This document shows, in pieces, positions 1 to 64,000 of a DNA stretch of 64,000 nt. This DNA is from a bacterium. GTDB taxonomy: Bacteria > UBA8248. The position numbers and the translations under genes are program-made. The notes beneath the pieces were generated by a model that did not search any database, was not told where the DNA came from, and saw only the letters and a program-made list of their open reading frames with translations. Within the stretch, counting starts at the first letter, position 1. Every line of letters begins with the position of its first letter. The stretch lies in NCBI GenBank assembly GCA_963692865.2, contig OY843592.1, positions 1,344,001 through 1,408,000 of the forward strand, in the 5' to 3' direction.

Positions 1-292
1 TCGTCAGGGTTCCCGCGCATCGGCGGAGAATGAAACGCCGCCGTTCATTCACCCGCATCCGCAAATGGATTCCGGCTTTCGCCGGAATGACGAACAAAAT
101 CGCACCGCTTTTTGTAGGGACAGGTCGCGACCTGTCCCTACGGACTTCTGGGGCACCTGAGCTTCCGTTCCCCTATAAAATTTCCCTGGTGGCGAAAAAT
201 CCCGTGAGGGGCTATATTGTTTCTTGATGATAAGGGAGACGCGGGGAGCGATGCGCTCCTTTTTCTTTTTCTTGAGATTTGCGAGGTGCGTG

Positions 293-754
293 ATGGCGGG
301 CGGCATGAAAATCGTTGCCGAGAACAGGCGCGCCCGCGCCGATTATGCGATTGACGAGACCTACGAGGCGGGCCTCGTCCTCACGGGCACGGAGGTGAAG
401 GCGCTCCGCGAGGGCCGCGCGAACCTGAAGGAGAGCTACGGCGACATCATCGGCGGCGAGGCCTGGCTGGTGGATTGCCACATCAGCCCCTACGGGCACG
501 GCAACATCCACAACCACGAGCCCACGCGCAGGCGGAAGCTCCTGCTCCACAAGCGCGAGATAGGGCGCCTCATCGGCCGCGTGAACGAACGGGGGATGAC
601 GCTCGTGCCGATGAAGATGTATTTCGCCCGGGGCCGCGCGAAGGTGGAGATCGGCGTCGGCAAGGGCAAGAAGCTCCACGACCGCCGCGAGGAGCTCAAA
701 AAGCGCGCCGCGAACCGCGAGATCGAGCGCGCGCTCAGGGAGAGGAACAGGTGA
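293..754 (+). CDS. smpB: SsrA-binding protein SmpB
   Basis: Motifs [51 protein letters not shown]; GAGGTG RBS before ATG 293; tmRNA gene downstream. Confidence 0.97.
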
Positions 755-963
755 TGCGGGATCTTTTCAGGGACTACACGATGCGCTGGTGGCAGGTGAG
801 TCTGCTCAAACTCTCGATGGCCGCGTTCGGCCTGGCGGTCGGGGCCACCTGGCCGGGAGCGTTCGAGGGCCGGCTGCTCTGGATATGGCTGACGTTCCTG
901 CTCCCCGCCGCGTATCTGAGCTGCGTCTTCTATCCCGAGATGTGGAGGAGAAGGCGGAAATAG
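754..963 (+). CDS. Small two-TM membrane protein (69 aa), hypothetical
   Basis: ATG overlaps smpB stop (TGATG); two hydrophobic segments and a basic tail RRRRK. Confidence 0.7.
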   Translation: MRDLFRDYTMRWWQVSLLKLSMAAFGLAVGATWPGAFEGRLLWIWLTFLLPAAYLSCVFYPEMWRRRRK

Positions 964-1023
964 CGTATACGAGACGGGCCCGGAATGATGATCGCCGCTC
1001 CGGGTCTGCCGTTCATCTCTTAT

Positions 1024-1384
1024 GGGGGCGATCCGGTTTCGACGGGAGGATTTGAAGTCTGAGCTGCGCGCCGGGGACGCCACTTGGCCCCGTTATCAAT
1101 GTGGCAAAATCACACCAGCCGACAACGAGCTGGCTCTCGCTGCCTAGACGCTAGCGAGCGTTCCCCCTCGCCTCGTCCGCGGGCGGGGTGCGGAACGTCA
1201 TGATGCGGACTAGCCGACCCAGGTTTCGGTCCGGAGCCTGACAGGCGAAATCGAATCGGACTAGTCCGGAGGATGGCCCGCCGGTGGGCTTGGTCCCGGG
1301 CGAAACCCTCACCACCGGCTACGCGCGTAGACGCTCACGACGGAAGCCTTTCGGACGCGGGTTCGATTCCCGCCGCCTCCACCA
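1024..1384 (+). ncRNA. ssrA: tmRNA; tag peptide (A)ADNELALAA* at 1118-1147
   Basis: 5' GGGGGCG pairs with 3' CGCCTCC-ACCA with a G3:U wobble; T-arm GGGTTCGATTCCC; tag ORF ending LALAA-TAG; next to smpB. Confidence 0.97.
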
Positions 1385-1413
1385 GATTTGATGGGAATGC
1401 GGCTCGATTTTTA

Positions 1414-1759
1414 GGAGCTGTTGCAAAAGCCCGATGAAGAAGGGTTTGACACGAGCAAGGATCGAGCGATTGTGTTTTGGTAGCGCGACCTGTCCCTACG
1501 GTCGCCGGTCGGGATTGATCCACCGCGTGGCATCGGACTTTGCAGAACGCTCGACGCCCTCATCCCGAGCAAACGCCCCAAACCCTCATCCTGAGTAGGC
1601 GCGTAAGCGCCGTATCGAAGGATGGGGGCGCATTTCTCCGGCGGGCGCTCACTTCGCCCTTCGATACGCGGCTTCGCCGCTACTCAGGGTGAGGCGGAGC
1701 GGCGGGTTGCGCAGGATGAGGAGGGGGATTGCGCCGCATCGGGCTTTTTCAACGACCTC
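1414..1759. mobile_element. MITE-like container with REP-like hairpins
   Basis: Terminal inverted repeats GCTGTTGCAAAAGCCCGATG / CATCGGGCTTTTTCAACGAC enclosing CCCTTCGATACGCGGCTTCGCCGCTACTCAGG-type modules. Confidence 0.65.
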
Positions 1760-1859
1760 TTTTAAGTAGAGTGTGGTTACTCGGGTGTTCCCCAGCATTG
1801 GTTTGCTCCGTCATTCCTCGCTATATTTTTTGAAGTCTATTCTCAACGAATAGAGAGTG

Positions 1860-2087
1860 ATGAGAAAACCGGGCGAAGTAGTTTTCGAGGTTACCGAAGC
1901 CGTAGAAGGCGGCTATGACGCCCGGGCCTTGGGCTACGGCATATTCACCCAGGGAGAGGACTGGGACGACCTGAAAACGATGGTCAGAGAAGCTGTGCTT
2001 TGTCACTTCGGTGAAGAGGACGCGCCTGGAATGGTCAGGCTGCATCTCGTCAGGGACGAAGTTATCGCGCTCTCCCGACCTTCCTGA
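1860..2087 (+). CDS. HicB-like antitoxin-fold small protein (orphan)
   Basis: EVVFEVTEAVEGGYDARALGYGIFTQGEDWDDLKTMVREAV matches the HicB N-terminal pattern; no hicA adjacent. Confidence 0.7.
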   Translation: MRKPGEVVFEVTEAVEGGYDARALGYGIFTQGEDWDDLKTMVREAVLCHFGEEDAPGMVRLHLVRDEVIALSRPS

Positions 2088-2265
2088 AACACCAGACCCT
2101 CTTCCTTTTCACGCTCCATTGCATTCCCCGTTTCGCGCGGATTAAAATACCGTCCGTCATCGAGGCGTCGCCGCCGAGTTTTTTCGGTTTTTCGAACCAT
2201 CTGCCCGGGTTCGCGGCGCCCCGAGTCGGGATGTCCCGCGAGGCACCCTTACGAGGACGCAGAGC

Positions 2266-4422
2266 ATGTCGCGCCTGGCCGAAGACGAATCCGCCGTCGC
2301 CGCCGAGCCGATCCTCGATCCGCGCCTTCGCTATCTGAACCGCGAACTTTCCTGGCTCGCCTTCAACCGGCGGGTGCTCGCCGAGGCGAGCAACCTCCGC
2401 CACCCACTGCTGGAGCGCCTGCGCTTCCTCTCGATATCGGCGAGCAACCTCGATGAGTTCTTCATGGTGCGCCTGGCGGGCCTCAAGGGACAGGTGGCGA
2501 ACGGCGTCACCCAGAAGAGCCTCGACGGTCGAACGCCCGCCGAGCAGTTGGCCGAAGTCGCCCGGGAGAGCGCGCGGCTGATTTGCGAGCAGGAGTCCGT
2601 CTGGCGGCGTCTGCGGCGGGAACTCGCCGGGGCCGGCATCTCCGTGGTGACCGAGGAGGACCTGAGCGCGAAGGATATGGACTGGCTGGGCGATTACTTC
2701 CTGAAACAGGTTTTCCCCGTGCTGACGCCTCTCGCCATCGACCCGGCGCACCCGTTCCCCTTCATCGCCAATCGCGGCTTCTGTCTGGCGCTCGAACTCG
2801 AAGCCGCCGATGGCGCGCGGAAAATGCGGGCCCTGGTTCCGCTGCCCGATCAGGTGCGCCGCTTCACCCGCCTGCCGGGAGAGGATGTCCGATTCATCGC
2901 GCTGGAGAACCTGGTGCGCCTGTTCATCGATCAGTTGTTCCCGGGCTACCGGATCGCCGGCAGCGGCGTGTTCCGCCTCATCCGCGACAGCGACATCGAA
3001 TACGAGGAGGAGGCCGAAGACCTCGTCCTGTTGTTCGAGACCATGCTGCGCCGCAGGCGGCTCGGCGGCGTGGTGCGCCTGAACCTGAGCGCCGACATGC
3101 CGGTCTCGCTGCGCGAGCTGGTGATAGACGAGTTCGACGCCCAGCCCGAGGACATCGTGGAACTGACCGGCACCATCGGCATGGCGCAACTCGGCGAATT
3201 GATCGATTGCGGGCGATCGGATCTGGTTTTCCCCGCCTACCGGGCGCGCTTTCCCGAGCGCATCCGCGAGTACGACAACGATTGCTTCGCGGCGATCCGT
3301 CACAAGGACATCGTCGTCCATCACCCCTACGAGAGCTTCGACGTGGTGGTGCAGTTCCTCGAACAGGCCGCCGCCGACCCGAACGTGCTGGCGATCAAGC
3401 AGACGCTCTACCGCACGACCGACGAGTCGCCCATCGTCAAGGCGCTCATCGCGGCGGCGGAATCGGGCAAATCGGTCACGGCGCTCGTCGAACTCAAGGC
3501 GCGCTTCGACGAGGAGACCAACCTCAAGCTCTCCCAGTCGCTGGAGCGCGCGGGCGTCCACGTGGTCTACGGCTTCATGAAGCTCAAGACCCACGCCAAG
3601 GTCACCTGCGTCGTGCGGCGCGAGGGGGAAGATCTGCGGAGCTACGTGCATTTCGGCACGGGCAATTACCACCCGATCACCGCGCGCGTCTATACCGACC
3701 TCTCGTTCTTCACCTGCGACGAGCGTCTCGCGCATGACGCCGCCCAGGTGTTCAACCTGACCACGGGCTACGCGCTGCCGCGCAGTTTCGAATGCGTCGC
3801 CGTGGCGCCGTCGGGGCTTCGAAAATCCGTGCTGGCAATGATTGACGAGGAGATCGCCAACGCCGAGGCGGGCCGGCCGGCCGCGGTCTGGGCGAAGATG
3901 AACTCGCTGGTCGACGGGACGGTCATCGACAAGCTCTACCAGGCGAGCGCCGCGGGCGTTCAGGTCGACCTGGTGGTGCGCGGCATCTGCTGCCTGCGTC
4001 CGGGCGTGCCGGGTCTGTCGGAGAACATCCGGGTGAAGAGCATCATCGGGCGTTTTCTCGAACACTCTCGCATCGTGTGTTTCGCCAACGGCCACCCGCT
4101 GCCCTCGCCGCACGCGAAGGTGTTCATGACCTCGGCCGACTGGATGCCGCGCAACTTCGACCGCCGCTGCGAGGTGCTGGTGCCGATAGAGAACGAAACC
4201 GTGCATCAGCAGGTGCTCGATCAGATCATGGTGGCGAATTTCAAGGACGACGCCCAAAGCTGGCACATGGCAGGCGACGGCGGCTACGAGCGCGCGCCGC
4301 TCGGGGAAGAAGATTTCACGGCGCACACCTATTTCATGACGAATCCGAGTCTGTCCGGCCGCGGAAGCGCGCTGAGACGGGCCGGCGGCCCGGCGAGGTT
4401 GCGTATTGCGGAAGACGGCTGA
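2266..4422 (+). CDS. ppk1: Polyphosphate kinase 1
   Basis: [68 protein letters not shown]. Confidence 0.97.
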
Positions 4423-5932
4423 ACGACCAGGCCTCGTCGAAGAGGCGACCGACTCTCACGAACGTTACGGCGTAATCGACATCGGCTCCAACTCGATCCG
4501 CCTGGTCGTGTTCGAGGGCTTGCGGCGCGCGCCGCTGCCCTTGCTCAACGAAAGGGTCATGTGCGGCCTGGGCCGAAGCCTGCACGATACCGGCAGGCTC
4601 GACCCCGATGGCGTCGAACAGGCGCTGTTGAACATCGAGCGCTTCGGCGTCCTGCTGCGCGCGATGGGGGTGACGCGCTTCGACGCCGTCGCCACCGCGG
4701 CGGTGCGCGATGCGGAGGACGGGGCCGGGTTCGTCGCCGAGGTGGAGCGGCGGTGCGGTTTTCACGTGCGCGTGCTCTCGGGCGCGGAAGAGGCGGAGAT
4801 GGCGGCGCTCGGCGTGTTGAGCGGCGCGCCCGGAGCGGACGGCGTGGTGGGCGACCTGGGCGGCGGCAGCCTCGAACTGGTCCACCTGGCCGCCGGCGCC
4901 ACCGCCGAGCACGCGACGCTGCCCCTGGGGCCGCTCAACCTCCAGGCCGCCTCGGGCGGCAAGCGCAAGCGCGCGAGAAAGATTATCGACGACGCCCTGG
5001 CGGAACTGCCCTGGCTCCCCGAGATGCGCGGGCGCGCCTTCTACGCCGTCGGCGGCAACTGGCGGGCGCTGGCGCACGCCCACATGGCGCATTCGGGCTA
5101 TCCGCTCAACATCATTCACCATTACAGGCTTCGCCGGGGCGACCTCGCGAAAATCGCCGACCTGGTATCGCGCCAGAGCCGGGATTCGCTCGCGGGCATT
5201 CCTGGCGTTTCGAGCAGGCGGCTCGACTTGCTGCCGCTCGCGGCGCTGGTGATGGTTCGTCTGCTGGCGGCCGCGGAGCCGCGCGACGTCGTCTTCTCCG
5301 CGCACGGCCTGCGCGAGGGGTTCGCCTTCGCGCGCCTGGGGGACCGCCGCCGGGACGAGGACCCCCTCCTGAGCGCAGCGGACGACATCTACGAGCGCAC
5401 CGCCCGGTATCCCGGCCGCGCCGCAGAACTCTACGAGTGGACGGAAAGCCTCTTTCCCGAAGAGAGCGCCTCCGAGCGCCGCCTGCGCCGCGCCGCCTGC
5501 CTGCTGAGCGACGTCGGCTGGCGGGTGCACCCCGACTACCGGGCCGCCCAGGCCGGCGCCGAGGTGCTCCACGCGCGCGCCCTGCACGCCGGCCACGAGG
5601 AGCGGGCGTTTCTCGCCCTGGCCGTCTTCGGGCGCTATACGAGCCGCGCGACCCACGGGGCGCTGCGCACCGTCGAGCGGCTGCTGGACGCGGAAACCGT
5701 CCGCCGCGCGCGAATCACGGGCTCCGCCGTGCGGCTGGGGGAGACCCTTTGCGGCGGCGTGCCGGGGGTGCTGGGGCGCTTTTCGCTCAAGCCCTCGATG
5801 GGCCGGGGTTTGCTCAAGCTCAAGTGCCGCCGCAGTGACCAAAACATGCTGGGCGAGGTCGTCTTGCGCCGCTTCGAGGCCCTGGCCGCTTTGATGGGAC
5901 TGGCGCCCGAGGTGCGCTTTATCGGGGATTGA
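4406..5932 (+). CDS. ppx: Ppx/GppA exopolyphosphatase
   Basis: [32 protein letters not shown]; overlaps ppk1; start uncertain. Confidence 0.93.
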
Positions 5933-6714
5933 TGATGGCGTGGATTCGATTTGCGGCGTGTGGCCTCGTGTTGTTGTCGGGCCTGGGTTTTCCGCCAAAG
6001 TCACAGGCCTCGGAAACGGCTCCGGCTCCCACCGTCGTCCTGGCGGATTCACTTGAGCCCGCCGAGGTCTCCGAGTCCGCCGTTCTGGCTCTCCGCATCC
6101 TTGCGAGAGAAACCGACGATTTGCTCCTTGACGCGAAGCGGCGGCGCGGTCTCGCCCGCGAGATCGAAGGCGTGCTCAAGCGGCTGAGATACGCTCATCC
6201 CGAGATGGCGAAAGTCTCCGCCCGAACGGCCCATCTGCCCGGCGTGCTTCTCCTGGGCGTGAGGCCCGGTTTGTTCAAGGCGGTCGCCGGCCTCCTTGAG
6301 GGGACAAGCGGGCCCGTGGCGTTGCGCACCGGGAACCGGGCGTTCGACGCCTTGAACGCGAGGCTCGAACTTCGGGCCGTGCGGCCATACCGCCACATGG
6401 GCGTCCTCCTCATGCGCCTGAGCAGGCGCGCCAACGTCGGGGCGGCGCAGAGAGCGTACATGGCGATCGAAGGAGTCGAGTACGCGGAGCCCGATGCGCA
6501 CCTGGGCGACGGCCCCGACATCGAGGCGGCGAAATCGGGCGGCGTCTGGCATGTCGTCGTCCGCAGGGCGTGGGGGGATTGCCCCGCCGGTTGTATTTAC
6601 AAAAAGCTGTCTTTCTTCACCGTGGCGGGTGGGGAAGTCGAGCGAATCGAACCCTCGAATGCGATGAAGATGTCCGGGTTCCGGAAAATCCTCACAATCC
6701 GAAACTGGCGTTGA
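5932..6714 (+). CDS. Secreted hypothetical protein with C-terminal WGDCPAGC motif
   Basis: Signal-peptide-like N-terminus; start overlaps ppx stop; ~260-aa ORF. Confidence 0.7.
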   Translation: MMAWIRFAACGLVLLSGLGFPPKSQASETAPAPTVVLADSLEPAEVSESAVLALRILARETDDLLLDAKRRRGLAREIEGVLKRLRYAHPEMAKVSARTAHLPGVLLLGVRPGLFKAVAGLLEGTSGPVALRTGNRAFDALNARLELRAVRPYRHMGVLLMRLSRRANVGAAQRAYMAIEGVEYAEPDAHLGDGPDIEAAKSGGVWHVVVRRAWGDCPAGCIYKKLSFFTVAGGEVERIEPSNAMKMSGFRKILTIRNWR

Positions 6715-6841
6715 CGCCGTGCGCGCGGGATGAGAGGCTCACCCCGCTTCCAGATGACAGATAAATTCTGCCTGATGTGAACAGGGGCGGCAGGGCCATT
6801 ATCCACCAGTCGAGAGACGTAACCGAGGAGATACCTGAACG

Positions 6842-7219
6842 ATGAACATCGCATACGTTTTCGCCACCGACATGTCGGCCACCTACAAGCTGGGCACCAT
6901 GATCCTGCCGCAACTCGAAGCCGGCAACCACGGAGTGAACGTCGTCGGCATGTTCTTTTTCGACGACAACCTGTACTGCCTGCGCGAGGGCGACGAGGTG
7001 GGCGAGCGCCTGGCGAAGGTCGCCGCGGAGCAGAACATCCTCCTCATGGTATGCGACCAGTGCGCCGTGCGCCGCAACCTCGCCGAGGGCACGTTCGAGC
7101 AGTGCGGGTCCGGCGACGTGAAGGCGAAGGGCCTGGTGGCCGGCGTGGGCGCAGGCTGCTTCCCGCAGCTCTACGCCGCGCTCGCTCCCGCCGCGCCCGA
7201 CCTCGTCATCACGCTGTAG
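6842..7219 (+). CDS. DsrE-related protein, SaoD-like
   Basis: MILPQLEAGNHG, VVGMFFFDDN, CDQCA, GCFPQLY, VITL; GAGGAG RBS. Confidence 0.8.
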   Translation: MNIAYVFATDMSATYKLGTMILPQLEAGNHGVNVVGMFFFDDNLYCLREGDEVGERLAKVAAEQNILLMVCDQCAVRRNLAEGTFEQCGSGDVKAKGLVAGVGAGCFPQLYAALAPAAPDLVITL

Positions 7220-7225
7220 GGGTCT

Positions 7226-7665
7226 GGGGCTGTTGAATAAGCCCCGTATGCGACCCCTGCAAACCGCAACGCCTCTTTCCTTACCCTGAGTAGCCGCCGG
7301 AGGCGGCGTATCGAAGGGCGAGGGGAATCGAACGCCTCGCGCCGGGGCGAGAGGGCGTCCCCTTCGACAGGCTCGGGAATGCAGTTTCTCCTTCCTCAGT
7401 CGGAACTGACCTTCGATACGCGGCTTCGCCGCTATTCAGGATGAGGCGGTCGGGGAGGCCCTGCGCACCGAATCACGAAATCAGGGCCTTTTCAACAACC
7501 CCGACAAGGGGGGGGTTGATTCTTTTGAAGTCGCGCAGCCCTTCCTCCCTCAGTCGGGGCTGACCCCCCACCAACTCGCTTGCGGGCTACGCCCTTATCT
7601 CGTTGACTCCCCCTCAAGGGGGGAGTGGTTCGACCCGACCCGCAAGGGCTTTTTCAACAGCCCCC
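7226..7665. repeat. Mosaic of MITE-like ends and REP-like hairpins
   Basis: GGGGCTGTTGAATAAG at 7226; TTTTCAACAACCCC near 7502; TTTTCAACAGCCCC near 7663; internal CCCTTCGATACG and GACTCCCCCTCAAGGGGGGAGT modules. Confidence 0.7.
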
Positions 7666-7808
7666 GCAGGGGCGGTTCGCGAACCGTGGGGCGACCCCGA
7701 GGAGGGGTTCGCTCCTGCGGGTCAATCCCTCGCTCCACGGTGAATCAAGGGAAGAATTGAACTCGAAGCCCGCGCCTTTTCGAAGCGCCGCCGGGGCGGA
7801 GGTGAAGC

Positions 7809-8651
7809 TCAGGACGCCTTGAGGACGCAGTAGGAATAGAGTTTCAACAGGTCGGTCGTCACGTCCATGAACTCTTTCATTTCCGCTGCGGATTCCGGCG
7901 CGCGGCGCTCGCCGACTTCCATGAGGCTTTCGGATTCCAGCACCTCGAAGCCGTGTTTTTCCGTGAGGACGGAGAGGTCGTCGAAGCCCGTCACCCATTT
8001 CACCCCGAAGTTGCTTTCGAAAAGGTCCGTGAATTCGCTGATTCTCTCATCGCCGGACGTGCGGTTGATTACTTTTTCAGAGAGATAATCGAAAGCGATG
8101 GTCATATCGGGCGCCTGCGCGCGCATCCGGTCGAGAAAATCGTGGATCAGCCCGACCGGCAGATACATGGTGTTGCCTTCCCATATGAACAGGATGGGCG
8201 CTTCGAGGTCGAAGCCCGCTTTGGCGAGTTCCCGGGGCAGGTCAACTTCGAGGTAATTGCACTCGATTCCGGCGCAGGGTGTGACGTCTCTGGCTTCGAG
8301 AACCTTTTTCTTGAACTGCAGCACCGCCGGCTGGTCGACGTCGCAGAACCGGACGTCTTCGGTTTTATAAATGTGAAAGCGCATGTCGAAGCCCGCGCCG
8401 AGCGAGACGATCTGCTTTACGCCGGCCTCAATGCCGCGCTCGACGGCCTCGCTCATGACGCAAACCCGGAAACGAACCAGTTCCAGCGCCGGCGGAAACA
8501 CTTCTATCTGCTCTTGCACTTTCTTCTCTATCGCCTCGTTCACGAACCACGCCGCGCAGGGGTCGTCGAACAGCTTGTGTTCCTGCTTCTCCTCCATTGC
8601 GCGAATGGAAGATACGAAGAACGCGGTCGCGCCGATTTCGTTGATGTCCAT
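7809..8651 (-). CDS. SAM-dependent methyltransferase (LCM/TIGR00027-like), copy 2
   Basis: IGATAF, FDDP, QIVSLGAGFDMR, DVDQP, WEGNTMYL; start at MDINEIG. Confidence 0.9.
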   Translation of the reverse strand: MDINEIGATAFFVSSIRAMEEKQEHKLFDDPCAAWFVNEAIEKKVQEQIEVFPPALELVRFRVCVMSEAVERGIEAGVKQIVSLGAGFDMRFHIYKTEDVRFCDVDQPAVLQFKKKVLEARDVTPCAGIECNYLEVDLPRELAKAGFDLEAPILFIWEGNTMYLPVGLIHDFLDRMRAQAPDMTIAFDYLSEKVINRTSGDERISEFTDLFESNFGVKWVTGFDDLSVLTEKHGFEVLESESLMEVGERRAPESAAEMKEFMDVTTDLLKLYSYCVLKAS

Positions 8652-8656
8652 GGAAC

Positions 8657-9508
8657 TCAGGACGCCTTGAGCACGCAGTAGGAATAGAGTTTCAACAGTT
8701 CGCCCGACACGTCCATGAACTCTTTCATCTCCGCAGCGGACTCCGGCGCGCGGCGTTCGCCGAACTCCATCAGGCTTTCGGATTCGATGACTTCGAGTTC
8801 GTGTTTTTCCGTGAGGACGGAGAGGTCGTCGAAGCCGGTCAGCCATTTCACCCCGAAGTTGTTTTCAAACATATCCGTGATTTCGGTGATTCTCTCGTCA
8901 CCCGACGAGCGGTTGATCACCTTTTCGGAGAAATAATCGAAGGCGATGGTCATGTGCGGAATCTGCGCGCGCATTCGATCGAGAAAATCATGTATCAGGT
9001 CGAGCGGCAGATACATGGTGTTGCCTTCCCATATGAAGAGGGTGGGCGCTTCGAGGTCGAAGCCCGCTCGGCTGAGTTCTTGGGACAGGTCGACTTCCAG
9101 GTAATTGCACTCGATTCCGGGGCAGGGCGTGACGCCGCCTGCTTCGAGAACCTTGTTCTTGAATTGCAGCACCGCCGGTTGGTCGACGTCGCAGAACCTG
9201 ACGCCTTCGGTCGCATAGATGTGAGCGCGCATGTCGAAGCCCGCGCCGAGTGAGACGATCTGCTTCGCACCGTCTTTGATGCCGCGCTCCACGATCTCGC
9301 TCATGACGCAGACCCGGTAGCGAACCAACTCCCTCGATGGCGGGAAAACCCTGATTTGCTCCTGAACCTTCTCCTCTACCGCCTCGTTGACGAACAAGGC
9401 CGCGTAGGGGTCGTCGAACAGCTTGTGTTCCTGGTCTTTCTCCATCGCGCGGATACAGGAGATGACGAACGCAGTTGCGCCGATTTCGTTGATGATGTCC
9501 ACCGCCAT
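8657..9508 (-). CDS. SAM-dependent methyltransferase (LCM/TIGR00027-like), copy 1
   Basis: Same motifs; close paralogue of 7809-8651; start at MAVDIINEIG after GAGGAG. Confidence 0.9.
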   Translation of the reverse strand: MAVDIINEIGATAFVISCIRAMEKDQEHKLFDDPYAALFVNEAVEEKVQEQIRVFPPSRELVRYRVCVMSEIVERGIKDGAKQIVSLGAGFDMRAHIYATEGVRFCDVDQPAVLQFKNKVLEAGGVTPCPGIECNYLEVDLSQELSRAGFDLEAPTLFIWEGNTMYLPLDLIHDFLDRMRAQIPHMTIAFDYFSEKVINRSSGDERITEITDMFENNFGVKWLTGFDDLSVLTEKHELEVIESESLMEFGERRAPESAAEMKEFMDVSGELLKLYSYCVLKAS

Positions 9509-9690
9509 GACTCCTCTCGGTTGGTTACGCCGCTCCATTCCCCGGAGAAAAGGGGAGGCGCGCCTCGTCTGGTTATCGCAGGTACTGGATCGCCAAGACG
9601 GGATGATAGCGAAATCCGGCGGGTAGGGGCAATGAAAAAATGGCGATCATATGAGCCCACCACATCCCCGGAGAATATCTAAAGTCTCCT

Positions 9691-10116
9691 TCAGTCCACG
9701 ACCGCGATCGCGTTGACCTCCACCAGGCATCTGGGGTCGGTGGCGAGGCGCACGACCTGGAGCGTGGTGGAGGCGGGCCGGTGGTCGCCGAAATACTCCT
9801 TTCGGATGGCCCCCGCCTCCTCGGTGCCCTCCATCGTCGTCGAGAAGAACTGGAAGAAGACGATGTCCTGAAACGCGCCGCCCACGGCTTCCAGGCTTTT
9901 CTTGAGGTTCTCCAGAGCCATGCGCGTCTGGGTGGGCAGATCGCCGGGGAGGGTGTCGAACTCCTCGGGCCGGTGGGGATGATGGTGATAGGGCGGGGCG
10001 GCGGTGACCCCCGCGAAATAGACGGTCGTCCCGCCGCTCGCCTTTATGGCCATCGAGTAGGGCGTCCAGACGTCCAGCCTGTCGGGCCAGTCCACGGGTT
10101 CGATCCGCTTCGGCAT
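9691..10116 (-). CDS. RidA/YjgF/UK114 family protein
   Basis: TPYS, QTRMALENLKKSLEAVG, RPASTTLQVVRL, LVEVNAIAV. Confidence 0.88.
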   Translation of the reverse strand: MPKRIEPVDWPDRLDVWTPYSMAIKASGGTTVYFAGVTAAPPYHHHPHRPEEFDTLPGDLPTQTRMALENLKKSLEAVGGAFQDIVFFQFFSTTMEGTEEAGAIRKEYFGDHRPASTTLQVVRLATDPRCLVEVNAIAVVD

Positions 10117-10204
10117 TCTCGGTCTCCTTTATGGAATGTGAAATCGGAGGTTCAGTTCATGCGCCGCAATCAGGGCCGGGGGAGGCGAGCCGCTCAGCGC
10201 CCCG

Positions 10205-11398
10205 CTATTCCGCCGGCAGGCCTGTGATGCGCGAGCTGATCTTGATGCGGTAGATGTGGTTGTTCCCGGCGCCGTGGAGAAAGGAGATCACGTCGCGCAG
10301 ATATTTCTCGACCGGGCAGTCGCGCATGTAGCCCAGCCCGCCGTGCACCTCAAGCGAGAGGCGGCAGACCTCATACGCGGCTTCGGAGCAGACCACCTTG
10401 GTGAGCCACGACATTTTGGGGTCGTATTCATCGGCGTAATCCACCGCCCACGAGGTGCGCCAGAGAACCGAGCGCGCCGTCTCCAGCCTCGTGTACATCT
10501 CGCCTATCATCTGGGCGACGGCCTGGTGCCCGCCGATGGGCTTTCCGCCCTGCACCCTCTCCTGGGAGTAGCGCACGGCTTCCTCGAAGGCGGCCCGGCC
10601 CGCGCCCAGCACGGTCGCCCCGTAGCCGCCCCTGCCCCGCGCGAGGCGGCTGGTGCGAAGCGCCTCGGCCTCGCCTTCCTTATCCCCCAGCCGGTTGACG
10701 GCGGGGACCTCGGCGTTCTCGAAGACGAGCGTGGCGTTGCTCAGGAGGCGGCGGCCCATCTTGTCGTGGATCCGGCCGACGGATAGCCCCGGCGTGTCAT
10801 CGGGAACGAGAAAGGGCGTCATGCCCCTGAGGCCGCCCTGCGCCTTGTCGGTGCGGGTGTAGACGATGTAGAGCCTGGCCGTTCCGCCGTTGCTGATGAA
10901 GCTCTTGACGCCGTTCAGGTGATAGACGTCGCCTTTGCGCTCCGCGCTCATCTGCACGCCCGCTCCGGGAGCGTCGTAGGGCAGCACGTGGTCCGTGCCC
11001 GAGCCGGGCTCGGTCATGCACGTCGCCAGATGGTAGTGGTGGTCCGATACGAACGCCGGGAGGAAACGCTCCTTCTGCTCGTCGTTCGTCCAGTGCTCCA
11101 GGATGGGCGTGAACTTCCAGGTCTGATCGAAAGTGGCGGCCACGCCGAGGTCGCCGGCGCCGAGTTCCTCGCCGACGATGGAGAGGGTGAGCATGTCGGC
11201 CCCGCCGCCGCGTTCTTCACTCAGCGCCAGGGTGCGGAGGCCTATCTTCGAGCCTTCCTCGACGACCCCGGTGGGGATGCAGTCGAGCGGATCCGGGTTC
11301 CGGTCGTATTCGGCGGCGACGGGGCGCACGTGGCGCTCGACGTAATCGCGCGCGAGTTTCTGGAGCTCCTTCTGTTCGTCGCTCAGGGAAAAATCCAT
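10205..11398 (-). CDS. Acyl-CoA dehydrogenase family protein
   Basis: MDFSLSDEQ, MTEPGSGTD, LNGVKSFISNG, RVQGGKPIG, VHGGLGY, VEKYLRD. Confidence 0.92.
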   Translation of the reverse strand: MDFSLSDEQKELQKLARDYVERHVRPVAAEYDRNPDPLDCIPTGVVEEGSKIGLRTLALSEERGGGADMLTLSIVGEELGAGDLGVAATFDQTWKFTPILEHWTNDEQKERFLPAFVSDHHYHLATCMTEPGSGTDHVLPYDAPGAGVQMSAERKGDVYHLNGVKSFISNGGTARLYIVYTRTDKAQGGLRGMTPFLVPDDTPGLSVGRIHDKMGRRLLSNATLVFENAEVPAVNRLGDKEGEAEALRTSRLARGRGGYGATVLGAGRAAFEEAVRYSQERVQGGKPIGGHQAVAQMIGEMYTRLETARSVLWRTSWAVDYADEYDPKMSWLTKVVCSEAAYEVCRLSLEVHGGLGYMRDCPVEKYLRDVISFLHGAGNNHIYRIKISSRITGLPAE

Positions 11399-11407
11399 CG
11401 GAGCTCC

Positions 11408-12181
11408 TCAATCGTTTCCGGCGATGAAGCCTTCGCGCACCTTGGGCATGGTGACCGCGAGGTCCAGAATCGGCAGCCCGTGGGAGGGCGCGACCACGGC
11501 GACGTCGAGTTCTTCGATCAGCGCTTCGAGGCGATCCGAATAGATGTTCATGTCGGCGAAGCGCGTCCAGAACAGCGCGCGCTCGGCGAACACCCCCAGC
11601 ACGTCCGCCAGATCGAGCGAGTCGGCCTCCTCGGCGACTTTTCCGCAGTGGCCGTCCCAGTGGTAGTGGCTGTAGGCGAAGCCGTCTCCCGGGAACAGGG
11701 CGCGCGCGCCGGTGTCGAACCCCCAGAGCGAGGTTCTCAGGTCGCGGATGACCGGTTCGACGGCGATGAAGCGCCTGTCGCCCAGGTCGATCTCGTCGCC
11801 GATCTCCATCTGCCGCATCCTGTGCGCGTGCTCGGGGTAGGAGAGGTGGTAGTCGCTCACGTCGCAGTGGACCGTCATCTCGGGGTATGCTTCGAGCAGC
11901 CTTCCCAGCCCGCCCGCGTGGGGCGTTTCCTGGTGCGAGAGGAACAGGTACCTCAACTCGGAGCCGCGCTCGGCGAGTATCCCGCTCACCTGGCGGGAGA
12001 CGACGGGGAAATCCCCCTGGTGGCCCGTTTCGATGAGCATCGCGCCCGCCGATCCGATGAGGAGAAAGGCCGCGTTGTAGCTGTGGTAGATCTTCCCCTT
12101 GTGGTGCTGCTCGTGGCAGATGCCGAGCCAGAAGATGCCGGGAGCGATTTCGCGCGGGAGGGGATTGTCGTGCGGGTTCAT
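11408..12181 (-). CDS. MBL-fold metalloprotein, flavodiiron/ODP-like
   Basis: YNAAFLL, IETG, SHQETPH (HxExxH), LFPGDGF, APSHG. Confidence 0.8.
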   Translation of the reverse strand: MNPHDNPLPREIAPGIFWLGICHEQHHKGKIYHSYNAAFLLIGSAGAMLIETGHQGDFPVVSRQVSGILAERGSELRYLFLSHQETPHAGGLGRLLEAYPEMTVHCDVSDYHLSYPEHAHRMRQMEIGDEIDLGDRRFIAVEPVIRDLRTSLWGFDTGARALFPGDGFAYSHYHWDGHCGKVAEEADSLDLADVLGVFAERALFWTRFADMNIYSDRLEALIEELDVAVVAPSHGLPILDLAVTMPKVREGFIAGND

Positions 12182-12183
12182 GA

Positions 12184-13074
12184 TTACCTTTCCAAGTCGC
12201 GGGGAACGTAGCGCGGCGCGACGACGGCGCGGTCCAGGCCGCGCAGCACCTCGTCGAGCACCGAGAACTGGCGTTCGACCTGTTCGCGCCCCAGGAGGAC
12301 GGCCCCGTAGCCGGGGGCGATGTTCTCGATGTCGTAGCGGCGATATACGTCGGCGACCCCCTCGCGGACGCGCCCGGTATCCACGCCCTCAAGCCACCAG
12401 TAGCGCGTGTTCAGCAGGAACGAGCGCACGAAGGCGGGAGTCGTCACCGCCTCTTCCTCCACCGCCCACGGGCCTTCGGGGTCGTTCCCCCAGACGTGGC
12501 TGAACATGTCCGAGGAGAAGAGGGTGCGGGTGGCCTCGTCGTATATCCACATGGTGGTGATGAGGCGGATGGGCGCGTTGATGCCGTGGACGACGCGGGC
12601 CTCGTTCCCGCCTACGTGGCAGGTAAGCTCGTCTCCGAGCACGGTCGTCGGGAATATCTGCTCCTCCTCGCTCTTGGGGCCGAATTCCTCCACGTCGAAA
12701 TCGAGCCAGAAATCCATGTCGGGCCGCCGGGCGAAGCACTCCACCACGTTGAACTCCCCGGCGAGCGCGGCCGCGTTCCCCACGGACATGAACTCGTTGA
12801 GCCTGAGCGGGTAGATCGAAAGCGGCGTGTCGGGCGTGATTAGCGAGCCGATCTGTTCGAACAGGGTGCGCCTGTGCCCGTTGTAGCCCGTGTCGAGGAG
12901 AATTGCGCCGTCCTCTTCGCAAAGAAGGTAGCAGTTCGAGGGAGCGAAGCCCCTGGCGCTTCTGGGATAGGCGCTGATCCGCCCGTCGAGCTCGAATACG
13001 TTGTGCAGGGCGTAGGCCTTGCCGCCGCCCAAGTCGGTGACGCCGCTGTAGGACAACACGCTGCTGTCGGCCAT
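12184..13074 (-). CDS. MBL-fold protein with degenerate metal motif
   Basis: SNCYLL, LLDTG, LFSSDMF, IAPGYG; His ligands missing; start at MADSSV after GGAGG. Confidence 0.75.
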   Translation of the reverse strand: MADSSVLSYSGVTDLGGGKAYALHNVFELDGRISAYPRSARGFAPSNCYLLCEEDGAILLDTGYNGHRRTLFEQIGSLITPDTPLSIYPLRLNEFMSVGNAAALAGEFNVVECFARRPDMDFWLDFDVEEFGPKSEEEQIFPTTVLGDELTCHVGGNEARVVHGINAPIRLITTMWIYDEATRTLFSSDMFSHVWGNDPEGPWAVEEEAVTTPAFVRSFLLNTRYWWLEGVDTGRVREGVADVYRRYDIENIAPGYGAVLLGREQVERQFSVLDEVLRGLDRAVVAPRYVPRDLER

Positions 13075-13267
13075 GAATGGATTCCTCCGGTTATCCTGAG
13101 ACGAAGCGCCGCAATCTCTTTCGCTCCGAATCTGGTCGACCGCCGTTTCTCCGGCGAGTATCCCCCTGCGCGTCGGAGTTTTGAAGATGCCGCCATTAGA
13201 CAGGATTCGAAGGGCTTTTGCACCCCGCGCGGGGGAAATGCTTTCGAGGAATGTAATCCTCCAGATG

Positions 13268-13500
13268 GGGTGGTTGAAAAACCCCTCCTCACTCGGATTG
13301 ACCACCGCCTTCATTGTCGTTTCGATTGTAGGGGTCGCATAGTATGCGACCCGTATTGTGAAGGCGGAAAGGCCGGGCCGCATGATATGTCAGACATATA
13401 TGTCTGACCTACAAAAACCGTTCCTCCTCGGTCGCGTAAAACACTCGTTCATCAGGACTTTTTCAACAACCCCGTTAAGGGGGGGTAGGGGGGGTGGTTT
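13268..13500. repeat. MITE-like element, inverted partner of 14910-15106
   Basis: CCTACAAAAACCGTTCCTCCTCGGTCGCGTAAAACACTCGTTCATCAGG..TTTTTCAACAACCCC is the reverse complement of 14938-15003. Confidence 0.75.
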
Positions 13501-13659
13501 TATGGGCAGGGGAATGACGAGCGGGGCGGGTTTTTCAAAAACCCCCTCCGGTTGCCGGTGAAAAATCGTCTCCGTTTGTTTTTTGGGATGAATTCATAAT
13601 AGTCTTGAGCGGCGTATCCAGACCATAAACATTGAAATTCACATAGGGGCGGAGAAAAT

Positions 13660-14838
13660 ATGAGCGTTGCCGACATTCCGGTGGAAGGGGGTTGCCACAG
13701 CGATTTCTCTTTGGTGGAAGAGACGTTTCGGGAGAATTTCGCGAGCCGGGGCGAGATCGGCGCAGCCGTCTGCGTCTACAGGGACGGCGAGAAAGTCGTG
13801 GATCTCTGGGGAGGCCACCGGGACGAAGCCCGCACGCAGCGATGGAGCGAAGACACCATCACGCTCATGAGCTCCATCGCCAAGAGCGTCACCGCGCTCG
13901 CCGTCCACATGCTCGTGGATCGGGGCCAGGTTTCGCTGGAGGAGCCTGTGGCGCGGTACTGGCCGGAATTCGCCCGGAGCGGCAAGGAAAACATCCTCAT
14001 CCGGCACACCATCTCTCATCAATGCGGCGTCATCTTCTGCGACGCGGCGAAGCCCGGCGACTTTTTCGATTACCCGGCCCAGGTGGCCGCCATCGCCGCG
14101 CAGGAACCCGCCTGGCCCGCGGGTTCGAAGGGCGCATACAATTCCATCAACTTCGGGTTCATCCACGGGGAGATCGTCCGCCGGGTGAGCGGCAAGCGAA
14201 TCCGCGACTTCATCCGGGAGGAGATTACGGGTCCGCTCGGGGCCGATTACAACGTCGGACTCAACGAGGAAGAACTCGCGCGCGTCGCGCCCGTGCACCG
14301 CAATCCCGAGAACAAGTTCTGGGAGTTGGGCGAGAAGCCCGGCACGCTGCTCAACAGGGCGTGGGGGAGCCGGCCGGTGGGCGTCGATCTGGTGAATTGC
14401 CGCGAGAACCGCGTGGGCGAGAACCCTTCCTCGGGCGGCCACGGGAACGCGCGCGGCATCGCCCGCGTGTACGCGATGCTGGCGGGCGGCGGCGAAATCG
14501 ACGGCGTCCGCCTCCTTCGGCCCGAAACGGTGGAGCGGCTCTCCGAGGTCCAGTGGGAGGGTGTCTGCGCGATGACGGGCTCGCCCCGGCGGATGGGCCT
14601 CGGCTTCATGCACAACTGCCCGCCCAATTCGCCGATGGGAAGCAACATGAAGGCCTTCGGCCACGGCGGCTCCGGCGGGGCGTTCACGTTCTGCGACAGG
14701 AAGCGGAATATGGCGTTCGGCTACTGCACCAACTTCCAGCCCGAGGGAAATCCCCCCGGAATCCGCGCCCGCTCCCTGGTCGCGGCCGCATGTGGAACGG
14801 CGCCGGACTGGAAGCCGGAGGCGGCGGAAGCTATATAG
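13660..14838 (+). CDS. Serine hydrolase, beta-lactamase/family VIII esterase type
   Basis: SxxK (SIAK), VVDLWGG, YWPEF, YNS, FGHGGSGG. Confidence 0.92.
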   Translation: MSVADIPVEGGCHSDFSLVEETFRENFASRGEIGAAVCVYRDGEKVVDLWGGHRDEARTQRWSEDTITLMSSIAKSVTALAVHMLVDRGQVSLEEPVARYWPEFARSGKENILIRHTISHQCGVIFCDAAKPGDFFDYPAQVAAIAAQEPAWPAGSKGAYNSINFGFIHGEIVRRVSGKRIRDFIREEITGPLGADYNVGLNEEELARVAPVHRNPENKFWELGEKPGTLLNRAWGSRPVGVDLVNCRENRVGENPSSGGHGNARGIARVYAMLAGGGEIDGVRLLRPETVERLSEVQWEGVCAMTGSPRRMGLGFMHNCPPNSPMGSNMKAFGHGGSGGAFTFCDRKRNMAFGYCTNFQPEGNPPGIRARSLVAAACGTAPDWKPEAAEAI

Positions 14839-14881
14839 TTGAGTGATTCTTCACTCGTGGGTGTGAAACACTCCCCCTGGA

Positions 14882-15301
14882 GGGCTGTTGAAAAAGCCTC
14901 CTGACAGGGTAAAGGCACCCCCCCTACCCCCCTTGACGGGGTTGTTGAAAAAGACCTGATGAACGAGTGTTTTACGCGACCGGGGAGGAACGGTTTTTGT
15001 AGGGGCCGCATATCATGCGGCCCTGATTTTCGCCTCCACAAGGCGGGCCGCATGATATGCGGCCCCTACAAACAAATTGTCTCTCTCCGGCTTTTTCAAC
15101 AGCCCCTTGACAGGGGGGTATAAAAAGGCGACGCCGCTCCGAAGAGTACAGGGGCTTTGCTCTTGCCCGTTTGCCGGGGGGATTTTTTTCGTCTCCCGGG
15201 TAGAGGGGGTTTTGCTTTTTCTTACCCTCCTGTCAAGGGGGGGGCAGCCGTAAGGAGGCGTCCCCTTTACCCCATAAAAAGCAGGCTTTTTCAACAACCC
15301 C
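14882..15301. mobile_element. Nested MITE-like elements; inner element 14938-15106 with 5-bp TTGAC target duplication
   Basis: Outer TIRs GGGCTGTTGAAAAAGCCT / AGGCTTTTTCAACAACCC; inner TIRs GGGGTTGTTGAAAAAG / CTTTTTCAACAGCCCC flanked by TTGAC at 14933-14937 and 15107-15111. Confidence 0.75.
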
Positions 15302-15498
15302 TTCTTAATCGGGATTGATGAACAGCACATCGCCATGCGTCTGCTACGGCGGCGATGCGCCCCGGCGCCTGCGAATCAGCCCCCAAAAACGCGCGGTTGT
15401 GATTTTATCCAGAAATGGTATAATGAATCATACCTATCACCCACAGAAGTGGGGGTCCTACCTACCCCATCATACCCACCCCTCAGAGGAGGAAGACC

Positions 15499-16488
15499 AT
15501 GTCGCTCTTCAAACGCATCCTGGTTATCGCAGCCGTACTGGTTTTATGGAGCGCTCCGGCACTGGCCATGAAGTTCCCCTCGAAGCCGATGGAGCTGATT
15601 TGCACCACCTCGCCGGGTTCGAGCGTGGCGGTCTGGTGCCAGCTCCTCGCTCAGGAGTTTCCCAAGGTGCTCGGCGTGCCCATGCGGGTGACCTTCAAGA
15701 GCGGCGGCTCGCAGCACGAGCCGGTTCTCTACGTCTCGGGCAAGCCCGCCGACGGCCACATCATCATGCACATCAGCGCCAGCTTCTACGGGTATTTCCA
15801 CCTGCCGCACTACAGGAGGACGTACAACGACTTCCAGACGCTGGCCCAGGTCGAGAAGCACGTCTACGGCGTCGCGGTGAAGTGCAACAACAAATACGGC
15901 ATCAAGACGTTCGAGGATCTCGTCGCCTACGCCAAGAAGAACCCCGGCAAACTGTCGATGGGCTCCAACAAGAGGGGTTCGACTCATCACCGCCATCAGC
16001 TCGCCTTCCTGAAGGCCGCGGGCATCGGGGACAAAGTCCGCACGATCTTCTACCGGGGCGACGGCAACGTGGTGAAGGACGTACTCGGCGGCCATCTCCC
16101 CAGCGGGCAGGCCTCGCCGCGCACGTGGCGGCCGCATATCGAGGCGGGAACCATCTGCCCGCTCGTATCGCAGACCCACAAGCGCCTCTCGCACGACCCG
16201 ATCTGGAAGAACGTCCGGAGCGCGGTGGAAGTCGGCCTCAAATACGACCTCCCGCTCCACTGGCAGGGCCTCATGGTCAAGAGAGGCACGCCTCCGGCAG
16301 TCATGAAAATATTGGAGGACGCCGTGTACAAGGTGACCAGCTCGCCGGACTACAAGGACTATCTCGCCAAGGGGACGCACATCGTCCTGGACGTCAAGAC
16401 GGGTTCGGAGTGGCTCAACAAGGACATGGCGAAGAACCAGGCGGTCGTGAAACAATTCATGATCGACCACAAGATCATCAAGAAATAG
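15499..16488 (+). CDS. Tripartite tricarboxylate transporter substrate-binding protein (TctC/Bug)
   Basis: Signal peptide, FPSKPMELI, KPADG, YAKKNPGKL, DVLGGH, KRGTPPAV; GAGGAGG RBS. Confidence 0.9.
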   Translation: MSLFKRILVIAAVLVLWSAPALAMKFPSKPMELICTTSPGSSVAVWCQLLAQEFPKVLGVPMRVTFKSGGSQHEPVLYVSGKPADGHIIMHISASFYGYFHLPHYRRTYNDFQTLAQVEKHVYGVAVKCNNKYGIKTFEDLVAYAKKNPGKLSMGSNKRGSTHHRHQLAFLKAAGIGDKVRTIFYRGDGNVVKDVLGGHLPSGQASPRTWRPHIEAGTICPLVSQTHKRLSHDPIWKNVRSAVEVGLKYDLPLHWQGLMVKRGTPPAVMKILEDAVYKVTSSPDYKDYLAKGTHIVLDVKTGSEWLNKDMAKNQAVVKQFMIDHKIIKK

Positions 16489-16537
16489 ACGGAATCGAGC
16501 GGACGGCGGTAATTACTGCCGTCGGTAAGGCGCGAAC

Positions 16538-17086
16538 ATGACGGAAGAAAAAGAAAACAGCACGTCCCCTTCCTTCGAGTTGAAGGTTCCGATGAGGGCG
16601 GCGGTGCTCACCACCACCGCCCTCATCCTGGGGGGACTCGCGTTTCTCTACTATGAAACCTTTGCGATGCAGCCTCCCTATGAGCCGGGGTATCCGGGCG
16701 ACGCCTTTTTCCCCCGGCTGACTCTGGGTTTCTCGATTACCTGGGCGGTGATCATCCTGGGGCGCGGCTTTTTCCTGCCCCCGGAGGCGCAGGCCGCAGG
16801 CGGCGAAGAACCCTACCTCCAGGCGCATTGGGCGGAGTTCGTCTCCGTCGTCGCCTTCGTATACCTCTACGCGGTTCTGCTCGAGCCGATAGGGTTCGAG
16901 ATCATGACCATCTTGCTCATGATGTGCCTGCTGGTCCCGCGCATGCGGGTGGAATCGGCGCCGCGCGGCGCGCTTTTGCTGGGCTTTGCGCTCTCTCTGG
17001 TGACGATGCTCATCCTGTATCTGGGAATGGTGCCGATGCTGAACATCCCGTTGCCGCTCAAATTCTTGCCGATCTATATCCTCTAG
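16538..17086 (+). CDS. TctB-family small permease
   Basis: Four TM segments, PGDAFFP, LEPIGF, between TctC and TctA. Confidence 0.85.
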   Translation: MTEEKENSTSPSFELKVPMRAAVLTTTALILGGLAFLYYETFAMQPPYEPGYPGDAFFPRLTLGFSITWAVIILGRGFFLPPEAQAAGGEEPYLQAHWAEFVSVVAFVYLYAVLLEPIGFEIMTILLMMCLLVPRMRVESAPRGALLLGFALSLVTMLILYLGMVPMLNIPLPLKFLPIYIL

Positions 17087-17115
17087 GGCCGTAATCGATG
17101 GAAGGGCAGTGATAG

Positions 17116-18645
17116 ATGGAAGGAACTCTCGGGCACATATTCGCAGCGACCGGCCAACTCGCCTCGCCCGCCATTCTCGCGATCATGCTGGGGGGAGTCG
17201 CCATCGGCGTCCTCATGGGCGCCATGCCGGGTTTCGGCAGTTCACAGGCCCTGGCTCTTCTTTTCCCGCTGACATTCAAAATGCCCGTGGAACACGCGAC
17301 CATGTTCTTCCTCGCTGTCTATTCCGGCGTCGAATACGGGAGCTCCATTCCGGCCATCCTGATCCGCACGCCGGGCACGGGGGCGTCCGCCGTAACCGTG
17401 CTCGACGGCTACACCATGACCCGCAACGGCCTCGCGCGAAAGGCGCTGCGCATCTCCCTCTATTCAGGGGTGATCGGCGGCGTCACGAGCACGCTGATCT
17501 TCATCATCGCAGGCACCTCGCTCGGCAACGTCGCCCTGATGTTCGGGCCGGGCGAGTTGTTCGCCGTCGGCGTGTTCGGTTTGTCGATCGTGGCGAGCTT
17601 TTTCGGAAAGGACGCCGCGCGCGGTTTCCTCGCCACGGGCATCGGATTGTTGCTGGGCACGGTCGGGAGTTCGGGTTTCGGTGGACTGCGGTTCACCTTC
17701 GACCAGGGATATCTGATGGACGGAATACCGCTCGTCGTCGTGATCATCGCCTTCCTGGCGGGGCCCGAGGCGTTCAACCTCCTGGTGGAGCACCGGCGCA
17801 CGATTGAAAGCAAAGAGACCGCCGCCCAGGGCGCCGCCGATGAGCGCAACCGGATTCGGCCGTGGGAAGTCAAAAGGCTCATCCCCACCTGGATTCGCGC
17901 GAGCCTGATCGGGACGGGGGTCGGCGCGGTTCCGGGAGCGGGCGGCTCCATCGCCGGCATGCTGGCCTACAGCGAGGAGCGGCGGTGGTCGAAGCGTTCG
18001 GATAAATTCGGCACCGGCATCATCGAGGGCGTCGCCGCGCCCGAGTGTTCGAACAACGCCCTCGTGGCGGGCACGCTCGTGCCCTCGCTCTCGCTCGGCA
18101 TCCCGGGTTCGGGCGGCGCGGCCATTCTCCTGGGCGTGCTGATCAGCAAAGGCCTGGTTCCCGGCCCGCTGCTCTTCCGGGACAACGGGACGTTCGTGAT
18201 GACGGTGTTCATCGGCTTGTTCGTGATCAACCTCATGCTCCTTTGCACGGGCCTCGTCGGCACCCGCGCCTTCAGCCTCGTCGCCAAGGTGCCCCGCCGC
18301 ATCCTGGGGCCGTTCGTCCTGATCCTCATCGTGGTCGGCAGCTACGTGTATGCGAACTACACGGCCCACGTCGTCATGGTGCTCATCCTGGGCGCGCTCG
18401 CCTACTTCTTCGAGAAGGTCAACATTCCCGTCGTGCCCATCGTGCTCGCGTTCATCATGGGGCCGATCATCGAGATCAACCTGAGCCGCGCGCTCACGAT
18501 CTCGGGCGGGGACATGTGGGCGCTCCTCTCCAGCCCCATCACGGCGACGATACTCGTGCTCTCCCTCATCACCGCGGTCTACAGCATGGCCGCGATGTTC
18601 CGCGCGGCGAGGCTCGGGATCACCGGAGGCGCCGACGCGGAATAG
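17116..18645 (+). CDS. TctA-family large permease
   Basis: GAMPG, YGSSIPAILIRTPG, DGY, GVAAPECSNNA, LGIPGS, PGPLLF. Confidence 0.93.
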   Translation: MEGTLGHIFAATGQLASPAILAIMLGGVAIGVLMGAMPGFGSSQALALLFPLTFKMPVEHATMFFLAVYSGVEYGSSIPAILIRTPGTGASAVTVLDGYTMTRNGLARKALRISLYSGVIGGVTSTLIFIIAGTSLGNVALMFGPGELFAVGVFGLSIVASFFGKDAARGFLATGIGLLLGTVGSSGFGGLRFTFDQGYLMDGIPLVVVIIAFLAGPEAFNLLVEHRRTIESKETAAQGAADERNRIRPWEVKRLIPTWIRASLIGTGVGAVPGAGGSIAGMLAYSEERRWSKRSDKFGTGIIEGVAAPECSNNALVAGTLVPSLSLGIPGSGGAAILLGVLISKGLVPGPLLFRDNGTFVMTVFIGLFVINLMLLCTGLVGTRAFSLVAKVPRRILGPFVLILIVVGSYVYANYTAHVVMVLILGALAYFFEKVNIPVVPIVLAFIMGPIIEINLSRALTISGGDMWALLSSPITATILVLSLITAVYSMAAMFRAARLGITGGADAE

Positions 18646-18710
18646 GCGGGAACGCGTTGTGTTTACTTGTGCGTTTTAGATGACGCCGTCCTCCTTCGGG
18701 AGTGTTCACC

Positions 18711-19108
18711 GTCATTCCGGCGAAAGCCGGAATCCATTTTGCGCCTTTTGCCTTTCGTCATGGTTCCCGCGCATCGGCGTGGAATCAAACGCCGCAGTTC
18801 TTTCCCCCGCACCCGCAAATGGATTCCGTCGAACCCTCATTCATCAATCGGGTTCGACCTCCCGCATTGGTCGGCTCCGACACCGGGATGACGGCGGTGG
18901 TGAATTGCGAGCGAGGAGGGGGATTGGAAGGGGTGTAGGTCGGACATATATGCGACCCGGCCTTTTTTCGCCGCCCGGTCATGGGCCGCATGTATGCGGC
19001 CCCTACAAAACCATCGCCTTTGGAAACCACTCCCCTCTTCTGTGGAAGTTTTGCAACAGCTCCCTCAAGGGGGAGCGACCTCGGACAGGCGCAAGCGCCT
19101 GTCCCTAC
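18711..19108. repeat. Cluster of REP-like palindromes
   Basis: GTCATTCCGGCGAAAGCCGGAATCC (18711-18735), GTAGGTCGGACATATATG, GGGCCGCATGTATGCGGCCCCTAC, GGACAGGCGCAAGCGCCTGTCCCTAC. Confidence 0.75.
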
Positions 19109-19160
19109 GTGTAGAACCTTCACCGGGGCGCGGGAAAACCGAAGGGGTTTCTCTCTCGCT

Positions 19161-20393
19161 CTAGATAACCCCGTCTTCCTTGAGCGTGTCGATCTCTTCT
19201 TTCGAGAGGCCGAGCAGGTCGCCGAGAATCTCTTCGTTGTGCCTGCCGCTCAAGGGGGCCGGGGTTTCATAACCACCGGGGGTTTTGCTGAACTTGAGCG
19301 GAAAGGCGGCCGTCTTGACTTCGCCGAGATTCCCGAGCGCGGGGTGGGGGAGATCTTCGATCATGTTCCGCGCCTTCAAATGCGGCCAGGCGAGGATGTC
19401 CCTGATGGTGTGGACGGGCCCGCAGATGACGTCATAGCGGCGCAACTCAAAAAGCGCTTCCTCCACGGTGTGTTTTTCCGTCCATTCGGTGATGACGGCG
19501 TCCACCTCGTCGTTGTTCGTGATGCGGCCGCTGAGATCCGCATAGCGCGGGTCGCCCACCAGTTCCTCGCGCCCCACGGCGCGCAGGATGTTGTTCCAGT
19601 GCTCATCGGTGCCCGATCCGACCACCAGCCAGCCGTCTTTGGCCTGATACGCGTTGAAAGGGGAGAGGCGCATGATGCGGTTCCCCAGCCTGTCCGGCAG
19701 GCCCAGCGCCTCGTAGCAGTCCATCGGCTCATCGAAGACCAGGGACAGGAGGCAGTCCACCATCGAGATGTCCAGCCACTGGCCCTCGCCGGTGCGCTCG
19801 CGATGCAGGAGCGCGGTGGTGATGGCGCCGAAGGCGAACGTGCCCCCGATGCTGTCCGCGATGGCGGAGCCCGCCTTGGTGGGGGGACCGTCGGGGAAGC
19901 CGGTGAGGTTCATGAGGCCCGAGACCGCCTGGGTGACGGCGTCGTAGCCCTTGAGCCGCGCGTCGGGGCCGCTCTGGCCGTAAGCAGTGATGGAGCAGTA
20001 GACGAGCCGGGGGTTACGCTTCGCCAGCGCCTCGAAGTCGATTTTGAGCCGCTCGGTCACGCCCACCGAGAAATTCTCGACGAGCACGTCGGCCTCGTCC
20101 ACCAGGCGGTAGAACAAGTCCAGCCCGCGCGGCTCCTTGAGATTGAGCGTCAGGGATTTCTTGTTGCGGGTTCGCTTCAGGTAGGCGATGCCCAGGTCGT
20201 CCTCGCTCCGGCGGTGGAAGGACACGCCCTCGGGGCCGGCGTAGGGAGGCCCCATGGCCACCACGTCGCCCGTGGCCGGATGGTTCACCTTGATGACTTC
20301 CGCCCCCAGGCCCGCGAGCAGGAGCGTCGTCCAGGGACCCGAGTAGAACTGGGTCAGGTCCAGCACCCGGAATCCTTCCAGCGGTTTCGGCAT
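19161..20393 (-). CDS. Family III CoA-transferase (CaiB/BaiF)
   Basis: PLEGFRVLDLT, LGAEVIKV, RNKKSLTLNLK, ADVLVENF, GYDAVTQAVSG, GEGQWLDISM. Confidence 0.93.
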   Translation of the reverse strand: MPKPLEGFRVLDLTQFYSGPWTTLLLAGLGAEVIKVNHPATGDVVAMGPPYAGPEGVSFHRRSEDDLGIAYLKRTRNKKSLTLNLKEPRGLDLFYRLVDEADVLVENFSVGVTERLKIDFEALAKRNPRLVYCSITAYGQSGPDARLKGYDAVTQAVSGLMNLTGFPDGPPTKAGSAIADSIGGTFAFGAITTALLHRERTGEGQWLDISMVDCLLSLVFDEPMDCYEALGLPDRLGNRIMRLSPFNAYQAKDGWLVVGSGTDEHWNNILRAVGREELVGDPRYADLSGRITNNDEVDAVITEWTEKHTVEEALFELRRYDVICGPVHTIRDILAWPHLKARNMIEDLPHPALGNLGEVKTAAFPLKFSKTPGGYETPAPLSGRHNEEILGDLLGLSKEEIDTLKEDGVI

Positions 20394-20730
20394 TATCGGC
20401 TCCAGATAAAAGAAAACGAGACGTGCTTATGAATAAGTGTGAAGGTAATTTGGGGAATTATATACGAAAATAACCCGCGCTCTATTTCGAGGAGTCGGGC
20501 GAGTGCTGGATTTTCACGTCCTGAACGATCGTTTCCGCAAAATTCTCCGGCGTAGTTTGGATGCGGACCTACTTCTCCATCGTGTCTTGCTTTTGGATTG
20601 AATGAAGGAAATTGTGAAATCGACACCGAGGATGGACTTGCTTCATTGTTTCATGCAATGGTGAGCAAGAAGAGCATTTTCAAGAAGTTGATTGCCTGAA
20701 TATGTATGATATATTCAAGAAGGATGAGCG

Positions 20731-20928
20731 ATGATCGATCCGAATGTGCATGACTTGGCAGTGAATATGGCCGCATTGGAGGAACGTATGAAAACCATGC
20801 AAGCTGAGTATAAGACGGATATTGCACGACTGGCCGAAGATAACGCCAAACGCGAAACCCGGCTGCTTATAAGCATTGCCGGGTTACTTGCCGTCGCCGT
20901 AGCGATCCTTGGCATGGTGTTTTCTTGA
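20731..20928 (+). CDS. Small coiled-coil protein with C-terminal TM anchor
   Basis: AALEERMKTMQAEYKTDIARLAED followed by a hydrophobic tail; AGGA RBS. Confidence 0.65.
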   Translation: MIDPNVHDLAVNMAALEERMKTMQAEYKTDIARLAEDNAKRETRLLISIAGLLAVAVAILGMVFS

Positions 20929-21014
20929 TTCGTTAGACTGGTTAAAACAACAAACCCTCGTTGAATTATTCCTAAGGTTTCCCATAATTTGCGTTCCGTC
21001 ACGTTATCGAGTGG

Positions 21015-21863
21015 TCAGTCCCCGCCGTTCGACGTCGCCTTCTCCTTGACGCGCCTGGCCTCGTCCATAGGGCAGAGGGTGATGCAGGTCGCGCAGACGT
21101 GCGGCGCGTTGTCGGTGAAGGCCATCATTCGTCCGGCGAGCTGGAGTTCGGGGTGGCCGTAGCGCTTCCTGAAGACTTGGACGGCCTTCTCCGGCGAGAC
21201 TCTTTGGGGATACATCACCATGCACTTGTAGTGGTCCACCGCTCCGTCTCCGGGCAGCGCGCCCGCCGGGCAGGGCTTGATGCACTTGTAGCCGCACTCC
21301 ACGCAAAACTCGGGCACCACGCCGTACCGCTTGGGCGGGTCGGGTTCGAGCGCGGCCGTCGTGATGACCGCGCCGAGTCTCAGGCGCGAGCCGTATTCGG
21401 CGGTGATCAGGTTGTTGTTCACGCCGATCTCGCCCATCCCTGAGTTCACCGCCGCGAGCCTGAGGTCGAATGAGCCCTGCATGAAGACTTCCGGCTCCGG
21501 GCCTTCGCTGAGAACCCGCAGCGAGGGGATGTCTCTTCCCGCGGGCGTGGGCAGCGCCATGTGCCCGTTGTCTTCGAGCCACAGCGCCAGCCGGAATGAG
21601 AGCTTGTTGATCCAGGCCTCGTGCCCGTAATAGCCGAATTCCAGATAGCTCACGGTCGGCCGGGAGGCGGCGTTGCCGAACGGCATGCGGCGCGCGAAGA
21701 CGACGACGCTTTTGGCGTCCTTCACCAGGTCTTCGGGCTTGCAGCCGGGGAGCGCTTTCTCGAAACCCTCGCATGAGGAAATCCCCACGAGGTCCGCGCC
21801 GAACTCGCGGGCCTGCGCCTTGACGTCGGCCGATGAAATCGCGGCGCTCGATCCGTTTCGCAT
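21015..21863 (-). CDS. QueG/reductive-dehalogenase-like cobalamin/2x[4Fe-4S] protein, copy 2
   Basis: GADLVGI, AAVNSGMGEIGVNNNLITAEYGSRLRLGAVIT, CxxCxxxCxxxCP, CATCITLCP. Confidence 0.82.
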   Translation of the reverse strand: MRNGSSAAISSADVKAQAREFGADLVGISSCEGFEKALPGCKPEDLVKDAKSVVVFARRMPFGNAASRPTVSYLEFGYYGHEAWINKLSFRLALWLEDNGHMALPTPAGRDIPSLRVLSEGPEPEVFMQGSFDLRLAAVNSGMGEIGVNNNLITAEYGSRLRLGAVITTAALEPDPPKRYGVVPEFCVECGYKCIKPCPAGALPGDGAVDHYKCMVMYPQRVSPEKAVQVFRKRYGHPELQLAGRMMAFTDNAPHVCATCITLCPMDEARRVKEKATSNGGD

Positions 21864-21864
21864 C

Positions 21865-22767
21865 CTAGGGGTTCTCCAGCAGGGCCGGGTCCAGCACTTT
21901 GCGCGCGTCTTCGTCCGTCCAGAATTCGCGGTGAAAGGGTTCGTTCACGAAACCGCGGCCCTGATCCATCGGGCAGAGCGCGATGCAGGTGGCGCATGGA
22001 TGCGGCGGGCTGTCGGTGTAGGAGAGTCCCTTGGCGGCCATGACGAGGGGTTTGTCCCGGAAGAGTCTTTTGAAATGGGCGAGGGCCTTCTCCGGCGCGA
22101 CCAGGTCCGGCCGCACCACCATGCAGCGGTAGTGGTCTACGGTACCATCGCCTGGGAGCGCGTTCGCGGGACAGGCCTCCACGCAGCGAAAGCCGCACTC
22201 GCGGCAGAAATCGGGCACGCCGCCGTATTGATTCGGCGGGTCGGGCGCCAGATTCGCCTCGGTGAGCACCGCGCCCAGCCGGACGCGGGAGCCGTATTCG
22301 GGCGTGATGAGGCAGTTGTTGGCGCCTATCTCTCCGAGTCCGGCCTTGACCGCCGCCAGCCGCAAGTCGAAGGAGCCTCGCAGGAATACCCTGGGCTCGG
22401 GGCCTTCTTCTTCCACGCGGAAGTTCGTGATGTCGCGCCCGCACGGCGTGGCGCCGGAGAGCCAGCCTTCGTCTTCGAGATGAAGCGCGAGTCGGTAGCA
22501 GGCTTCGTTCAGGAAATTCTCAGGAATGTATTCGCCGAATTCCATCGCGCCGATGCTGGGATACGGCGTGGCCGCGGCGAAGGGGATGCGCTTGGCCAAC
22601 ACGATCACGCTGTTCGCCATATTGAAAACGTCTCTGGGGCGGCAGCCGGCCGAGGCTTCCGCGAAATCCTCCGCAGACGCGACGCCCGCGAGGTCGGCGC
22701 CCAACTCGCGGGCCAGGCGCTTCACGTCCTGAACGTCGAGGGATTTTCGGGCGTCGGTTTCGTTCAT
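21865..22767 (-). CDS. QueG/reductive-dehalogenase-like cobalamin/2x[4Fe-4S] protein, copy 1
   Basis: GADLAGV, AAVKAGLGEIGANNCLITPEYGSRVRLGAVLT, CRECGFRCVEACP, CATCIALCP. Confidence 0.82.
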   Translation of the reverse strand: MNETDARKSLDVQDVKRLARELGADLAGVASAEDFAEASAGCRPRDVFNMANSVIVLAKRIPFAAATPYPSIGAMEFGEYIPENFLNEACYRLALHLEDEGWLSGATPCGRDITNFRVEEEGPEPRVFLRGSFDLRLAAVKAGLGEIGANNCLITPEYGSRVRLGAVLTEANLAPDPPNQYGGVPDFCRECGFRCVEACPANALPGDGTVDHYRCMVVRPDLVAPEKALAHFKRLFRDKPLVMAAKGLSYTDSPPHPCATCIALCPMDQGRGFVNEPFHREFWTDEDARKVLDPALLENP

Positions 22768-23270
22768 GCGGGAAACCTCGGGTTTTCGCCGCCTGCGTCC
22801 GTGCGGCGACGTGGAACTGCTTATCCTCTCATGGAGTCTATTTTCGCCGGAGTGATGATTCGAGAGGATGGAATGAATCTATCACAGCGCCGCAAAGAGA
22901 CAAAATCGCATCGCGCGGGGCGTTATGCGCGCCTCCTCCGAACCCGCCAAAGGGCCTGCGTCGAACTTGCCGAGGGGGGGGAGCGCCCCCTTCGGCAGGC
23001 TCAGGGCAGGTTTTCGATACCCCGCCTTCTGGACTACTCAGGATGAGGGGAGAAGAGTTTGCAGCAACTGTTCAGTCCGAAGGGAGAAGGGTTTGCGGCG
23101 GTTATTCGGGGTAAGGTCGTTCCGACCGGCCAGGATAAGGGTGAGCGGCCAGTCGAGACGAGAGTGAGGCAACGCTCTCATCATCCTGATTCGACCGCCG
23201 AAAAAATGATTGACTGCCTTCGAGGCCGTATCCATAATGGCCGCACCGCCGGAGGGAGGAGGACGCGATC

Positions 23271-24410
23271 ATGGTTGAGTGGCTCGGCATCGGGCATCTT
23301 TTCGAGCTTTCCCGGACGGAGGCGATTGCGGGGTTTTTCACCCCGCTTGTGGTCTTCGCCGCCTTTTTCGCGGCGCAGCTCGTGCTGCCGGGAAGGTGGG
23401 TGCCCGGCTACGTCATCGACCCGGAGACCGGCGAGCCCCGCAAATACCGGCTGAACGGCCTTGCGGTGTTCGCCGTCGCGCAGATCGTTTGGGCTTTCGA
23501 ACTGACCGGGATGCCGCGCGACTGGTTCTACCGCTCCACGATCTACGCCGTGGCCGGCGGAACGGTCTTCACCGCCCTCTTCGCCCTCATCGCGGTGTAC
23601 AGCCGGCCCGTAGGCAGGATAAAGAATCCCCTCCTGGCGCTGTGGGACGGGCGGGCGCAGGAGTTTTCGTTCTTCGGCGACCGCTTCGACGTGAAGATGT
23701 ATCTGTACGTCGTCGGCGGGACGATGTTTTCGCTCAACGCCCTGTCCGGGGCCGCGTATCACTACGACCGCTTCGGCGCAGACTTCAACCCGGGCGTTTT
23801 CCTGTATGCGGCGTTCTTCACGTTCTACGTGTTCGACTACTTCATCTTCGAGCGCGTCCAGCTCTATACCTACGATCTGATCCACGAGAATATCGGCTTC
23901 AAGATGCTGTGGGGCGGCCTCATGGTCTACGGGTGGGTGTTCATCCTCCCGCTGTGGGGCATGGCCGCCTACCCCGACCCGGGATTCCCGCCGGGGTGGA
24001 AGAACTTCTGGCTCATCGGAACGGTCGCGGTTTTCCTGTTGGGGTGGGGCATCGGGCGCGGCGCCAACCTGCAGAAATACACGTTCAAGCGATGGCCCGA
24101 GCGCAAGTTTCTGGGCCTCATCCAGCCCGAGTACATCCAGGCCGGCGACCGCAAGATCCTGTGCAGCGGCCTGTGGGGCGTCGCCCGCCACTTCAACTAC
24201 ATGGGCGAGGGGTTTCTCGCGCTGTCCATCGCCCTGTCGTTCGGCCATTTCACGAATCCCTGGGCCTGGACCTACTTCGTATTCGTCGTCTCGTTCTTCA
24301 CCTGCCGCCAACGCTATGACGACGCCTACTGCGCCGAGAAATACGGCGCCGAAAAATGGGCGGAGTATCAGGAGCGGGTGAAGTACCGGATTTTTCCCGG
24401 TATTTATTGA
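23271..24410 (+). CDS. ERG4/ERG24-family sterol reductase-like membrane protein
   Basis: YRLNGL, DLIHENIGF, ANLQKYTFK, SGLWGVARHFNYMGE, CAEKYG, WAEYQERVKYRIFPGIY; GGAGGAGG RBS. Confidence 0.88.
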   Translation: MVEWLGIGHLFELSRTEAIAGFFTPLVVFAAFFAAQLVLPGRWVPGYVIDPETGEPRKYRLNGLAVFAVAQIVWAFELTGMPRDWFYRSTIYAVAGGTVFTALFALIAVYSRPVGRIKNPLLALWDGRAQEFSFFGDRFDVKMYLYVVGGTMFSLNALSGAAYHYDRFGADFNPGVFLYAAFFTFYVFDYFIFERVQLYTYDLIHENIGFKMLWGGLMVYGWVFILPLWGMAAYPDPGFPPGWKNFWLIGTVAVFLLGWGIGRGANLQKYTFKRWPERKFLGLIQPEYIQAGDRKILCSGLWGVARHFNYMGEGFLALSIALSFGHFTNPWAWTYFVFVVSFFTCRQRYDDAYCAEKYGAEKWAEYQERVKYRIFPGIY

Positions 24411-24826
24411 GAGCGCGCCCCGCGCATGCGGGCCAAACCCGATTGATGAACGAGAGCCGGTCCCGACCGGGGAGGGAGGACCGCCTTTTGCATTCGTAGG
24501 GACAGGCTTCCGCGCGTGTCCGAGGCTTCCGCGTGTCCCGCAGAGAACAACCACGGAAGGTCGAATTCGACCGGGGCGAGTCCTTTGTCGATTGGCGGAG
24601 GGCAGGACGACCACGGGGGTGGGACAACCCTGGAAGGCGGGACAACCCCTCTTCGGGGTTCCCCTACGGGCGCAGCGGCCTGCGGCCCCTCACCCCGAGC
24701 CGCCGCGCCGGCGCCCACCCTCACCCTGAGCAGGCGCGTCAGCGCCGTACCGAAGGGCGAGGGGAGTCGAAGCCTCTCGCCGGCGGCGGGAGGGCATCCC
24801 ATTCGACGGGTTCGGGAATGCAGTTC

Positions 24827-24914
24827 CTCCTTACTCAGTCGGAACTGACTCCTTACTCAGTCGGAACTGACTCCTTACTCAGTCGGAACTGACTCCTTAC
24901 TCAGTCGGAACTGA
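24827..24914 (+). repeat. Perfect tandem repeat, 4 x 22 bp CTCCTTACTCAGTCGGAACTGA
   Basis: Units at 24827, 24849, 24871 and 24893 with no spacers; single copy in the same context near 7388-7409. Confidence 0.92.
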
Positions 24915-24980
24915 CCTTCGATACGCGGCTTCGCCGCTACCCAGGATGAGGTGGAGAAGGGTTTTTCAACAGCCCCTTGG

Positions 24981-25395
24981 GGGTCGGGATCGACTTTCCT
25001 TCGGCGATAACGATCTGCACGCATTTCCCCGCAATTGCCGCCGCCGGGTTTTCGCGTCGACGGGGTATGGTGGAGAGGCCGCCCGCCGGCCTTCGTTTTT
25101 TCCGGCGGCGAAGGCGGCGCGGAGGGCGGGAACCGGGCCGCCGCTCGGGCGAGGCGCGGAAAGTGTAAAATGCAAATAATAATTCCTGAAAAATTGGATA
25201 AAATTGTATAAATTCAGGGGGGTTTTCGGTAGATTTCCGACAATTTTTTCCTGGGGAAATGACGCCGGGGAATCCGGGCGCAGGGGAATTCTGCCATGGC
25301 CCGCGCCTTGCGCGATAACGGGAAATGCGGGGAGTTGCGGGCAGTTGCGGGAGAGGCGGGCGGAAATTTCACGGAGCGGTAATTCTATCGCAGAA
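24981..25395 (+). repeat. Left arm of ~400 bp inverted repeat
   Basis: Near-identical reverse complement of 38982-39296 over 24981-25296, degenerate further in; AT-rich core. Confidence 0.9.
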
Positions 25396-25468
25396 CCGGG
25401 GGCGGTTCGCGCGCCGCCGCGTTTTGACCTGATTATCGCAACGGATTGATTTTCAACGTATTATCAAT

Positions 25469-26716
25469 TCACTCGATCACGACGTGCTCGCGGAGTGGCT
25501 CTCCCAGGTGCGCCATCCCCGTCTCGGTGACGAGCACGGTATATTCCGCGTGCACGCCGCCCTCCCCGAACTTGCCCGACGGCAACTCCACCGAGAGCAC
25601 CGCGCCCGGGGGCAGGGAAATGTCTGAATTTGAAGGCAAAAACGGATCGTCGAGCTTCACGGGCTCGCTCAGCGTATAGGGCAACTCGCGCGCCTCGATG
25701 CCTATCGTGTGCCCGCAGAAGGCGCCGTTGTAGCGCGGCAGGCCCGATTTCTTCGCCGCCGCCACCGCCGCGCGAAAAATCTCGGAGGGCTTCACCCCCG
25801 CCCTTATCACGCCGAAGGCGGCCTCGAGCCCCGCCCGGATGGCGCTCCACTGCGCCTTGCGCTCCGCGTTCGGCTCGCCGAACGAGCCGCAACAGCCAAC
25901 GTCCGCGCAGTAGTGGTCCAGCCGCATCCCGGCGTCAAAGAAAAAGCCGTCGCCCGGCTCGAATTTTCGCTCTGATGGCGGGAAAATCGACGCCGAACGC
26001 CGCCCGCCCGCCAGATGGAACCAGCTCCATTTGCCGCCTCCGGCGGCCACGGTGCGGTAGTAGTGGCTCGCCACCTCGCGCTCGGTTCGTCCCACGGCCA
26101 TCTCCCGGTGGAACGCGGCGACGGCCTCTTCGTTCAAGAGCGCCGCGGCGCGCATTCGCTCAATCTCTTCATCGGTTTTTTGAAGGCGAATCAGTCGAAA
26201 CAGGTTTGATCCGTTCAGAAAAGACAAGCCCGGCAGAGCCTCCTCCAGAGCGCCGCGCGTGCCCGGGCGGATTCCCTCGCTGTCGAGCGCGACTTTTCCG
26301 CTCGACAGGCCCCGCTCTCTCAAAATTCTGAGCAGGGCATCCGCAGAATTCGCCTCGCGCGGGGCGTCTTCGGCGATGAGAGATATGTAATTTCTCTCCT
26401 CTTCGGTCGCTCCCGTCTCGCCGGGCGCCATATCGAGCGCCGAGCGTGGGCCATAACCCCTCACGTCCTTGATCCACGAACCGGTCGCCGCGTAGTAGGT
26501 TTCATCCTGCCGGGAGATTATCAGCCCGGGCGGGGAGGACTGATCGCGGAAGAACAGCGCGAATGTCTCCGTCGTGGCGTCGCCGTAGGTGTATTGCGCC
26601 CATCCCTGAACACCCGAAAGATACAGGACGTTGTGACGTGTCGTCGCTATTAGCGCGTCGAGGTCGAACCTCTCCATGAACTCGAGCGCGCGTTCTTTAT
26701 TGAAAAGCATGGACAT
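25469..26716 (-). CDS. M24 Xaa-Pro peptidase/creatinase-like protein
   Basis: NVLYLSG, RLQKTDEEIERMRAAA, FFDAG, YCADVG, GHTIG, SVELP, AEYTVLVTETG. Confidence 0.88.
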   Translation of the reverse strand: MSMLFNKERALEFMERFDLDALIATTRHNVLYLSGVQGWAQYTYGDATTETFALFFRDQSSPPGLIISRQDETYYAATGSWIKDVRGYGPRSALDMAPGETGATEEERNYISLIAEDAPREANSADALLRILRERGLSSGKVALDSEGIRPGTRGALEEALPGLSFLNGSNLFRLIRLQKTDEEIERMRAAALLNEEAVAAFHREMAVGRTEREVASHYYRTVAAGGGKWSWFHLAGGRRSASIFPPSERKFEPGDGFFFDAGMRLDHYCADVGCCGSFGEPNAERKAQWSAIRAGLEAAFGVIRAGVKPSEIFRAAVAAAKKSGLPRYNGAFCGHTIGIEARELPYTLSEPVKLDDPFLPSNSDISLPPGAVLSVELPSGKFGEGGVHAEYTVLVTETGMAHLGEPLREHVVIE

Positions 26717-26735
26717 CCTCAAAATTAAACAAGAA

Positions 26736-29700
26736 TTATGTTTGGGTAACAGGTTTTCTGTAATCCTTGATTTGCCGGATGAGCGGAATCCCGCCGCAAA
26801 TCAGTCCCGCCGCAAGCATGACAAGGCTGAAGAAAATCACGAACAGGATGAACGCGATGAAGCAGGCGAACAAGAGTATCCGCTCGTATTTATAGAGCCT
26901 GTCGAAAAGCCAGCCTTGCGTTCCCGCCGAGAACGCGATGAATCCCAGAAGCGTAATGGATGCGGAAAGAGCAACGCGCAACGGATGCGCGAACGTAAGC
27001 AGGGCCGGGTCGAACATGAACAGAAAAGGAACGATAAAGCCCACGATGGCGAAGCGAAGAGACATCATGGACGTTTTGAAATAGGGGGCCCCCGCCAGTT
27101 TGGCCCCCACGAGCGAGGCAATCGCCACGGGAGGCGTAATGGCGGAGAGTATCGCGAAATAGAAGATGAACATATGGGCCGCTACCCGGTCTCCTTTTGC
27201 GGCCACGAACTCCTTGACCCATTCGGCTCCATAGATATGCGTGAGTTCCGGCCCCACGAGTTTCACCAGCACCGGCCCACCCAGAATGGCGAGCAGAACA
27301 TACGCCGCCGTCGTCGGCATGCCCATTCCCAAAATCGCGCAACAAACCGCCGTCAGCAGCAATGCGACGAAGAATCCATCGAGACCGATATAATACGCGC
27401 ATCCCCCGCCCGCAGCGGCGCCGAACAGGCAGATATCCTGGGCAAGCGCCTCGATCATGTAGGCGAACTTGTTGCCTACGCCCGTAATGGACAGAACCTG
27501 AACGACGACCTCGATGGTAGCCAGCGTTACGGCGAATTCGGCTCCCTGCCTGCCCCCTACCCGCAAGGCGTTGCGTATACTGAAAATCCAGTCGGAGGCG
27601 CTTTGCGCAGCCTGCACGGCCGGGCCCGTCTCATTCGTCTGCTTCGCCCTTTGCAGATAGGTAAACGGATTGCAGGATACGGCCAACACCTGTTTCAGAC
27701 TGGGAGTCGGAGCTTCGGCCTCGGATTCTTGCGAGCCGAATGAGAATATGACTCTCTGGACGATGACGGCCAACCCGAAAAAGATGAGGCCGTCATAAAT
27801 AAACCCGAAAGGCACGAACCATTCACCGAAATTCGCTATGGCGGGAGCAAGCGCATATATCCCTTTTTGCACATAATAAGCGCCCACCCAGATAATCACG
27901 AACAACCAAGGTATGGTCGTGGTGGGTTGCGCTCCTTTGCCCCTGGAAACGGACCATACGCACAACATGGCCAGCACGAGGGCGGCTCCCGCCACGCCGG
28001 AAGACCAGCCGAACGCCACCCACAAACCCAATAATGTGATCGGGAAGATGGCGAGCCAGTTGCTTTCCGTCTCGCGCCAGAATTCACCCACCCAGGAGAA
28101 CACGCGAGCGAAAACACTCGCCACAACAAATCCGACGACACCCATGGACAGAGCGGCTCTTATCACCCGGCCCCAAGTCGGTTCTCCATATATCCCCAAC
28201 GGCAATCCGAAACCCAACTCGAAAACCGTGAGAAGCGCGTACAAGAAAAATGCGAATACCCAAAACGTAACAGGCACAAAAACGAATACATCATCCGCGA
28301 TTGTCTTATCGCCTTTCCTCAAAGTGCCCAAAAATTCCGTCACGTTCCTGTAAAACCAAATGCCTACCATGATGAATACCGACATGACGCCTGCGAATAC
28401 GGGCGTTCTGCCTTGAAAGAGGAAGTAGACCAAGAACGCCAGGGGCACGAGATAGAACCATCCGTTTCTGAGTTCCGCCCTCCAACTCGGAATTTCGTTA
28501 GCTGGCAACGGCTGGATGTTTAGCGCACCGGCCGCAAAGTGGATGTTGATTCCCACGATGGTGAAATACAAAACGGCCGGTATGGTGGCATATCCTATAA
28601 TCTGGAAATACGGCACCTCGATGAGTTCGCTCATGATGAAAGCGCCCGCACCCATGACAGGCGGCATGATCTGCCCGCCACTGCTAGCGGCCGCTTCTGC
28701 CGCTCCAGCAATGTGCGGGCTCAGCCCGATTCGTTTCATAAGGGGAATCGTGAAAGTACCAGTGGTGACTACGTTCCCAGATGCGCTGCCAGAGACCGTC
28801 CCCATGAGCGCGCTCGAACCAACGGCGGCGAGACCGGCGCCCGCACGCATTTTGCCAAACAGGCCTAATGCAAAATTCACGAAAAATCGCCCGGCGCCCG
28901 ATTCATGTAGAAACGCCCCTAAAATCAAAAACATGATGATGAAGGTAGCCGAGATGACAACCAAAAATCCCAATACGCCACCGATGAAATCGGTCGAGAG
29001 TTTCGCCTGCAGTTCAATCCAGGTATGGCCGCCATGCCCAAAAGGAGGAGCAAACAAATTGCCCCATATTCCGTAGGCCAAGGAAATCATCGCCAATGTC
29101 GGAAGCGGGGGGCCGAAACAGCGTCTTGTTAATTCGAGGGCAACGACGATCATGACGAAACCGACGCGCGCATCGCCGATTGTTGGTGCGCCCGGGCGAT
29201 CGACCATTTCTTCATGGTAGTAGAACAGGTACAGGCAGGCGGTCGCCACAAAGAAAAGCATGCCTGCGTTCAAGCCAATCGTGAACCCGGCCGGAAAAGG
29301 ATGCGCGGGGTATTCTTCAAATACTTCTTTGATCCGTCTTTTCGCCCAAAAAAGAGGGAACGCGAGTACGACTGCCGGCCAGAGATAGAAAGCGCTTCTC
29401 ACCTCATCGCTTTGCCCGGCCCATAATCCTACCCGCCATCCGATTAGAACAAGCGCCACGAAAAATACAACAAGAAAAACTCCCGCTTTTTTCACCCCCT
29501 CGGAAGGCCTGAAGAAAACCGCGAACAAGGTCCACATCGTGGGAATGGCGGAACATGCAATCAAAAACCACCAGAATGTGGGCTCATGCGTGCTTTCCGG
29601 CAAAGAATCCCAATACCAGAACAGTATGGGCGCAGGAACCAAGCCCAAAAACCAGAGAAAAAGCGCAAGCCAGGATTTCTCGACAACCATCATCGCCATC

Positions 29701-30062
29701 CAGATGGCAAACGGCAGCGCATAAACCCACCAAACACTCCAATCAGACCAGCCTTCGCCCATCTCATAGACGAAATAAAAGAATATGACAGCGGGAATTA
29801 AAGACAACAGGTACAGAACGGGAAGAAAATTCAATTTGCGAATTTTATCCCCATATACCTGAGGCATTGCACCGGCGCCGCCGATGAGGAGGATGGTATA
29901 GGCCAAGAGCATGTGCATGTTGGGGTGCATCTCACCCGGCAGAGGCCGGAGATAGACCGCGGAAATGTGATACAAACCCGAGAGCACGCACAGCCAGGAA
30001 GTGATGAAAACCAGAGCCCTTACGAGAGGAGCCGACTGGGTGGGGTCTGATTCAGTACTCAT
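26736..30062 (-). CDS. Fused TRAP transporter permease (4TM/12TM), unusually long (1108 aa)
   Basis: ELTRR, GTVSGSASGNVVTTGTFTIPLMKR, EAAASSGGQIMPPVMGAGAF, LGMGMPTTAAY, AHMFIFYFAILSAITPPVA. Confidence 0.9.
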   Translation of the reverse strand: MSTESDPTQSAPLVRALVFITSWLCVLSGLYHISAVYLRPLPGEMHPNMHMLLAYTILLIGGAGAMPQVYGDKIRKLNFLPVLYLLSLIPAVIFFYFVYEMGEGWSDWSVWWVYALPFAIWMAMMVVEKSWLALFLWFLGLVPAPILFWYWDSLPESTHEPTFWWFLIACSAIPTMWTLFAVFFRPSEGVKKAGVFLVVFFVALVLIGWRVGLWAGQSDEVRSAFYLWPAVVLAFPLFWAKRRIKEVFEEYPAHPFPAGFTIGLNAGMLFFVATACLYLFYYHEEMVDRPGAPTIGDARVGFVMIVVALELTRRCFGPPLPTLAMISLAYGIWGNLFAPPFGHGGHTWIELQAKLSTDFIGGVLGFLVVISATFIIMFLILGAFLHESGAGRFFVNFALGLFGKMRAGAGLAAVGSSALMGTVSGSASGNVVTTGTFTIPLMKRIGLSPHIAGAAEAAASSGGQIMPPVMGAGAFIMSELIEVPYFQIIGYATIPAVLYFTIVGINIHFAAGALNIQPLPANEIPSWRAELRNGWFYLVPLAFLVYFLFQGRTPVFAGVMSVFIMVGIWFYRNVTEFLGTLRKGDKTIADDVFVFVPVTFWVFAFFLYALLTVFELGFGLPLGIYGEPTWGRVIRAALSMGVVGFVVASVFARVFSWVGEFWRETESNWLAIFPITLLGLWVAFGWSSGVAGAALVLAMLCVWSVSRGKGAQPTTTIPWLFVIIWVGAYYVQKGIYALAPAIANFGEWFVPFGFIYDGLIFFGLAVIVQRVIFSFGSQESEAEAPTPSLKQVLAVSCNPFTYLQRAKQTNETGPAVQAAQSASDWIFSIRNALRVGGRQGAEFAVTLATIEVVVQVLSITGVGNKFAYMIEALAQDICLFGAAAGGGCAYYIGLDGFFVALLLTAVCCAILGMGMPTTAAYVLLAILGGPVLVKLVGPELTHIYGAEWVKEFVAAKGDRVAAHMFIFYFAILSAITPPVAIASLVGAKLAGAPYFKTSMMSLRFAIVGFIVPFLFMFDPALLTFAHPLRVALSASITLLGFIAFSAGTQGWLFDRLYKYERILLFACFIAFILFVIFFSLVMLAAGLICGGIPLIRQIKDYRKPVTQT

Positions 30063-30286
30063 TTGTCTCCTTCTTTCTCCACCTTGGTGGATTCATCATG
30101 ATGAAACAAAATAATATCAGGAACTATTCTATTCTAACGGATAGCCTGATTCTTTCGCCAGCGACTCAGGAATTTACTCTTTCCATATCTCTACTTGACC
30201 AAACCACATGGTTTTGCTTAAGTGAACTCACAATCTTCACACATGGCTTTTTCATGAGCTTCGACATTACAACAAAGGAGATGCAA

Positions 30287-31258
30287 ATGAGGATATCCAA
30301 ACTTCGGCTCATCACGTTGGCGGCAGGTCTTGCCTTGCTAATCGGCACGGCCCCGGCGGCGCACGCTGCCAAAATACTGCTGGGAACGTCCCAGCCCGGC
30401 GGCGCCACATTCGAGATTGGAACCGCAATGGGTAAAGTCATCACAGATAACTCGGGCGGAAAGATTGCGGTGGCTGCATCCATTACCGGCGGCTCGACCG
30501 CAAATGTCCGAACCCTGCAGAAAAAGGACAAGAACCAGGCGCTCCGCATCGGCATGGCCACGGCGCCGGCCGTCTCCTGGGGGCAAGTTGGCAGAAAACC
30601 ATTCAAGAAACCTCAAGACGTTCTGGCGCTCGGAGCCCTTTATCCGTTGACGACAATCTACACGACCTTTAAAACCTCCGGAATTAAAAAATGGTCCGAT
30701 CTCACCGGCAGAAGATTCGTCGTCGGCGGTCGGGGCGGTTCGATTTACATCGTTACGCAGCTTGCGCTCAAACACAGCGGAGTAAAAGCGAAAAAAGAAT
30801 TCTTCAACAATCCCCAGAATGCAGCCGCCATCAGAGACGAAAGGGTGGACGCGGGCTTCTTCTTCCTGAACGCGAATGTTCCCGCACCCGTGTATATGGA
30901 ACTCGCGCGTACGCTCTCCGGCAAACTGCATTTCTTCGGGCCGGATGAGGCCACCATCAAAAAGCTGGCCGAGAACGAAGCGGGCATCGTCCGCGATGTC
31001 GTGGCCGCAGGCTCCATTCCAGGTTACAAAAAAGACGTCGTAAGCTGGGGCCAGATGTGGACTTTGATGACCAACAGCAAAATGAGCAATGCCAATGCAT
31101 ATGGGATCGTGAAGGCCCTGTACGATAACCACAAGCAAATCACCAAGTACCATCCGACCGGGAAATTCGTCACGAAAAAGACTGGTCTTCGCGGAATGAA
31201 GAAACTTAAGATTCACCCCGGTGCGGCTCGCTACTGGAAAGAGTCGGGCATGATGTAA
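30287..31258 (+). CDS. TAXI-family TRAP solute receptor
   Basis: Signal peptide, GTSQPGG, TGGSTANV, IHPGAARYWKE; AAGGAG RBS. Confidence 0.9.
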   Translation: MRISKLRLITLAAGLALLIGTAPAAHAAKILLGTSQPGGATFEIGTAMGKVITDNSGGKIAVAASITGGSTANVRTLQKKDKNQALRIGMATAPAVSWGQVGRKPFKKPQDVLALGALYPLTTIYTTFKTSGIKKWSDLTGRRFVVGGRGGSIYIVTQLALKHSGVKAKKEFFNNPQNAAAIRDERVDAGFFFLNANVPAPVYMELARTLSGKLHFFGPDEATIKKLAENEAGIVRDVVAAGSIPGYKKDVVSWGQMWTLMTNSKMSNANAYGIVKALYDNHKQITKYHPTGKFVTKKTGLRGMKKLKIHPGAARYWKESGMM

Positions 31259-31274
31259 GCAACAACAAGTCCTC

Positions 31275-31305
31275 AAAAGCCCCCTGCTTCGGCGGGGGGT
31301 TTTTT
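31275..31305 (+). terminator. Rho-independent terminator
   Basis: AAAAGCCCCCTGC-TTCG-GCGGGGGG-TTTTTT after the TAXI gene. Confidence 0.85.
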
Positions 31306-31393
31306 GTTGTCTCATCGTGCTCACCACGGAAAATGGATGTTATGATGGCTGAATCTTACATACTGACAGACAATTCATTCCGGGGAGAAGAAA

Positions 31394-32002
31394 ATGAACA
31401 AATCCGGTTTTGAAATCTTTCGTCTCGTAAAGCCTGATGAGGCCGATAGCGAAGTTTCGCAAATTTATGACGAAATATGCCGATTAAAAGACCCACGCTG
31501 GCTGGGGCCGTTGTTCGGTTTTTTCGCCCATGTCCCGGGTCTCTTGCGTGGATTCTGGGAACTCCAAAAACGTCTCGAAGTTCTGGACGGCCACATTTCA
31601 CGCGAGTTGACGAATCGCATCGCCATGGTTTGCGCGGTCGCTTCAGACTGCCCTCGTTGCGTGAATTTTCACAAAACCGACCTCATCCACCGCATGGAAC
31701 TCGACGAGTATGAAGTGGAAAAACTCCACGACTTTGAGAATGCAGATCTACCTGAGGCGGAAAAGGCGGTATTCCGCGTCGCCAGAAAGCTCACGCTCAA
31801 CGAGCAACTTGCTGACGAAGAGTTCCAGGCGTTGCGCGAGCATGGTTTTAACGAACCGGCAATCGTGGAGATCGTTTCGGTTGCCTTACTGGAAAGTGGT
31901 TTCGCTCGTCATGCGAGCGTCTTCGCGCGATTTGAAGACGGGATGAACTGGCCGGCACAACATACCCCATCCGCCGAATACCGAAGCGTGATCGACCGGT
32001 GA
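31394..32002 (+). CDS. AhpD/CMD-like peroxidase-related protein
   Basis: SQIYDEI, CPRCVNFH (CxxCxxxH), LREHGF, IVEIVS. Confidence 0.8.
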   Translation: MNKSGFEIFRLVKPDEADSEVSQIYDEICRLKDPRWLGPLFGFFAHVPGLLRGFWELQKRLEVLDGHISRELTNRIAMVCAVASDCPRCVNFHKTDLIHRMELDEYEVEKLHDFENADLPEAEKAVFRVARKLTLNEQLADEEFQALREHGFNEPAIVEIVSVALLESGFARHASVFARFEDGMNWPAQHTPSAEYRSVIDR

Positions 32003-32005
32003 AGG

Positions 32006-32308
32006 TTAGGGAGCAATTATTCGCGATTTGAAAAAAAGTGTTTGTTTTTCAGCAAGGTGTTGTGAGGAAAGACTCATTCGTAATTGGATTTTTTCGTTGG
32101 ATTTGCTCGCCTGAAAATACTTTTTCAACGACATAGGCAATTCGGGTGATGTCTTTGCCGAAACGTCGTATTGAGGCGTCTCGGCAGGGTAGTTATAAAG
32201 ACTGACCAAACACCCATCGGTTTTACCGTGAGCTCCCGCAAGGGCTATACCGGACATACTCACAAGAAAAAAGAAAACGGTAAGTGCCACTACTTCCAGA
32301 CAGCGCAT
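32006..32308 (-). CDS. Small secreted hypothetical protein
   Basis: Signal-peptide-like N-terminus (ALA motif); no recognisable domain. Confidence 0.35.
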   Translation of the reverse strand: MRCLEVVALTVFFFLVSMSGIALAGAHGKTDGCLVSLYNYPAETPQYDVSAKTSPELPMSLKKYFQASKSNEKIQLRMSLSSQHLAEKQTLFFKSRIIAP

Positions 32309-32547
32309 GAAGAAACCCCATGAAAAAACCTGTCAAATTACATGTTTGATGATAATACCACATTAAAAGGGGATGATGAGTCCATTTTATCCCTAAAAAA
32401 TACTGCATTGAAAAACAATCCCATCCCCGATAAGGTTTAGGTAAGTATTCAAAAACTGCAACTTTACAAACAAGGCACGTGGTGGTACGCATTCGTTCAC
32501 TATAAATGTGGACAGTTATTCAAACCTTATTTTGGAAATAATATTTC

Positions 32548-34506
32548 GTGTCGGAATTTGCAAACTTGTTGAAAATGGAGAAAATCGACAAATCCTTTCC
32601 AGGCGTTCATGCGCTCAAAGAAGTCGATTTCAATCTCGCCGAAGGCGAAGTTCACATCCTGTTAGGAGAGAACGGGGCTGGAAAATCCACGCTCATCAAA
32701 ATTCTGGCGGGCATCTATCACGCCGACTCAGGTCAAATCGAAATCAGCGAAACTCCCACCGATATTCCCGACGCCAGAACGGGCCGCGATTTGGGAATCA
32801 GCGTCATTTACCAGGAACTGAACCTGGTTCCCGATCTGAGCGTGGCCAAAAACATCTTCCTGGGTCGTGAGCCGGTCTTGCCCGGCGTAATGAGACGCGT
32901 GGATTGGGCCAAAGTCGAAAAAGAATCCCGCGCAATCATGGAGCGTCTGGACGTGAGAATCGACGTCAATGCGCCGGTCCGCTCTTTAAGCGTCGCCGAT
33001 CAGCAAATGGTGGAGATTGCTCGCGCCCTCGCATTTGACTGCAAGATTTTGGTGATGGATGAACCTACGTCCTCTTTGAGCGGCCACGAAATCGAGGAAC
33101 TCTTCAAGGCCGTGAATCGACTGCGAGAGCATGGCGTCGGCGTTATTTACATTTCACATCGACTTGAAGAAGTCCACGAGATTGGAGATCGCGTCACCGT
33201 TTTACGCGATGGGGAATACATGGGCACTTGGGAAGTCAAGGAGGTGGAACTCGATTTCCTGATCACGCAGATGGTGGGGCGCACGCTTGATGAGAAGTTC
33301 CCCTGGGCGCCCCGCGAGCGAGGGGAAGTGGCGCTACGGGTACGTGGACTCACCCGAAACGGCGTATTCGAAGACATCAACTTTGATCTGCATTATGGTG
33401 AAATTGTAGGCCTCTCAGGTCTCGTAGGTGCTGGAAGAACCGAGGTGGCGCGCGCCGTCATGGGAGCAGATGCCGTTGATAACGGAACTGTCGAAATAAC
33501 CAATGCGACTAAAGAAAAAGAGGAGATACAAAATCTCCCTCACTATCCGCTTTGGATGGCGCTCGTCGATGTGGTTGTTTTCATACTGGCTTTGCCGTTG
33601 TTCACCGTGATCTTCCAGGGAATTTACGATCCTTTCACGCTCAATATGAACTCACCGCCCCCACTGTTCAGCGCTAATTGGTTTTACGAATGGATTCTTG
33701 GGGGACCGTTATACAACATACCAAACGGCCCCACTCCCTACATCGTCGCGACCGGGTTGGCAGTCATAAGACAATTGGGACTTTGGTTTCTCGAGCGGCA
33801 ATATCATTGGCGCACCTTGGTTATCGACTTTGCGAGTTGGTACGCCCTAGCGGTATGCGCGATGGTCTTTACGAGTCTTTTCACTCAGAATTTCGTTCTT
33901 GAATGGGTCATGATCTGGGGCGGCGTCGCCATGATTGTGATTCGATTCCTGACAATCCTTACCCATGAGCGCAAATGGACTCCAACCCTGGCTATACGAC
34001 GCGGGCTGGGGCTTTTACCCGAGGACAGAAAAACCCAGGGCCTCACCCAAGTTCTATCAGTTGCATTTAATACAACAAGCGCAAATCTCCGCCGCCTCAT
34101 CAAACGGTGGCTGCTCAATCTGAGTCTGGAAAAAGACTTCGTCGATGAGCACATCAATCAATTGAAAATCATGACGCCGGATCAGGAGACGCAAATACGC
34201 TTCTTATCAGGCGGCAATCAGCAAAAAGTCGTTCTCGCCAAATGGCTCTTCAGACGCGCCAACGTGCTCATATTCGATGAGCCGACTCGCGGGATCGACA
34301 TAGGCGCAAAATTCGAAGTTCACTCGCAAATGCTACAACTTGCAAAAGATGGCGCTGCGGTAATGATGATCTCGAGTGAACTGCCTGAGATACTGGGGAT
34401 GAGTGATCGTATCCTGGTAATGCGCGAAGGGCGACTCACTGCAGATATCGACCGAAACGATGCAACGCAGGAAGGAATACTACGCTACGCCATGACGGCG
34501 GATTAA
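32548..34506 (+). CDS. Sugar ABC transporter double-NBD ATPase (RbsA/MglA-like) with internal membrane insertion
   Basis: GENGAGKST, IYQEL, DEPT, ISHRL, GLVGAGRTE, PEDRK, LSGGNQQK, DEPTRGID, ISSEL; ~155 hydrophobic aa inserted in NBD2. Confidence 0.9.
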   Translation: MSEFANLLKMEKIDKSFPGVHALKEVDFNLAEGEVHILLGENGAGKSTLIKILAGIYHADSGQIEISETPTDIPDARTGRDLGISVIYQELNLVPDLSVAKNIFLGREPVLPGVMRRVDWAKVEKESRAIMERLDVRIDVNAPVRSLSVADQQMVEIARALAFDCKILVMDEPTSSLSGHEIEELFKAVNRLREHGVGVIYISHRLEEVHEIGDRVTVLRDGEYMGTWEVKEVELDFLITQMVGRTLDEKFPWAPRERGEVALRVRGLTRNGVFEDINFDLHYGEIVGLSGLVGAGRTEVARAVMGADAVDNGTVEITNATKEKEEIQNLPHYPLWMALVDVVVFILALPLFTVIFQGIYDPFTLNMNSPPPLFSANWFYEWILGGPLYNIPNGPTPYIVATGLAVIRQLGLWFLERQYHWRTLVIDFASWYALAVCAMVFTSLFTQNFVLEWVMIWGGVAMIVIRFLTILTHERKWTPTLAIRRGLGLLPEDRKTQGLTQVLSVAFNTTSANLRRLIKRWLLNLSLEKDFVDEHINQLKIMTPDQETQIRFLSGGNQQKVVLAKWLFRRANVLIFDEPTRGIDIGAKFEVHSQMLQLAKDGAAVMMISSELPEILGMSDRILVMREGRLTADIDRNDATQEGILRYAMTAD

Positions 34507-34528
34507 TCCGTATTCGGAGGTAAATTGA

Positions 34529-35542
34529 ATGAGCGCCGCCGCCTCTACAGGAAATGAGAAGCTCTTCTTGGGATATTCGGTCAAGGATATCCCCTGGGAG
34601 CGTATACTCCTCATTTCCGCGTTTGTCGTCTTGATGATCTTCTACACTTTTGCGACCGAAAATTTCCTCACCCTCGAAAACTTCGTGAATGTCGTGCGGC
34701 GTGACGCATGGCTCTTTTTCCTGGCCTATGCGCAAACATTGGTCATCGTTTCGGCGGGATTCGATCTTTCACAAGGCTCCATCATGAGCGTGGTAAGTGT
34801 CATGGCCTGGAGCGCGATGCTGCATTTCGGGTTTTTCGTCGGCCTCATTGCGGGCCTCGGTATCGGTCTGCTGTGCGGTGTCATCAATGGGTTTTTCGTC
34901 GGCGTAGTCAGGGTGCAGCCGTTCATCGCCACATTGGGGATGCTCTTTATCGGCAGCGGCACTGCCCAGCTTTGGACCGGCGGACTTCAGATGGGAGGCG
35001 CACGCGAGGGCGCAACGCTGCCCAAACACGTTGAAGAAGCATACGTTTTTCTGGCGAAGGGAAACCTAGGGCCCATCCCCTTCACTTTCATCTGGATAAT
35101 CATCGCGTTGGCCACGATGTGGTATCTGCTCAAATACACCCGTTTTGGCACGTATGTGTACGCCTTGGGTGGAAACGAACAAACGGCCATTTCCGCGGGC
35201 ATTAACTTTCCAGGCATGAAGATCGCCATTTTCGGCATAGGCGGTCTTCTATGCGGTTTCGCAGGGCTTCTTCTTTCAGCGAACGTCAGCGCTGCGGGCG
35301 AACCCAGGCTGGGCGGCGGCGATCAACTGCTCCAGTCGATCGGAGCAACCATCATCGGCGGCACGCATATTTTCGGCGGGCGAGGCGGCGTGCTGGGTAC
35401 GACGCTGGGTGTTTTCCTGATCATATTCCTGGTGAACGGGCTGAACATCATGGGAATCGACACTTACCGGCAACAAATCATCGTCGGCTTGGTGATTCTC
35501 GCCTCCATCTGGGTCAGCACCCTGCGTGAGCAAAAAAACTAA
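34529..35542 (+). CDS. Sugar ABC permease (RbsC-like)
   Basis: GFDLSQGS, PFIATLG, TRFG, YALGGNE, IIGGT. Confidence 0.9.
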   Translation: MSAAASTGNEKLFLGYSVKDIPWERILLISAFVVLMIFYTFATENFLTLENFVNVVRRDAWLFFLAYAQTLVIVSAGFDLSQGSIMSVVSVMAWSAMLHFGFFVGLIAGLGIGLLCGVINGFFVGVVRVQPFIATLGMLFIGSGTAQLWTGGLQMGGAREGATLPKHVEEAYVFLAKGNLGPIPFTFIWIIIALATMWYLLKYTRFGTYVYALGGNEQTAISAGINFPGMKIAIFGIGGLLCGFAGLLLSANVSAAGEPRLGGGDQLLQSIGATIIGGTHIFGGRGGVLGTTLGVFLIIFLVNGLNIMGIDTYRQQIIVGLVILASIWVSTLREQKN

Positions 35543-35557
35543 GGGAGATTCAATATC

Positions 35558-36553
35558 ATGGCGAATGTAGCGGAGGCTCCTGTCAGACCTTCTGCCTCCT
35601 TCTTGGCCAACTTCAATTACGAGAAATATGGTTTACTCGTCGTATTCATCATGATGATGATCATATTTTATATTCTCCAGTTGATGGGCTACGTGAACAA
35701 CTTCATCGAAGCCCATAATCTGACCAACCAACTCAGAAACGCATCTCTCCTGTTCTTCATCGTCGCCGGACAGAGCATGGTGCTCCTCGTTTCGGGCATC
35801 GATCTGAGCCAAGGTTCCTTGCTCAGCCTCTCGAGCGTCGTGATGGCGCAGGGCATACTGGACTTCGGCCTTGCCGTGGGCGTGTTGATGGGCATCGGAA
35901 TGGCGACGATTTTCGGTTTCATCAACGGCTACCTCGTGGGCCGCGTGAAGATACAGCCTTTCATCGTCACCCTGAGCATGCTCTTCATCTGCGCAGGCAT
36001 CGCCCTGGTATTCACGGGCGGACGCACTATCCACCAGTTCACGGGCGAGCAAAAAGATATCCTTCAAGCCATCGGCCTTACGGATCTCTTTCATATCCCC
36101 GGCACATTGTTCATCGCCATTTTCTTTTTCATCATTCTCCACCTGATGACGAAACGCACGGTGCTCGGCCGGGCAATCTATCTAACCGGCGGGAACGAAG
36201 AGGCCGCGCGCCTCTCAGGCATAGACACAGGCAAGGTGAAACTCATTTGCTATTTGATCAGCGGCATCTGCGTGGGCATCACTTCGTTCCTTTACCTGGC
36301 GAGACTCCCGGCCACGAACGGCCTCGCGGGATTCCAGCTTGAATTCCAATCTTTGGCGGCCACTGTGGTGGGAGGAACGACGTTTCACGGTGGCGAGGGC
36401 GGTGTAGCGCAAGCTGCGATCGGGACGCTGTTTCTGACTTTTCTGCTCAATGGCCTTATTCTCTTGGGCGTGGGAACATTCGCCCGGGAGGTGGTGGTGG
36501 GCTTGTTGCTCATTGCAGCAGTGGTTTTGAGTTCCCGCAAGCGGCGGGAATAG
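35558..36553 (+). CDS. Sugar ABC permease (RbsC-like)
   Basis: GIDLSQGS, PFIVTL, GGNEEAARLSGI, VVGGT. Confidence 0.9.
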   Translation: MANVAEAPVRPSASFLANFNYEKYGLLVVFIMMMIIFYILQLMGYVNNFIEAHNLTNQLRNASLLFFIVAGQSMVLLVSGIDLSQGSLLSLSSVVMAQGILDFGLAVGVLMGIGMATIFGFINGYLVGRVKIQPFIVTLSMLFICAGIALVFTGGRTIHQFTGEQKDILQAIGLTDLFHIPGTLFIAIFFFIILHLMTKRTVLGRAIYLTGGNEEAARLSGIDTGKVKLICYLISGICVGITSFLYLARLPATNGLAGFQLEFQSLAATVVGGTTFHGGEGGVAQAAIGTLFLTFLLNGLILLGVGTFAREVVVGLLLIAAVVLSSRKRRE

Positions 36554-36641
36554 GAAATATGCTCTTTCGGCAGTCATTTTCCCCTTTCGCGGAGGAGAGC
36601 CCTTCGTCCGTGAAACCCATTCTGCGACGAGGAGATTCAAG

Positions 36642-37700
36642 ATGAAAAAACTGTTCCGCACTTTCATGATTCTCGCTTCCGTCGTCACGTTCATGTTCGT
36701 GTCGATGGCAGCGACCCCGGACGCCGACGCCCGGGTGAAGGCGAAGAAGAAATACAAGATCGCCGTCGTCGTGCCGAACGGCGTCGATCCCTATTTCTTC
36801 TCGAAATGGTACGGCAGCGTTCAGGCGGCCAAAAAAGCCGGCGTGACGGTGACCATGTTCGACGCGGGCGGCTATGAATTCCTGCCCAAGCAGGTGGCCC
36901 ACGTGGAGGACATCATCGCGGCGAAGTACGACGGGATGATCATCTGCCCCATCAGCACCAAGGGCATGGTGGATGCGGTTCACAAAGCGATGGACAAAGG
37001 CGTCAAGGTCGTCGTGGACAACATCGACCTCGACAGCGATCGCGTCAAAAACCGCGTCATGAAAAACAGCTACGAGCTGGGCGTTCTCATCGCCTCCACC
37101 CTGGCGCACGCCATCGACTACCAGGGCAAAGTCATGATGTTGCCCGGACCCAGCGGCATCGAGATGGTGACTTCCATGGCCAAGGGTTTTGAGGAATATA
37201 TGAGCCACTACCCGAAAATCAAGATTGTGGCCAAGGAATTCACCAAGTCCAACGTGCAGCACGCATTCCAGACGGCGGAAGACCTGCTCAAGAAACACCC
37301 CGACGTCAAAGGCATCTACCCCTGGGCGACGCTCATCGCCCGCGGCACGGTGGACGCCGTGAAAGCCGCCGGTTACAAGCCCGGTCAGATCAAGATCGTG
37401 ACGCACAACCTCGTCGTCGGCATCGAGAAAGACATCCGTGACGGCTGGGCGCATGCGGCCGTTTTGGCCGAGCAAATCGCCATGGCGAGTGAAGCAGTTT
37501 ACAACGTGATCGATCTCATCGAGGGACGCCAGCCTCCCGGCACGCCCTACCGTGGCGGCACGCTCAGCTACATCCAGAATTACATGGCCTATCAGCACAA
37601 TCTCGACATTCTGGATCGCAGCGGCATCGAAGCGCCCAAGAATTGGATGATCAAGCGCCAAAAACGCGCGGCGAACATCGTGGGCGGCAAACGCCGCTAA
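36642..37700 (+). CDS. Sugar ABC substrate-binding protein (RbsB-like)
   Basis: Signal peptide, KIAVVVP, DPYF, LLKKHPDVKGIY. Confidence 0.88.
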   Translation: MKKLFRTFMILASVVTFMFVSMAATPDADARVKAKKKYKIAVVVPNGVDPYFFSKWYGSVQAAKKAGVTVTMFDAGGYEFLPKQVAHVEDIIAAKYDGMIICPISTKGMVDAVHKAMDKGVKVVVDNIDLDSDRVKNRVMKNSYELGVLIASTLAHAIDYQGKVMMLPGPSGIEMVTSMAKGFEEYMSHYPKIKIVAKEFTKSNVQHAFQTAEDLLKKHPDVKGIYPWATLIARGTVDAVKAAGYKPGQIKIVTHNLVVGIEKDIRDGWAHAAVLAEQIAMASEAVYNVIDLIEGRQPPGTPYRGGTLSYIQNYMAYQHNLDILDRSGIEAPKNWMIKRQKRAANIVGGKRR

Positions 37701-37720
37701 GTTTCATCCCCACTGAAAGA

Positions 37721-37752
37721 AAAAGCCCCGCCGATTACCCGGCGGGGCTTTT
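37721..37752. terminator. Bidirectional intrinsic terminator
   Basis: AAAAGCCCCGCCG-ATTACC-CGGCGGGGCTTTT between convergent genes. Confidence 0.85.
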
Positions 37753-37768
37753 GCATAAGCCGCCTCGC

Positions 37769-38851
37769 CTACAACCCCTTCACGTATATGCTGAGTCCCA
37801 TCCGCCCCGTCGAGCCGCCGGGCTTGGGATCGGAAATCTTATCCGTCTGGACTTCTACTGCGCCATCCATCGCTCGTACCGTCACGGGATAGAACCCGTT
37901 TCCCCAAAAGCGCATGGGAAACGCCCAGACGCTCCAGGCGAGAGGCCCCAGGGGCTTTTTGAGCAAGGCCGGCGCCCAGGGCCGCAATCGCTCTCCCTGC
38001 CCGTAGGTTACTTCCACCTTGCGGATTCCCCGCTCTCCCGCAAACGCCGAACCCACGAGCCAGATATTCGCCGTTCGAACCTCGACGCGCCTTCTGGGAG
38101 CCTCGAAACGGCTGAGCGTCTCGACAATCGCCTCATCCGACCAGCCGCGCCTTTGCCAATAGCCGCCGTGCCCCTTGGTAGAGATTTCGACCGATTCGAT
38201 CCACTTCACGTTCTTGAGGCCGTAGGTCCCCGGCACGAGGAGCCTGAGCGGAGCGCCATGGTCTCGCGGCAGATTTTCCCCGTTCATCCGGACGCAGAGA
38301 AGCGTTCTCGAATCCAGGGCCTGCTCCAGTGATATGGAATCATGATATCCATCCGCCGCGCGGAAAATGACCCTCGCGGATACCGAGCGGCGCACGCCTT
38401 CCGCTACGCCCGCGCGCTCGATGAGGCTTTTGAGCGGCACTCCCTCCCACAAGGCGTTTCCTATCTGGCCGCCGCCCACCGGGTTGCCGATGCAGGTCAT
38501 CGTCGCCCAGGTCTTCTCCTGCCCGAGCGCGCTCAACTCCGCAAAAGTAACGGAAAATGGCTGATTTACCTCACCTTTGATGTTTAACCGCCATTTGTTG
38601 CGGGAGATTCCCGGCGATGAATGGCCGATGCTCTGCACGTAGAACTCATCGTTCGCCGTAACCTCGGGAACGACGCGCGCGGCGAACTCGAGAATATCCT
38701 CCCCGGCTCCGGGCGTCTCGACGGGGCGGCTGTTGAGCCAGTCGAACAGGCGGCCCATCATGGAAGCCCCCGCGTCGCGCGGAATCCCGATCACGGCCAG
38801 GGGCGCGATTCCCGCCGCGGTGCGCAACAGACGGCGTCTGGAAACGTTCAT
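37769..38851 (-). CDS. Tat-exported sulfite-oxidase-family molybdoenzyme
   Basis: SRRRLL Tat motif, TMTCIGN, GNALWEGV, MNGENLPRDHGAPLRLLVPG, KNVKW, GYWQRRGW. Confidence 0.9.
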   Translation of the reverse strand: MNVSRRRLLRTAAGIAPLAVIGIPRDAGASMMGRLFDWLNSRPVETPGAGEDILEFAARVVPEVTANDEFYVQSIGHSSPGISRNKWRLNIKGEVNQPFSVTFAELSALGQEKTWATMTCIGNPVGGGQIGNALWEGVPLKSLIERAGVAEGVRRSVSARVIFRAADGYHDSISLEQALDSRTLLCVRMNGENLPRDHGAPLRLLVPGTYGLKNVKWIESVEISTKGHGGYWQRRGWSDEAIVETLSRFEAPRRRVEVRTANIWLVGSAFAGERGIRKVEVTYGQGERLRPWAPALLKKPLGPLAWSVWAFPMRFWGNGFYPVTVRAMDGAVEVQTDKISDPKPGGSTGRMGLSIYVKGL

Positions 38852-38880
38852 GGCGCTCCTCAAGGACGAAAACGCCCTGA

Positions 38881-39296
38881 ATTCTACGATAAAACCGCCG
38901 ATTCACGAAATTTCCGCCCGCCTCTCCCGCAACTTCCCGCAAATCCCCGCATTTGCCGTCATCGCGTGAGGCGCGTATCGTGGCAGAATTCCCCTGCGCC
39001 CGGATTCCCCGGCGTCATTTCCCCAGGAAAAAATTGTCGGAAATCTACCGAAAACCCCCCTGAATTTATACAATTTTATCCAATTTTTCAGGAATTATTA
39101 TTTGCATTTTACACTTTCCGCGCCTCGCCCGAGCGGCGGCCCGGTTCCCGCCCTCCGCGCCGCCTTCGCCGCCGGAAAAAACGAAGGCCGGCGGGCGGCC
39201 TCTCCAGCGTACCCCGTCGACGCGAAAACCCGGCGGCGGCAATTGCGGGGAAATGCGTGCAGATCGTTATCGCCGAAGGAAAGTCGATCCTGACCC
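38881..39296 (-). repeat. Right arm of ~400 bp inverted repeat
   Basis: Reverse complement of 24981-25395. Confidence 0.9.
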
Positions 39297-39353
39297 GCGA
39301 GGGGGGAATGGTTCTCTTTCTTCTCGTTGGTTGTGTCGAACCCTCCTTCCCCG

Positions 39354-39604
39354 GGGTTGTTGAAAAACCCTGTTCCAGGGTTGGGCGGACACACAGGTCC
39401 GCCCCTACGTTTCGTTTCGCAGAGGTTGGTAGGTCAGACATGTATGTCTGACATATCATGCGACCCGTATTATGAAGGCGTAAAGGCAGGGCCGCATGAT
39501 ATGCGGCCCCTACGGTGAGATCCCGATCGGCCCGCAAGGACTTTTTCAACAGTCCCTCCCCGGTCGGGTTCGGCCTCGTTCATGGGGACTGATTCAACAA
39601 CCCC
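39354..39604. repeat. MITE-like container with GTAG-type REP hairpins
   Basis: GGGGTTGTTGAAAAACC ... CTTTTTCAACAGTCC; internal GTAGGTCAGACATGTATGTCTGAC and GGGCCGCATGATATGCGGCCCCTAC shared with 13328-13412. Confidence 0.65.
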
Positions 39605-39658
39605 TTATGCGGTCCCGGCATTCCTCATCGCGCTGCATGAAGCGTTCGTGAATTCCCC

Positions 39659-40324
39659 CTAATCCGGGTTCTCGCCGACCCGGGGGTAGGCGACCTTGCC
39701 CCAGTTGGTCTTGGGGCTTTCATCCATAACGTCATCCATGACGTCTAGAATCGCCGGAACGATGTCCTCCATGATGAAGCGGCCTTGTGAAAGCTGCGTC
39801 CGGCCCCATCCTTCGGCGAACGTCACGCCCCCGTGGAAGACCTGGTTGCGGAGTTGATAAAGCCGCCAGAAGACTTCCCGAAAGACGCTTGATACTTTTT
39901 CGTTCTCAAAGTCTTCCCATGCGCTGTCGTTTTTTTGTTTGAATCGCTTGCTCCAGGCCATGCCCTCCGGCTCGCCGCGCACCCATTGCCAGAATGGTTT
40001 GAACGCATATCGATTGTCGAGAAGGTCCTGGATATGCTTGTTGTAAGCTGGACTCCAAAGAATGGCTCTTATCTTCCCCTTCTGCTTGTTGTCGTGATAT
40101 ATGACCTTATTCAGGAACGTATTGATTCTCTGGGTTTCGCTGGATCCGTCGCCATCCGCGCCGGTCGGATCGCCTCCGTAGGCCGCGTTGAAGGCGATCC
40201 ACAGGCAGATGAATTTCTCCTCGTCCGAGGCGACGTTTCCGCTCCGCTCCTGCCAACTGCGCGCTCTGCGCATGCGGTGTTCGTTATGCTCGCCTTGAGG
40301 TATCTCGTCGCTGGTTCGGGTCAT
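39659..40324 (-). CDS. HEPN domain protein (putative RNase)
   Basis: FICLWIAFNAAYG and LRNQVFHG (Rx4H) motifs; AT-richer than flanks. Confidence 0.8.
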   Translation of the reverse strand: MTRTSDEIPQGEHNEHRMRRARSWQERSGNVASDEEKFICLWIAFNAAYGGDPTGADGDGSSETQRINTFLNKVIYHDNKQKGKIRAILWSPAYNKHIQDLLDNRYAFKPFWQWVRGEPEGMAWSKRFKQKNDSAWEDFENEKVSSVFREVFWRLYQLRNQVFHGGVTFAEGWGRTQLSQGRFIMEDIVPAILDVMDDVMDESPKTNWGKVAYPRVGENPD

Positions 40325-40593
40325 CGCTGCGGTTCCTTTTTATTGTTTGATGAATGCGGATCACGAAAAGCGGTTTCCCCGATTGTTCCGGCGACGGTTT
40401 CAACAGCCCCTGTAGGGGACGCATATATGCGTCCCTGCTTTTTCGTCGTGGGAACACGGGTCGCATGTATGTGTGGGGCGCTCCCGAGGAGCAGGTTCCG
40501 ACCGAGGAGGGAGCAGGTTCCGACCGAGGAGGGAGGAACCGCCGCCTACGGAACCATCACGGCGCGGGCCGGGCCTTTCGGCCTCCCCCCCGC

Positions 40594-41379
40594 CTAGAAG
40601 GCGTAGCGCAGGGAAATCCATACGCCGTGGCCGGCGAGGCGCGCGCGCGTTTTGCCGATGAGGATCGAGCGGTCGCTGTCCGGGCGCAGGACGCGGATGT
40701 TCCCCTGATCGGTTTCCACGGCGCCCGAGTCCTCGTAGCGCCAGGCGACGTCCAGGGTGAGCCGCTTGGTGAGCGGTTTTGCGACGCCCGCCGAGACGCT
40801 CCAGGCGAGGTTGATGCTTCGTCCGCCCGGCACGGTGGTCGTCTGCGAGAGGCCCGGAAAACGCATGAGCGTCCGGCCGATGCGGGCGTACGACAGGCCG
40901 CCGCCCAGCCCGATGAACGGGCGCAGGCCGCCGATTCGCGGGAGGTCGAGCCAGGCCGTCAGGATGGCCGAGGTCGTCGAGAGGTCGGCGGTGACGGACT
41001 GGCTGCCCGGGGTATTGCGGTAGTTGGCTTCGCCCTCGAAGGCGAGGTCGGGGCGGTGCGCGACGGCGGCTTCCAGGCGCAGGGAGGGAGCGACGGCGCG
41101 GCCCAGGCCGAGGGCGAAGCCCGCCCCGGCGCCGAAGTCGCCCACAGCCTGCGTCGGATTTCCGTCGTTCCCGGTTCCGCCTCCGTAGAGGGCGGCGACG
41201 TCCTCGCGCGTGGGGTCGACGTCGCGAAAGCGCGTCTCCCGCGTCCAATCGACGCCCAGGGCGGCGCGGACGTAGAAACCCTCCGCTCCGGCTGAGACGC
41301 AGGAGAGCAGGAGGATCGCCGTCAGGATCGGGAGAACGGTCCACCGCTTCGGCGCGGCGGCGGGAGTGCGGTTCGGCAT
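40594..41379 (-). CDS. Outer-membrane beta-barrel protein (opacity/OmpA-like)
   Basis: Signal peptide, GFYV, PFIGLGGG, LDVAWRY, C-terminal LRYAF. Confidence 0.82.
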   Translation of the reverse strand: MPNRTPAAAPKRWTVLPILTAILLLSCVSAGAEGFYVRAALGVDWTRETRFRDVDPTREDVAALYGGGTGNDGNPTQAVGDFGAGAGFALGLGRAVAPSLRLEAAVAHRPDLAFEGEANYRNTPGSQSVTADLSTTSAILTAWLDLPRIGGLRPFIGLGGGLSYARIGRTLMRFPGLSQTTTVPGGRSINLAWSVSAGVAKPLTKRLTLDVAWRYEDSGAVETDQGNIRVLRPDSDRSILIGKTRARLAGHGVWISLRYAF

Positions 41380-41691
41380 GGGAGTTCCCCTCGGGCGCGA
41401 AGGGTTTGCGCGCGGCCCTCGGGGGGCCGCCGTCTTTCGGGAAACTATTACGGACTCCGCCGCCCGTCAATCCGGAGAGGGGGACCGCGCGCCTTCGATG
41501 CGGCGCGCGAGCGCGATGGTTTTGTAGCGGCTGCCCCTCCTTGAGGCTGCCCACAGCCGCGCTGCGGGGGAATCCCTACCGGGGAGCGTTTGACCGGAGG
41601 CGCGCGCTCTATCTATAGTCGCATACGATGTTCATGACGGTCATGAGCGTACGCGAGGTTTCCGAGAGGCCCGCTTCCGGTGGAGATACGC

Positions 41692-41991
41692 ATGACGACG
41701 TATGAACGCCTCAACCTCATCGCCGCCTATTTGAACCTCATCGCCTCCTACGGCGGCCTCGCGCTCATCTACTACGGCATCCGCGAGATGGCCAGGGGCG
41801 CCGACCTGCGCGCCGCCGATTCCCGGCGCAAGCACGACGAGGCGATGACAGAATCCGAGCGCAGGCACAACGAAGCGATGGCCGAATCCCGCCGCCGGGA
41901 AGAGGAAGGCGTCCGCAGGCACGAGGAGGCGATGGCCAGACACGAGGAATCAATGGCGTCCCTGCGCGAGCTCATCGAGCGAACCAGATAA
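41692..41991 (+). CDS. Small TM-anchored coiled-coil protein with RxHxExM repeats
   Basis: GGAG RBS; N-terminal TM; repeats RKHDEAM, RRHNEAM, RRHEEAM, RHEESM. Confidence 0.65.
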   Translation: MTTYERLNLIAAYLNLIASYGGLALIYYGIREMARGADLRAADSRRKHDEAMTESERRHNEAMAESRRREEEGVRRHEEAMARHEESMASLRELIERTR

Positions 41992-42317
41992 TCCGGCCCT
42001 CCCTCGGCTGAAAACCAACCCCCCTGCCCCCTTGTCAGGGGGGTAAAAGCGATACCCTCTGGCGAGGACTTTTTCAACAACCCCGTGTACGGCTCCCGCA
42101 TTCCTCATCACACCGTAGGGGAGCGTTTATGAACGCTCCCACATTCGTGAACGCCCCCTTGCCCGCCGTCCGCGGATGGGTGATGGTCGGCTTCTTGTGA
42201 GGTGGACGCGCCGACCCCGTTACGCCTCTCTTCACTCCACGAGGCGGAAAATAATAAAGCAATATGCTTGTAATTATACAAGCTAATTGCTATATTCTTT
42301 GTGGGGCGGAGAACGCA

Positions 42318-42578
42318 ATGTACGAGTTGACGTTCAAGCGGCAAGCCATCAAGGCCCTGCGAAAAATGCCTGCTCGGGCGGCCTTGCGTATTCGCCATGA
42401 GTTGGACGAGTTGGCGGAAAGCCCAGACAGGCGGGACTCGGATGTCAGCTCGCTAAGAGGACGCCCCGGTTTCAGATTGCGCGTCGGCGAAATGCGAATC
42501 ATTTTCGAGCGAGACGACGATGCCCGCGTCATCGACGTGGTGCGCATCGCTCAGCGCGGTCAGACTTATAAGCGCTAG
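42318..42578 (+). CDS. RelE/ParE-family toxin
   Basis: QAIKALRKMP, LRGRPGFRLRVGEMRIIF, IAQRGQTYK. Confidence 0.88.
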   Translation: MYELTFKRQAIKALRKMPARAALRIRHELDELAESPDRRDSDVSSLRGRPGFRLRVGEMRIIFERDDDARVIDVVRIAQRGQTYKR

Positions 42579-42587
42579 GAGAAGCCC

Positions 42588-42959
42588 ATGAACAAGCCGC
42601 AGGTTATTCTGGACGAGGGCGGCCGGCCCGCGTTCGCCGTCATCCCGTGGCGCGAGTATGAGCGCCTCTCGGACGGGGACGCCGAGGCGCTCCTGAGCGA
42701 TGAGGAACTCTACGATCGCGCCAGGGAGGAGGGGGGCGAGTCCTTTCCCGCCCGAATTGCGGATCGACTCTTGGCCGGTGAAAACCCTGTTCGCGTTTAT
42801 CGTAGTCATCGCGGCATGAAACAGGGCGAGCTGGCCGCCGCAGTCGGCATCCACCCGGTCTACCTCTCTCAAATCGAGACGGGAAAACGCACGGGCTCCG
42901 CGAAGACGCTGGCCGCCATCGCCGGGGCGCTGGGCGTCGCCGTGGACGATCTGCTCTAG
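42588..42959 (+). CDS. XRE/HTH antitoxin
   Basis: GRPAFAVIPWREY, GENPVRVYR, QGELA, YLSQIETGKR; follows the toxin. Confidence 0.88.
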   Translation: MNKPQVILDEGGRPAFAVIPWREYERLSDGDAEALLSDEELYDRAREEGGESFPARIADRLLAGENPVRVYRSHRGMKQGELAAAVGIHPVYLSQIETGKRTGSAKTLAAIAGALGVAVDDLL

Positions 42960-43669
42960 CGAAATGAGCGTTCGCGGAGTTGCTGAAAAACCCCGTATGG
43001 GATCCCTGCAAGTTGATAGTCCGTAGGGACAGGTCGCGACCTGTCCTAGACCCCCGCGCCTGTCCGAGGTCGCGACCTTGGCCCGCTTACAAGAACGGCC
43101 CACTACGAGGCGATTCGGCTTTTTTCGTCATTCCGGTGTCAGACCCGACCAATGCGGGAGGGTTTGCGGAATCCATTTTTAGCCTTTGTTTTTTATTTTC
43201 TGAATGGTTCTTGCCGATGACGAGGAGATAAAAAGCCGGCGTATTGTCATTCCGCTTTTGAATGGATTCCGGCTTTCGCCGGAATGACGACGGTGGTCGA
43301 TTTCGACCGACCGAGGATGACTTTTCCAAAAACCTCACGAACGCCCCACTTTCGCGAACATTTCTGCTTATTGTTTGACGAACAAGATCACAAAAAACGA
43401 CCTCCCGACTACTCCGCCAACGGATTGCGAAGCGGAGAGGACCCCTTGGTCCCTTGTCATCGGGGAGGAACCTTTAGACCATTAAGCAACAATATACTTC
43501 ACCCGGTATACGGGCTCCAGAGGCGGCGCGCATCCCGTAGGGGCAGTTCGCGAACAACCCCTTCGTCTCCATAATCGGTTGTTCCCCTCGACCTTGCCCG
43601 CTGCGCGTGGATGGGCGATAGTCGGCGCTTTCTGGTGTGCGGTTGGTCATTCAAGGAAAGGAAAACGCG

Positions 43670-44386
43670 ATGACGTATTTCTACAAGACCGACGAGATGG
43701 AGAAGAACCTCGCGGGCGCTGCCTACAGCTCGGCGGCGGGCGCGTGGGTGACGGGCGAGCGGCTCATATTCGGCAAGATGCGGATGCCCGCCGGCACGCG
43801 CTCGAGCGCGCACGCCCACGCGAACGAGCAGTTCGGCTACTGCCTCGCCGGCAGCTCCCGCCTGAACATCGAAGGTGACGTGCATGTCCTGACGCCCGGC
43901 GACATCGCCTACCGGCCCGCCAACGCCGTGCACGAGGCCGAGATACTGGGCGATACGGACTACGAGTTCATCGTGGCGAAAGACACCGCGACGACGATAG
44001 AAGGCACGCCCACGGAGATGAAACGGACCGCCGAGCACGTCCCTTACTTCTACGACACCGAGGCGATGGAAAAAGGCCTCGCCGGCGAGGCCTACAGCCC
44101 GACCGAGGGCGTCTGGGTTACGGGCGAGCGAATCATTTTCGGGAAAATGCGCATCCCGCCGGGCGGGAAGGCCGCGCCGCACTCCCACCCCAACGAGCAG
44201 TTCGCCATCGTCTTGTCGGGCGCCTGCCGCGCGACCATCGGCGGCGTGACCGAAACCGTCACCGCGGGCGACATCGTCCACATGCCCGCCGACGTCGTCC
44301 ACTCGGTCGAAATCCTGGGCGATGAGGACTACGTCTTCGTGACGGCCAAGGACACGTCGTGGGGGATTCAGGGGATTAGGGTGTAG
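43670..44386 (+). CDS. Tandem double-cupin protein
   Basis: Two ~115-aa internal repeats with HAHANEQ / HSHPNEQ and PANAVH / PADVVH. Confidence 0.88.
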   Translation: MTYFYKTDEMEKNLAGAAYSSAAGAWVTGERLIFGKMRMPAGTRSSAHAHANEQFGYCLAGSSRLNIEGDVHVLTPGDIAYRPANAVHEAEILGDTDYEFIVAKDTATTIEGTPTEMKRTAEHVPYFYDTEAMEKGLAGEAYSPTEGVWVTGERIIFGKMRIPPGGKAAPHSHPNEQFAIVLSGACRATIGGVTETVTAGDIVHMPADVVHSVEILGDEDYVFVTAKDTSWGIQGIRV

Positions 44387-44414
44387 GGCGGAGAGACTGA
44401 GATTCACGCTACTC

Positions 44415-45320
44415 TTATTTTGGTTTCACTCCTGCGTTTGTCGCGGCTACGATTTTTTTCTGCTTGGTGATATTTGGAGTAGATTTCTTAGTCACCTGAG
44501 CAAGTGCTGCACGCGTAGATACAGCGTCGATATTTGCTTTCACAATTTGGTCGAGTTCGCTCCCGTTAGTATATATAGCCGGGGCCACACAATTAACACG
44601 GCCTTCCGTGTAGTATCGATGTGCTTTGTTTTGGGCACCCCTGGTTTTTGGCTTGTACACTGCTATGGACAAACCACCTTCCTCCTTGACCAATCGAAAA
44701 CAAGGAATATCTGTCTCCCCATCCCCAATGAAGATCATGTTTTCGAACGGTATTGGGCGCTTATGCTTTTCGACAAACTGGTTGACCTTCCCGTCGTCGC
44801 TGAGGTCGTGTGCACCCTTGTTGATGCGGAAGAGGTACTGGGTCTTCGTCGTGTAGTTGATGGCTAACGCTGGCCACTCGGCTACACCATTTTCATCAAA
44901 TATAAACTTTGAGGCGTAGACTTCTTTGAATTTCGATGCGATTTTCGTGCCCGCAAAAATCTCGGCATTACCGGAGGAAATCAGATAATGTTCTACGTTT
45001 ACGCTCTTGGTACGGCCATATTGAGTAATCCGGTCGAACCATTCATCAACGCCTTCAAAGAGCTTAATTCCTTGACCGTGTTTCTTGAAATCTTCTCGCC
45101 GGACAGGAACGCCCGCCGCCGCAGCTTTTCTCAGCATTAAGTTCATGTAGACGAGAACCCCATCGGCTTGGTGCTTCTTGGTCCAACTAGTGACCTCGTC
45201 CCAGAATTTTTTGGGTTTCATGCCGATGTCTGGTATGAACTGGCGTTCCTGCATGTTTCCAGGGGCGAGGGTGCCGTCGAAGTCGTAAGCGATTGCCATG
45301 GAAGTGTTTTTTTTCGGCAT
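44415..45320 (-). CDS. HAD-superfamily hydrolase
   Basis: YDFDGTL, ISSG, NYTTKTQYLFRINKG, IGDGETDIPC; AT-rich. Confidence 0.88.
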   Translation of the reverse strand: MPKKNTSMAIAYDFDGTLAPGNMQERQFIPDIGMKPKKFWDEVTSWTKKHQADGVLVYMNLMLRKAAAAGVPVRREDFKKHGQGIKLFEGVDEWFDRITQYGRTKSVNVEHYLISSGNAEIFAGTKIASKFKEVYASKFIFDENGVAEWPALAINYTTKTQYLFRINKGAHDLSDDGKVNQFVEKHKRPIPFENMIFIGDGETDIPCFRLVKEEGGLSIAVYKPKTRGAQNKAHRYYTEGRVNCVAPAIYTNGSELDQIVKANIDAVSTRAALAQVTKKSTPNITKQKKIVAATNAGVKPK

Positions 45321-45677
45321 TAGTGCACCCCCCTCTTACCTGCCCCGAACAACGAATTTTACGTTACGCTACGTTTCAGACGGATGATGGTCTTGAGTTT
45401 TTCAATCCTTTCATCAAGTTCTTGCTAGATTTCGACCTATCTCACCGCACACCCAGTGGTGACTCAAAAAATATGGATACTCTGCAAAGAGAGTATCCGT
45501 TCGAAGTGAAGATTATTACCACAATATGTGGTGTGGTGGCAATGTATGCCTATCACATATTTAGTTTTTCATATTTTATTTTGCGCTCAATGGTGCGTCC
45601 GTCTAGTATCGGCAATCGATTTGAAAGATGGAACGAATAAAGCTGGAAAAACTACTTACTCATCCGCTCCCCTCGCT

Positions 45678-45935
45678 CTAATTAGCCCTTTTCATCGCCT
45701 GCGCGAAGTCGTAATCCGTCTGTAGGCCATACCACACCTCGGCGCCTCCGCCGAAAGCCTTGTCCAGGCGAATCGCCATCTCGGGCGGTATGCCCGAACG
45801 GCAGTTGACGAGGCTCGATAACTGTTTTCGGCTCACGCCGAGTCTCCGCGCGGCTTCCGTTACGCTTAAAGAAAGCGGGTCCAGGCAGTCATGGCGAATG
45901 GAAGGCCCCGGATGGGGCGGGTTCTTCATGGGCAT
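45678..45935 (-). CDS. HigA-family antitoxin (orphan, C-terminus appears short)
   Basis: [31 protein letters not shown]; no higB upstream. Confidence 0.85.
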
Positions 45936-46051
45936 TTCTCAAATTTCCTCCTGTGACAAACCAAGATAATCATTTCGGCGTTGACTTTACCACGTAACCG
46001 AATTTTTCTTATATTCAATACAAAGGATTGGGACTTGCCCGGTCGACAAGA

Positions 46052-46078
46052 AGGCCCTGGAATTTTCGGGGCTTTTTT
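46052..46078. terminator. Probable intrinsic terminator after pdxH
   Basis: AAGGCCCTG-GAATTTT-CGGGGCTTTTTT hairpin just past the pdxH stop. Confidence 0.55.
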
Positions 46079-46082
46079 GTTT

Positions 46083-46745
46083 CTATGGCCCGAGTCTCTC
46101 GACCCGCCACCCACCGTCCGCCTCCAACGTGTAGCGCACCCTGTCGTGGAGGCGGCTGTCGCGGTGCTGCCAGAATTCCACGCAACGGGGTTTTAAGACA
46201 TAACCGCCCCAGTGGGGGGGACGCGGCACGTCGCGGCCCGCGTATTCGGTTTCCAGTGCGCGCTCGTTTTCTTCTAGGGAGGCGCGGGAGGGGACCACGC
46301 GGCTCTGGGGCGACGCCCACGCGCCTATCCGGCTGGCCCGCGGGCGGGTGGCGAAATAGGCGTCGGAAAACTCTTCGGGCAGTTTTTCTACTGAGCCCTC
46401 CACGCGCACCTGCCGGGCGGGGGGCTTCCAGTGGAAGACGAGGGCGGCCCTCGCGTCGCGCGCAAGCTGCTCGCCCTTGTCGCTCTCATAGTTCGTGAAG
46501 AAGGGAAAGTCGGGCTCCGCGTAGCCGAGATCCGAGAGGTCTTTGTAGAGTACAATCCGCGCCGCGGGCGCGCCGTCCGGCCCCAGCGTGGCGAGCGTCA
46601 TCGCGTCCTCACGGGGGATGCCTGCGCTCTTCGCCTGCGCGTACCAGCGGCGGAATTGCGCGATGGGGTCGCTGTCGACGCTCGCGACGTCGAGGGCTTC
46701 CGCTGCCATCTGTTCGATAAGTTCGTTGTTCAACTCGTTCATCAT
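46083..46745 (-). CDS. pdxH: Pyridoxamine 5'-phosphate oxidase
   Basis: DPIAQF, AMTLAT, RIVLYK, FFTNYES, RQVRVEG, YFATRPRAS, VEFWQ, RLHDR. Confidence 0.95.
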   Translation of the reverse strand: MMNELNNELIEQMAAEALDVASVDSDPIAQFRRWYAQAKSAGIPREDAMTLATLGPDGAPAARIVLYKDLSDLGYAEPDFPFFTNYESDKGEQLARDARAALVFHWKPPARQVRVEGSVEKLPEEFSDAYFATRPRASRIGAWASPQSRVVPSRASLEENERALETEYAGRDVPRPPHWGGYVLKPRCVEFWQHRDSRLHDRVRYTLEADGGWRVERLGP

Positions 46746-46881
46746 TCAATGCTCAATCAGGCGGCGGATTCGGGAGTGTGGAAGAAGTCCCCCGAAAACA
46801 GAGAATGGATTTCTCAATCGCCATACGATTATGAAATGACGCCTTCTTGAGGGTCATCACCAATTCACGAGAGTACAAAGA

Positions 46882-47053
46882 ACCACTCCCCCTTGAGGGG
46901 GAGTCAGTGAGCTAAGGGCGCAAGCCCGCAAGCGAACTGGTGGGGGGAGTTTTTTATTTGTTGAGAATCAATTCATTTTAGAACCATCCCCCCACCGAAT
47001 CGGCCTTCGCCCAAGGGCTCGGCCTCTTCGACTCCCCCTCAAGGGGGGAGTGG
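46882..47053. repeat. CACTCCCCCTTGAGGGGGAGTC-bounded repeat element
   Basis: Inverted termini ACCACTCCCCCTTGAGGGGGAGTC / GACTCCCCCTCAAGGGGGGAGTGGT; related copy at ~61570-61753. Confidence 0.75.
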
Positions 47054-47158
47054 TTGTTGGTTGCTCTATAAGGGGGAGTGATGTCTCCTCCCTCCGCGCT
47101 TGGCTCCATACTTAAAATCACTCAACCAACACTTTTTTAACAGCTCCATTCAGCGACC

Positions 47159-47629
47159 CTATTTCCCCCCCGCCACGCCGACCTGCACGATGCGGGGCTT
47201 GTCCACGCCGGCGGCGCCCACGTACTTGAATGACTTCCCGTCCAGTACGCGCGGCTGAAAGCCCTGGACGACGACCTTCTTCGCTCCGCTCAGGAGCGCG
47301 GCGAAGGGCGCGGCCTGCGACTTGGCCTTGGGGTCGGTGGGGAACTTGAACTTCACGTCCGGGAAATTGGTGAACTCTATCCGGCCCTTCGCATCGCTCA
47401 CCCAGAACTCCGATATCGCCGATTCTTTCGCCACCCCGGCGAGGACGGCGTTGATTTCTTTTTTGCCCATGCCCGCCTTGACGGCCGCCGCGATGAAGTG
47501 CGCCGTCAGCTTGGCCTGCGCGACCATGTGCTTCGAGACGGCGTCGTCCATCGCGCGGGCCGTATTCACGCCGACGCCCAGGGTGAGGCAAAGGCTCAGG
47601 ATCACAGCGGCCAGAATGGTTTTTCTCAT
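47159..47629 (-). CDS. Secreted stand-alone Cache/PDC-like sensor-domain protein
   Basis: Signal peptide, ISEFWVSDAKG, FKYVGAAGVDKPRIVQVG; GGAGAGG RBS. Confidence 0.65.
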   Translation of the reverse strand: MRKTILAAVILSLCLTLGVGVNTARAMDDAVSKHMVAQAKLTAHFIAAAVKAGMGKKEINAVLAGVAKESAISEFWVSDAKGRIEFTNFPDVKFKFPTDPKAKSQAAPFAALLSGAKKVVVQGFQPRVLDGKSFKYVGAAGVDKPRIVQVGVAGGK

Positions 47630-48233
47630 CTTCCTCTCCTCATGGTTTCGGCGAACGCGGGAAGTTTTCCTCGAGATTCCGGCGGATGATACTAGGCGCG
47701 GAAACCAGCGCGCAAGGGAGGTGTTGAAAAAGCTCCCCTGAGGAGGGGGGTGGGGGTCGAACCCGACCGGGGAGGGGTTGTTGAAAAAACCCGTTTCGGA
47801 AGCGGGCGGTATGGAGGTTCACGTGGCGTGGGTGGGCGCGATGGTTTTGTAGCCGGACAACCCCTCCTCGGGGTTGTCCGGCCCTCCGTGGTTGTCCTTC
47901 GTCAGGACAGGCACGGAGGCCTGTCCCTACGGTGAACAATTCAATGATCGGGATTCCCTCCCTCCTCGGTCGGAAGTCACTCCTCGGGAGCGCCCTTCGA
48001 TACGCCGCCTCCGGCGGCTACTCAGGGTGAGGAGAAGGGGGTTTGCGGTCTCGGCGCTGTTCAGGGTGAGGAGAACAAACAACCCCCTCATCCCGAGTAG
48101 GCCCGCAAGGGCCGTATCGAGGGACGCCGGAAAACGACCCCCTGTTCCCCCTTGTCAGGGGGGTAAAAGCGATGCCCCCGACGAGGGGTTTTTTTACCAC
48201 TGCGCAAGGGGGCGGCTCTCCGCCGCTCCGCGC

Positions 48234-48923
48234 TCAGGAACCCTTTTTCATCGCCTGGACGTCGTTCTGCGCGGGGTCGTTGGGGTGCACCCTGTCGGGC
48301 ATGATGTAGGGGGCCTGCATCTCGAAGATGTCCTGCGTGCGGCAGTACCGGGGGCCGCCCAGCCTGCCCACGGGCTGGAGCTTCGCCGGGTCGATGTATG
48401 CCTTCTCCTCGTCGGTGAGTATCAGATCCTCGCGCACGTGCCAGCGCAGCACTTCTCCGATAATGAGGTGCGTCACCCATTCGTCTCCGAAGGGGATCAT
48501 TCTCTCGAAGCGGCACTCCATCGCCACGGGCGCGTCCTTGATGCGCGGCGCGTCCACGAGGTCTGCGGGCACGGTCTCCAGGCCCGCCGCCTCGAACTCG
48601 CTCTCGTCCGGCGCGTAGTTGCCCGCGCAGACGTTCATCGCCTCCTCCCAGCCGTTCACCACCGTGTGGATGACGTAGCCCCTGGTGTCCAGGATGTTGC
48701 GCGCGGTGTCCTTGGGCTTGTTCTCGCGCTCGCCGACGGAAATCGACGCCATCGGCGGCTGGTGCGACACCATGGTGAAGAAGCTGAAAGGCGCGAGGTT
48801 CGGAACGCCGGCCTCGCTCATCGTGCTCACCCAGGCGATGGGCCGAGGGACGACCGAGCCGATGAGCAGGCGATAGATTTGCGAGTGGTCTATCTCGCGG
48901 GCATCGAAGACGCGGTAGTTCAT
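48234..48923 (-). CDS. Flavin reductase family protein
   Basis: VVPRPIAWVST, NLAPFSFF, KDTARNI, SEFEAAGL, PVGRLGG. Confidence 0.92.
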   Translation of the reverse strand: MNYRVFDAREIDHSQIYRLLIGSVVPRPIAWVSTMSEAGVPNLAPFSFFTMVSHQPPMASISVGERENKPKDTARNILDTRGYVIHTVVNGWEEAMNVCAGNYAPDESEFEAAGLETVPADLVDAPRIKDAPVAMECRFERMIPFGDEWVTHLIIGEVLRWHVREDLILTDEEKAYIDPAKLQPVGRLGGPRYCRTQDIFEMQAPYIMPDRVHPNDPAQNDVQAMKKGS

Positions 48924-48932
48924 GTTTTGTCC

Positions 48933-50054
48933 TTACCTCGTGAGGGGGGAGGGCGCGGGTTCGCTCTCGGGGGATTCGAGCCGCGCGGGGTTCGTGTCTT
49001 TTAAGAGCGGCATCACCTCGCGCCCGAAAATCCCGGCTTCCTCCAGATGCGGCCAGCCGGAGAGGATGAAGTTGCGGACGCCCAGGTCGACGTATTCCTT
49101 AAGCGCCGCGGCCAGCATCTCCGGCGTGCCGACCAGCATGGCCGCCGCGCCCGAGCGCACCTTGTTCACGCCCATCCAGAGGGTATCGGTGAGCCAGGGG
49201 GAGCCGCCCTCATACAACTCGTTCATGCGGCGCTGGCCCTCGCTCTCGGAACGGTTCCGCTGGTCGGCCCACATCCCCGTGTTCTCGAGCGCGCTGTCCT
49301 CTAAAAGCGCCTCCGCCGCGCGGCGGGCCTCGCGTTTGCTCTCGCGGCACATCACGTGAAGGCGCAAGCCGAAGCGGAGGTCGCCGCGGCCTGCTTCCTC
49401 CGCGCGGCGGCGCATGTCGGCCGCGTCCTCGGCCACCTGCTCCGGCGCCACCGCCCACATCATGTGAACGTCGGCGTGCTTGGCGCCCACGCGGCGGCCG
49501 GCTTCGGAGCTGCCGCCCAGGAATATCGTGGGATGGGGCTTAGATACCGGCCTGGCGTAGAGCGTGGCGTTCTCGATTTGGTAGTATTCGCCCGAGTAGT
49601 TCACCGGCGCATCGCTCCTCCAGAGCGCCTTCACGACGTCCAGGAACTCCTCCGTCCGCGCGTAGCGCTCCGCGTGGGCGAGGTGATCGCCGTAGCGTTT
49701 CTGATCCACCGGCGTGGAGCCCGTCACCACGTTCACCGTGAGCCGCCCGCCCGTTACGGCGTCATACGTGTTTGCCTGCTGGGCGGTGAGCACGGGGCTG
49801 GCAAGTCCGGGCCGGAAGGCCACGCAGAACTTGATGCGGTCCGTGCGCTCCGCGACGGCCAGGGTGATCATCCAGGCGTCGAGGCAATGCGTGCCCGTCG
49901 GCACGAGCAGGTTCACGAAGCCCGCCGCTTCCGCCGCGCGCGCGACTTCTGAGATATACTCCACCGTCGGGGGACGCTCCGGCGTCTTGGCGTTGATGGT
50001 GTGCCCGTCGCCGTATCTTCCCGTCGGCAGAAACCATGCGTATTCGGTGCTCAT
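48933..50054 (-). CDS. LLM-class flavin monooxygenase (SsuD-like)
   Basis: WFLPT, LVPTG, VAFRPG, GRLTVNVVTG, RYARTEEFL, GGSSEAG, FILSGWPHLEE. Confidence 0.9.
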   Translation of the reverse strand: MSTEYAWFLPTGRYGDGHTINAKTPERPPTVEYISEVARAAEAAGFVNLLVPTGTHCLDAWMITLAVAERTDRIKFCVAFRPGLASPVLTAQQANTYDAVTGGRLTVNVVTGSTPVDQKRYGDHLAHAERYARTEEFLDVVKALWRSDAPVNYSGEYYQIENATLYARPVSKPHPTIFLGGSSEAGRRVGAKHADVHMMWAVAPEQVAEDAADMRRRAEEAGRGDLRFGLRLHVMCRESKREARRAAEALLEDSALENTGMWADQRNRSESEGQRRMNELYEGGSPWLTDTLWMGVNKVRSGAAAMLVGTPEMLAAALKEYVDLGVRNFILSGWPHLEEAGIFGREVMPLLKDTNPARLESPESEPAPSPLTR

Positions 50055-50063
50055 GCGGTTTTT

Positions 50064-50798
50064 CTATCCTTTGCGTCGCTTTGTGGTGGCCCTGCGCGGA
50101 CGACGCCCGCGGGCAACCCGCTTTATCAAGCGTTTAAGCTCTTTCATCTCCAGCCATGGCTGCTTCGCATGGATCATACTGTGGCAATTCGAACACAGTA
50201 AAACCAGATCGTTTAAGCGAGTCACGCTTCCGGGCTTCAAATCGCGCAACGGCTTGGTGTGGTGGCACTCGATGAAGCCTTCGCCTCTTTCTTCTCCATA
50301 CTTTTCCGTGAACTCGAACCCGCACGCTTCACAGACTAGCCGACCACTTTCTCGGCGTACTTTTTCCTTCTTCTTTTGGGCGAGTTTACGGTTTCGCTCT
50401 CGGACGATATGAGACTTGGTAAGAATTTTCCCCTCGGGAGCCTCGGCGATGAAGCCCATCAACTCCGTATCTTGCGCCGGTCCCGACTTTTGATCCGCCT
50501 TGAAATGTTGTTTTATGGTGTTGGCCGTGGAGCTTAGCCTGTCCGGGTCATCGGCGAACTCATCCCACACTTCTTGAACGAGTTTGGAACCCGATTCAAG
50601 ACCTTTGTGATCATTACTAGGATCATGAAAGGCGAAATTCCCTAATCTTGTCCGCACACTACCTTCGGATCTCCTCAAAAGGTTACACAATTCCTTGAAC
50701 TTTTCGGGGTCGCTCTTAAGGGGATTTTCTCCGAGGGAAAAATAGTCATTCAGCGTCAGAATTACTTCATCCCTGGTCCAATTATTTCGTTTGCTCAA
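50064..50798 (-). CDS. HNH endonuclease (McrA-like)
   Basis: WTRDEVIL N-domain, APEG, RERN, CEACGF, IECHH, LCSNCHSMIH; TTG start after GGAGG. Confidence 0.85.
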   Translation of the reverse strand: MSKRNNWTRDEVILTLNDYFSLGENPLKSDPEKFKELCNLLRRSEGSVRTRLGNFAFHDPSNDHKGLESGSKLVQEVWDEFADDPDRLSSTANTIKQHFKADQKSGPAQDTELMGFIAEAPEGKILTKSHIVRERNRKLAQKKKEKVRRESGRLVCEACGFEFTEKYGEERGEGFIECHHTKPLRDLKPGSVTRLNDLVLLCSNCHSMIHAKQPWLEMKELKRLIKRVARGRRPRRATTKRRKG

Positions 50799-50954
50799 GC
50801 CCTTTCCTCCGCTTCGACTCGCTCCCGTTTCAACATCCCGAACGGTCGGCGATCCCCCGCGATGCGGACGGAAAAAGGCGGCCCGCCGCATGGGCCGCCC
50901 GCGCGTCCGCACATCGTTTGCGCCCCTCTCACGAGAGGCGGAAGCATCTTTTTG

Positions 50955-51605
50955 CTAGGCGGAAGCCGCCGCTTCGGCCTTCTGCTCGGCGAGCAGTTCA
51001 TCGAGCAACTCCTGGACGCGATCCGCTTCCATCCAGTCGGATTTGTAGGCGATCCTGCCTTCCTTATCCACAATGAACGTCATGTTCGGCATGCGGCCGA
51101 AGGCGTGCACCACGCTCTCGTCGAGGTCGTCGATGAGCACGGGCACCTTCATCCCGAACTCCTCCACGAGTTCCTGCGCATACTGTTTCTTGTGCTCATA
51201 CGTAGTGTGCTGCGCGTACTTCTTGAAATGGCTCGTCTCGCCCGCGTGGGGCTCCTTGGAGTAGACGACGAAGAAGACCACGTCCTCATCCCTGTATTTC
51301 TCCTGCAAATCCTCGACGCCGGCCACCTGCCGGCGGTAGGGGGGTCACGTGATGGCGCCGAACTCGACCACGATGTTCTTCTTCCCGAAGAAGTCCGAGA
51401 GGTCGAACGCGGCGTCCTCGGTGGTCTTGAGCCTTACGCCTGGCATCGGGTCGCCCGGCTTCAGCGCCTCGCGGAACGCCTCCTTGCGCTGCTTGCGGTA
51501 GCCCATGAGCATCCGCTTCGCGAACGCCACCTTGTCGATGTAGAACGCGCTCCAAAGCCCGAACAACGGACCCGGCGGCCTGTCGAACTCATCCGATACT
51601 CGCAT
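50955..51605 (-). CDS. Deiodinase-like thioredoxin-fold selenoprotein (UGA 51345-51347 read as Sec)
   Basis: ORFs 51345-51707 and 50955-51326 are in frame: VVEFGAIT-U-PPYRRQV...VYSKEPHAGE...PN; SECIS hairpin follows the UGA. Confidence 0.9.
51317..51335 (-). promoter_or_regulatory. Bacterial SECIS element
   Basis: CGCCGGC-AGGTG-GCCGGCG perfect 7-bp stem, 9 nt after the UGA, G-containing apical loop. Confidence 0.85.
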
Positions 51606-51690
51606 AATCGCTCCAGATATGAGGGTGGATAGACGCCGCCCCATTAAAGACGAACGGGACGGGATAAGCAAGGGTCTCCCCCTCCCCTCC

Positions 51691-51737
51691 CCCCCAAATT
51701 CACGCAACCCCGCGAATCTGGTATGCTCGGCCCGTGG
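51691..51737 (+). promoter_or_regulatory. Sigma70-like promoter, duplicate of the ftsH upstream region
   Basis: TTCACG-17 nt-TATGCT; 40/47 identical to 53731-53777. Confidence 0.7.
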
Positions 51738-51807
51738 CGCGACTTGGAATCGGGCGGTTCGCCGCTTTTCGTTTCCGGGGATTCATTGATGATGCCGAGG
51801 GGACGGT

Positions 51808-52698
51808 GTGAGATACTCCTTGCCAGAGATTGATCTTGATTGGGAAGGCCGGGAGGGTTGGGAAGGTTTTGATGCGTTGGCGCGACTCCATGCGCAGACC
51901 AGAGATTGCTGTTTTCAAGACATAGAAATTGATATGGCCGAAACGCAGTGGTTTCAAGCCGATATGTGTGCAGCGTTCGGAGCCATCCTGTATCATTTGG
52001 GAAACAATCCGAATACAGTTCATTTAATGAATATTGACGAAAAGGTGGAGGATATCCTTTCAAGAAACGGTTTTCTGAGTCACTATGGAGGGAAGAAAAT
52101 CCCGGATTCCCGGGGAACGACGATTTCCTATCAACGATTCGATGTGGAGGATGGCCGTCATTTCTCCGGCTACATTGAGAGCGAGTTTATCCATCGTCCT
52201 GAGATTCCCGCCATGTCGCCGGGGTTGGTGAAAAAATTTCACCAGAGCATTTTTGAGATATTCAACAATGCAGTTCTCCATTCAGGCACCGTATCGGGGA
52301 TATTCAGTTGTGGGCAGTTTTTCCCGAAGCAGGAGAAACTCAATTTTACGGTGGCTGACTTGGGAGTCGGCATACCCCGAAACGTAAAAGACTACACAGG
52401 AAGACATTTGTCCTCAGTAGATGCGATTATTTGGGCCACACAGGACAATAATACGACAAAACGCGCTGGCGTATCGGGTGGCCTGGGGTTGAAATTGCTT
52501 GGCGAGTTCATTGAATTGAATGGCGGCTGCATTCGCATTGTGTCGGATGATGGGTATTGGGAAAAGAAAAAGAATGATATCTTTACCACAAAGTTGAGTC
52601 ACCCGTTTCCCGGCACCGTGGTGGGTATGGAAATCAATACAGCGGATACAAGTTCTTACGGTCTTGCTTCCGAAGTGAGTGCCGATGATATTTTTTAA
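51808..52698 (+). CDS. STAS-like + HATPase_c (anti-sigma/GHKL-like) ATP-binding protein
   Basis: EIFNNAVLHS (N box), ADLGVGI (G1), TTK..GGLGL (G2), FPGT. Confidence 0.85.
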   Translation: MRYSLPEIDLDWEGREGWEGFDALARLHAQTRDCCFQDIEIDMAETQWFQADMCAAFGAILYHLGNNPNTVHLMNIDEKVEDILSRNGFLSHYGGKKIPDSRGTTISYQRFDVEDGRHFSGYIESEFIHRPEIPAMSPGLVKKFHQSIFEIFNNAVLHSGTVSGIFSCGQFFPKQEKLNFTVADLGVGIPRNVKDYTGRHLSSVDAIIWATQDNNTTKRAGVSGGLGLKLLGEFIELNGGCIRIVSDDGYWEKKKNDIFTTKLSHPFPGTVVGMEINTADTSSYGLASEVSADDIF

Positions 52699-52700
52699 GT

Positions 52701-53078
52701 ATGGGAACGATGATGCGAAAAGACATGGACATATCCATTTTTGAGGTGGTGGGCAGTCCGCTTTGCGTCGCTTCCGGCGATGGACAGAAGGTGTATGAGC
52801 GTCTCGCCCCCGTCATTGAGCAAGGGCGCGGCGCAGTGCTTTCGTTCCGCAACGTGGCCTTGTTGACTTCGGCCTTTTTGAATACCGCGATTGGTCAGCT
52901 GTATGGAAAATTCGATGAGGATCAAATTCGCTCCTCTCTTAAGATAGCGGATATGGAGCCCGACGATATCGCGTTGCTCAAGCGCGTCGTGGAGACGGCC
53001 AAGCGGTACTTCAAAGACCCGGAGAGATTCGACCGGACGGTTCGGGACGTGCTGGAAGACGAGGGCGATGCCTGCTAA
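52701..53078 (+). CDS. STAS-like DUF4325 protein
   Basis: DGQKVY, LSFRNV, TSAFLNTAIGQLY with a conserved Ser/Thr. Confidence 0.85.
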   Translation: MGTMMRKDMDISIFEVVGSPLCVASGDGQKVYERLAPVIEQGRGAVLSFRNVALLTSAFLNTAIGQLYGKFDEDQIRSSLKIADMEPDDIALLKRVVETAKRYFKDPERFDRTVRDVLEDEGDAC

Positions 53079-53604
53079 GGATGTAAGGAAACACCGTTTT
53101 ACCGAATGAGACCGGTTGTTCCTGGATGCCAACGTCTGGTTGTACAACTTCTGTCCTGACGCGCAGCCACCCGGACCTTCTCCCAAAGTAGAGGTTTATT
53201 CGCAGGCGTTCACCGACATTCTTCAAGCGAAAAGCCAAATTTTTATCGATGTTCTCGTCACGTCGGAGTTCATCAACAGATACGCCAGACTGCGATGGGA
53301 AAATGAAGCGTCCGGCACGGAATTCAAGGTTTTTCGCAACAGCGCGGAATTCACGGATGTCGCTCGGGAAATCGCTTGTCAATCAGGGCGGGTAGTTAGT
53401 TTTTGTTCACGGTTGGAAAGCGGGTTTGTGAAGTTGCAGATAGACGATTTGCTCGACACCTACAGCGAGGGTGGATCCGATTTCAACGATCAGGTGATAG
53501 CGGAATTGTGCAAAAGAGAGGGCCTGACTCTACTCACGCACGACGGCGATTTCGAAAATCAGGAAATATCCATTCTGACCGCGAATCCGCGTTTGCTGAA
53601 TTAA
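53068..53604 (+). CDS. PIN-domain protein; in-frame TGA at 53107-53109, or restart at TTG 53116
   Basis: FLDANVW, SEFINR, DFND, LLTHDGDF, ILTAN; ATG 53068 overlaps the upstream gene. Confidence 0.8.
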
Positions 53605-53730
53605 GACGGCGCCGTTTTCCGAAGCGCGCCGATTCGTGGCGCTTCGGATTTCGTCTCCTCCTCTCCCGATCGTGCGGGCCGTCCCCTCTGTCCGAATCGT
53701 CTCGACGAACGATGACGGATATCCCCCCGC

Positions 53731-53777
53731 CCCCCAAATTCACGCGGCCTTGTGAATCTGATATGCTCGGGCCGTGG
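53731..53777 (+). promoter_or_regulatory. Probable ftsH promoter
   Basis: TTCACG-17 nt-TATGCT with a TTCAC-N8-GTGAA palindrome over the -35. Confidence 0.7.
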
Positions 53778-53848
53778 GTCCCCAAGTCTCGCGCCGCGCC
53801 GCCGCCGGATGAGCGAACCAGCCGCTATCCTCCCCCAAGGAGGGGACG

Positions 53849-55678
53849 ATGAACAAGAAAACGCAGTTTTCCATCGGGTATTTCCTTTTCATCTTCATTA
53901 TCATGTCCCTCATCCACACCCTCTTTTTCCAGGGGGCGCGCTACCAGCGCATCCCCTACAACGAGTTCCGCGCGATGCTCAAGGAAGGCGACGTGGAGCG
54001 CGTCGACATCCGTGGCGACCGCTTGCAAGGCGTCCTGAAACGCCGCGACGCCGACGGCCGGCAGCGGTTCTTCGAGACCGCGAAGGTGGCCGACCCCGAC
54101 CTCATCGAGCTCCTGGAAGGCGCGGGCGTCATCTTTCAGGGCCAGTTCGAGCCGCCCTGGCTGGTGCAGGTGTTTACGAGCTGGGTGCTGCCGCTGGCGA
54201 TCCTCTTCGCCATCTACGCCTTCGTGCTGCGCCGCATGGGTCCCGGCCAGGGGGTGATGGCCTTCGGCAAGAACAAGGCGAAGATATTTGCGGAAAAGGA
54301 AGTGGGGGTGCGCTTCGCCGACGTCGCGGGCGTGGACGAGGCCAAGGCGGAACTCGCCGAGGTGGTGGATTACCTCAAGAATCCGGATCGCTACCTGAGA
54401 CTTGGCGGCAAGATTCCGCGCGGCGTCCTGCTGGTGGGGCCTCCCGGCTGCGGGAAGACGTTGATGGCCAAAGCCGTGGCGGGAGAGGCGGGGGTCTTTT
54501 TCTTCAGCATCAGCGGGTCCGAGTTCGTGGAAATGTTCGTGGGGCTGGGCGCGGCGCGCGTGCGCGACCTGTTCGAGCAGGCGATGGAGAAGGCCCCCTG
54601 CATCGTCTTCGTGGACGAGCTGGACGCGCTGGGCAAGGCGCGCGGCGTGGGGAACATTGCGGGCGGGCACGACGAGCGCGAGCAGACGCTCAATCAGCTC
54701 CTGGTCGAGATGGACGGCTTCGACACCCGAAAGGGGGTCATCATCATGGCGGCGACGAACCGCCCCGAGATTTTAGACCCCGCCCTCCTGCGCCCGGGGC
54801 GCTTCGACAGGCAGGTGCTGGTCGACAAGCCGGACCTGAGCGGCAGGAGGCATATTCTGGAAGTCCACACGAAGGTGCTCGTGCTGGGCGGGGACGTGGA
54901 TATCGAGCGGCTCGCCGAGATGACGCCCGGCCTCTCGGGAGCCGACCTCGCCAATCTCGCGAACGAGGCGGCGCTCCTGGCGGCGCGCCACGACCGCGAC
55001 GCGGTGATGATGGCCGACTTCGAAGAGGCCTTCGAGCGCGTGGCGGCGGGCTTGGAGAAGCGCTCGCGCGTCATGACGAGCGAGGAGCGCCGCCGGGTGG
55101 CCTACCACGAACTCGGCCACGCCATGGTGGCCGAACTCGTCGGCACGGCGGACCCGGTGCAGAAGGTATCCATCATCCCGAGGGGCCTCGCCGCCCTGGG
55201 ATACACCCTGCAGCGGCCGACGGAGGATCGTTACCTGCTCTCCAAAAAGGAGCTAGAGGACAGGATCGCCGTCCTCCTCGCGGGCCGCGCGGCGGAAGAG
55301 GTGGTGTTCGGGGAGGTCTCCACGGGGGCGCAGAACGATCTTCAGCGCGCGACCGACATGGCGCGCTCCATGGTGACCGAATACGGCATGAGCGAGCGCT
55401 TCGGCCCCCACGCGATGGGAGGGACGCCGCGCTCGCTGTTCCTGGGCGGCGGGATGAACGGCGCGTCCCATCTCGACATCAGCGAGGCGACCCAGCGCGA
55501 GGTGGACGAGGAGGTGGAGAAAATCCTGGACGGCGCCTCTGTCCGCGCGAGGGAGATTTTGACCGAGCGGCGCGACGACCTCGAAGCCCTCACCGCGCGC
55601 CTGCTCGAGCAGGAAACCATCGGCGGGGACGAACTCCGCACAGCGCTGGGCGTGGGGGAAGCGCGAAGCGGAGGATGA
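53849..55678 (+). CDS. ftsH: ATP-dependent zinc metalloprotease FtsH
   Basis: [53 protein letters not shown]. Confidence 0.96.
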
Positions 55679-55732
55679 GGCGGTAAGATTTTGTGTTGTG
55701 CAGAAGATAAATCGCTTGGTTGATTAGAGTGC

Positions 55733-56869
55733 TTAGTAATCCTCGGCGTATTCCTCATATTCTCCGATGATGGAATCGTTCATGTGTTCGAGGTCAGGTT
55801 TGTTTCCAAGTTCCTCCAAAGCATCGTAGGAAAGAAAAGAACAGTTTTCATATAAGGGGCCTCGTTCGAGCAGCGAGAACACCGGGCGCTTGATCTCACG
55901 CAGCACCTTTTCCCGTCTTTCATCCGGCGCGACGATATGAAGCCGGATATCCATATTGGGTTGGAGGGCCAGAAGGTCCGCCATTCTCAACAAACCGGAA
56001 TATATTGCCGTGGTGTGCTCGACTTCGAAGGCTCTCGCCATCGAGCGGCCCTTCAACCAGATAACGTCGATCTGCTCAATGGTTTGGATCGTGGTATCGT
56101 CGTAGTTGAGCGGTAGGTTTTCCAGAAAACGGAGTTTCACGGAGTCCTCTATTTCCGCGAGCACTCGATCTCTGTCGCTGCGCGGCACCCAAATTCGAAA
56201 GTCCATCTTTGCGCCGATTTCCGCAATTTTTGCCTGCATCCGTATTGATTTTCGGACCTCCGGAGACACTGCGGCTTTGACTATGGCTTCTCCCGCATCG
56301 CCGTTGTCCTCGTCGCCTACGGGGACTTCGACCGACACTTCGCCACTTTCAGTCCGAACCTTGAGGCTCTGGAGATGTTGCCGATCGGCATCCGTAAACG
56401 GATAATCAATTCGACTCTTGTCTTGTTCTTGCCGTTGCAAGCGGGGTACGAGGAAATCGCCGTCCGAGTCGGGTAGTTTCCGTAAAGAGTTGCCGAAGAG
56501 CATACCCCATCCCTTATACCCCTTTTCTTTCTCTTTGGTGATGGAAAGAGTGTTCCAGATTTCATCATCTTGGACAGGAATCGAGCTTTCCGGCTCAAGG
56601 AGAACAATTGGCTCTACCTTGAAATGCACCACGAAGGGAGAATTGGGATCTCCCCAAATCGGCGTATCACCTTCATGCGCATGGGATGCGATCCTCAACG
56701 CGCCGCACCAGCGTGATACGCGAACTAGGTAGCAAACGAAAATGTCGCCGGGCTTGATGTGCTCGTGTGCTCTCCTGCGTTGCGATTTTCGAAATCCACT
56801 AACGCTGGCGCCGTGGTCTTGGAAAGCTGACCAAGTTTCAGGGGTAAAAAGATTCAAAAAATAAGCCAT
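55733..56869 (-). CDS. EVE/PUA-like domain + PD-(D/E)XK-like nuclease
   Basis: TPETW..GF..IKPGDIFVCY N-domain; IDVIW..AFEVEHTT C-domain; AT-richer. Confidence 0.75.
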   Translation of the reverse strand: MAYFLNLFTPETWSAFQDHGASVSGFRKSQRRRAHEHIKPGDIFVCYLVRVSRWCGALRIASHAHEGDTPIWGDPNSPFVVHFKVEPIVLLEPESSIPVQDDEIWNTLSITKEKEKGYKGWGMLFGNSLRKLPDSDGDFLVPRLQRQEQDKSRIDYPFTDADRQHLQSLKVRTESGEVSVEVPVGDEDNGDAGEAIVKAAVSPEVRKSIRMQAKIAEIGAKMDFRIWVPRSDRDRVLAEIEDSVKLRFLENLPLNYDDTTIQTIEQIDVIWLKGRSMARAFEVEHTTAIYSGLLRMADLLALQPNMDIRLHIVAPDERREKVLREIKRPVFSLLERGPLYENCSFLSYDALEELGNKPDLEHMNDSIIGEYEEYAEDY

Positions 56870-56948
56870 GAACCAAGCCTCTCAGCGACAATATCTCGAC
56901 GTCCACGAACATCTGGTGTCTGTCGTGCCTACCCCAGATGCACGGCAT
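56838..56948 (-). pseudogene. Truncated N-terminus of a probable retropepsin-like partner gene
   Basis: ATG overlapping the upstream ORF reads MPCIWGRHDRHQMFVDVEIL, then runs into the nuclease start region and stops. Confidence 0.45.
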
Positions 56949-57192
56949 AGGAATAGGAGCCCAGATTGGCGGGCGTGTCGTCGATTTTCTGGATAGAAAA
57001 GAGGCCGTCCTCGAAAAATCGGGCGCCCGCGGTCTGCGCGTCCCCGGCCGTATCGAAGACCGCGACCAGCTCCTTGTTCCTGAGAAGCGCGAATTTGCCG
57101 AAGTGGCGCTGCTTGAGGCGGGGAAGCTCCGCCAGGAAAAATTCGAGGTTGTCGTCGATTTCCCGCTCTTTTTGCTCTCGCGTCGGTTTCAT
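56929..57192 (-). CDS. Small DUF5678-like protein
   Basis: EIDDNLEFF..LP.L...HFGKFALL..FDT..DA..G..F..GLFSIQ; GGAGG RBS. Confidence 0.7.
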   Translation of the reverse strand: MKPTREQKEREIDDNLEFFLAELPRLKQRHFGKFALLRNKELVAVFDTAGDAQTAGARFFEDGLFSIQKIDDTPANLGSYSYAVHLG

Positions 57193-57538
57193 TGCGGCCT
57201 CCTTCCCGCTTTTCCGAAACTATAGCATATCCTGGATAAATGCTCCGGAGAGCGCTTTGCGGCGGCGTCCGAATCCTCCATAAGCAGAATTGAGGGTTGC
57301 CGTCATTCCGGCGAATGCCGGAATCCAGAGCCGAGGAGAGTGGGGATGCGGCGGCGTTTCATTCCCTTTCCTATTGGTCGGGCAGACCCCTTCTCCTACG
57401 TCAGGATGGGCAGTAAAAAACGAAAAGCGAAAGGCGAATTCCCTGGATTCCGGCATTCGCCGGAATGACGATCAAGAGCCGCGCTCGCAAACGGAAGATC
57501 ATCCTGTAGGAACTGGCCGCGACGTGTCCCCTGCCGTC

Positions 57539-58711
57539 TCAATCCTCATCACTCAGCGTGAACGCGCCGTCGCTCGCGGGGATGTAGGTCTCGGGCAGGC
57601 CGAGTTCTTTCTTGACGATGTTCGTCCCGCGCGCGAGGGCCACCATCTTGTAGAACGCGTGGCGGCGGCTCATGCCCTCCCGCCCGAAGCCGCAGTCGGT
57701 CGAGATGCAGAGCCGCTCGGCGGGAATCGTCTCGAGCGCCTTCCGGATGAGCGCGGCCACCTCTTCGGGGCGCTCCACCTGCAGCCCCCGGTGGTTGATG
57801 ACGCCGATGGCCACTTTGGGCCTGGTGATGCGCTTTCCGATCTCGCCTAAGTCCATCCCGCCCGTGCTCGCGCACTCGAAGGTGAGCACGTCCACGTCCA
57901 GTTCGTTCATGTACTCCAGGGCGGGCGCGTAGCTTTTGGACGACTCGTAGAACCGCTGCTGGGCCGGGTTTCCCCAGCAGGTGTGGCACCAGAGCTCCAG
58001 CTTGTCTCTTAAGCCCGCCACGCTCCGGTTGAACGCATCGACGTAGAACGCCATCGACATCTCCGAATCCTCGGCGTGGAAATCGAAGCGGTGCACCCAG
58101 GGTTCTTCGACCTGGAAAATCTGGCAGCCCGCGTCCGCCAGGCGGTGGAATTCGGCGCGCATGATCTCGCACAGGTCGAGGCATAGCTCGCGCCTGTCGT
58201 CATAGAACTCGTTCGAGACGATGGACTCCACGCAATCCGCGCTGATGGAGCCGAACTTGAGCGGCTTGTCCGTCATCGCCTGCGCGCAGCGCCACATCTG
58301 CGCATATTCGAGGGGGCCTTCGCCGACTTTCGAGGTGACCTTGGGCAGCATCCTCGCTTCGAGCACCTCGAACATGATCTCCCCGGGCACGGAGCCGCCC
58401 CAGGCGGCGTGGCTCCTCGATGTCTCATGGCCCGAGAAGCCGGCGAGCCTGTCGACGATGTAGCCCACCCAGTCGCGCCCGCCCACGTTGGTGTCGAAGC
58501 GCGCGTCGCCGTCGGTCACGATGTCGAGGCCCGCGCGCTCCTGATCCCGGATGACGCAGGAGACGTTGTCGAGATATTGCTCGCGGAAGTCCGCGTCTAT
58601 CATCGCTTCGCGGAACGTCCTGCGCCCGATGTTCCGGCGGAACCAGGCCGGTCGGGGCAGGGAACCCGTGATGGTGGTGGGGAGTATGAGGTCACTCGTG
58701 GCGATGTACAT
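57539..58711 (-). CDS. Cobalamin-independent methionine synthase II (MetE C-domain) family protein
   Basis: TTITGSLPRP, QERAGLDIVTDGD, HTCWGN, FEC, STDCGF. Confidence 0.9.
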   Translation of the reverse strand: MYIATSDLILPTTITGSLPRPAWFRRNIGRRTFREAMIDADFREQYLDNVSCVIRDQERAGLDIVTDGDARFDTNVGGRDWVGYIVDRLAGFSGHETSRSHAAWGGSVPGEIMFEVLEARMLPKVTSKVGEGPLEYAQMWRCAQAMTDKPLKFGSISADCVESIVSNEFYDDRRELCLDLCEIMRAEFHRLADAGCQIFQVEEPWVHRFDFHAEDSEMSMAFYVDAFNRSVAGLRDKLELWCHTCWGNPAQQRFYESSKSYAPALEYMNELDVDVLTFECASTGGMDLGEIGKRITRPKVAIGVINHRGLQVERPEEVAALIRKALETIPAERLCISTDCGFGREGMSRRHAFYKMVALARGTNIVKKELGLPETYIPASDGAFTLSDED

Positions 58712-58805
58712 GGTCGATTCCTCCGCTCGAAATGGTTTCGGCGAATCATCTTTTCGGATGGGCTTGAGTTTGCTGTTTCAATCCCTCCCTTACGCCCCGC
58801 GCGTC

Positions 58806-59801
58806 CTAGAGCTTCATGAGCCTGGCGGGCGTCTCGCGCAGGATTTTGTCCTGGGCCTCTTCGGTGAGTCCCGCACCCTCCACGAAATCCACGACGCGCT
58901 CCTGCATCATGTCGTAGGGGTAGTCCGTGCCGCACACGACGCGGTCGGCCCCCACCTCCTCGACCATCCATTTGAGGGCCGAGGGGTTGAACGTGATGAC
59001 GTCGAAATAGAGGTTCTTGAAATAGTGCCTCGGCGGATGCGGCGTGTGCGCCTTGGTTTCCGGCCGCACGTTCCAGCAGTGCTGGATGCGCCCGACCGAC
59101 CAGGGGAGGTTTCCGCCCGCGTGGGCGAGCAGGAGTTGTAGGTTCGGGTAGCGCTCGAAATGGCCCGAGAGGATGAGCCTTGTGACGGCGATCGTGGTAG
59201 AGAGCGGATTGCCGACGCAGTTCGCCATGTAATAGGGGAACAGCGGCTTGTAGTCCGCGAAATCGGGGTGGATGAACACCAGCGCGCCGAGCCGCTCCGC
59301 CGCCGCCCAGAACGCCTCGTACTGGGGCTCGTCCAGCGCGTGGGCGCCGATGCGGTCGGAGATGATGCAGCCGAGCAGGCCCGCCCCCATCGCGCGCTCA
59401 AGCTCGGCGGCTGCGGCCTCGCCCCCGTTCTGCATGGGCAGGTTGCAGAGGCCCCGGAAGTGCGCGGCGTTCTGGTTGCAGAAATCGACGACGCCGTCGT
59501 TTTGGATCCGGATGATCTCCTCGCCCGCCTTTCCTCCGATCCAGTAGTAGAACGTGGGCGGCGGCGGGGAGGCCAGCGCCATGTCGAGCCTGTCCGCCTT
59601 CATGTCGCTCAGCTTGCGTTCGGCGTCGGCGAGTTGCACCGCCCAGTTCTCCTCCGTCATCTTCGCGTTGTAGCGCGAGGAGACGGGCGGGAAGAACCCC
59701 TCGAAGCTGTCGGCGTGCTGGGGGCGTCTTTCGCGCTCTTTGGCGGCGAGCGCTTCCGCCTCGGGGATGTAGATGTGGTGATGCAGATCGATGTTGGGCA
59801 A
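58806..59801 (-). CDS. Amidohydrolase 2 family (ACMSD-like) protein
   Basis: IDLHHH, ND, VFIHP, AHAGG, GTDYPY. Confidence 0.9.
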   Translation of the reverse strand: MPNIDLHHHIYIPEAEALAAKERERRPQHADSFEGFFPPVSSRYNAKMTEENWAVQLADAERKLSDMKADRLDMALASPPPPTFYYWIGGKAGEEIIRIQNDGVVDFCNQNAAHFRGLCNLPMQNGGEAAAAELERAMGAGLLGCIISDRIGAHALDEPQYEAFWAAAERLGALVFIHPDFADYKPLFPYYMANCVGNPLSTTIAVTRLILSGHFERYPNLQLLLAHAGGNLPWSVGRIQHCWNVRPETKAHTPHPPRHYFKNLYFDVITFNPSALKWMVEEVGADRVVCGTDYPYDMMQERVVDFVEGAGLTEEAQDKILRETPARLMKL

Positions 59802-60016
59802 GGGGACTTCCCTCCGTTTGGGTTCTACCGGGGCGTCTTCGCGCCCGCCGGATTGTAGAAGTGATGAAGACCTTTTCGGAGAGAGTAGAAGCTGTCGAAT
59901 CCTGAGTCAATCGAGATTCGCGCCCGCATATTGACGCTCTCGATTCTGAGTGAGAAACTTCTGCCTCGCGGTCTCAGGGGCGCGCCGAGGAGAAATGTTC
60001 CGGCTCCCGGCCTTGC

Positions 60017-60370
60017 GTGGAGGGGACGATTCCGGTGAACGGCGAGGAAGCTCCCAGGCTGCCGCGCTCCTATGAGGGGCTGCGCACCCTGCAAGGCGAA
60101 TTCGCGCGCTATCAGGAAGAGGCGTTCCCGGAGCGCGAACCCCGGTTTTTCGCCTTGGAGCTTGCGGGCGAGACGGGCGAACTCGCGAACCTGGAAAAGA
60201 AGGAATGGAAGGGCCGCGCGGTGGAGCCTGCGGCCTATACGGACGAGGCGGCGGACGTTATGATCGCCGTGATGAACTACGCCAACGCGCGGGGGATCGA
60301 CCTGGGCGGGGCGGTTTCCGAGAAGATGGCCGAGATCGAGCGCATCAGAAGGGAGTCGCCCGAGAAGTAG
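60017..60370 (+). CDS. MazG-like NTP pyrophosphohydrolase
   Basis: ELAGETGELAN..KK, DEAADV, GIDL..A...K; start uncertain. Confidence 0.8.
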   Translation: MEGTIPVNGEEAPRLPRSYEGLRTLQGEFARYQEEAFPEREPRFFALELAGETGELANLEKKEWKGRAVEPAAYTDEAADVMIAVMNYANARGIDLGGAVSEKMAEIERIRRESPEK

Positions 60371-60487
60371 GCCGCAGATTCCAACAGCTTTCATTCGGCG
60401 CTCGGGGCGGCGCCGGTAAGCGCGAGAACCACAAATCAAGCCGCTGGATGAATGTTCCGCCATGCGGAGCGGAAAGGATCAGATTCG

Positions 60488-61297
60488 ATGTCAGGCCTCC
60501 CGACGGAGCCGGCCGACCTCGCCGACGTGCAGGCGAGCGCGGATGAGCGCAACGTCAAGATAGACAAGGTGGGTGTCAAGAACATCCGCTATCCCATCGT
60601 GGTGAAGGACCGGGCGAAGGACGCCCAGCACACCATCGGCAACGTCAACATGTACGTGGACCTGCCGCACCACTTCAAGGGCACCCACATGAGCCGCTTC
60701 CTGGAGGTGCTGAACGAGCACACCGACGCCATCGGCGTGGACAGCGTGCCCTCGCTCCTGCAGACAATCCGAGAGCGACTGGACGCCCAGACGGCGCATT
60801 TCTCCGTGACCTTCCCCTACTTCATGCACAAGGCCGCTCCGGTGACGGGCGCGGAGGGCCTGATGGCGCTCGAATGCGGCTTCGAGGCTTCCGCCGGCGC
60901 CGTGGACGACTTCGTCCTGAGCATCATGGTGCGCATCGCCACGCTTTGTCCGTGCTCCAAGGAGATCAGCCTGCGCGGCGCGCACAACCAGCGGGGGCAC
61001 GTTCGCATCAAGGTGCGCTTCGACGGCGAGTTCTGGATCGAGGAGCTCGTCGAGGTCGCCGAGAGCGCGGGAAGCTGCGCGCTCTACCCGATCCTGAAGC
61101 GCGAGGACGAGAAGTTCGTCACAGAGACGGCTTTCGACAACCCCCGCTTCGTGGAGGACGTGGTGCGCGAGGCGGCCCTCCTGCTCCGGAACGACGAGCG
61201 CATCCGGTGGTTCCAGGTGGAGGTGGAGAACTTCGAGTCCATTCACGACCACAACGCCTACGCCTTCATCGAGGAAGAGGTGCGCCGCGGGGAGTAG
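60488..61297 (+). CDS. folE2: GTP cyclohydrolase I FolE2
   Basis: DVQ, IDKVGV, KGTHMSRF, TLCPCSKEIS, AHNQR, LKREDEK, NPRFVED, ESIH.HNA. Confidence 0.95.
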   Translation: MSGLPTEPADLADVQASADERNVKIDKVGVKNIRYPIVVKDRAKDAQHTIGNVNMYVDLPHHFKGTHMSRFLEVLNEHTDAIGVDSVPSLLQTIRERLDAQTAHFSVTFPYFMHKAAPVTGAEGLMALECGFEASAGAVDDFVLSIMVRIATLCPCSKEISLRGAHNQRGHVRIKVRFDGEFWIEELVEVAESAGSCALYPILKREDEKFVTETAFDNPRFVEDVVREAALLLRNDERIRWFQVEVENFESIHDHNAYAFIEEEVRRGE

Positions 61298-61420
61298 TTC
61301 GTTTCTGGCGGGTGCTTGCTCGGGATGAGAGCGTTTGGATCAAGTAGGGGCGGTTCGCGAACCGCCCCTACGCTTTTTCCAGCCTATCGTCATTCCCGGC
61401 CAACGATGGAGAATCATACC

Positions 61421-61448
61421 GTAGGGACAGGTCGCGACCTGTCCCTAC
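61421..61448. repeat. GTAG-type REP palindrome GTAGGGACAGGTCGCGACCTGTCCCTAC
   Basis: Identical to 114-141; variants near 43023, 47905 and 57505. Confidence 0.85.
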
Positions 61449-62297
61449 CACCGTGCTGCGTCTTCATTTCTCCATAGGGGACGCCTACGGGATTGTTGAA
61501 AAAGCCCGTTTTCGTGATTGTGCGTTGCGTATGGAGTGGAGTGGAGTCGACCGAAGAGAGAGGAGACATCACTCCCCCCTTGAGGGTCTGGCTTCCCGAG
61601 GGGAAAGCCAGACGATGAAGCCGAGCGGTTTGTGCGAAGGCTGAATCGGTGGGGGGTGAAACGCGTTTGATCGCCATTCCGAATTCTACCCCCCACCGCA
61701 TCGGATTTCGCCTAAAGGCTCATCCTCTGCGACTCCCCCTCAAGGGGGGAGTGAAATTCAGCTCGCTCCTTCTGAGGGCTTTTCCAACACCCCCCTGAAG
61801 TTTGCCCCCTCAAGAAGTTGTTGAAAAACTCTCATCAATCGGGTTTGGTCTGTAGGGGACGCATACATGCGTCCCGCATACCACGAGCCGGACGGGCCGC
61901 ATATATGTCGGACATATATGTCCGACCTACACCAGGCTTACGACCAAAACGACGGTGCGGGGTGAGGACGTGAAAGAAACGAAAAGGCAGAGTCAAAATG
62001 GATTCCGGCTTTCGCCGGAATGACGATGGGCTACGGGTCGAGGCGGCGCAGGGGCGGGTCGCGGACCCATGAGGGCCCCCTTCGACGGGCTTCGGGCAGG
62101 CTTTCGAGATACTGCTTTCGGCCGCTACTCGGGGTGAGGCTGCACGCGCGGCTAAGAGAGCGGCGGTATTCCATGCGTCGCGCGGCGGCACTCAAGATTC
62201 CCTCATCAAGTTTCGCGCTTTTCTCGCGCCGGAAAATCGCTTATAACCACTCCTCGGTTTGGGTTTTGGTCTTTAAGCATTTGATTCGGGATGGTTT

Positions 62298-64000
62298 ATG
62301 GATACTCACCAAAGAGGCGAGCGGGTAGACGCCCTCATGGAGCTTCTCGCGTCGCGCATCGTGATCATCGACGGCGCGATGGGCACCATGCTCCAGGACG
62401 AGAATCTGGACGAGGCCGCCTGCAGGGGCGAGCGCTTCGCCGATCACCCCTGCGACTTGAAGGGGAACCACGATCTGCTCGGCATCACGCAGCCCGACGT
62501 CGTCAGGCGGATTCACGGCGATTTCCTCGAAGCGGGCGCGGACATCATCGAGACGAACTCGTTCAACTCGACGGCCATCTCCCAGGCGGACTACCGGATG
62601 GAGGAGGCGGTTTATGAGATGAGCGAGGCCTCCGCTCGTCTGGCCCGCGAGGCGGCGGACGCCTTCGAGCGCGCGCATCCGGGGGAGCCGCGCTTCGTGG
62701 CCGGGGTACTGGGACCCACGAACCGCACCGCCTCCATCTCGCCGAGGGTGAACGAGCCGGGATTCCGGAACGTCAGTTTTGAAGAACTGGTGGCGGCCTA
62801 CACCACTTCGATTCGCGGCCTTATCAATGGCGGCGCCGACCTGCTCCTGGTCGAGACCGTATTCGACACCCTGAACTGCAAGGCCGTCATGTTCGCCGCC
62901 GAGCAGTTTTTCGAGGACGAGGGGTTTCGCGTCCCCGTCATGATTTCGGGAACCATCACCGACGCGAGCGGACGCACCCTTTCGGGTCAGACGACCGAGG
63001 CGTTCTGGAACTCGGTCGCGGGCTACCGGCCCATCTGCGTGGGGCTCAACTGCGCCCTGGGGGCCGAGGATCTGCGCCCCTACATACGCGAGCTATCCCG
63101 CGTGGCTGACGTTCCCGTGAGCATCTACCCCAACGCGGGCCTCCCCAACGAGTTCGGCGAATACGACGACACGCCTGAGTACATGGCCGAGGTGCTCGCC
63201 GAATTCGCCCGCAGCGGCTTCCTGAACATGGTGGGCGGCTGCTGCGGCACCACGCCCGCGCACGTCCGCGCGATCAAGGAAGCGGTGGCGGGCTTCGCGC
63301 CGCGCCGGATACCCGAGATTCCGCCGCGCTGCCGTCTGAGCGGCCTGGAGCCGCTGAACATCGGCCCCGAGACGGGGTTCGTGAACGTGGGCGAGCGCGC
63401 GAACGTGGCGGGTTCGGCGCGCTTCGCGAAACTGATCCGCGAGGGCGACTACGAGAAGGCGGTCGAGGTCGCCCGCGAGCAGGTGGAAAACGGCGCCCAG
63501 ATCATCGACGTGAACATGGACGAGGGGATGCTCGACTCGGAAGAGGCGATGACCACCTTCCTGAGGCTCATCGCCGCCGAGCCCGACATCAGCCGCGTGC
63601 CCGTGATGATCGACTCCTCCAAGTGGGAGGTGATCGAGGCGGGCCTCAAGTGCCTGCAGGGAAAGCCCATCGTCAACTCCATCAGCCTGAAAGAAGGGGA
63701 GAAGGCCTTCATTGAGCAGGCGCGGCTCGTGAAGCGCTACGGCGCCGCTGTACTGGTGATGGCCTTCGACGAGACGGGCCAGGCGGAGAGCGCGGAGCGC
63801 AAGTTCGAGATTTGCGAGCGGGCGTACGGGATTCTCACGCGCGAGGTGGGTTTTTCGCCCAGCGACGTCATCTTCGACCCCAACATCTTCGCCGTCGCCA
63901 CCGGCATCGAGGAGCACAACGAATACGCCGCCGCCTATTTCGATGCCGTCGCGCGCATCAAGACCGGACTCCCCGGCGCGCTCGTGAGCGGCGGGGTGAG
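62298..64000 (+). CDS. metH: B12-dependent methionine synthase (5' part, runs off the window)
   Basis: [66 protein letters not shown]; missed by the ORF track because it has no stop in the window. Confidence 0.96.

Follow-up and report, generated by a model that had tools for sequence, protein, structure and literature searches.

A probable vapKSC kinase-gated toxin-antitoxin cassette, with an early stop codon in vapC, upstream of ftsH in a high-GC environmental bacterium

Why are a GHKL-type kinase/ATPase, a STAS-like protein, and a PIN nuclease encoded side by side, and is the nuclease still made? This question is raised by three genes in the window, the 64,000-nucleotide stretch of DNA analyzed here. 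The original prediction proposed that the kinase gates the nuclease through the STAS protein, as a defense or stress module without a sigma factor, and did not recognize the arrangement as a named system. The proposed gating is essentially the published model of vapKSC. The system does have a name, as a kinase-gated PIN module has already been described and named vapKSC (Chambers, Rani, Min, Villa, Corbett, EMBO J 2026, PMC13373217; preprint 10.64898/2026.02.02.703251; PDB 9Z7O), and novelty is not supported.

According to that report (PMC13373217), vapKSC was studied in Escherichia sp. E4736. VapS is the antitoxin of VapC, which it binds and neutralizes, with a 2:2 crystal structure. The phospho-mimic VapS S48E neither neutralizes VapC nor copurifies with it, and VapC D28A is nontoxic. 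The operon gave about 2-log protection against one phage, Bas42, and this protection was abolished by VapC D28A, VapS S48A, or VapK F54A. As VapK was insoluble, the phosphorylation of VapS by VapK was deduced rather than directly demonstrated. The same report describes VapK and VapS as relatives of CapK and CapS and finds a defense gene within 10 kb of 36% of 289 vapKSC loci. An association of PIN with DUF4325 was noted already in 2017, as subfamily PIN.4 (Matelska et al., PMC5499597). On the basis of homology and modeling, we assign the cassette of the window, with a probability of about 0.85, to the vapKSC family of three-component toxin-antitoxin and anti-phage systems gated by a kinase.

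Organization of the cassette

As predicted, the three genes are tightly coupled and AT richer than their surroundings. They lie on the same strand, the first two are separated by a 2-bp gap, and the GC content is 0.47 to 0.51 over positions 52000 to 53499, compared with 0.61 to 0.69 in the flanks. The features are as follows.

51684 to 51737, no strand: direct repeat, upstream copy, 54 nt, bordering the cassette on its left
51808 to 52698, plus strand: vapK, 296 aa, GTG start; N-terminal half that looks STAS-like and C-terminal GHKL (Bergerat-fold) kinase/ATPase
52701 to 53078, plus strand: vapS, 125 aa; DUF4325 STAS-like putative antitoxin ending in a C-terminal helix; Ser57 as predicted phospho-acceptor
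53068 to 53109, plus strand: 5' remnant of vapC; ATG, 11-nt overlap with vapS, 13 codons, in-frame TGA at 53107 to 53109
53116 to 53604, plus strand: vapC core, 162 aa, TTG start; PIN nuclease domain
53618 to 53648, plus strand: inverted repeat, 15-nt arms, 1-nt loop, 87% complementary, 14 nt 3' of the vapC stop
53724 to 53777, no strand: direct repeat, downstream copy, 54 nt, ending 72 nt short of the start of ftsH (53849)

The overlap predicted between the second and third genes was not borne out in the form described. In the window, as in relatives, an ATG (53068) lies so that its frame shares 11 nt with vapS, but this frame stops at the TGA, and the open PIN frame begins at TTG 53116, 37 nt past the end of vapS. 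The existing gene call for vapK is a 223-aa truncation (P0001); VapK homologs of 290 aa begin at an equivalent V/M-R/K-Y/F. A promoter and terminator scan of the locus gave nothing above shuffled sequences. The inverted repeat downstream of vapC is a possible transcript end; it was absent from the terminator-scan list, in which the number of sites was no higher than in shuffles. A promoter candidate within the 54-nt repeat, TTCACG-17-TATGCT, matched at 8 of 12 positions and was rejected after failing the promoter scan.

The three proteins resemble VapK, VapS, and VapC

The first gene had been read as a GHKL/HATPase with N, G1, and G2 boxes, and this was borne out. Its product matched Pfam HATPase_c (E=3.8e-6, 27.7 bits, just over the cutoff of 26.4), and the residues of the N box (E150, N154, and H158), G1 (D184 and G186), and G2 (G224, G225, and G227) were invariant or nearly invariant among 84 homologs, with E150, N154, H158, G186, G224, G225, and G227 invariant. 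An AlphaFold2 model of VapK (pLDDT 94.6, pTM 0.92) gave GHKL matches in Foldseek, the best target-normalized TM being that of SpoIIAB (1tid_C, 0.74; 1l0o_A, 0.70); by this measure, the fold of the modeled kinase domain comes nearest to that of SpoIIAB. The N-terminal half consisted of beta-alpha repeats in the model and started directly with STAS-like units. When this domain was modeled by itself (pLDDT 62), the Foldseek list was nearly all STAS, with RsbS 6jhk_A as the best match (E=0.033) and none at or below 0.001; a profile-profile comparison with VapS using hhalign was not significant (E=0.64). Judged by the models, the N-terminal half looks STAS-like. In the model, helix 2 of this STAS-like half opens with W48-F49, which read WF in the 84-sequence VapK consensus and are a candidate counterpart of F54 of Escherichia VapK, a conserved aromatic residue at the predicted single-stranded-DNA groove.

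VapS matched Pfam DUF4325 (E=9.9e-15) and, by phmmer, chain 9z7o_A, "Escherichia VapS" (E=4e-17; residues 11 to 121 of 125 against chain residues 21 to 129). The TSAFLN motif of the original prediction (T56 to N61, including S57) was invariant in 14 of 14 VapS sequences. S57 aligned with S66 of the chain, which would be native S48 provided that 18 of the 134 residues of the chain are a tag (PMC13373217). Ser57 is therefore the predicted phospho-acceptor, counterpart of Escherichia Ser48.

The third product was confirmed as a PIN nuclease by Pfam (PIN, E=2.8e-9). By itself it found no match at E<=1 when searched with phmmer against the PDB, and a 14-sequence PIN profile was needed; this profile matched 9z7o_C, "Escherichia VapC," over the full length (E=3.8e-13, 5-179/10-192). 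The catalytic Asp of the Escherichia chain, D28, aligned with D4 of the window VapC, 3 residues behind the TTG start at 53116. All residues invariant among the 14 PINs were intact in the window copy, including the acidic D4, E51, D122, D125, D143, and D145.

We modeled the 162-aa VapC with VapS, and the complex scored 0.78 against 0.00 for the best of three controls. Of 80 solved complexes, 58 attained this mark, as did 2 of 110 mismatched pairs. The score indicates likeness to 9Z7O, a similar complex already solved, rather than binding by the window copy itself. The runs agreed in at least 83% of contacts, with a partner pLDDT of at least 86, and VapS residues 56 to 59 and the C-terminal residues 88 to 119 were placed at the modeled VapC interface.

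PADLOC v2.0.0 had no model for VapK, VapS, or VapC, its one match being DrmA to the ATPase domain at 0.0038, and so lent the cassette no defense label of its own; this fits a system named in 2026. An NCBIfam search of the cassette proteins gave sub-threshold matches only.

An early stop codon in vapC

In the ancestral vapC frame, which opens at ATG 53068, codon 14 is the TGA. The position reads GAA in relative G007 and CGA in relative G008, and it is intact in 13 of 13 relatives. The TGA was covered with 0 differences by contigs of runs X1 to X3, from one study, and likewise by a contig of X5 (151 nt), from a second study. The TGA is considered genuine because it is present in contigs from two studies. 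It removes a conserved N-terminal extension, Y-x-F-T-x-x-D, that is also found in Escherichia VapC, and the nearly invariant Tyr of this extension is His in the window. The in-frame TTG falls 7 nt after the TGA, and no clear ribosome-binding site was found before it by eye. At best, an N-terminally truncated VapC could be made by restart at this TTG. Because the extension is lost and no clear ribosome-binding site precedes the TTG, the system may not work in this genome; on balance, a toxin arm that is weakened or dead is somewhat more probable than one that works fully.

In the strongest rival to a working vapKSC, the cassette has decayed: the toxin would have been lost through the nonsense codon, leaving VapK and VapS as the sole products, as leftovers, as a neutralizer of incoming related toxins, or as a DNA-damage sensor without an output. 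The stop itself, the Tyr-to-His replacement, and the weak TTG start speak for decay, as does the occurrence of K-S pairs without a PIN gene in prophages, beside integrases (a table row in PMC7924643 also lists a K-S pair lacking the PIN gene). Against it, every residue invariant in the 14 PINs is preserved 3' of the TGA, the closely spaced TTG makes restart possible, vapK and vapS are intact, and the truncated VapC is still confidently modeled with VapS, in likeness to 9Z7O only. We give decay a substantial chance, although one clearly short of even. A further reading takes the TGA and TTG together as a throttle, at which ribosomes arriving from vapS by coupling would stop and rarely restart, yielding a low dose of extension-less VapC still bound by VapS, or else takes vapK and vapS as a pair retained alone as a DNA-damage sensor and antitoxin, like the PIN-less pairs beside prophage integrases. 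Either form is improbable; if true, it would be an unreported vapKSC variant.

Conservation and distribution of the cassette

The neighborhood search bore out conservation of the triad. The K-S-C order was kept in 7 of 7 same-genus loci, in 7 of 7 genome-contig loci (Binatia, Bryobacterales, Poribacteria, and unnamed bacteria), and on a Deinococcus gobiensis plasmid, where the genes are annotated as ATP-binding, STAS-like, and PIN. Since gene order is conserved across same-genus, other-phylum, and plasmid loci, the triad is not a chance association. The cassette was present in 7 of 22 other species of the host genus and also in Binatia, Acidobacteriota, Poribacteria, and the Deinococcus plasmid; cross-phylum loci number at least 7, in a genome-contig search that relied on exact peptide words. 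Relatives were few among mobile elements (3 of 50,697 phage-collection records and 2 of 72,556 plasmid-collection records). The nearest relatives were only 67 to 74% identical in protein, a distance at which synonymous positions would be expected to be saturated. The window VapK was 60 to 76% identical to same-genus VapKs and 60 to 66% identical to other-phylum VapKs. Several acquisitions of the cassette by the genus, as these similar identities might suggest, were unsupported by a tree: all 8 VapKs of the genus fell into one clade (SH-aLRT 99) together with 2 unlabeled metagenome proteins. This was a quick tree of 51 sampled rows, every fourth database match being taken.

These loci bear on the reading in which the pair is a classical partner switch (SpoIIAB/RsbW with SpoIIAA/RsbV) acting on a sigma factor whose gene lies elsewhere, with an unrelated PIN gene beside it. 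The SpoIIAB-like fold of the GHKL domain agrees with this reading, as does the conserved Ser with which helix 2 of the STAS partner begins. However, the PIN gene accompanied the pair in 15 of 15 loci examined in the clade, VapS is homologous to a protein crystallized with a PIN nuclease, and the extra N-terminal STAS-like domain of VapK is absent from SpoIIAB (134 to 141 residues). Furthermore, the cassette and its immediate neighbors contained no sigma factor gene, as the original prediction had stated. We regard partner switching for a sigma factor as very improbable.

The cassette occupies a variable site upstream of ftsH

The gene downstream of the cassette is ftsH (TIGR01241, E=7.9e-236). 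The two 54-nt direct repeats that bracket the cassette are 83% identical at a spacing of 2040, and with them a 54-nt stretch from upstream of ftsH is present twice around the cassette. The interval given by the original prediction, 51691 to 53777, coincides with these repeats, which it did not mention. A pattern search of the 4.15-Mb genome found these 2 copies only and 0 for a control pattern. Relative G003 has an empty, uninterrupted site with a single repeat copy, corresponding to the downstream copy of the window; a full-length upstream copy was absent from the relatives examined, with a weaker partial second match in G016.

The neighbors of the cassette within 2.2 kb include an HNH gene (PADLOC HNH, 8.7e-13) and an REase_II-like gene (3.1e-19). 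At the same site, relatives carry Shedu SduA (1.1e-160), PDC-S06 (2.4e-284), and a PD-T4-4_A/AriA-like ATPase (2.5e-38), as well as the toxin-antitoxin genes for HigB and for a SocA/Panacea protein (Panacea toxin-antitoxin pairs). Because relatives carry such varied defense and toxin-antitoxin genes there, the site is a defense hotspot, and the cassette is cargo of this variable site.

The position directly upstream of ftsH and the duplicated 54 nt, together with the relationship of VapK and VapS to CapK and CapS, could also point to a transcriptional switch of the CapK-CapS type acting on neighbors such as ftsH upon DNA damage, but the winged helix of CapS and the N-terminal HTH of CapK (PMC13373217) have no counterpart in the window proteins, VapS being 125 aa with a C-terminal helix only and Pfam at E<=0.1 giving no HTH family in VapK or VapS, and the same sequence precedes ftsH in relatives without the cassette, so that this reading can hardly hold.

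Discussion

If the cassette works as a vapKSC system, VapS, through its STAS domain and C-terminal helix, would bind the PIN nuclease VapC and block it, with Ser57 of VapS lying within the interface. VapK would be turned on by single-stranded DNA arising from DNA damage or phage infection and would then phosphorylate Ser57. The phosphorylated VapS would release VapC, RNA would be cleaved, and growth of the infected cell would stop. Work on the Escherichia system demonstrated VapS-VapC binding together with the structure of the complex, toxicity that can be rescued, the loss of neutralization in the phospho-mimic, and protection from a single phage (PMC13373217). Phosphorylation by VapK, activation by single-stranded DNA, and RNA as the target are presumed, for the Escherichia system as well as here.

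The three genes can be annotated as vapK, vapS, and vapC, in place of ATP-binding, STAS-like domain-containing, and PIN domain-containing proteins. vapKSC, so far studied in one Escherichia strain, is also a conserved cassette of distant environmental lineages. With its natural truncation, the vapC of the window is a cheap means of probing the role of the conserved N-terminal extension. Apart from distribution, annotation, and the truncated vapC, the finding brings no new principle.

Among known systems, the cassette is most like Escherichia vapKSC. The two share the K-S-C order, homology of VapS and VapC over the full length, the aligned phospho-acceptor Ser and catalytic Asp, a VapK with a GHKL domain, and adjoining defense genes; the N-terminal half of the window VapK may correspond to the STAS domain of Escherichia VapK. 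They differ in that the homology is distant, the window PIN finding VapC only through a profile; in the early TGA in vapC, any product lacking the conserved N-terminal extension; and in the host, a high-GC environmental bacterium. In CapK-CapS, too, a GHKL kinase acts with a STAS substrate whose Ser is conserved; CapK contains an internal STAS domain, which the N-terminal half of the window VapK may match, and activation by single-stranded DNA was demonstrated for CapK (PMC13373217). CapS, however, is a DNA-binding repressor (STAS plus wHTH), whereas the window STAS protein is without a DNA-binding domain and the output would be nuclease activity instead of transcription. SpoIIAB-SpoIIAA and RsbW-RsbV have the same kinase fold and, by alignment, the substrate Ser in the same place, but here a PIN nuclease, instead of a sigma factor, would be sequestered, and by the STAS protein rather than by the kinase. 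Type II VapBC has a VapC-like PIN toxin with the usual acidic residues. In contrast to VapBC, the cassette has no VapB-type DNA-binding antitoxin: by Pfam, the gene upstream of the PIN gene is DUF4325/STAS-like, not an AbrB, RHH, PhD, or HTH antitoxin, and this STAS antitoxin would be under the control of a kinase.

A kinase-STAS-PIN cassette between direct repeats

The original prediction described three tightly coupled, AT-richer genes encoding a GHKL/HATPase, a STAS-like protein and a PIN nuclease. The ORFs and their Pfam matches bore out this gene content, and we name the genes vapK, vapS and vapC after the Escherichia system that encodes a kinase, a STAS antitoxin and a PIN toxin.

Features of the cassette (window positions)
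51684-51737 and 53724-53777: 54-nt direct repeat pair, copies 83% identical
51808-52698, + strand: vapK ORF, 296 aa, GTG start; Pfam HATPase_c, E = 3.8e-6, 27.7 bits against a cutoff of 26.4
52701-53078, + strand: vapS ORF, 125 aa; Pfam DUF4325 "STAS-like", E = 9.9e-15
53116-53604, + strand: vapC ORF, 162 aa, TTG start; Pfam PIN, E = 2.8e-9

The GC content was 0.47 to 0.51 across 52000-53499, compared with 0.61 to 0.69 in both flanks. The span first proposed for the cassette, 51691-53777, coincides with the 54-nt repeat pair, and a pattern search of the 4.15-Mb genome found just these two copies (2 forward and 0 reverse, with 0 for a control pattern). A 2-bp gap followed by an overlap had been expected. 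The 2-bp gap between vapK and vapS was present, and the overlap was only partly there: ATG 53068 gives an 11-nt overlap with vapS, as seen in relatives, but the frame it opens meets a TGA at 53107-53109, and the open PIN frame begins at TTG 53116.

VapK resembles anti-sigma kinases

The N, G1 and G2 boxes recognized earlier in VapK held up among 84 homologues: E150, N154 and H158 of the N box, G186 of G1 and G224, G225 and G227 of G2 were conserved, as was D184 of G1 at 90% or more. The AlphaFold2 model of VapK was confident (pLDDT 94.6, pTM 0.92). A Foldseek search with it returned GHKL proteins, with the anti-sigma kinase SpoIIAB having the top target-normalized TM scores (1tid_C, 0.74; 1l0o_A, 0.70). 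The N-terminal domain modeled alone from 14 sequences was less confident (pLDDT 62), and its Foldseek matches were nearly all STAS domains (RsbS, SLC26 STAS, SpoIIAA and RsbV; best E = 0.033). A profile-profile comparison of this domain with VapS was not significant. On this basis, a STAS fold is likely for the modeled domain. Only as a guess from the 84-homologue consensus, where they read "WF", could W48-F49 be the counterpart of Escherichia VapK F54.

VapS and VapC resemble the Escherichia antitoxin-toxin pair

The DUF4325 protein matched 9z7o_A, "Escherichia VapS," over residues 11 to 121 (E = 4e-17). Ser57, within LLTSAFLN, aligned to chain residue 66, which would be native Ser48 if the 134-residue chain is the 116-residue protein plus an 18-residue tag. 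The TSAFLN motif noted at the outset (T56 to N61) was invariant in 14 of 14 VapS sequences. The window PIN alone had no PDB match at an E value of ≤1, and a profile of 14 PINs from triad loci matched 9z7o_C, "Escherichia VapC," over 5-179/10-192 (E = 3.8e-13), with D28 of the Escherichia chain aligned to D4 of the window VapC.

A complex model of VapS with the 162-aa VapC scored 0.78, against 0.00 for the best control; 58 of the 80 solved complexes attained this mark, as did 2 of the 110 mismatched pairs. Contact agreement between runs was at least 83%, and the partner pLDDT was at least 86. The interface included VapS residues 56 to 59 and C-terminal residues 88 to 119, and as modeled it matches the published description. 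Since a like complex is already solved, the model shows likeness only.

A nonsense codon interrupts vapC

Among relatives, 13 of 13 have a PIN protein that starts about 15 to 25 residues further upstream, with a conserved extension (V..Y.FT..D.LFLD) that is also visible in Escherichia VapC. The window keeps this ancestral frame from ATG 53068 up to TGA 53107-53109, a position occupied by GAA in one relative (G007) and by CGA in another (G008). The nearly invariant Tyr of the extension is His in the window. Contigs from sequencing runs X1 to X3 (all from one study, which may have supplied the assembly) span 52600-53700 with 0 differences, and a 151-nt contig from run X5 of a second study spans 53028-53178 with 0 differences. 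All these contigs carry the same sequence, so the stop is no error of this assembly. Several other contigs from the same four runs matched vapS only in its most conserved part (52949-53034), with 2 to 8 differences followed by unlike sequence; they seem to be vapS variants of other organisms in the same samples.

We put the probability of a weakened or dead toxin arm at about 60%. The somewhat less probable alternative is a truncated VapC that is still produced and functional. A TTG lies 7 nt downstream of the TGA, and inspection by eye found no clear ribosome-binding site ahead of TTG 53116. The window VapC keeps the full set of residues that do not vary across the 14 PINs, including D4, E51, D122, D125, D143 and D145.

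Conservation and spread of the triad

PIN relatives were found in 7 of 22 other same-genus genomes and in 0 of 18 outside the genus (8 of 41 counting the window's own). The 84-kinase profile recovered the same 7 genomes and 0 of 28 others of the phylum sample (8 of 51 in all). The gene-neighborhood search proposed with the prediction showed the kinase-STAS-PIN order at 7 of 7 same-genus loci, and the full triad, in order, at 7 of 7 loci of a one-genome-per-species scan (2 Binatia, 1 Bryobacterales, 1 Poribacteria and 3 other bacteria). Six of the latter are additional, because one (L012) is identical to the already counted G008 copy. A Deinococcus gobiensis plasmid also carries the triad (33% identity), annotated as "ATP-binding protein," "STAS-like domain-containing protein" and "PIN domain-containing protein." The kinase belongs to a large family: 1,389 proteins at an E value of ≤0.001 among 2,009 candidates, and 1,927, 1,085 and 332 clusters at E values of ≤1e-3, ≤1e-10 and ≤1e-30, respectively.

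Kinase-STAS pairs also occur in prophages. In Streptococcus phage Javan172 (MK448860.1, 2959-4237), a VapK-like ATPase (26% identity) and then a protein of 114 aa are encoded between a transcriptional regulator and the prophage integrase, with no PIN gene annotated. For a Francisella prophage, the KIRK table of PMC7924643 gives a 293-aa protein and, after it, a DUF4325 protein of 112 aa, close to cI and the integrase. In prophages, such pairs may have other outputs.

The site upstream of ftsH is a defense hotspot

In relative G003, the upstream thioredoxin-fold gene is joined to the downstream ftsH via a single 54-nt copy, and on a single contig the alignments of window segments 50949-51737 and 53723-55000 adjoin and overlap; G003 has the empty site. 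Three genomes (G010, G015 and G019) have just 152 to 237 nt there. Seven others (G002, G005, G011, G013, G018, G020 and G021) have about 1.1 kb with a 178- to 186-aa protein; the one scanned matched Pfam SocA_Panacea (E = 3.1e-20), and the remaining ones are near-identical by eye. A 117- to 121-aa partner with no Pfam or PADLOC family match lies beside it in 6 of the 7, the longest ORF in G013 being 161 aa. Where vapKSC is present, it adjoins Shedu SduA in G006 (E = 1.1e-160), PDC-S06/AAA_13 (E = 2.4e-284) and a Panacea pair in G022, and HigB/HigA and a PD-T4-4_A/AriA-like ATPase (E = 2.5e-38) with a 154-aa partner that belongs to no family in G004. Across these loci (L046 to L048 and L021 to L029), the site is a defense and toxin-antitoxin hotspot of the genus.

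A full-length upstream copy of the repeat was found in none of the relatives examined; in G016, a second match is partial and weaker. In a quick tree of 51 sampled rows, the 8 genus VapKs formed one clade with 2 unlabeled metagenome proteins (SH-aLRT, 99). Because the genus VapKs form one clade, a single old arrival at the ftsH site with later losses fits better than repeated arrivals.

Neighboring genes

The gene immediately upstream of the cassette (50955-51707, - strand) was called as 120 aa plus 123 aa in one frame, split by a single TGA (51345-51347). Read as selenocysteine, this codon gives FGAIT-U-PPY, a thioredoxin-fold redox motif, and relatives' ORFs stop at the same FGAIT. The C-terminal part matches "deiodinase family protein" NF038285 (E = 4.8e-15), and the genome encodes selB (391.7 bits; cutoff, 242) and selA (567 bits; cutoff, 268). 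There is a hairpin after the TGA, but its folding was no better than that of shuffles (z = 0.01). The gene likely encodes a selenoprotein.

An HNH endonuclease gene (50064-50912, - strand, 282 aa; Pfam HNH, 1.2e-7; PADLOC HNH, 8.7e-13) is an insertion relative to G003, G010, G015 and G019, which have only about 20 to 160 nt there; it marks another variable spot, 0.9 kb away from the cassette. A 378-aa protein (55733-56869, - strand) has a weak EVE/PUA-like N terminus (Pfam EVE, 0.079; NF002008, 1.8e-5) and a C terminus matching PADLOC REase_II (3.1e-19), and may be a modification-dependent restriction enzyme. It occurs in 4 of 22 other same-genus genomes, full length in G013 and G008, where it directly follows ftsH as in the window, and fragmentary in G012 and G017. 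A tmRNA gene (1024-1384, + strand) encodes the tag peptide ADNELALAA.

Comparison with the published vapKSC system

The cassette had not been recognized as a named system, yet the kind is already named, partly solved and tested. According to Chambers et al. [quoted passage not shown] There, VapC is toxic and VapC D28A is not; VapS rescues, whereas VapS without its C terminus and the phosphomimic S48E do not. Protection against phage Bas42 is about 2-log and is abolished by VapC D28A, VapS S48A or VapK F54A. VapK was insoluble, and its phosphorylation activity and activation by ssDNA rest on AlphaFold 3 models and CapK experiments. The authors count 289 operons in IMG; for 36% of these, a known immune gene lies no more than 10 kb away. 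In the literature, the name VapKSC was found only in this paper and its preprint; a PIN-DUF4325 link was already noted in 2017, by Matelska et al. (PMC5499597).

The predicted mechanism, a kinase-STAS phospho-switch gating the PIN, was essentially right in that it matches the published model. The window cassette is a distant new member of this already known kind; two of its features are local, namely the nonsense codon within vapC and the hotspot that lies upstream of ftsH.
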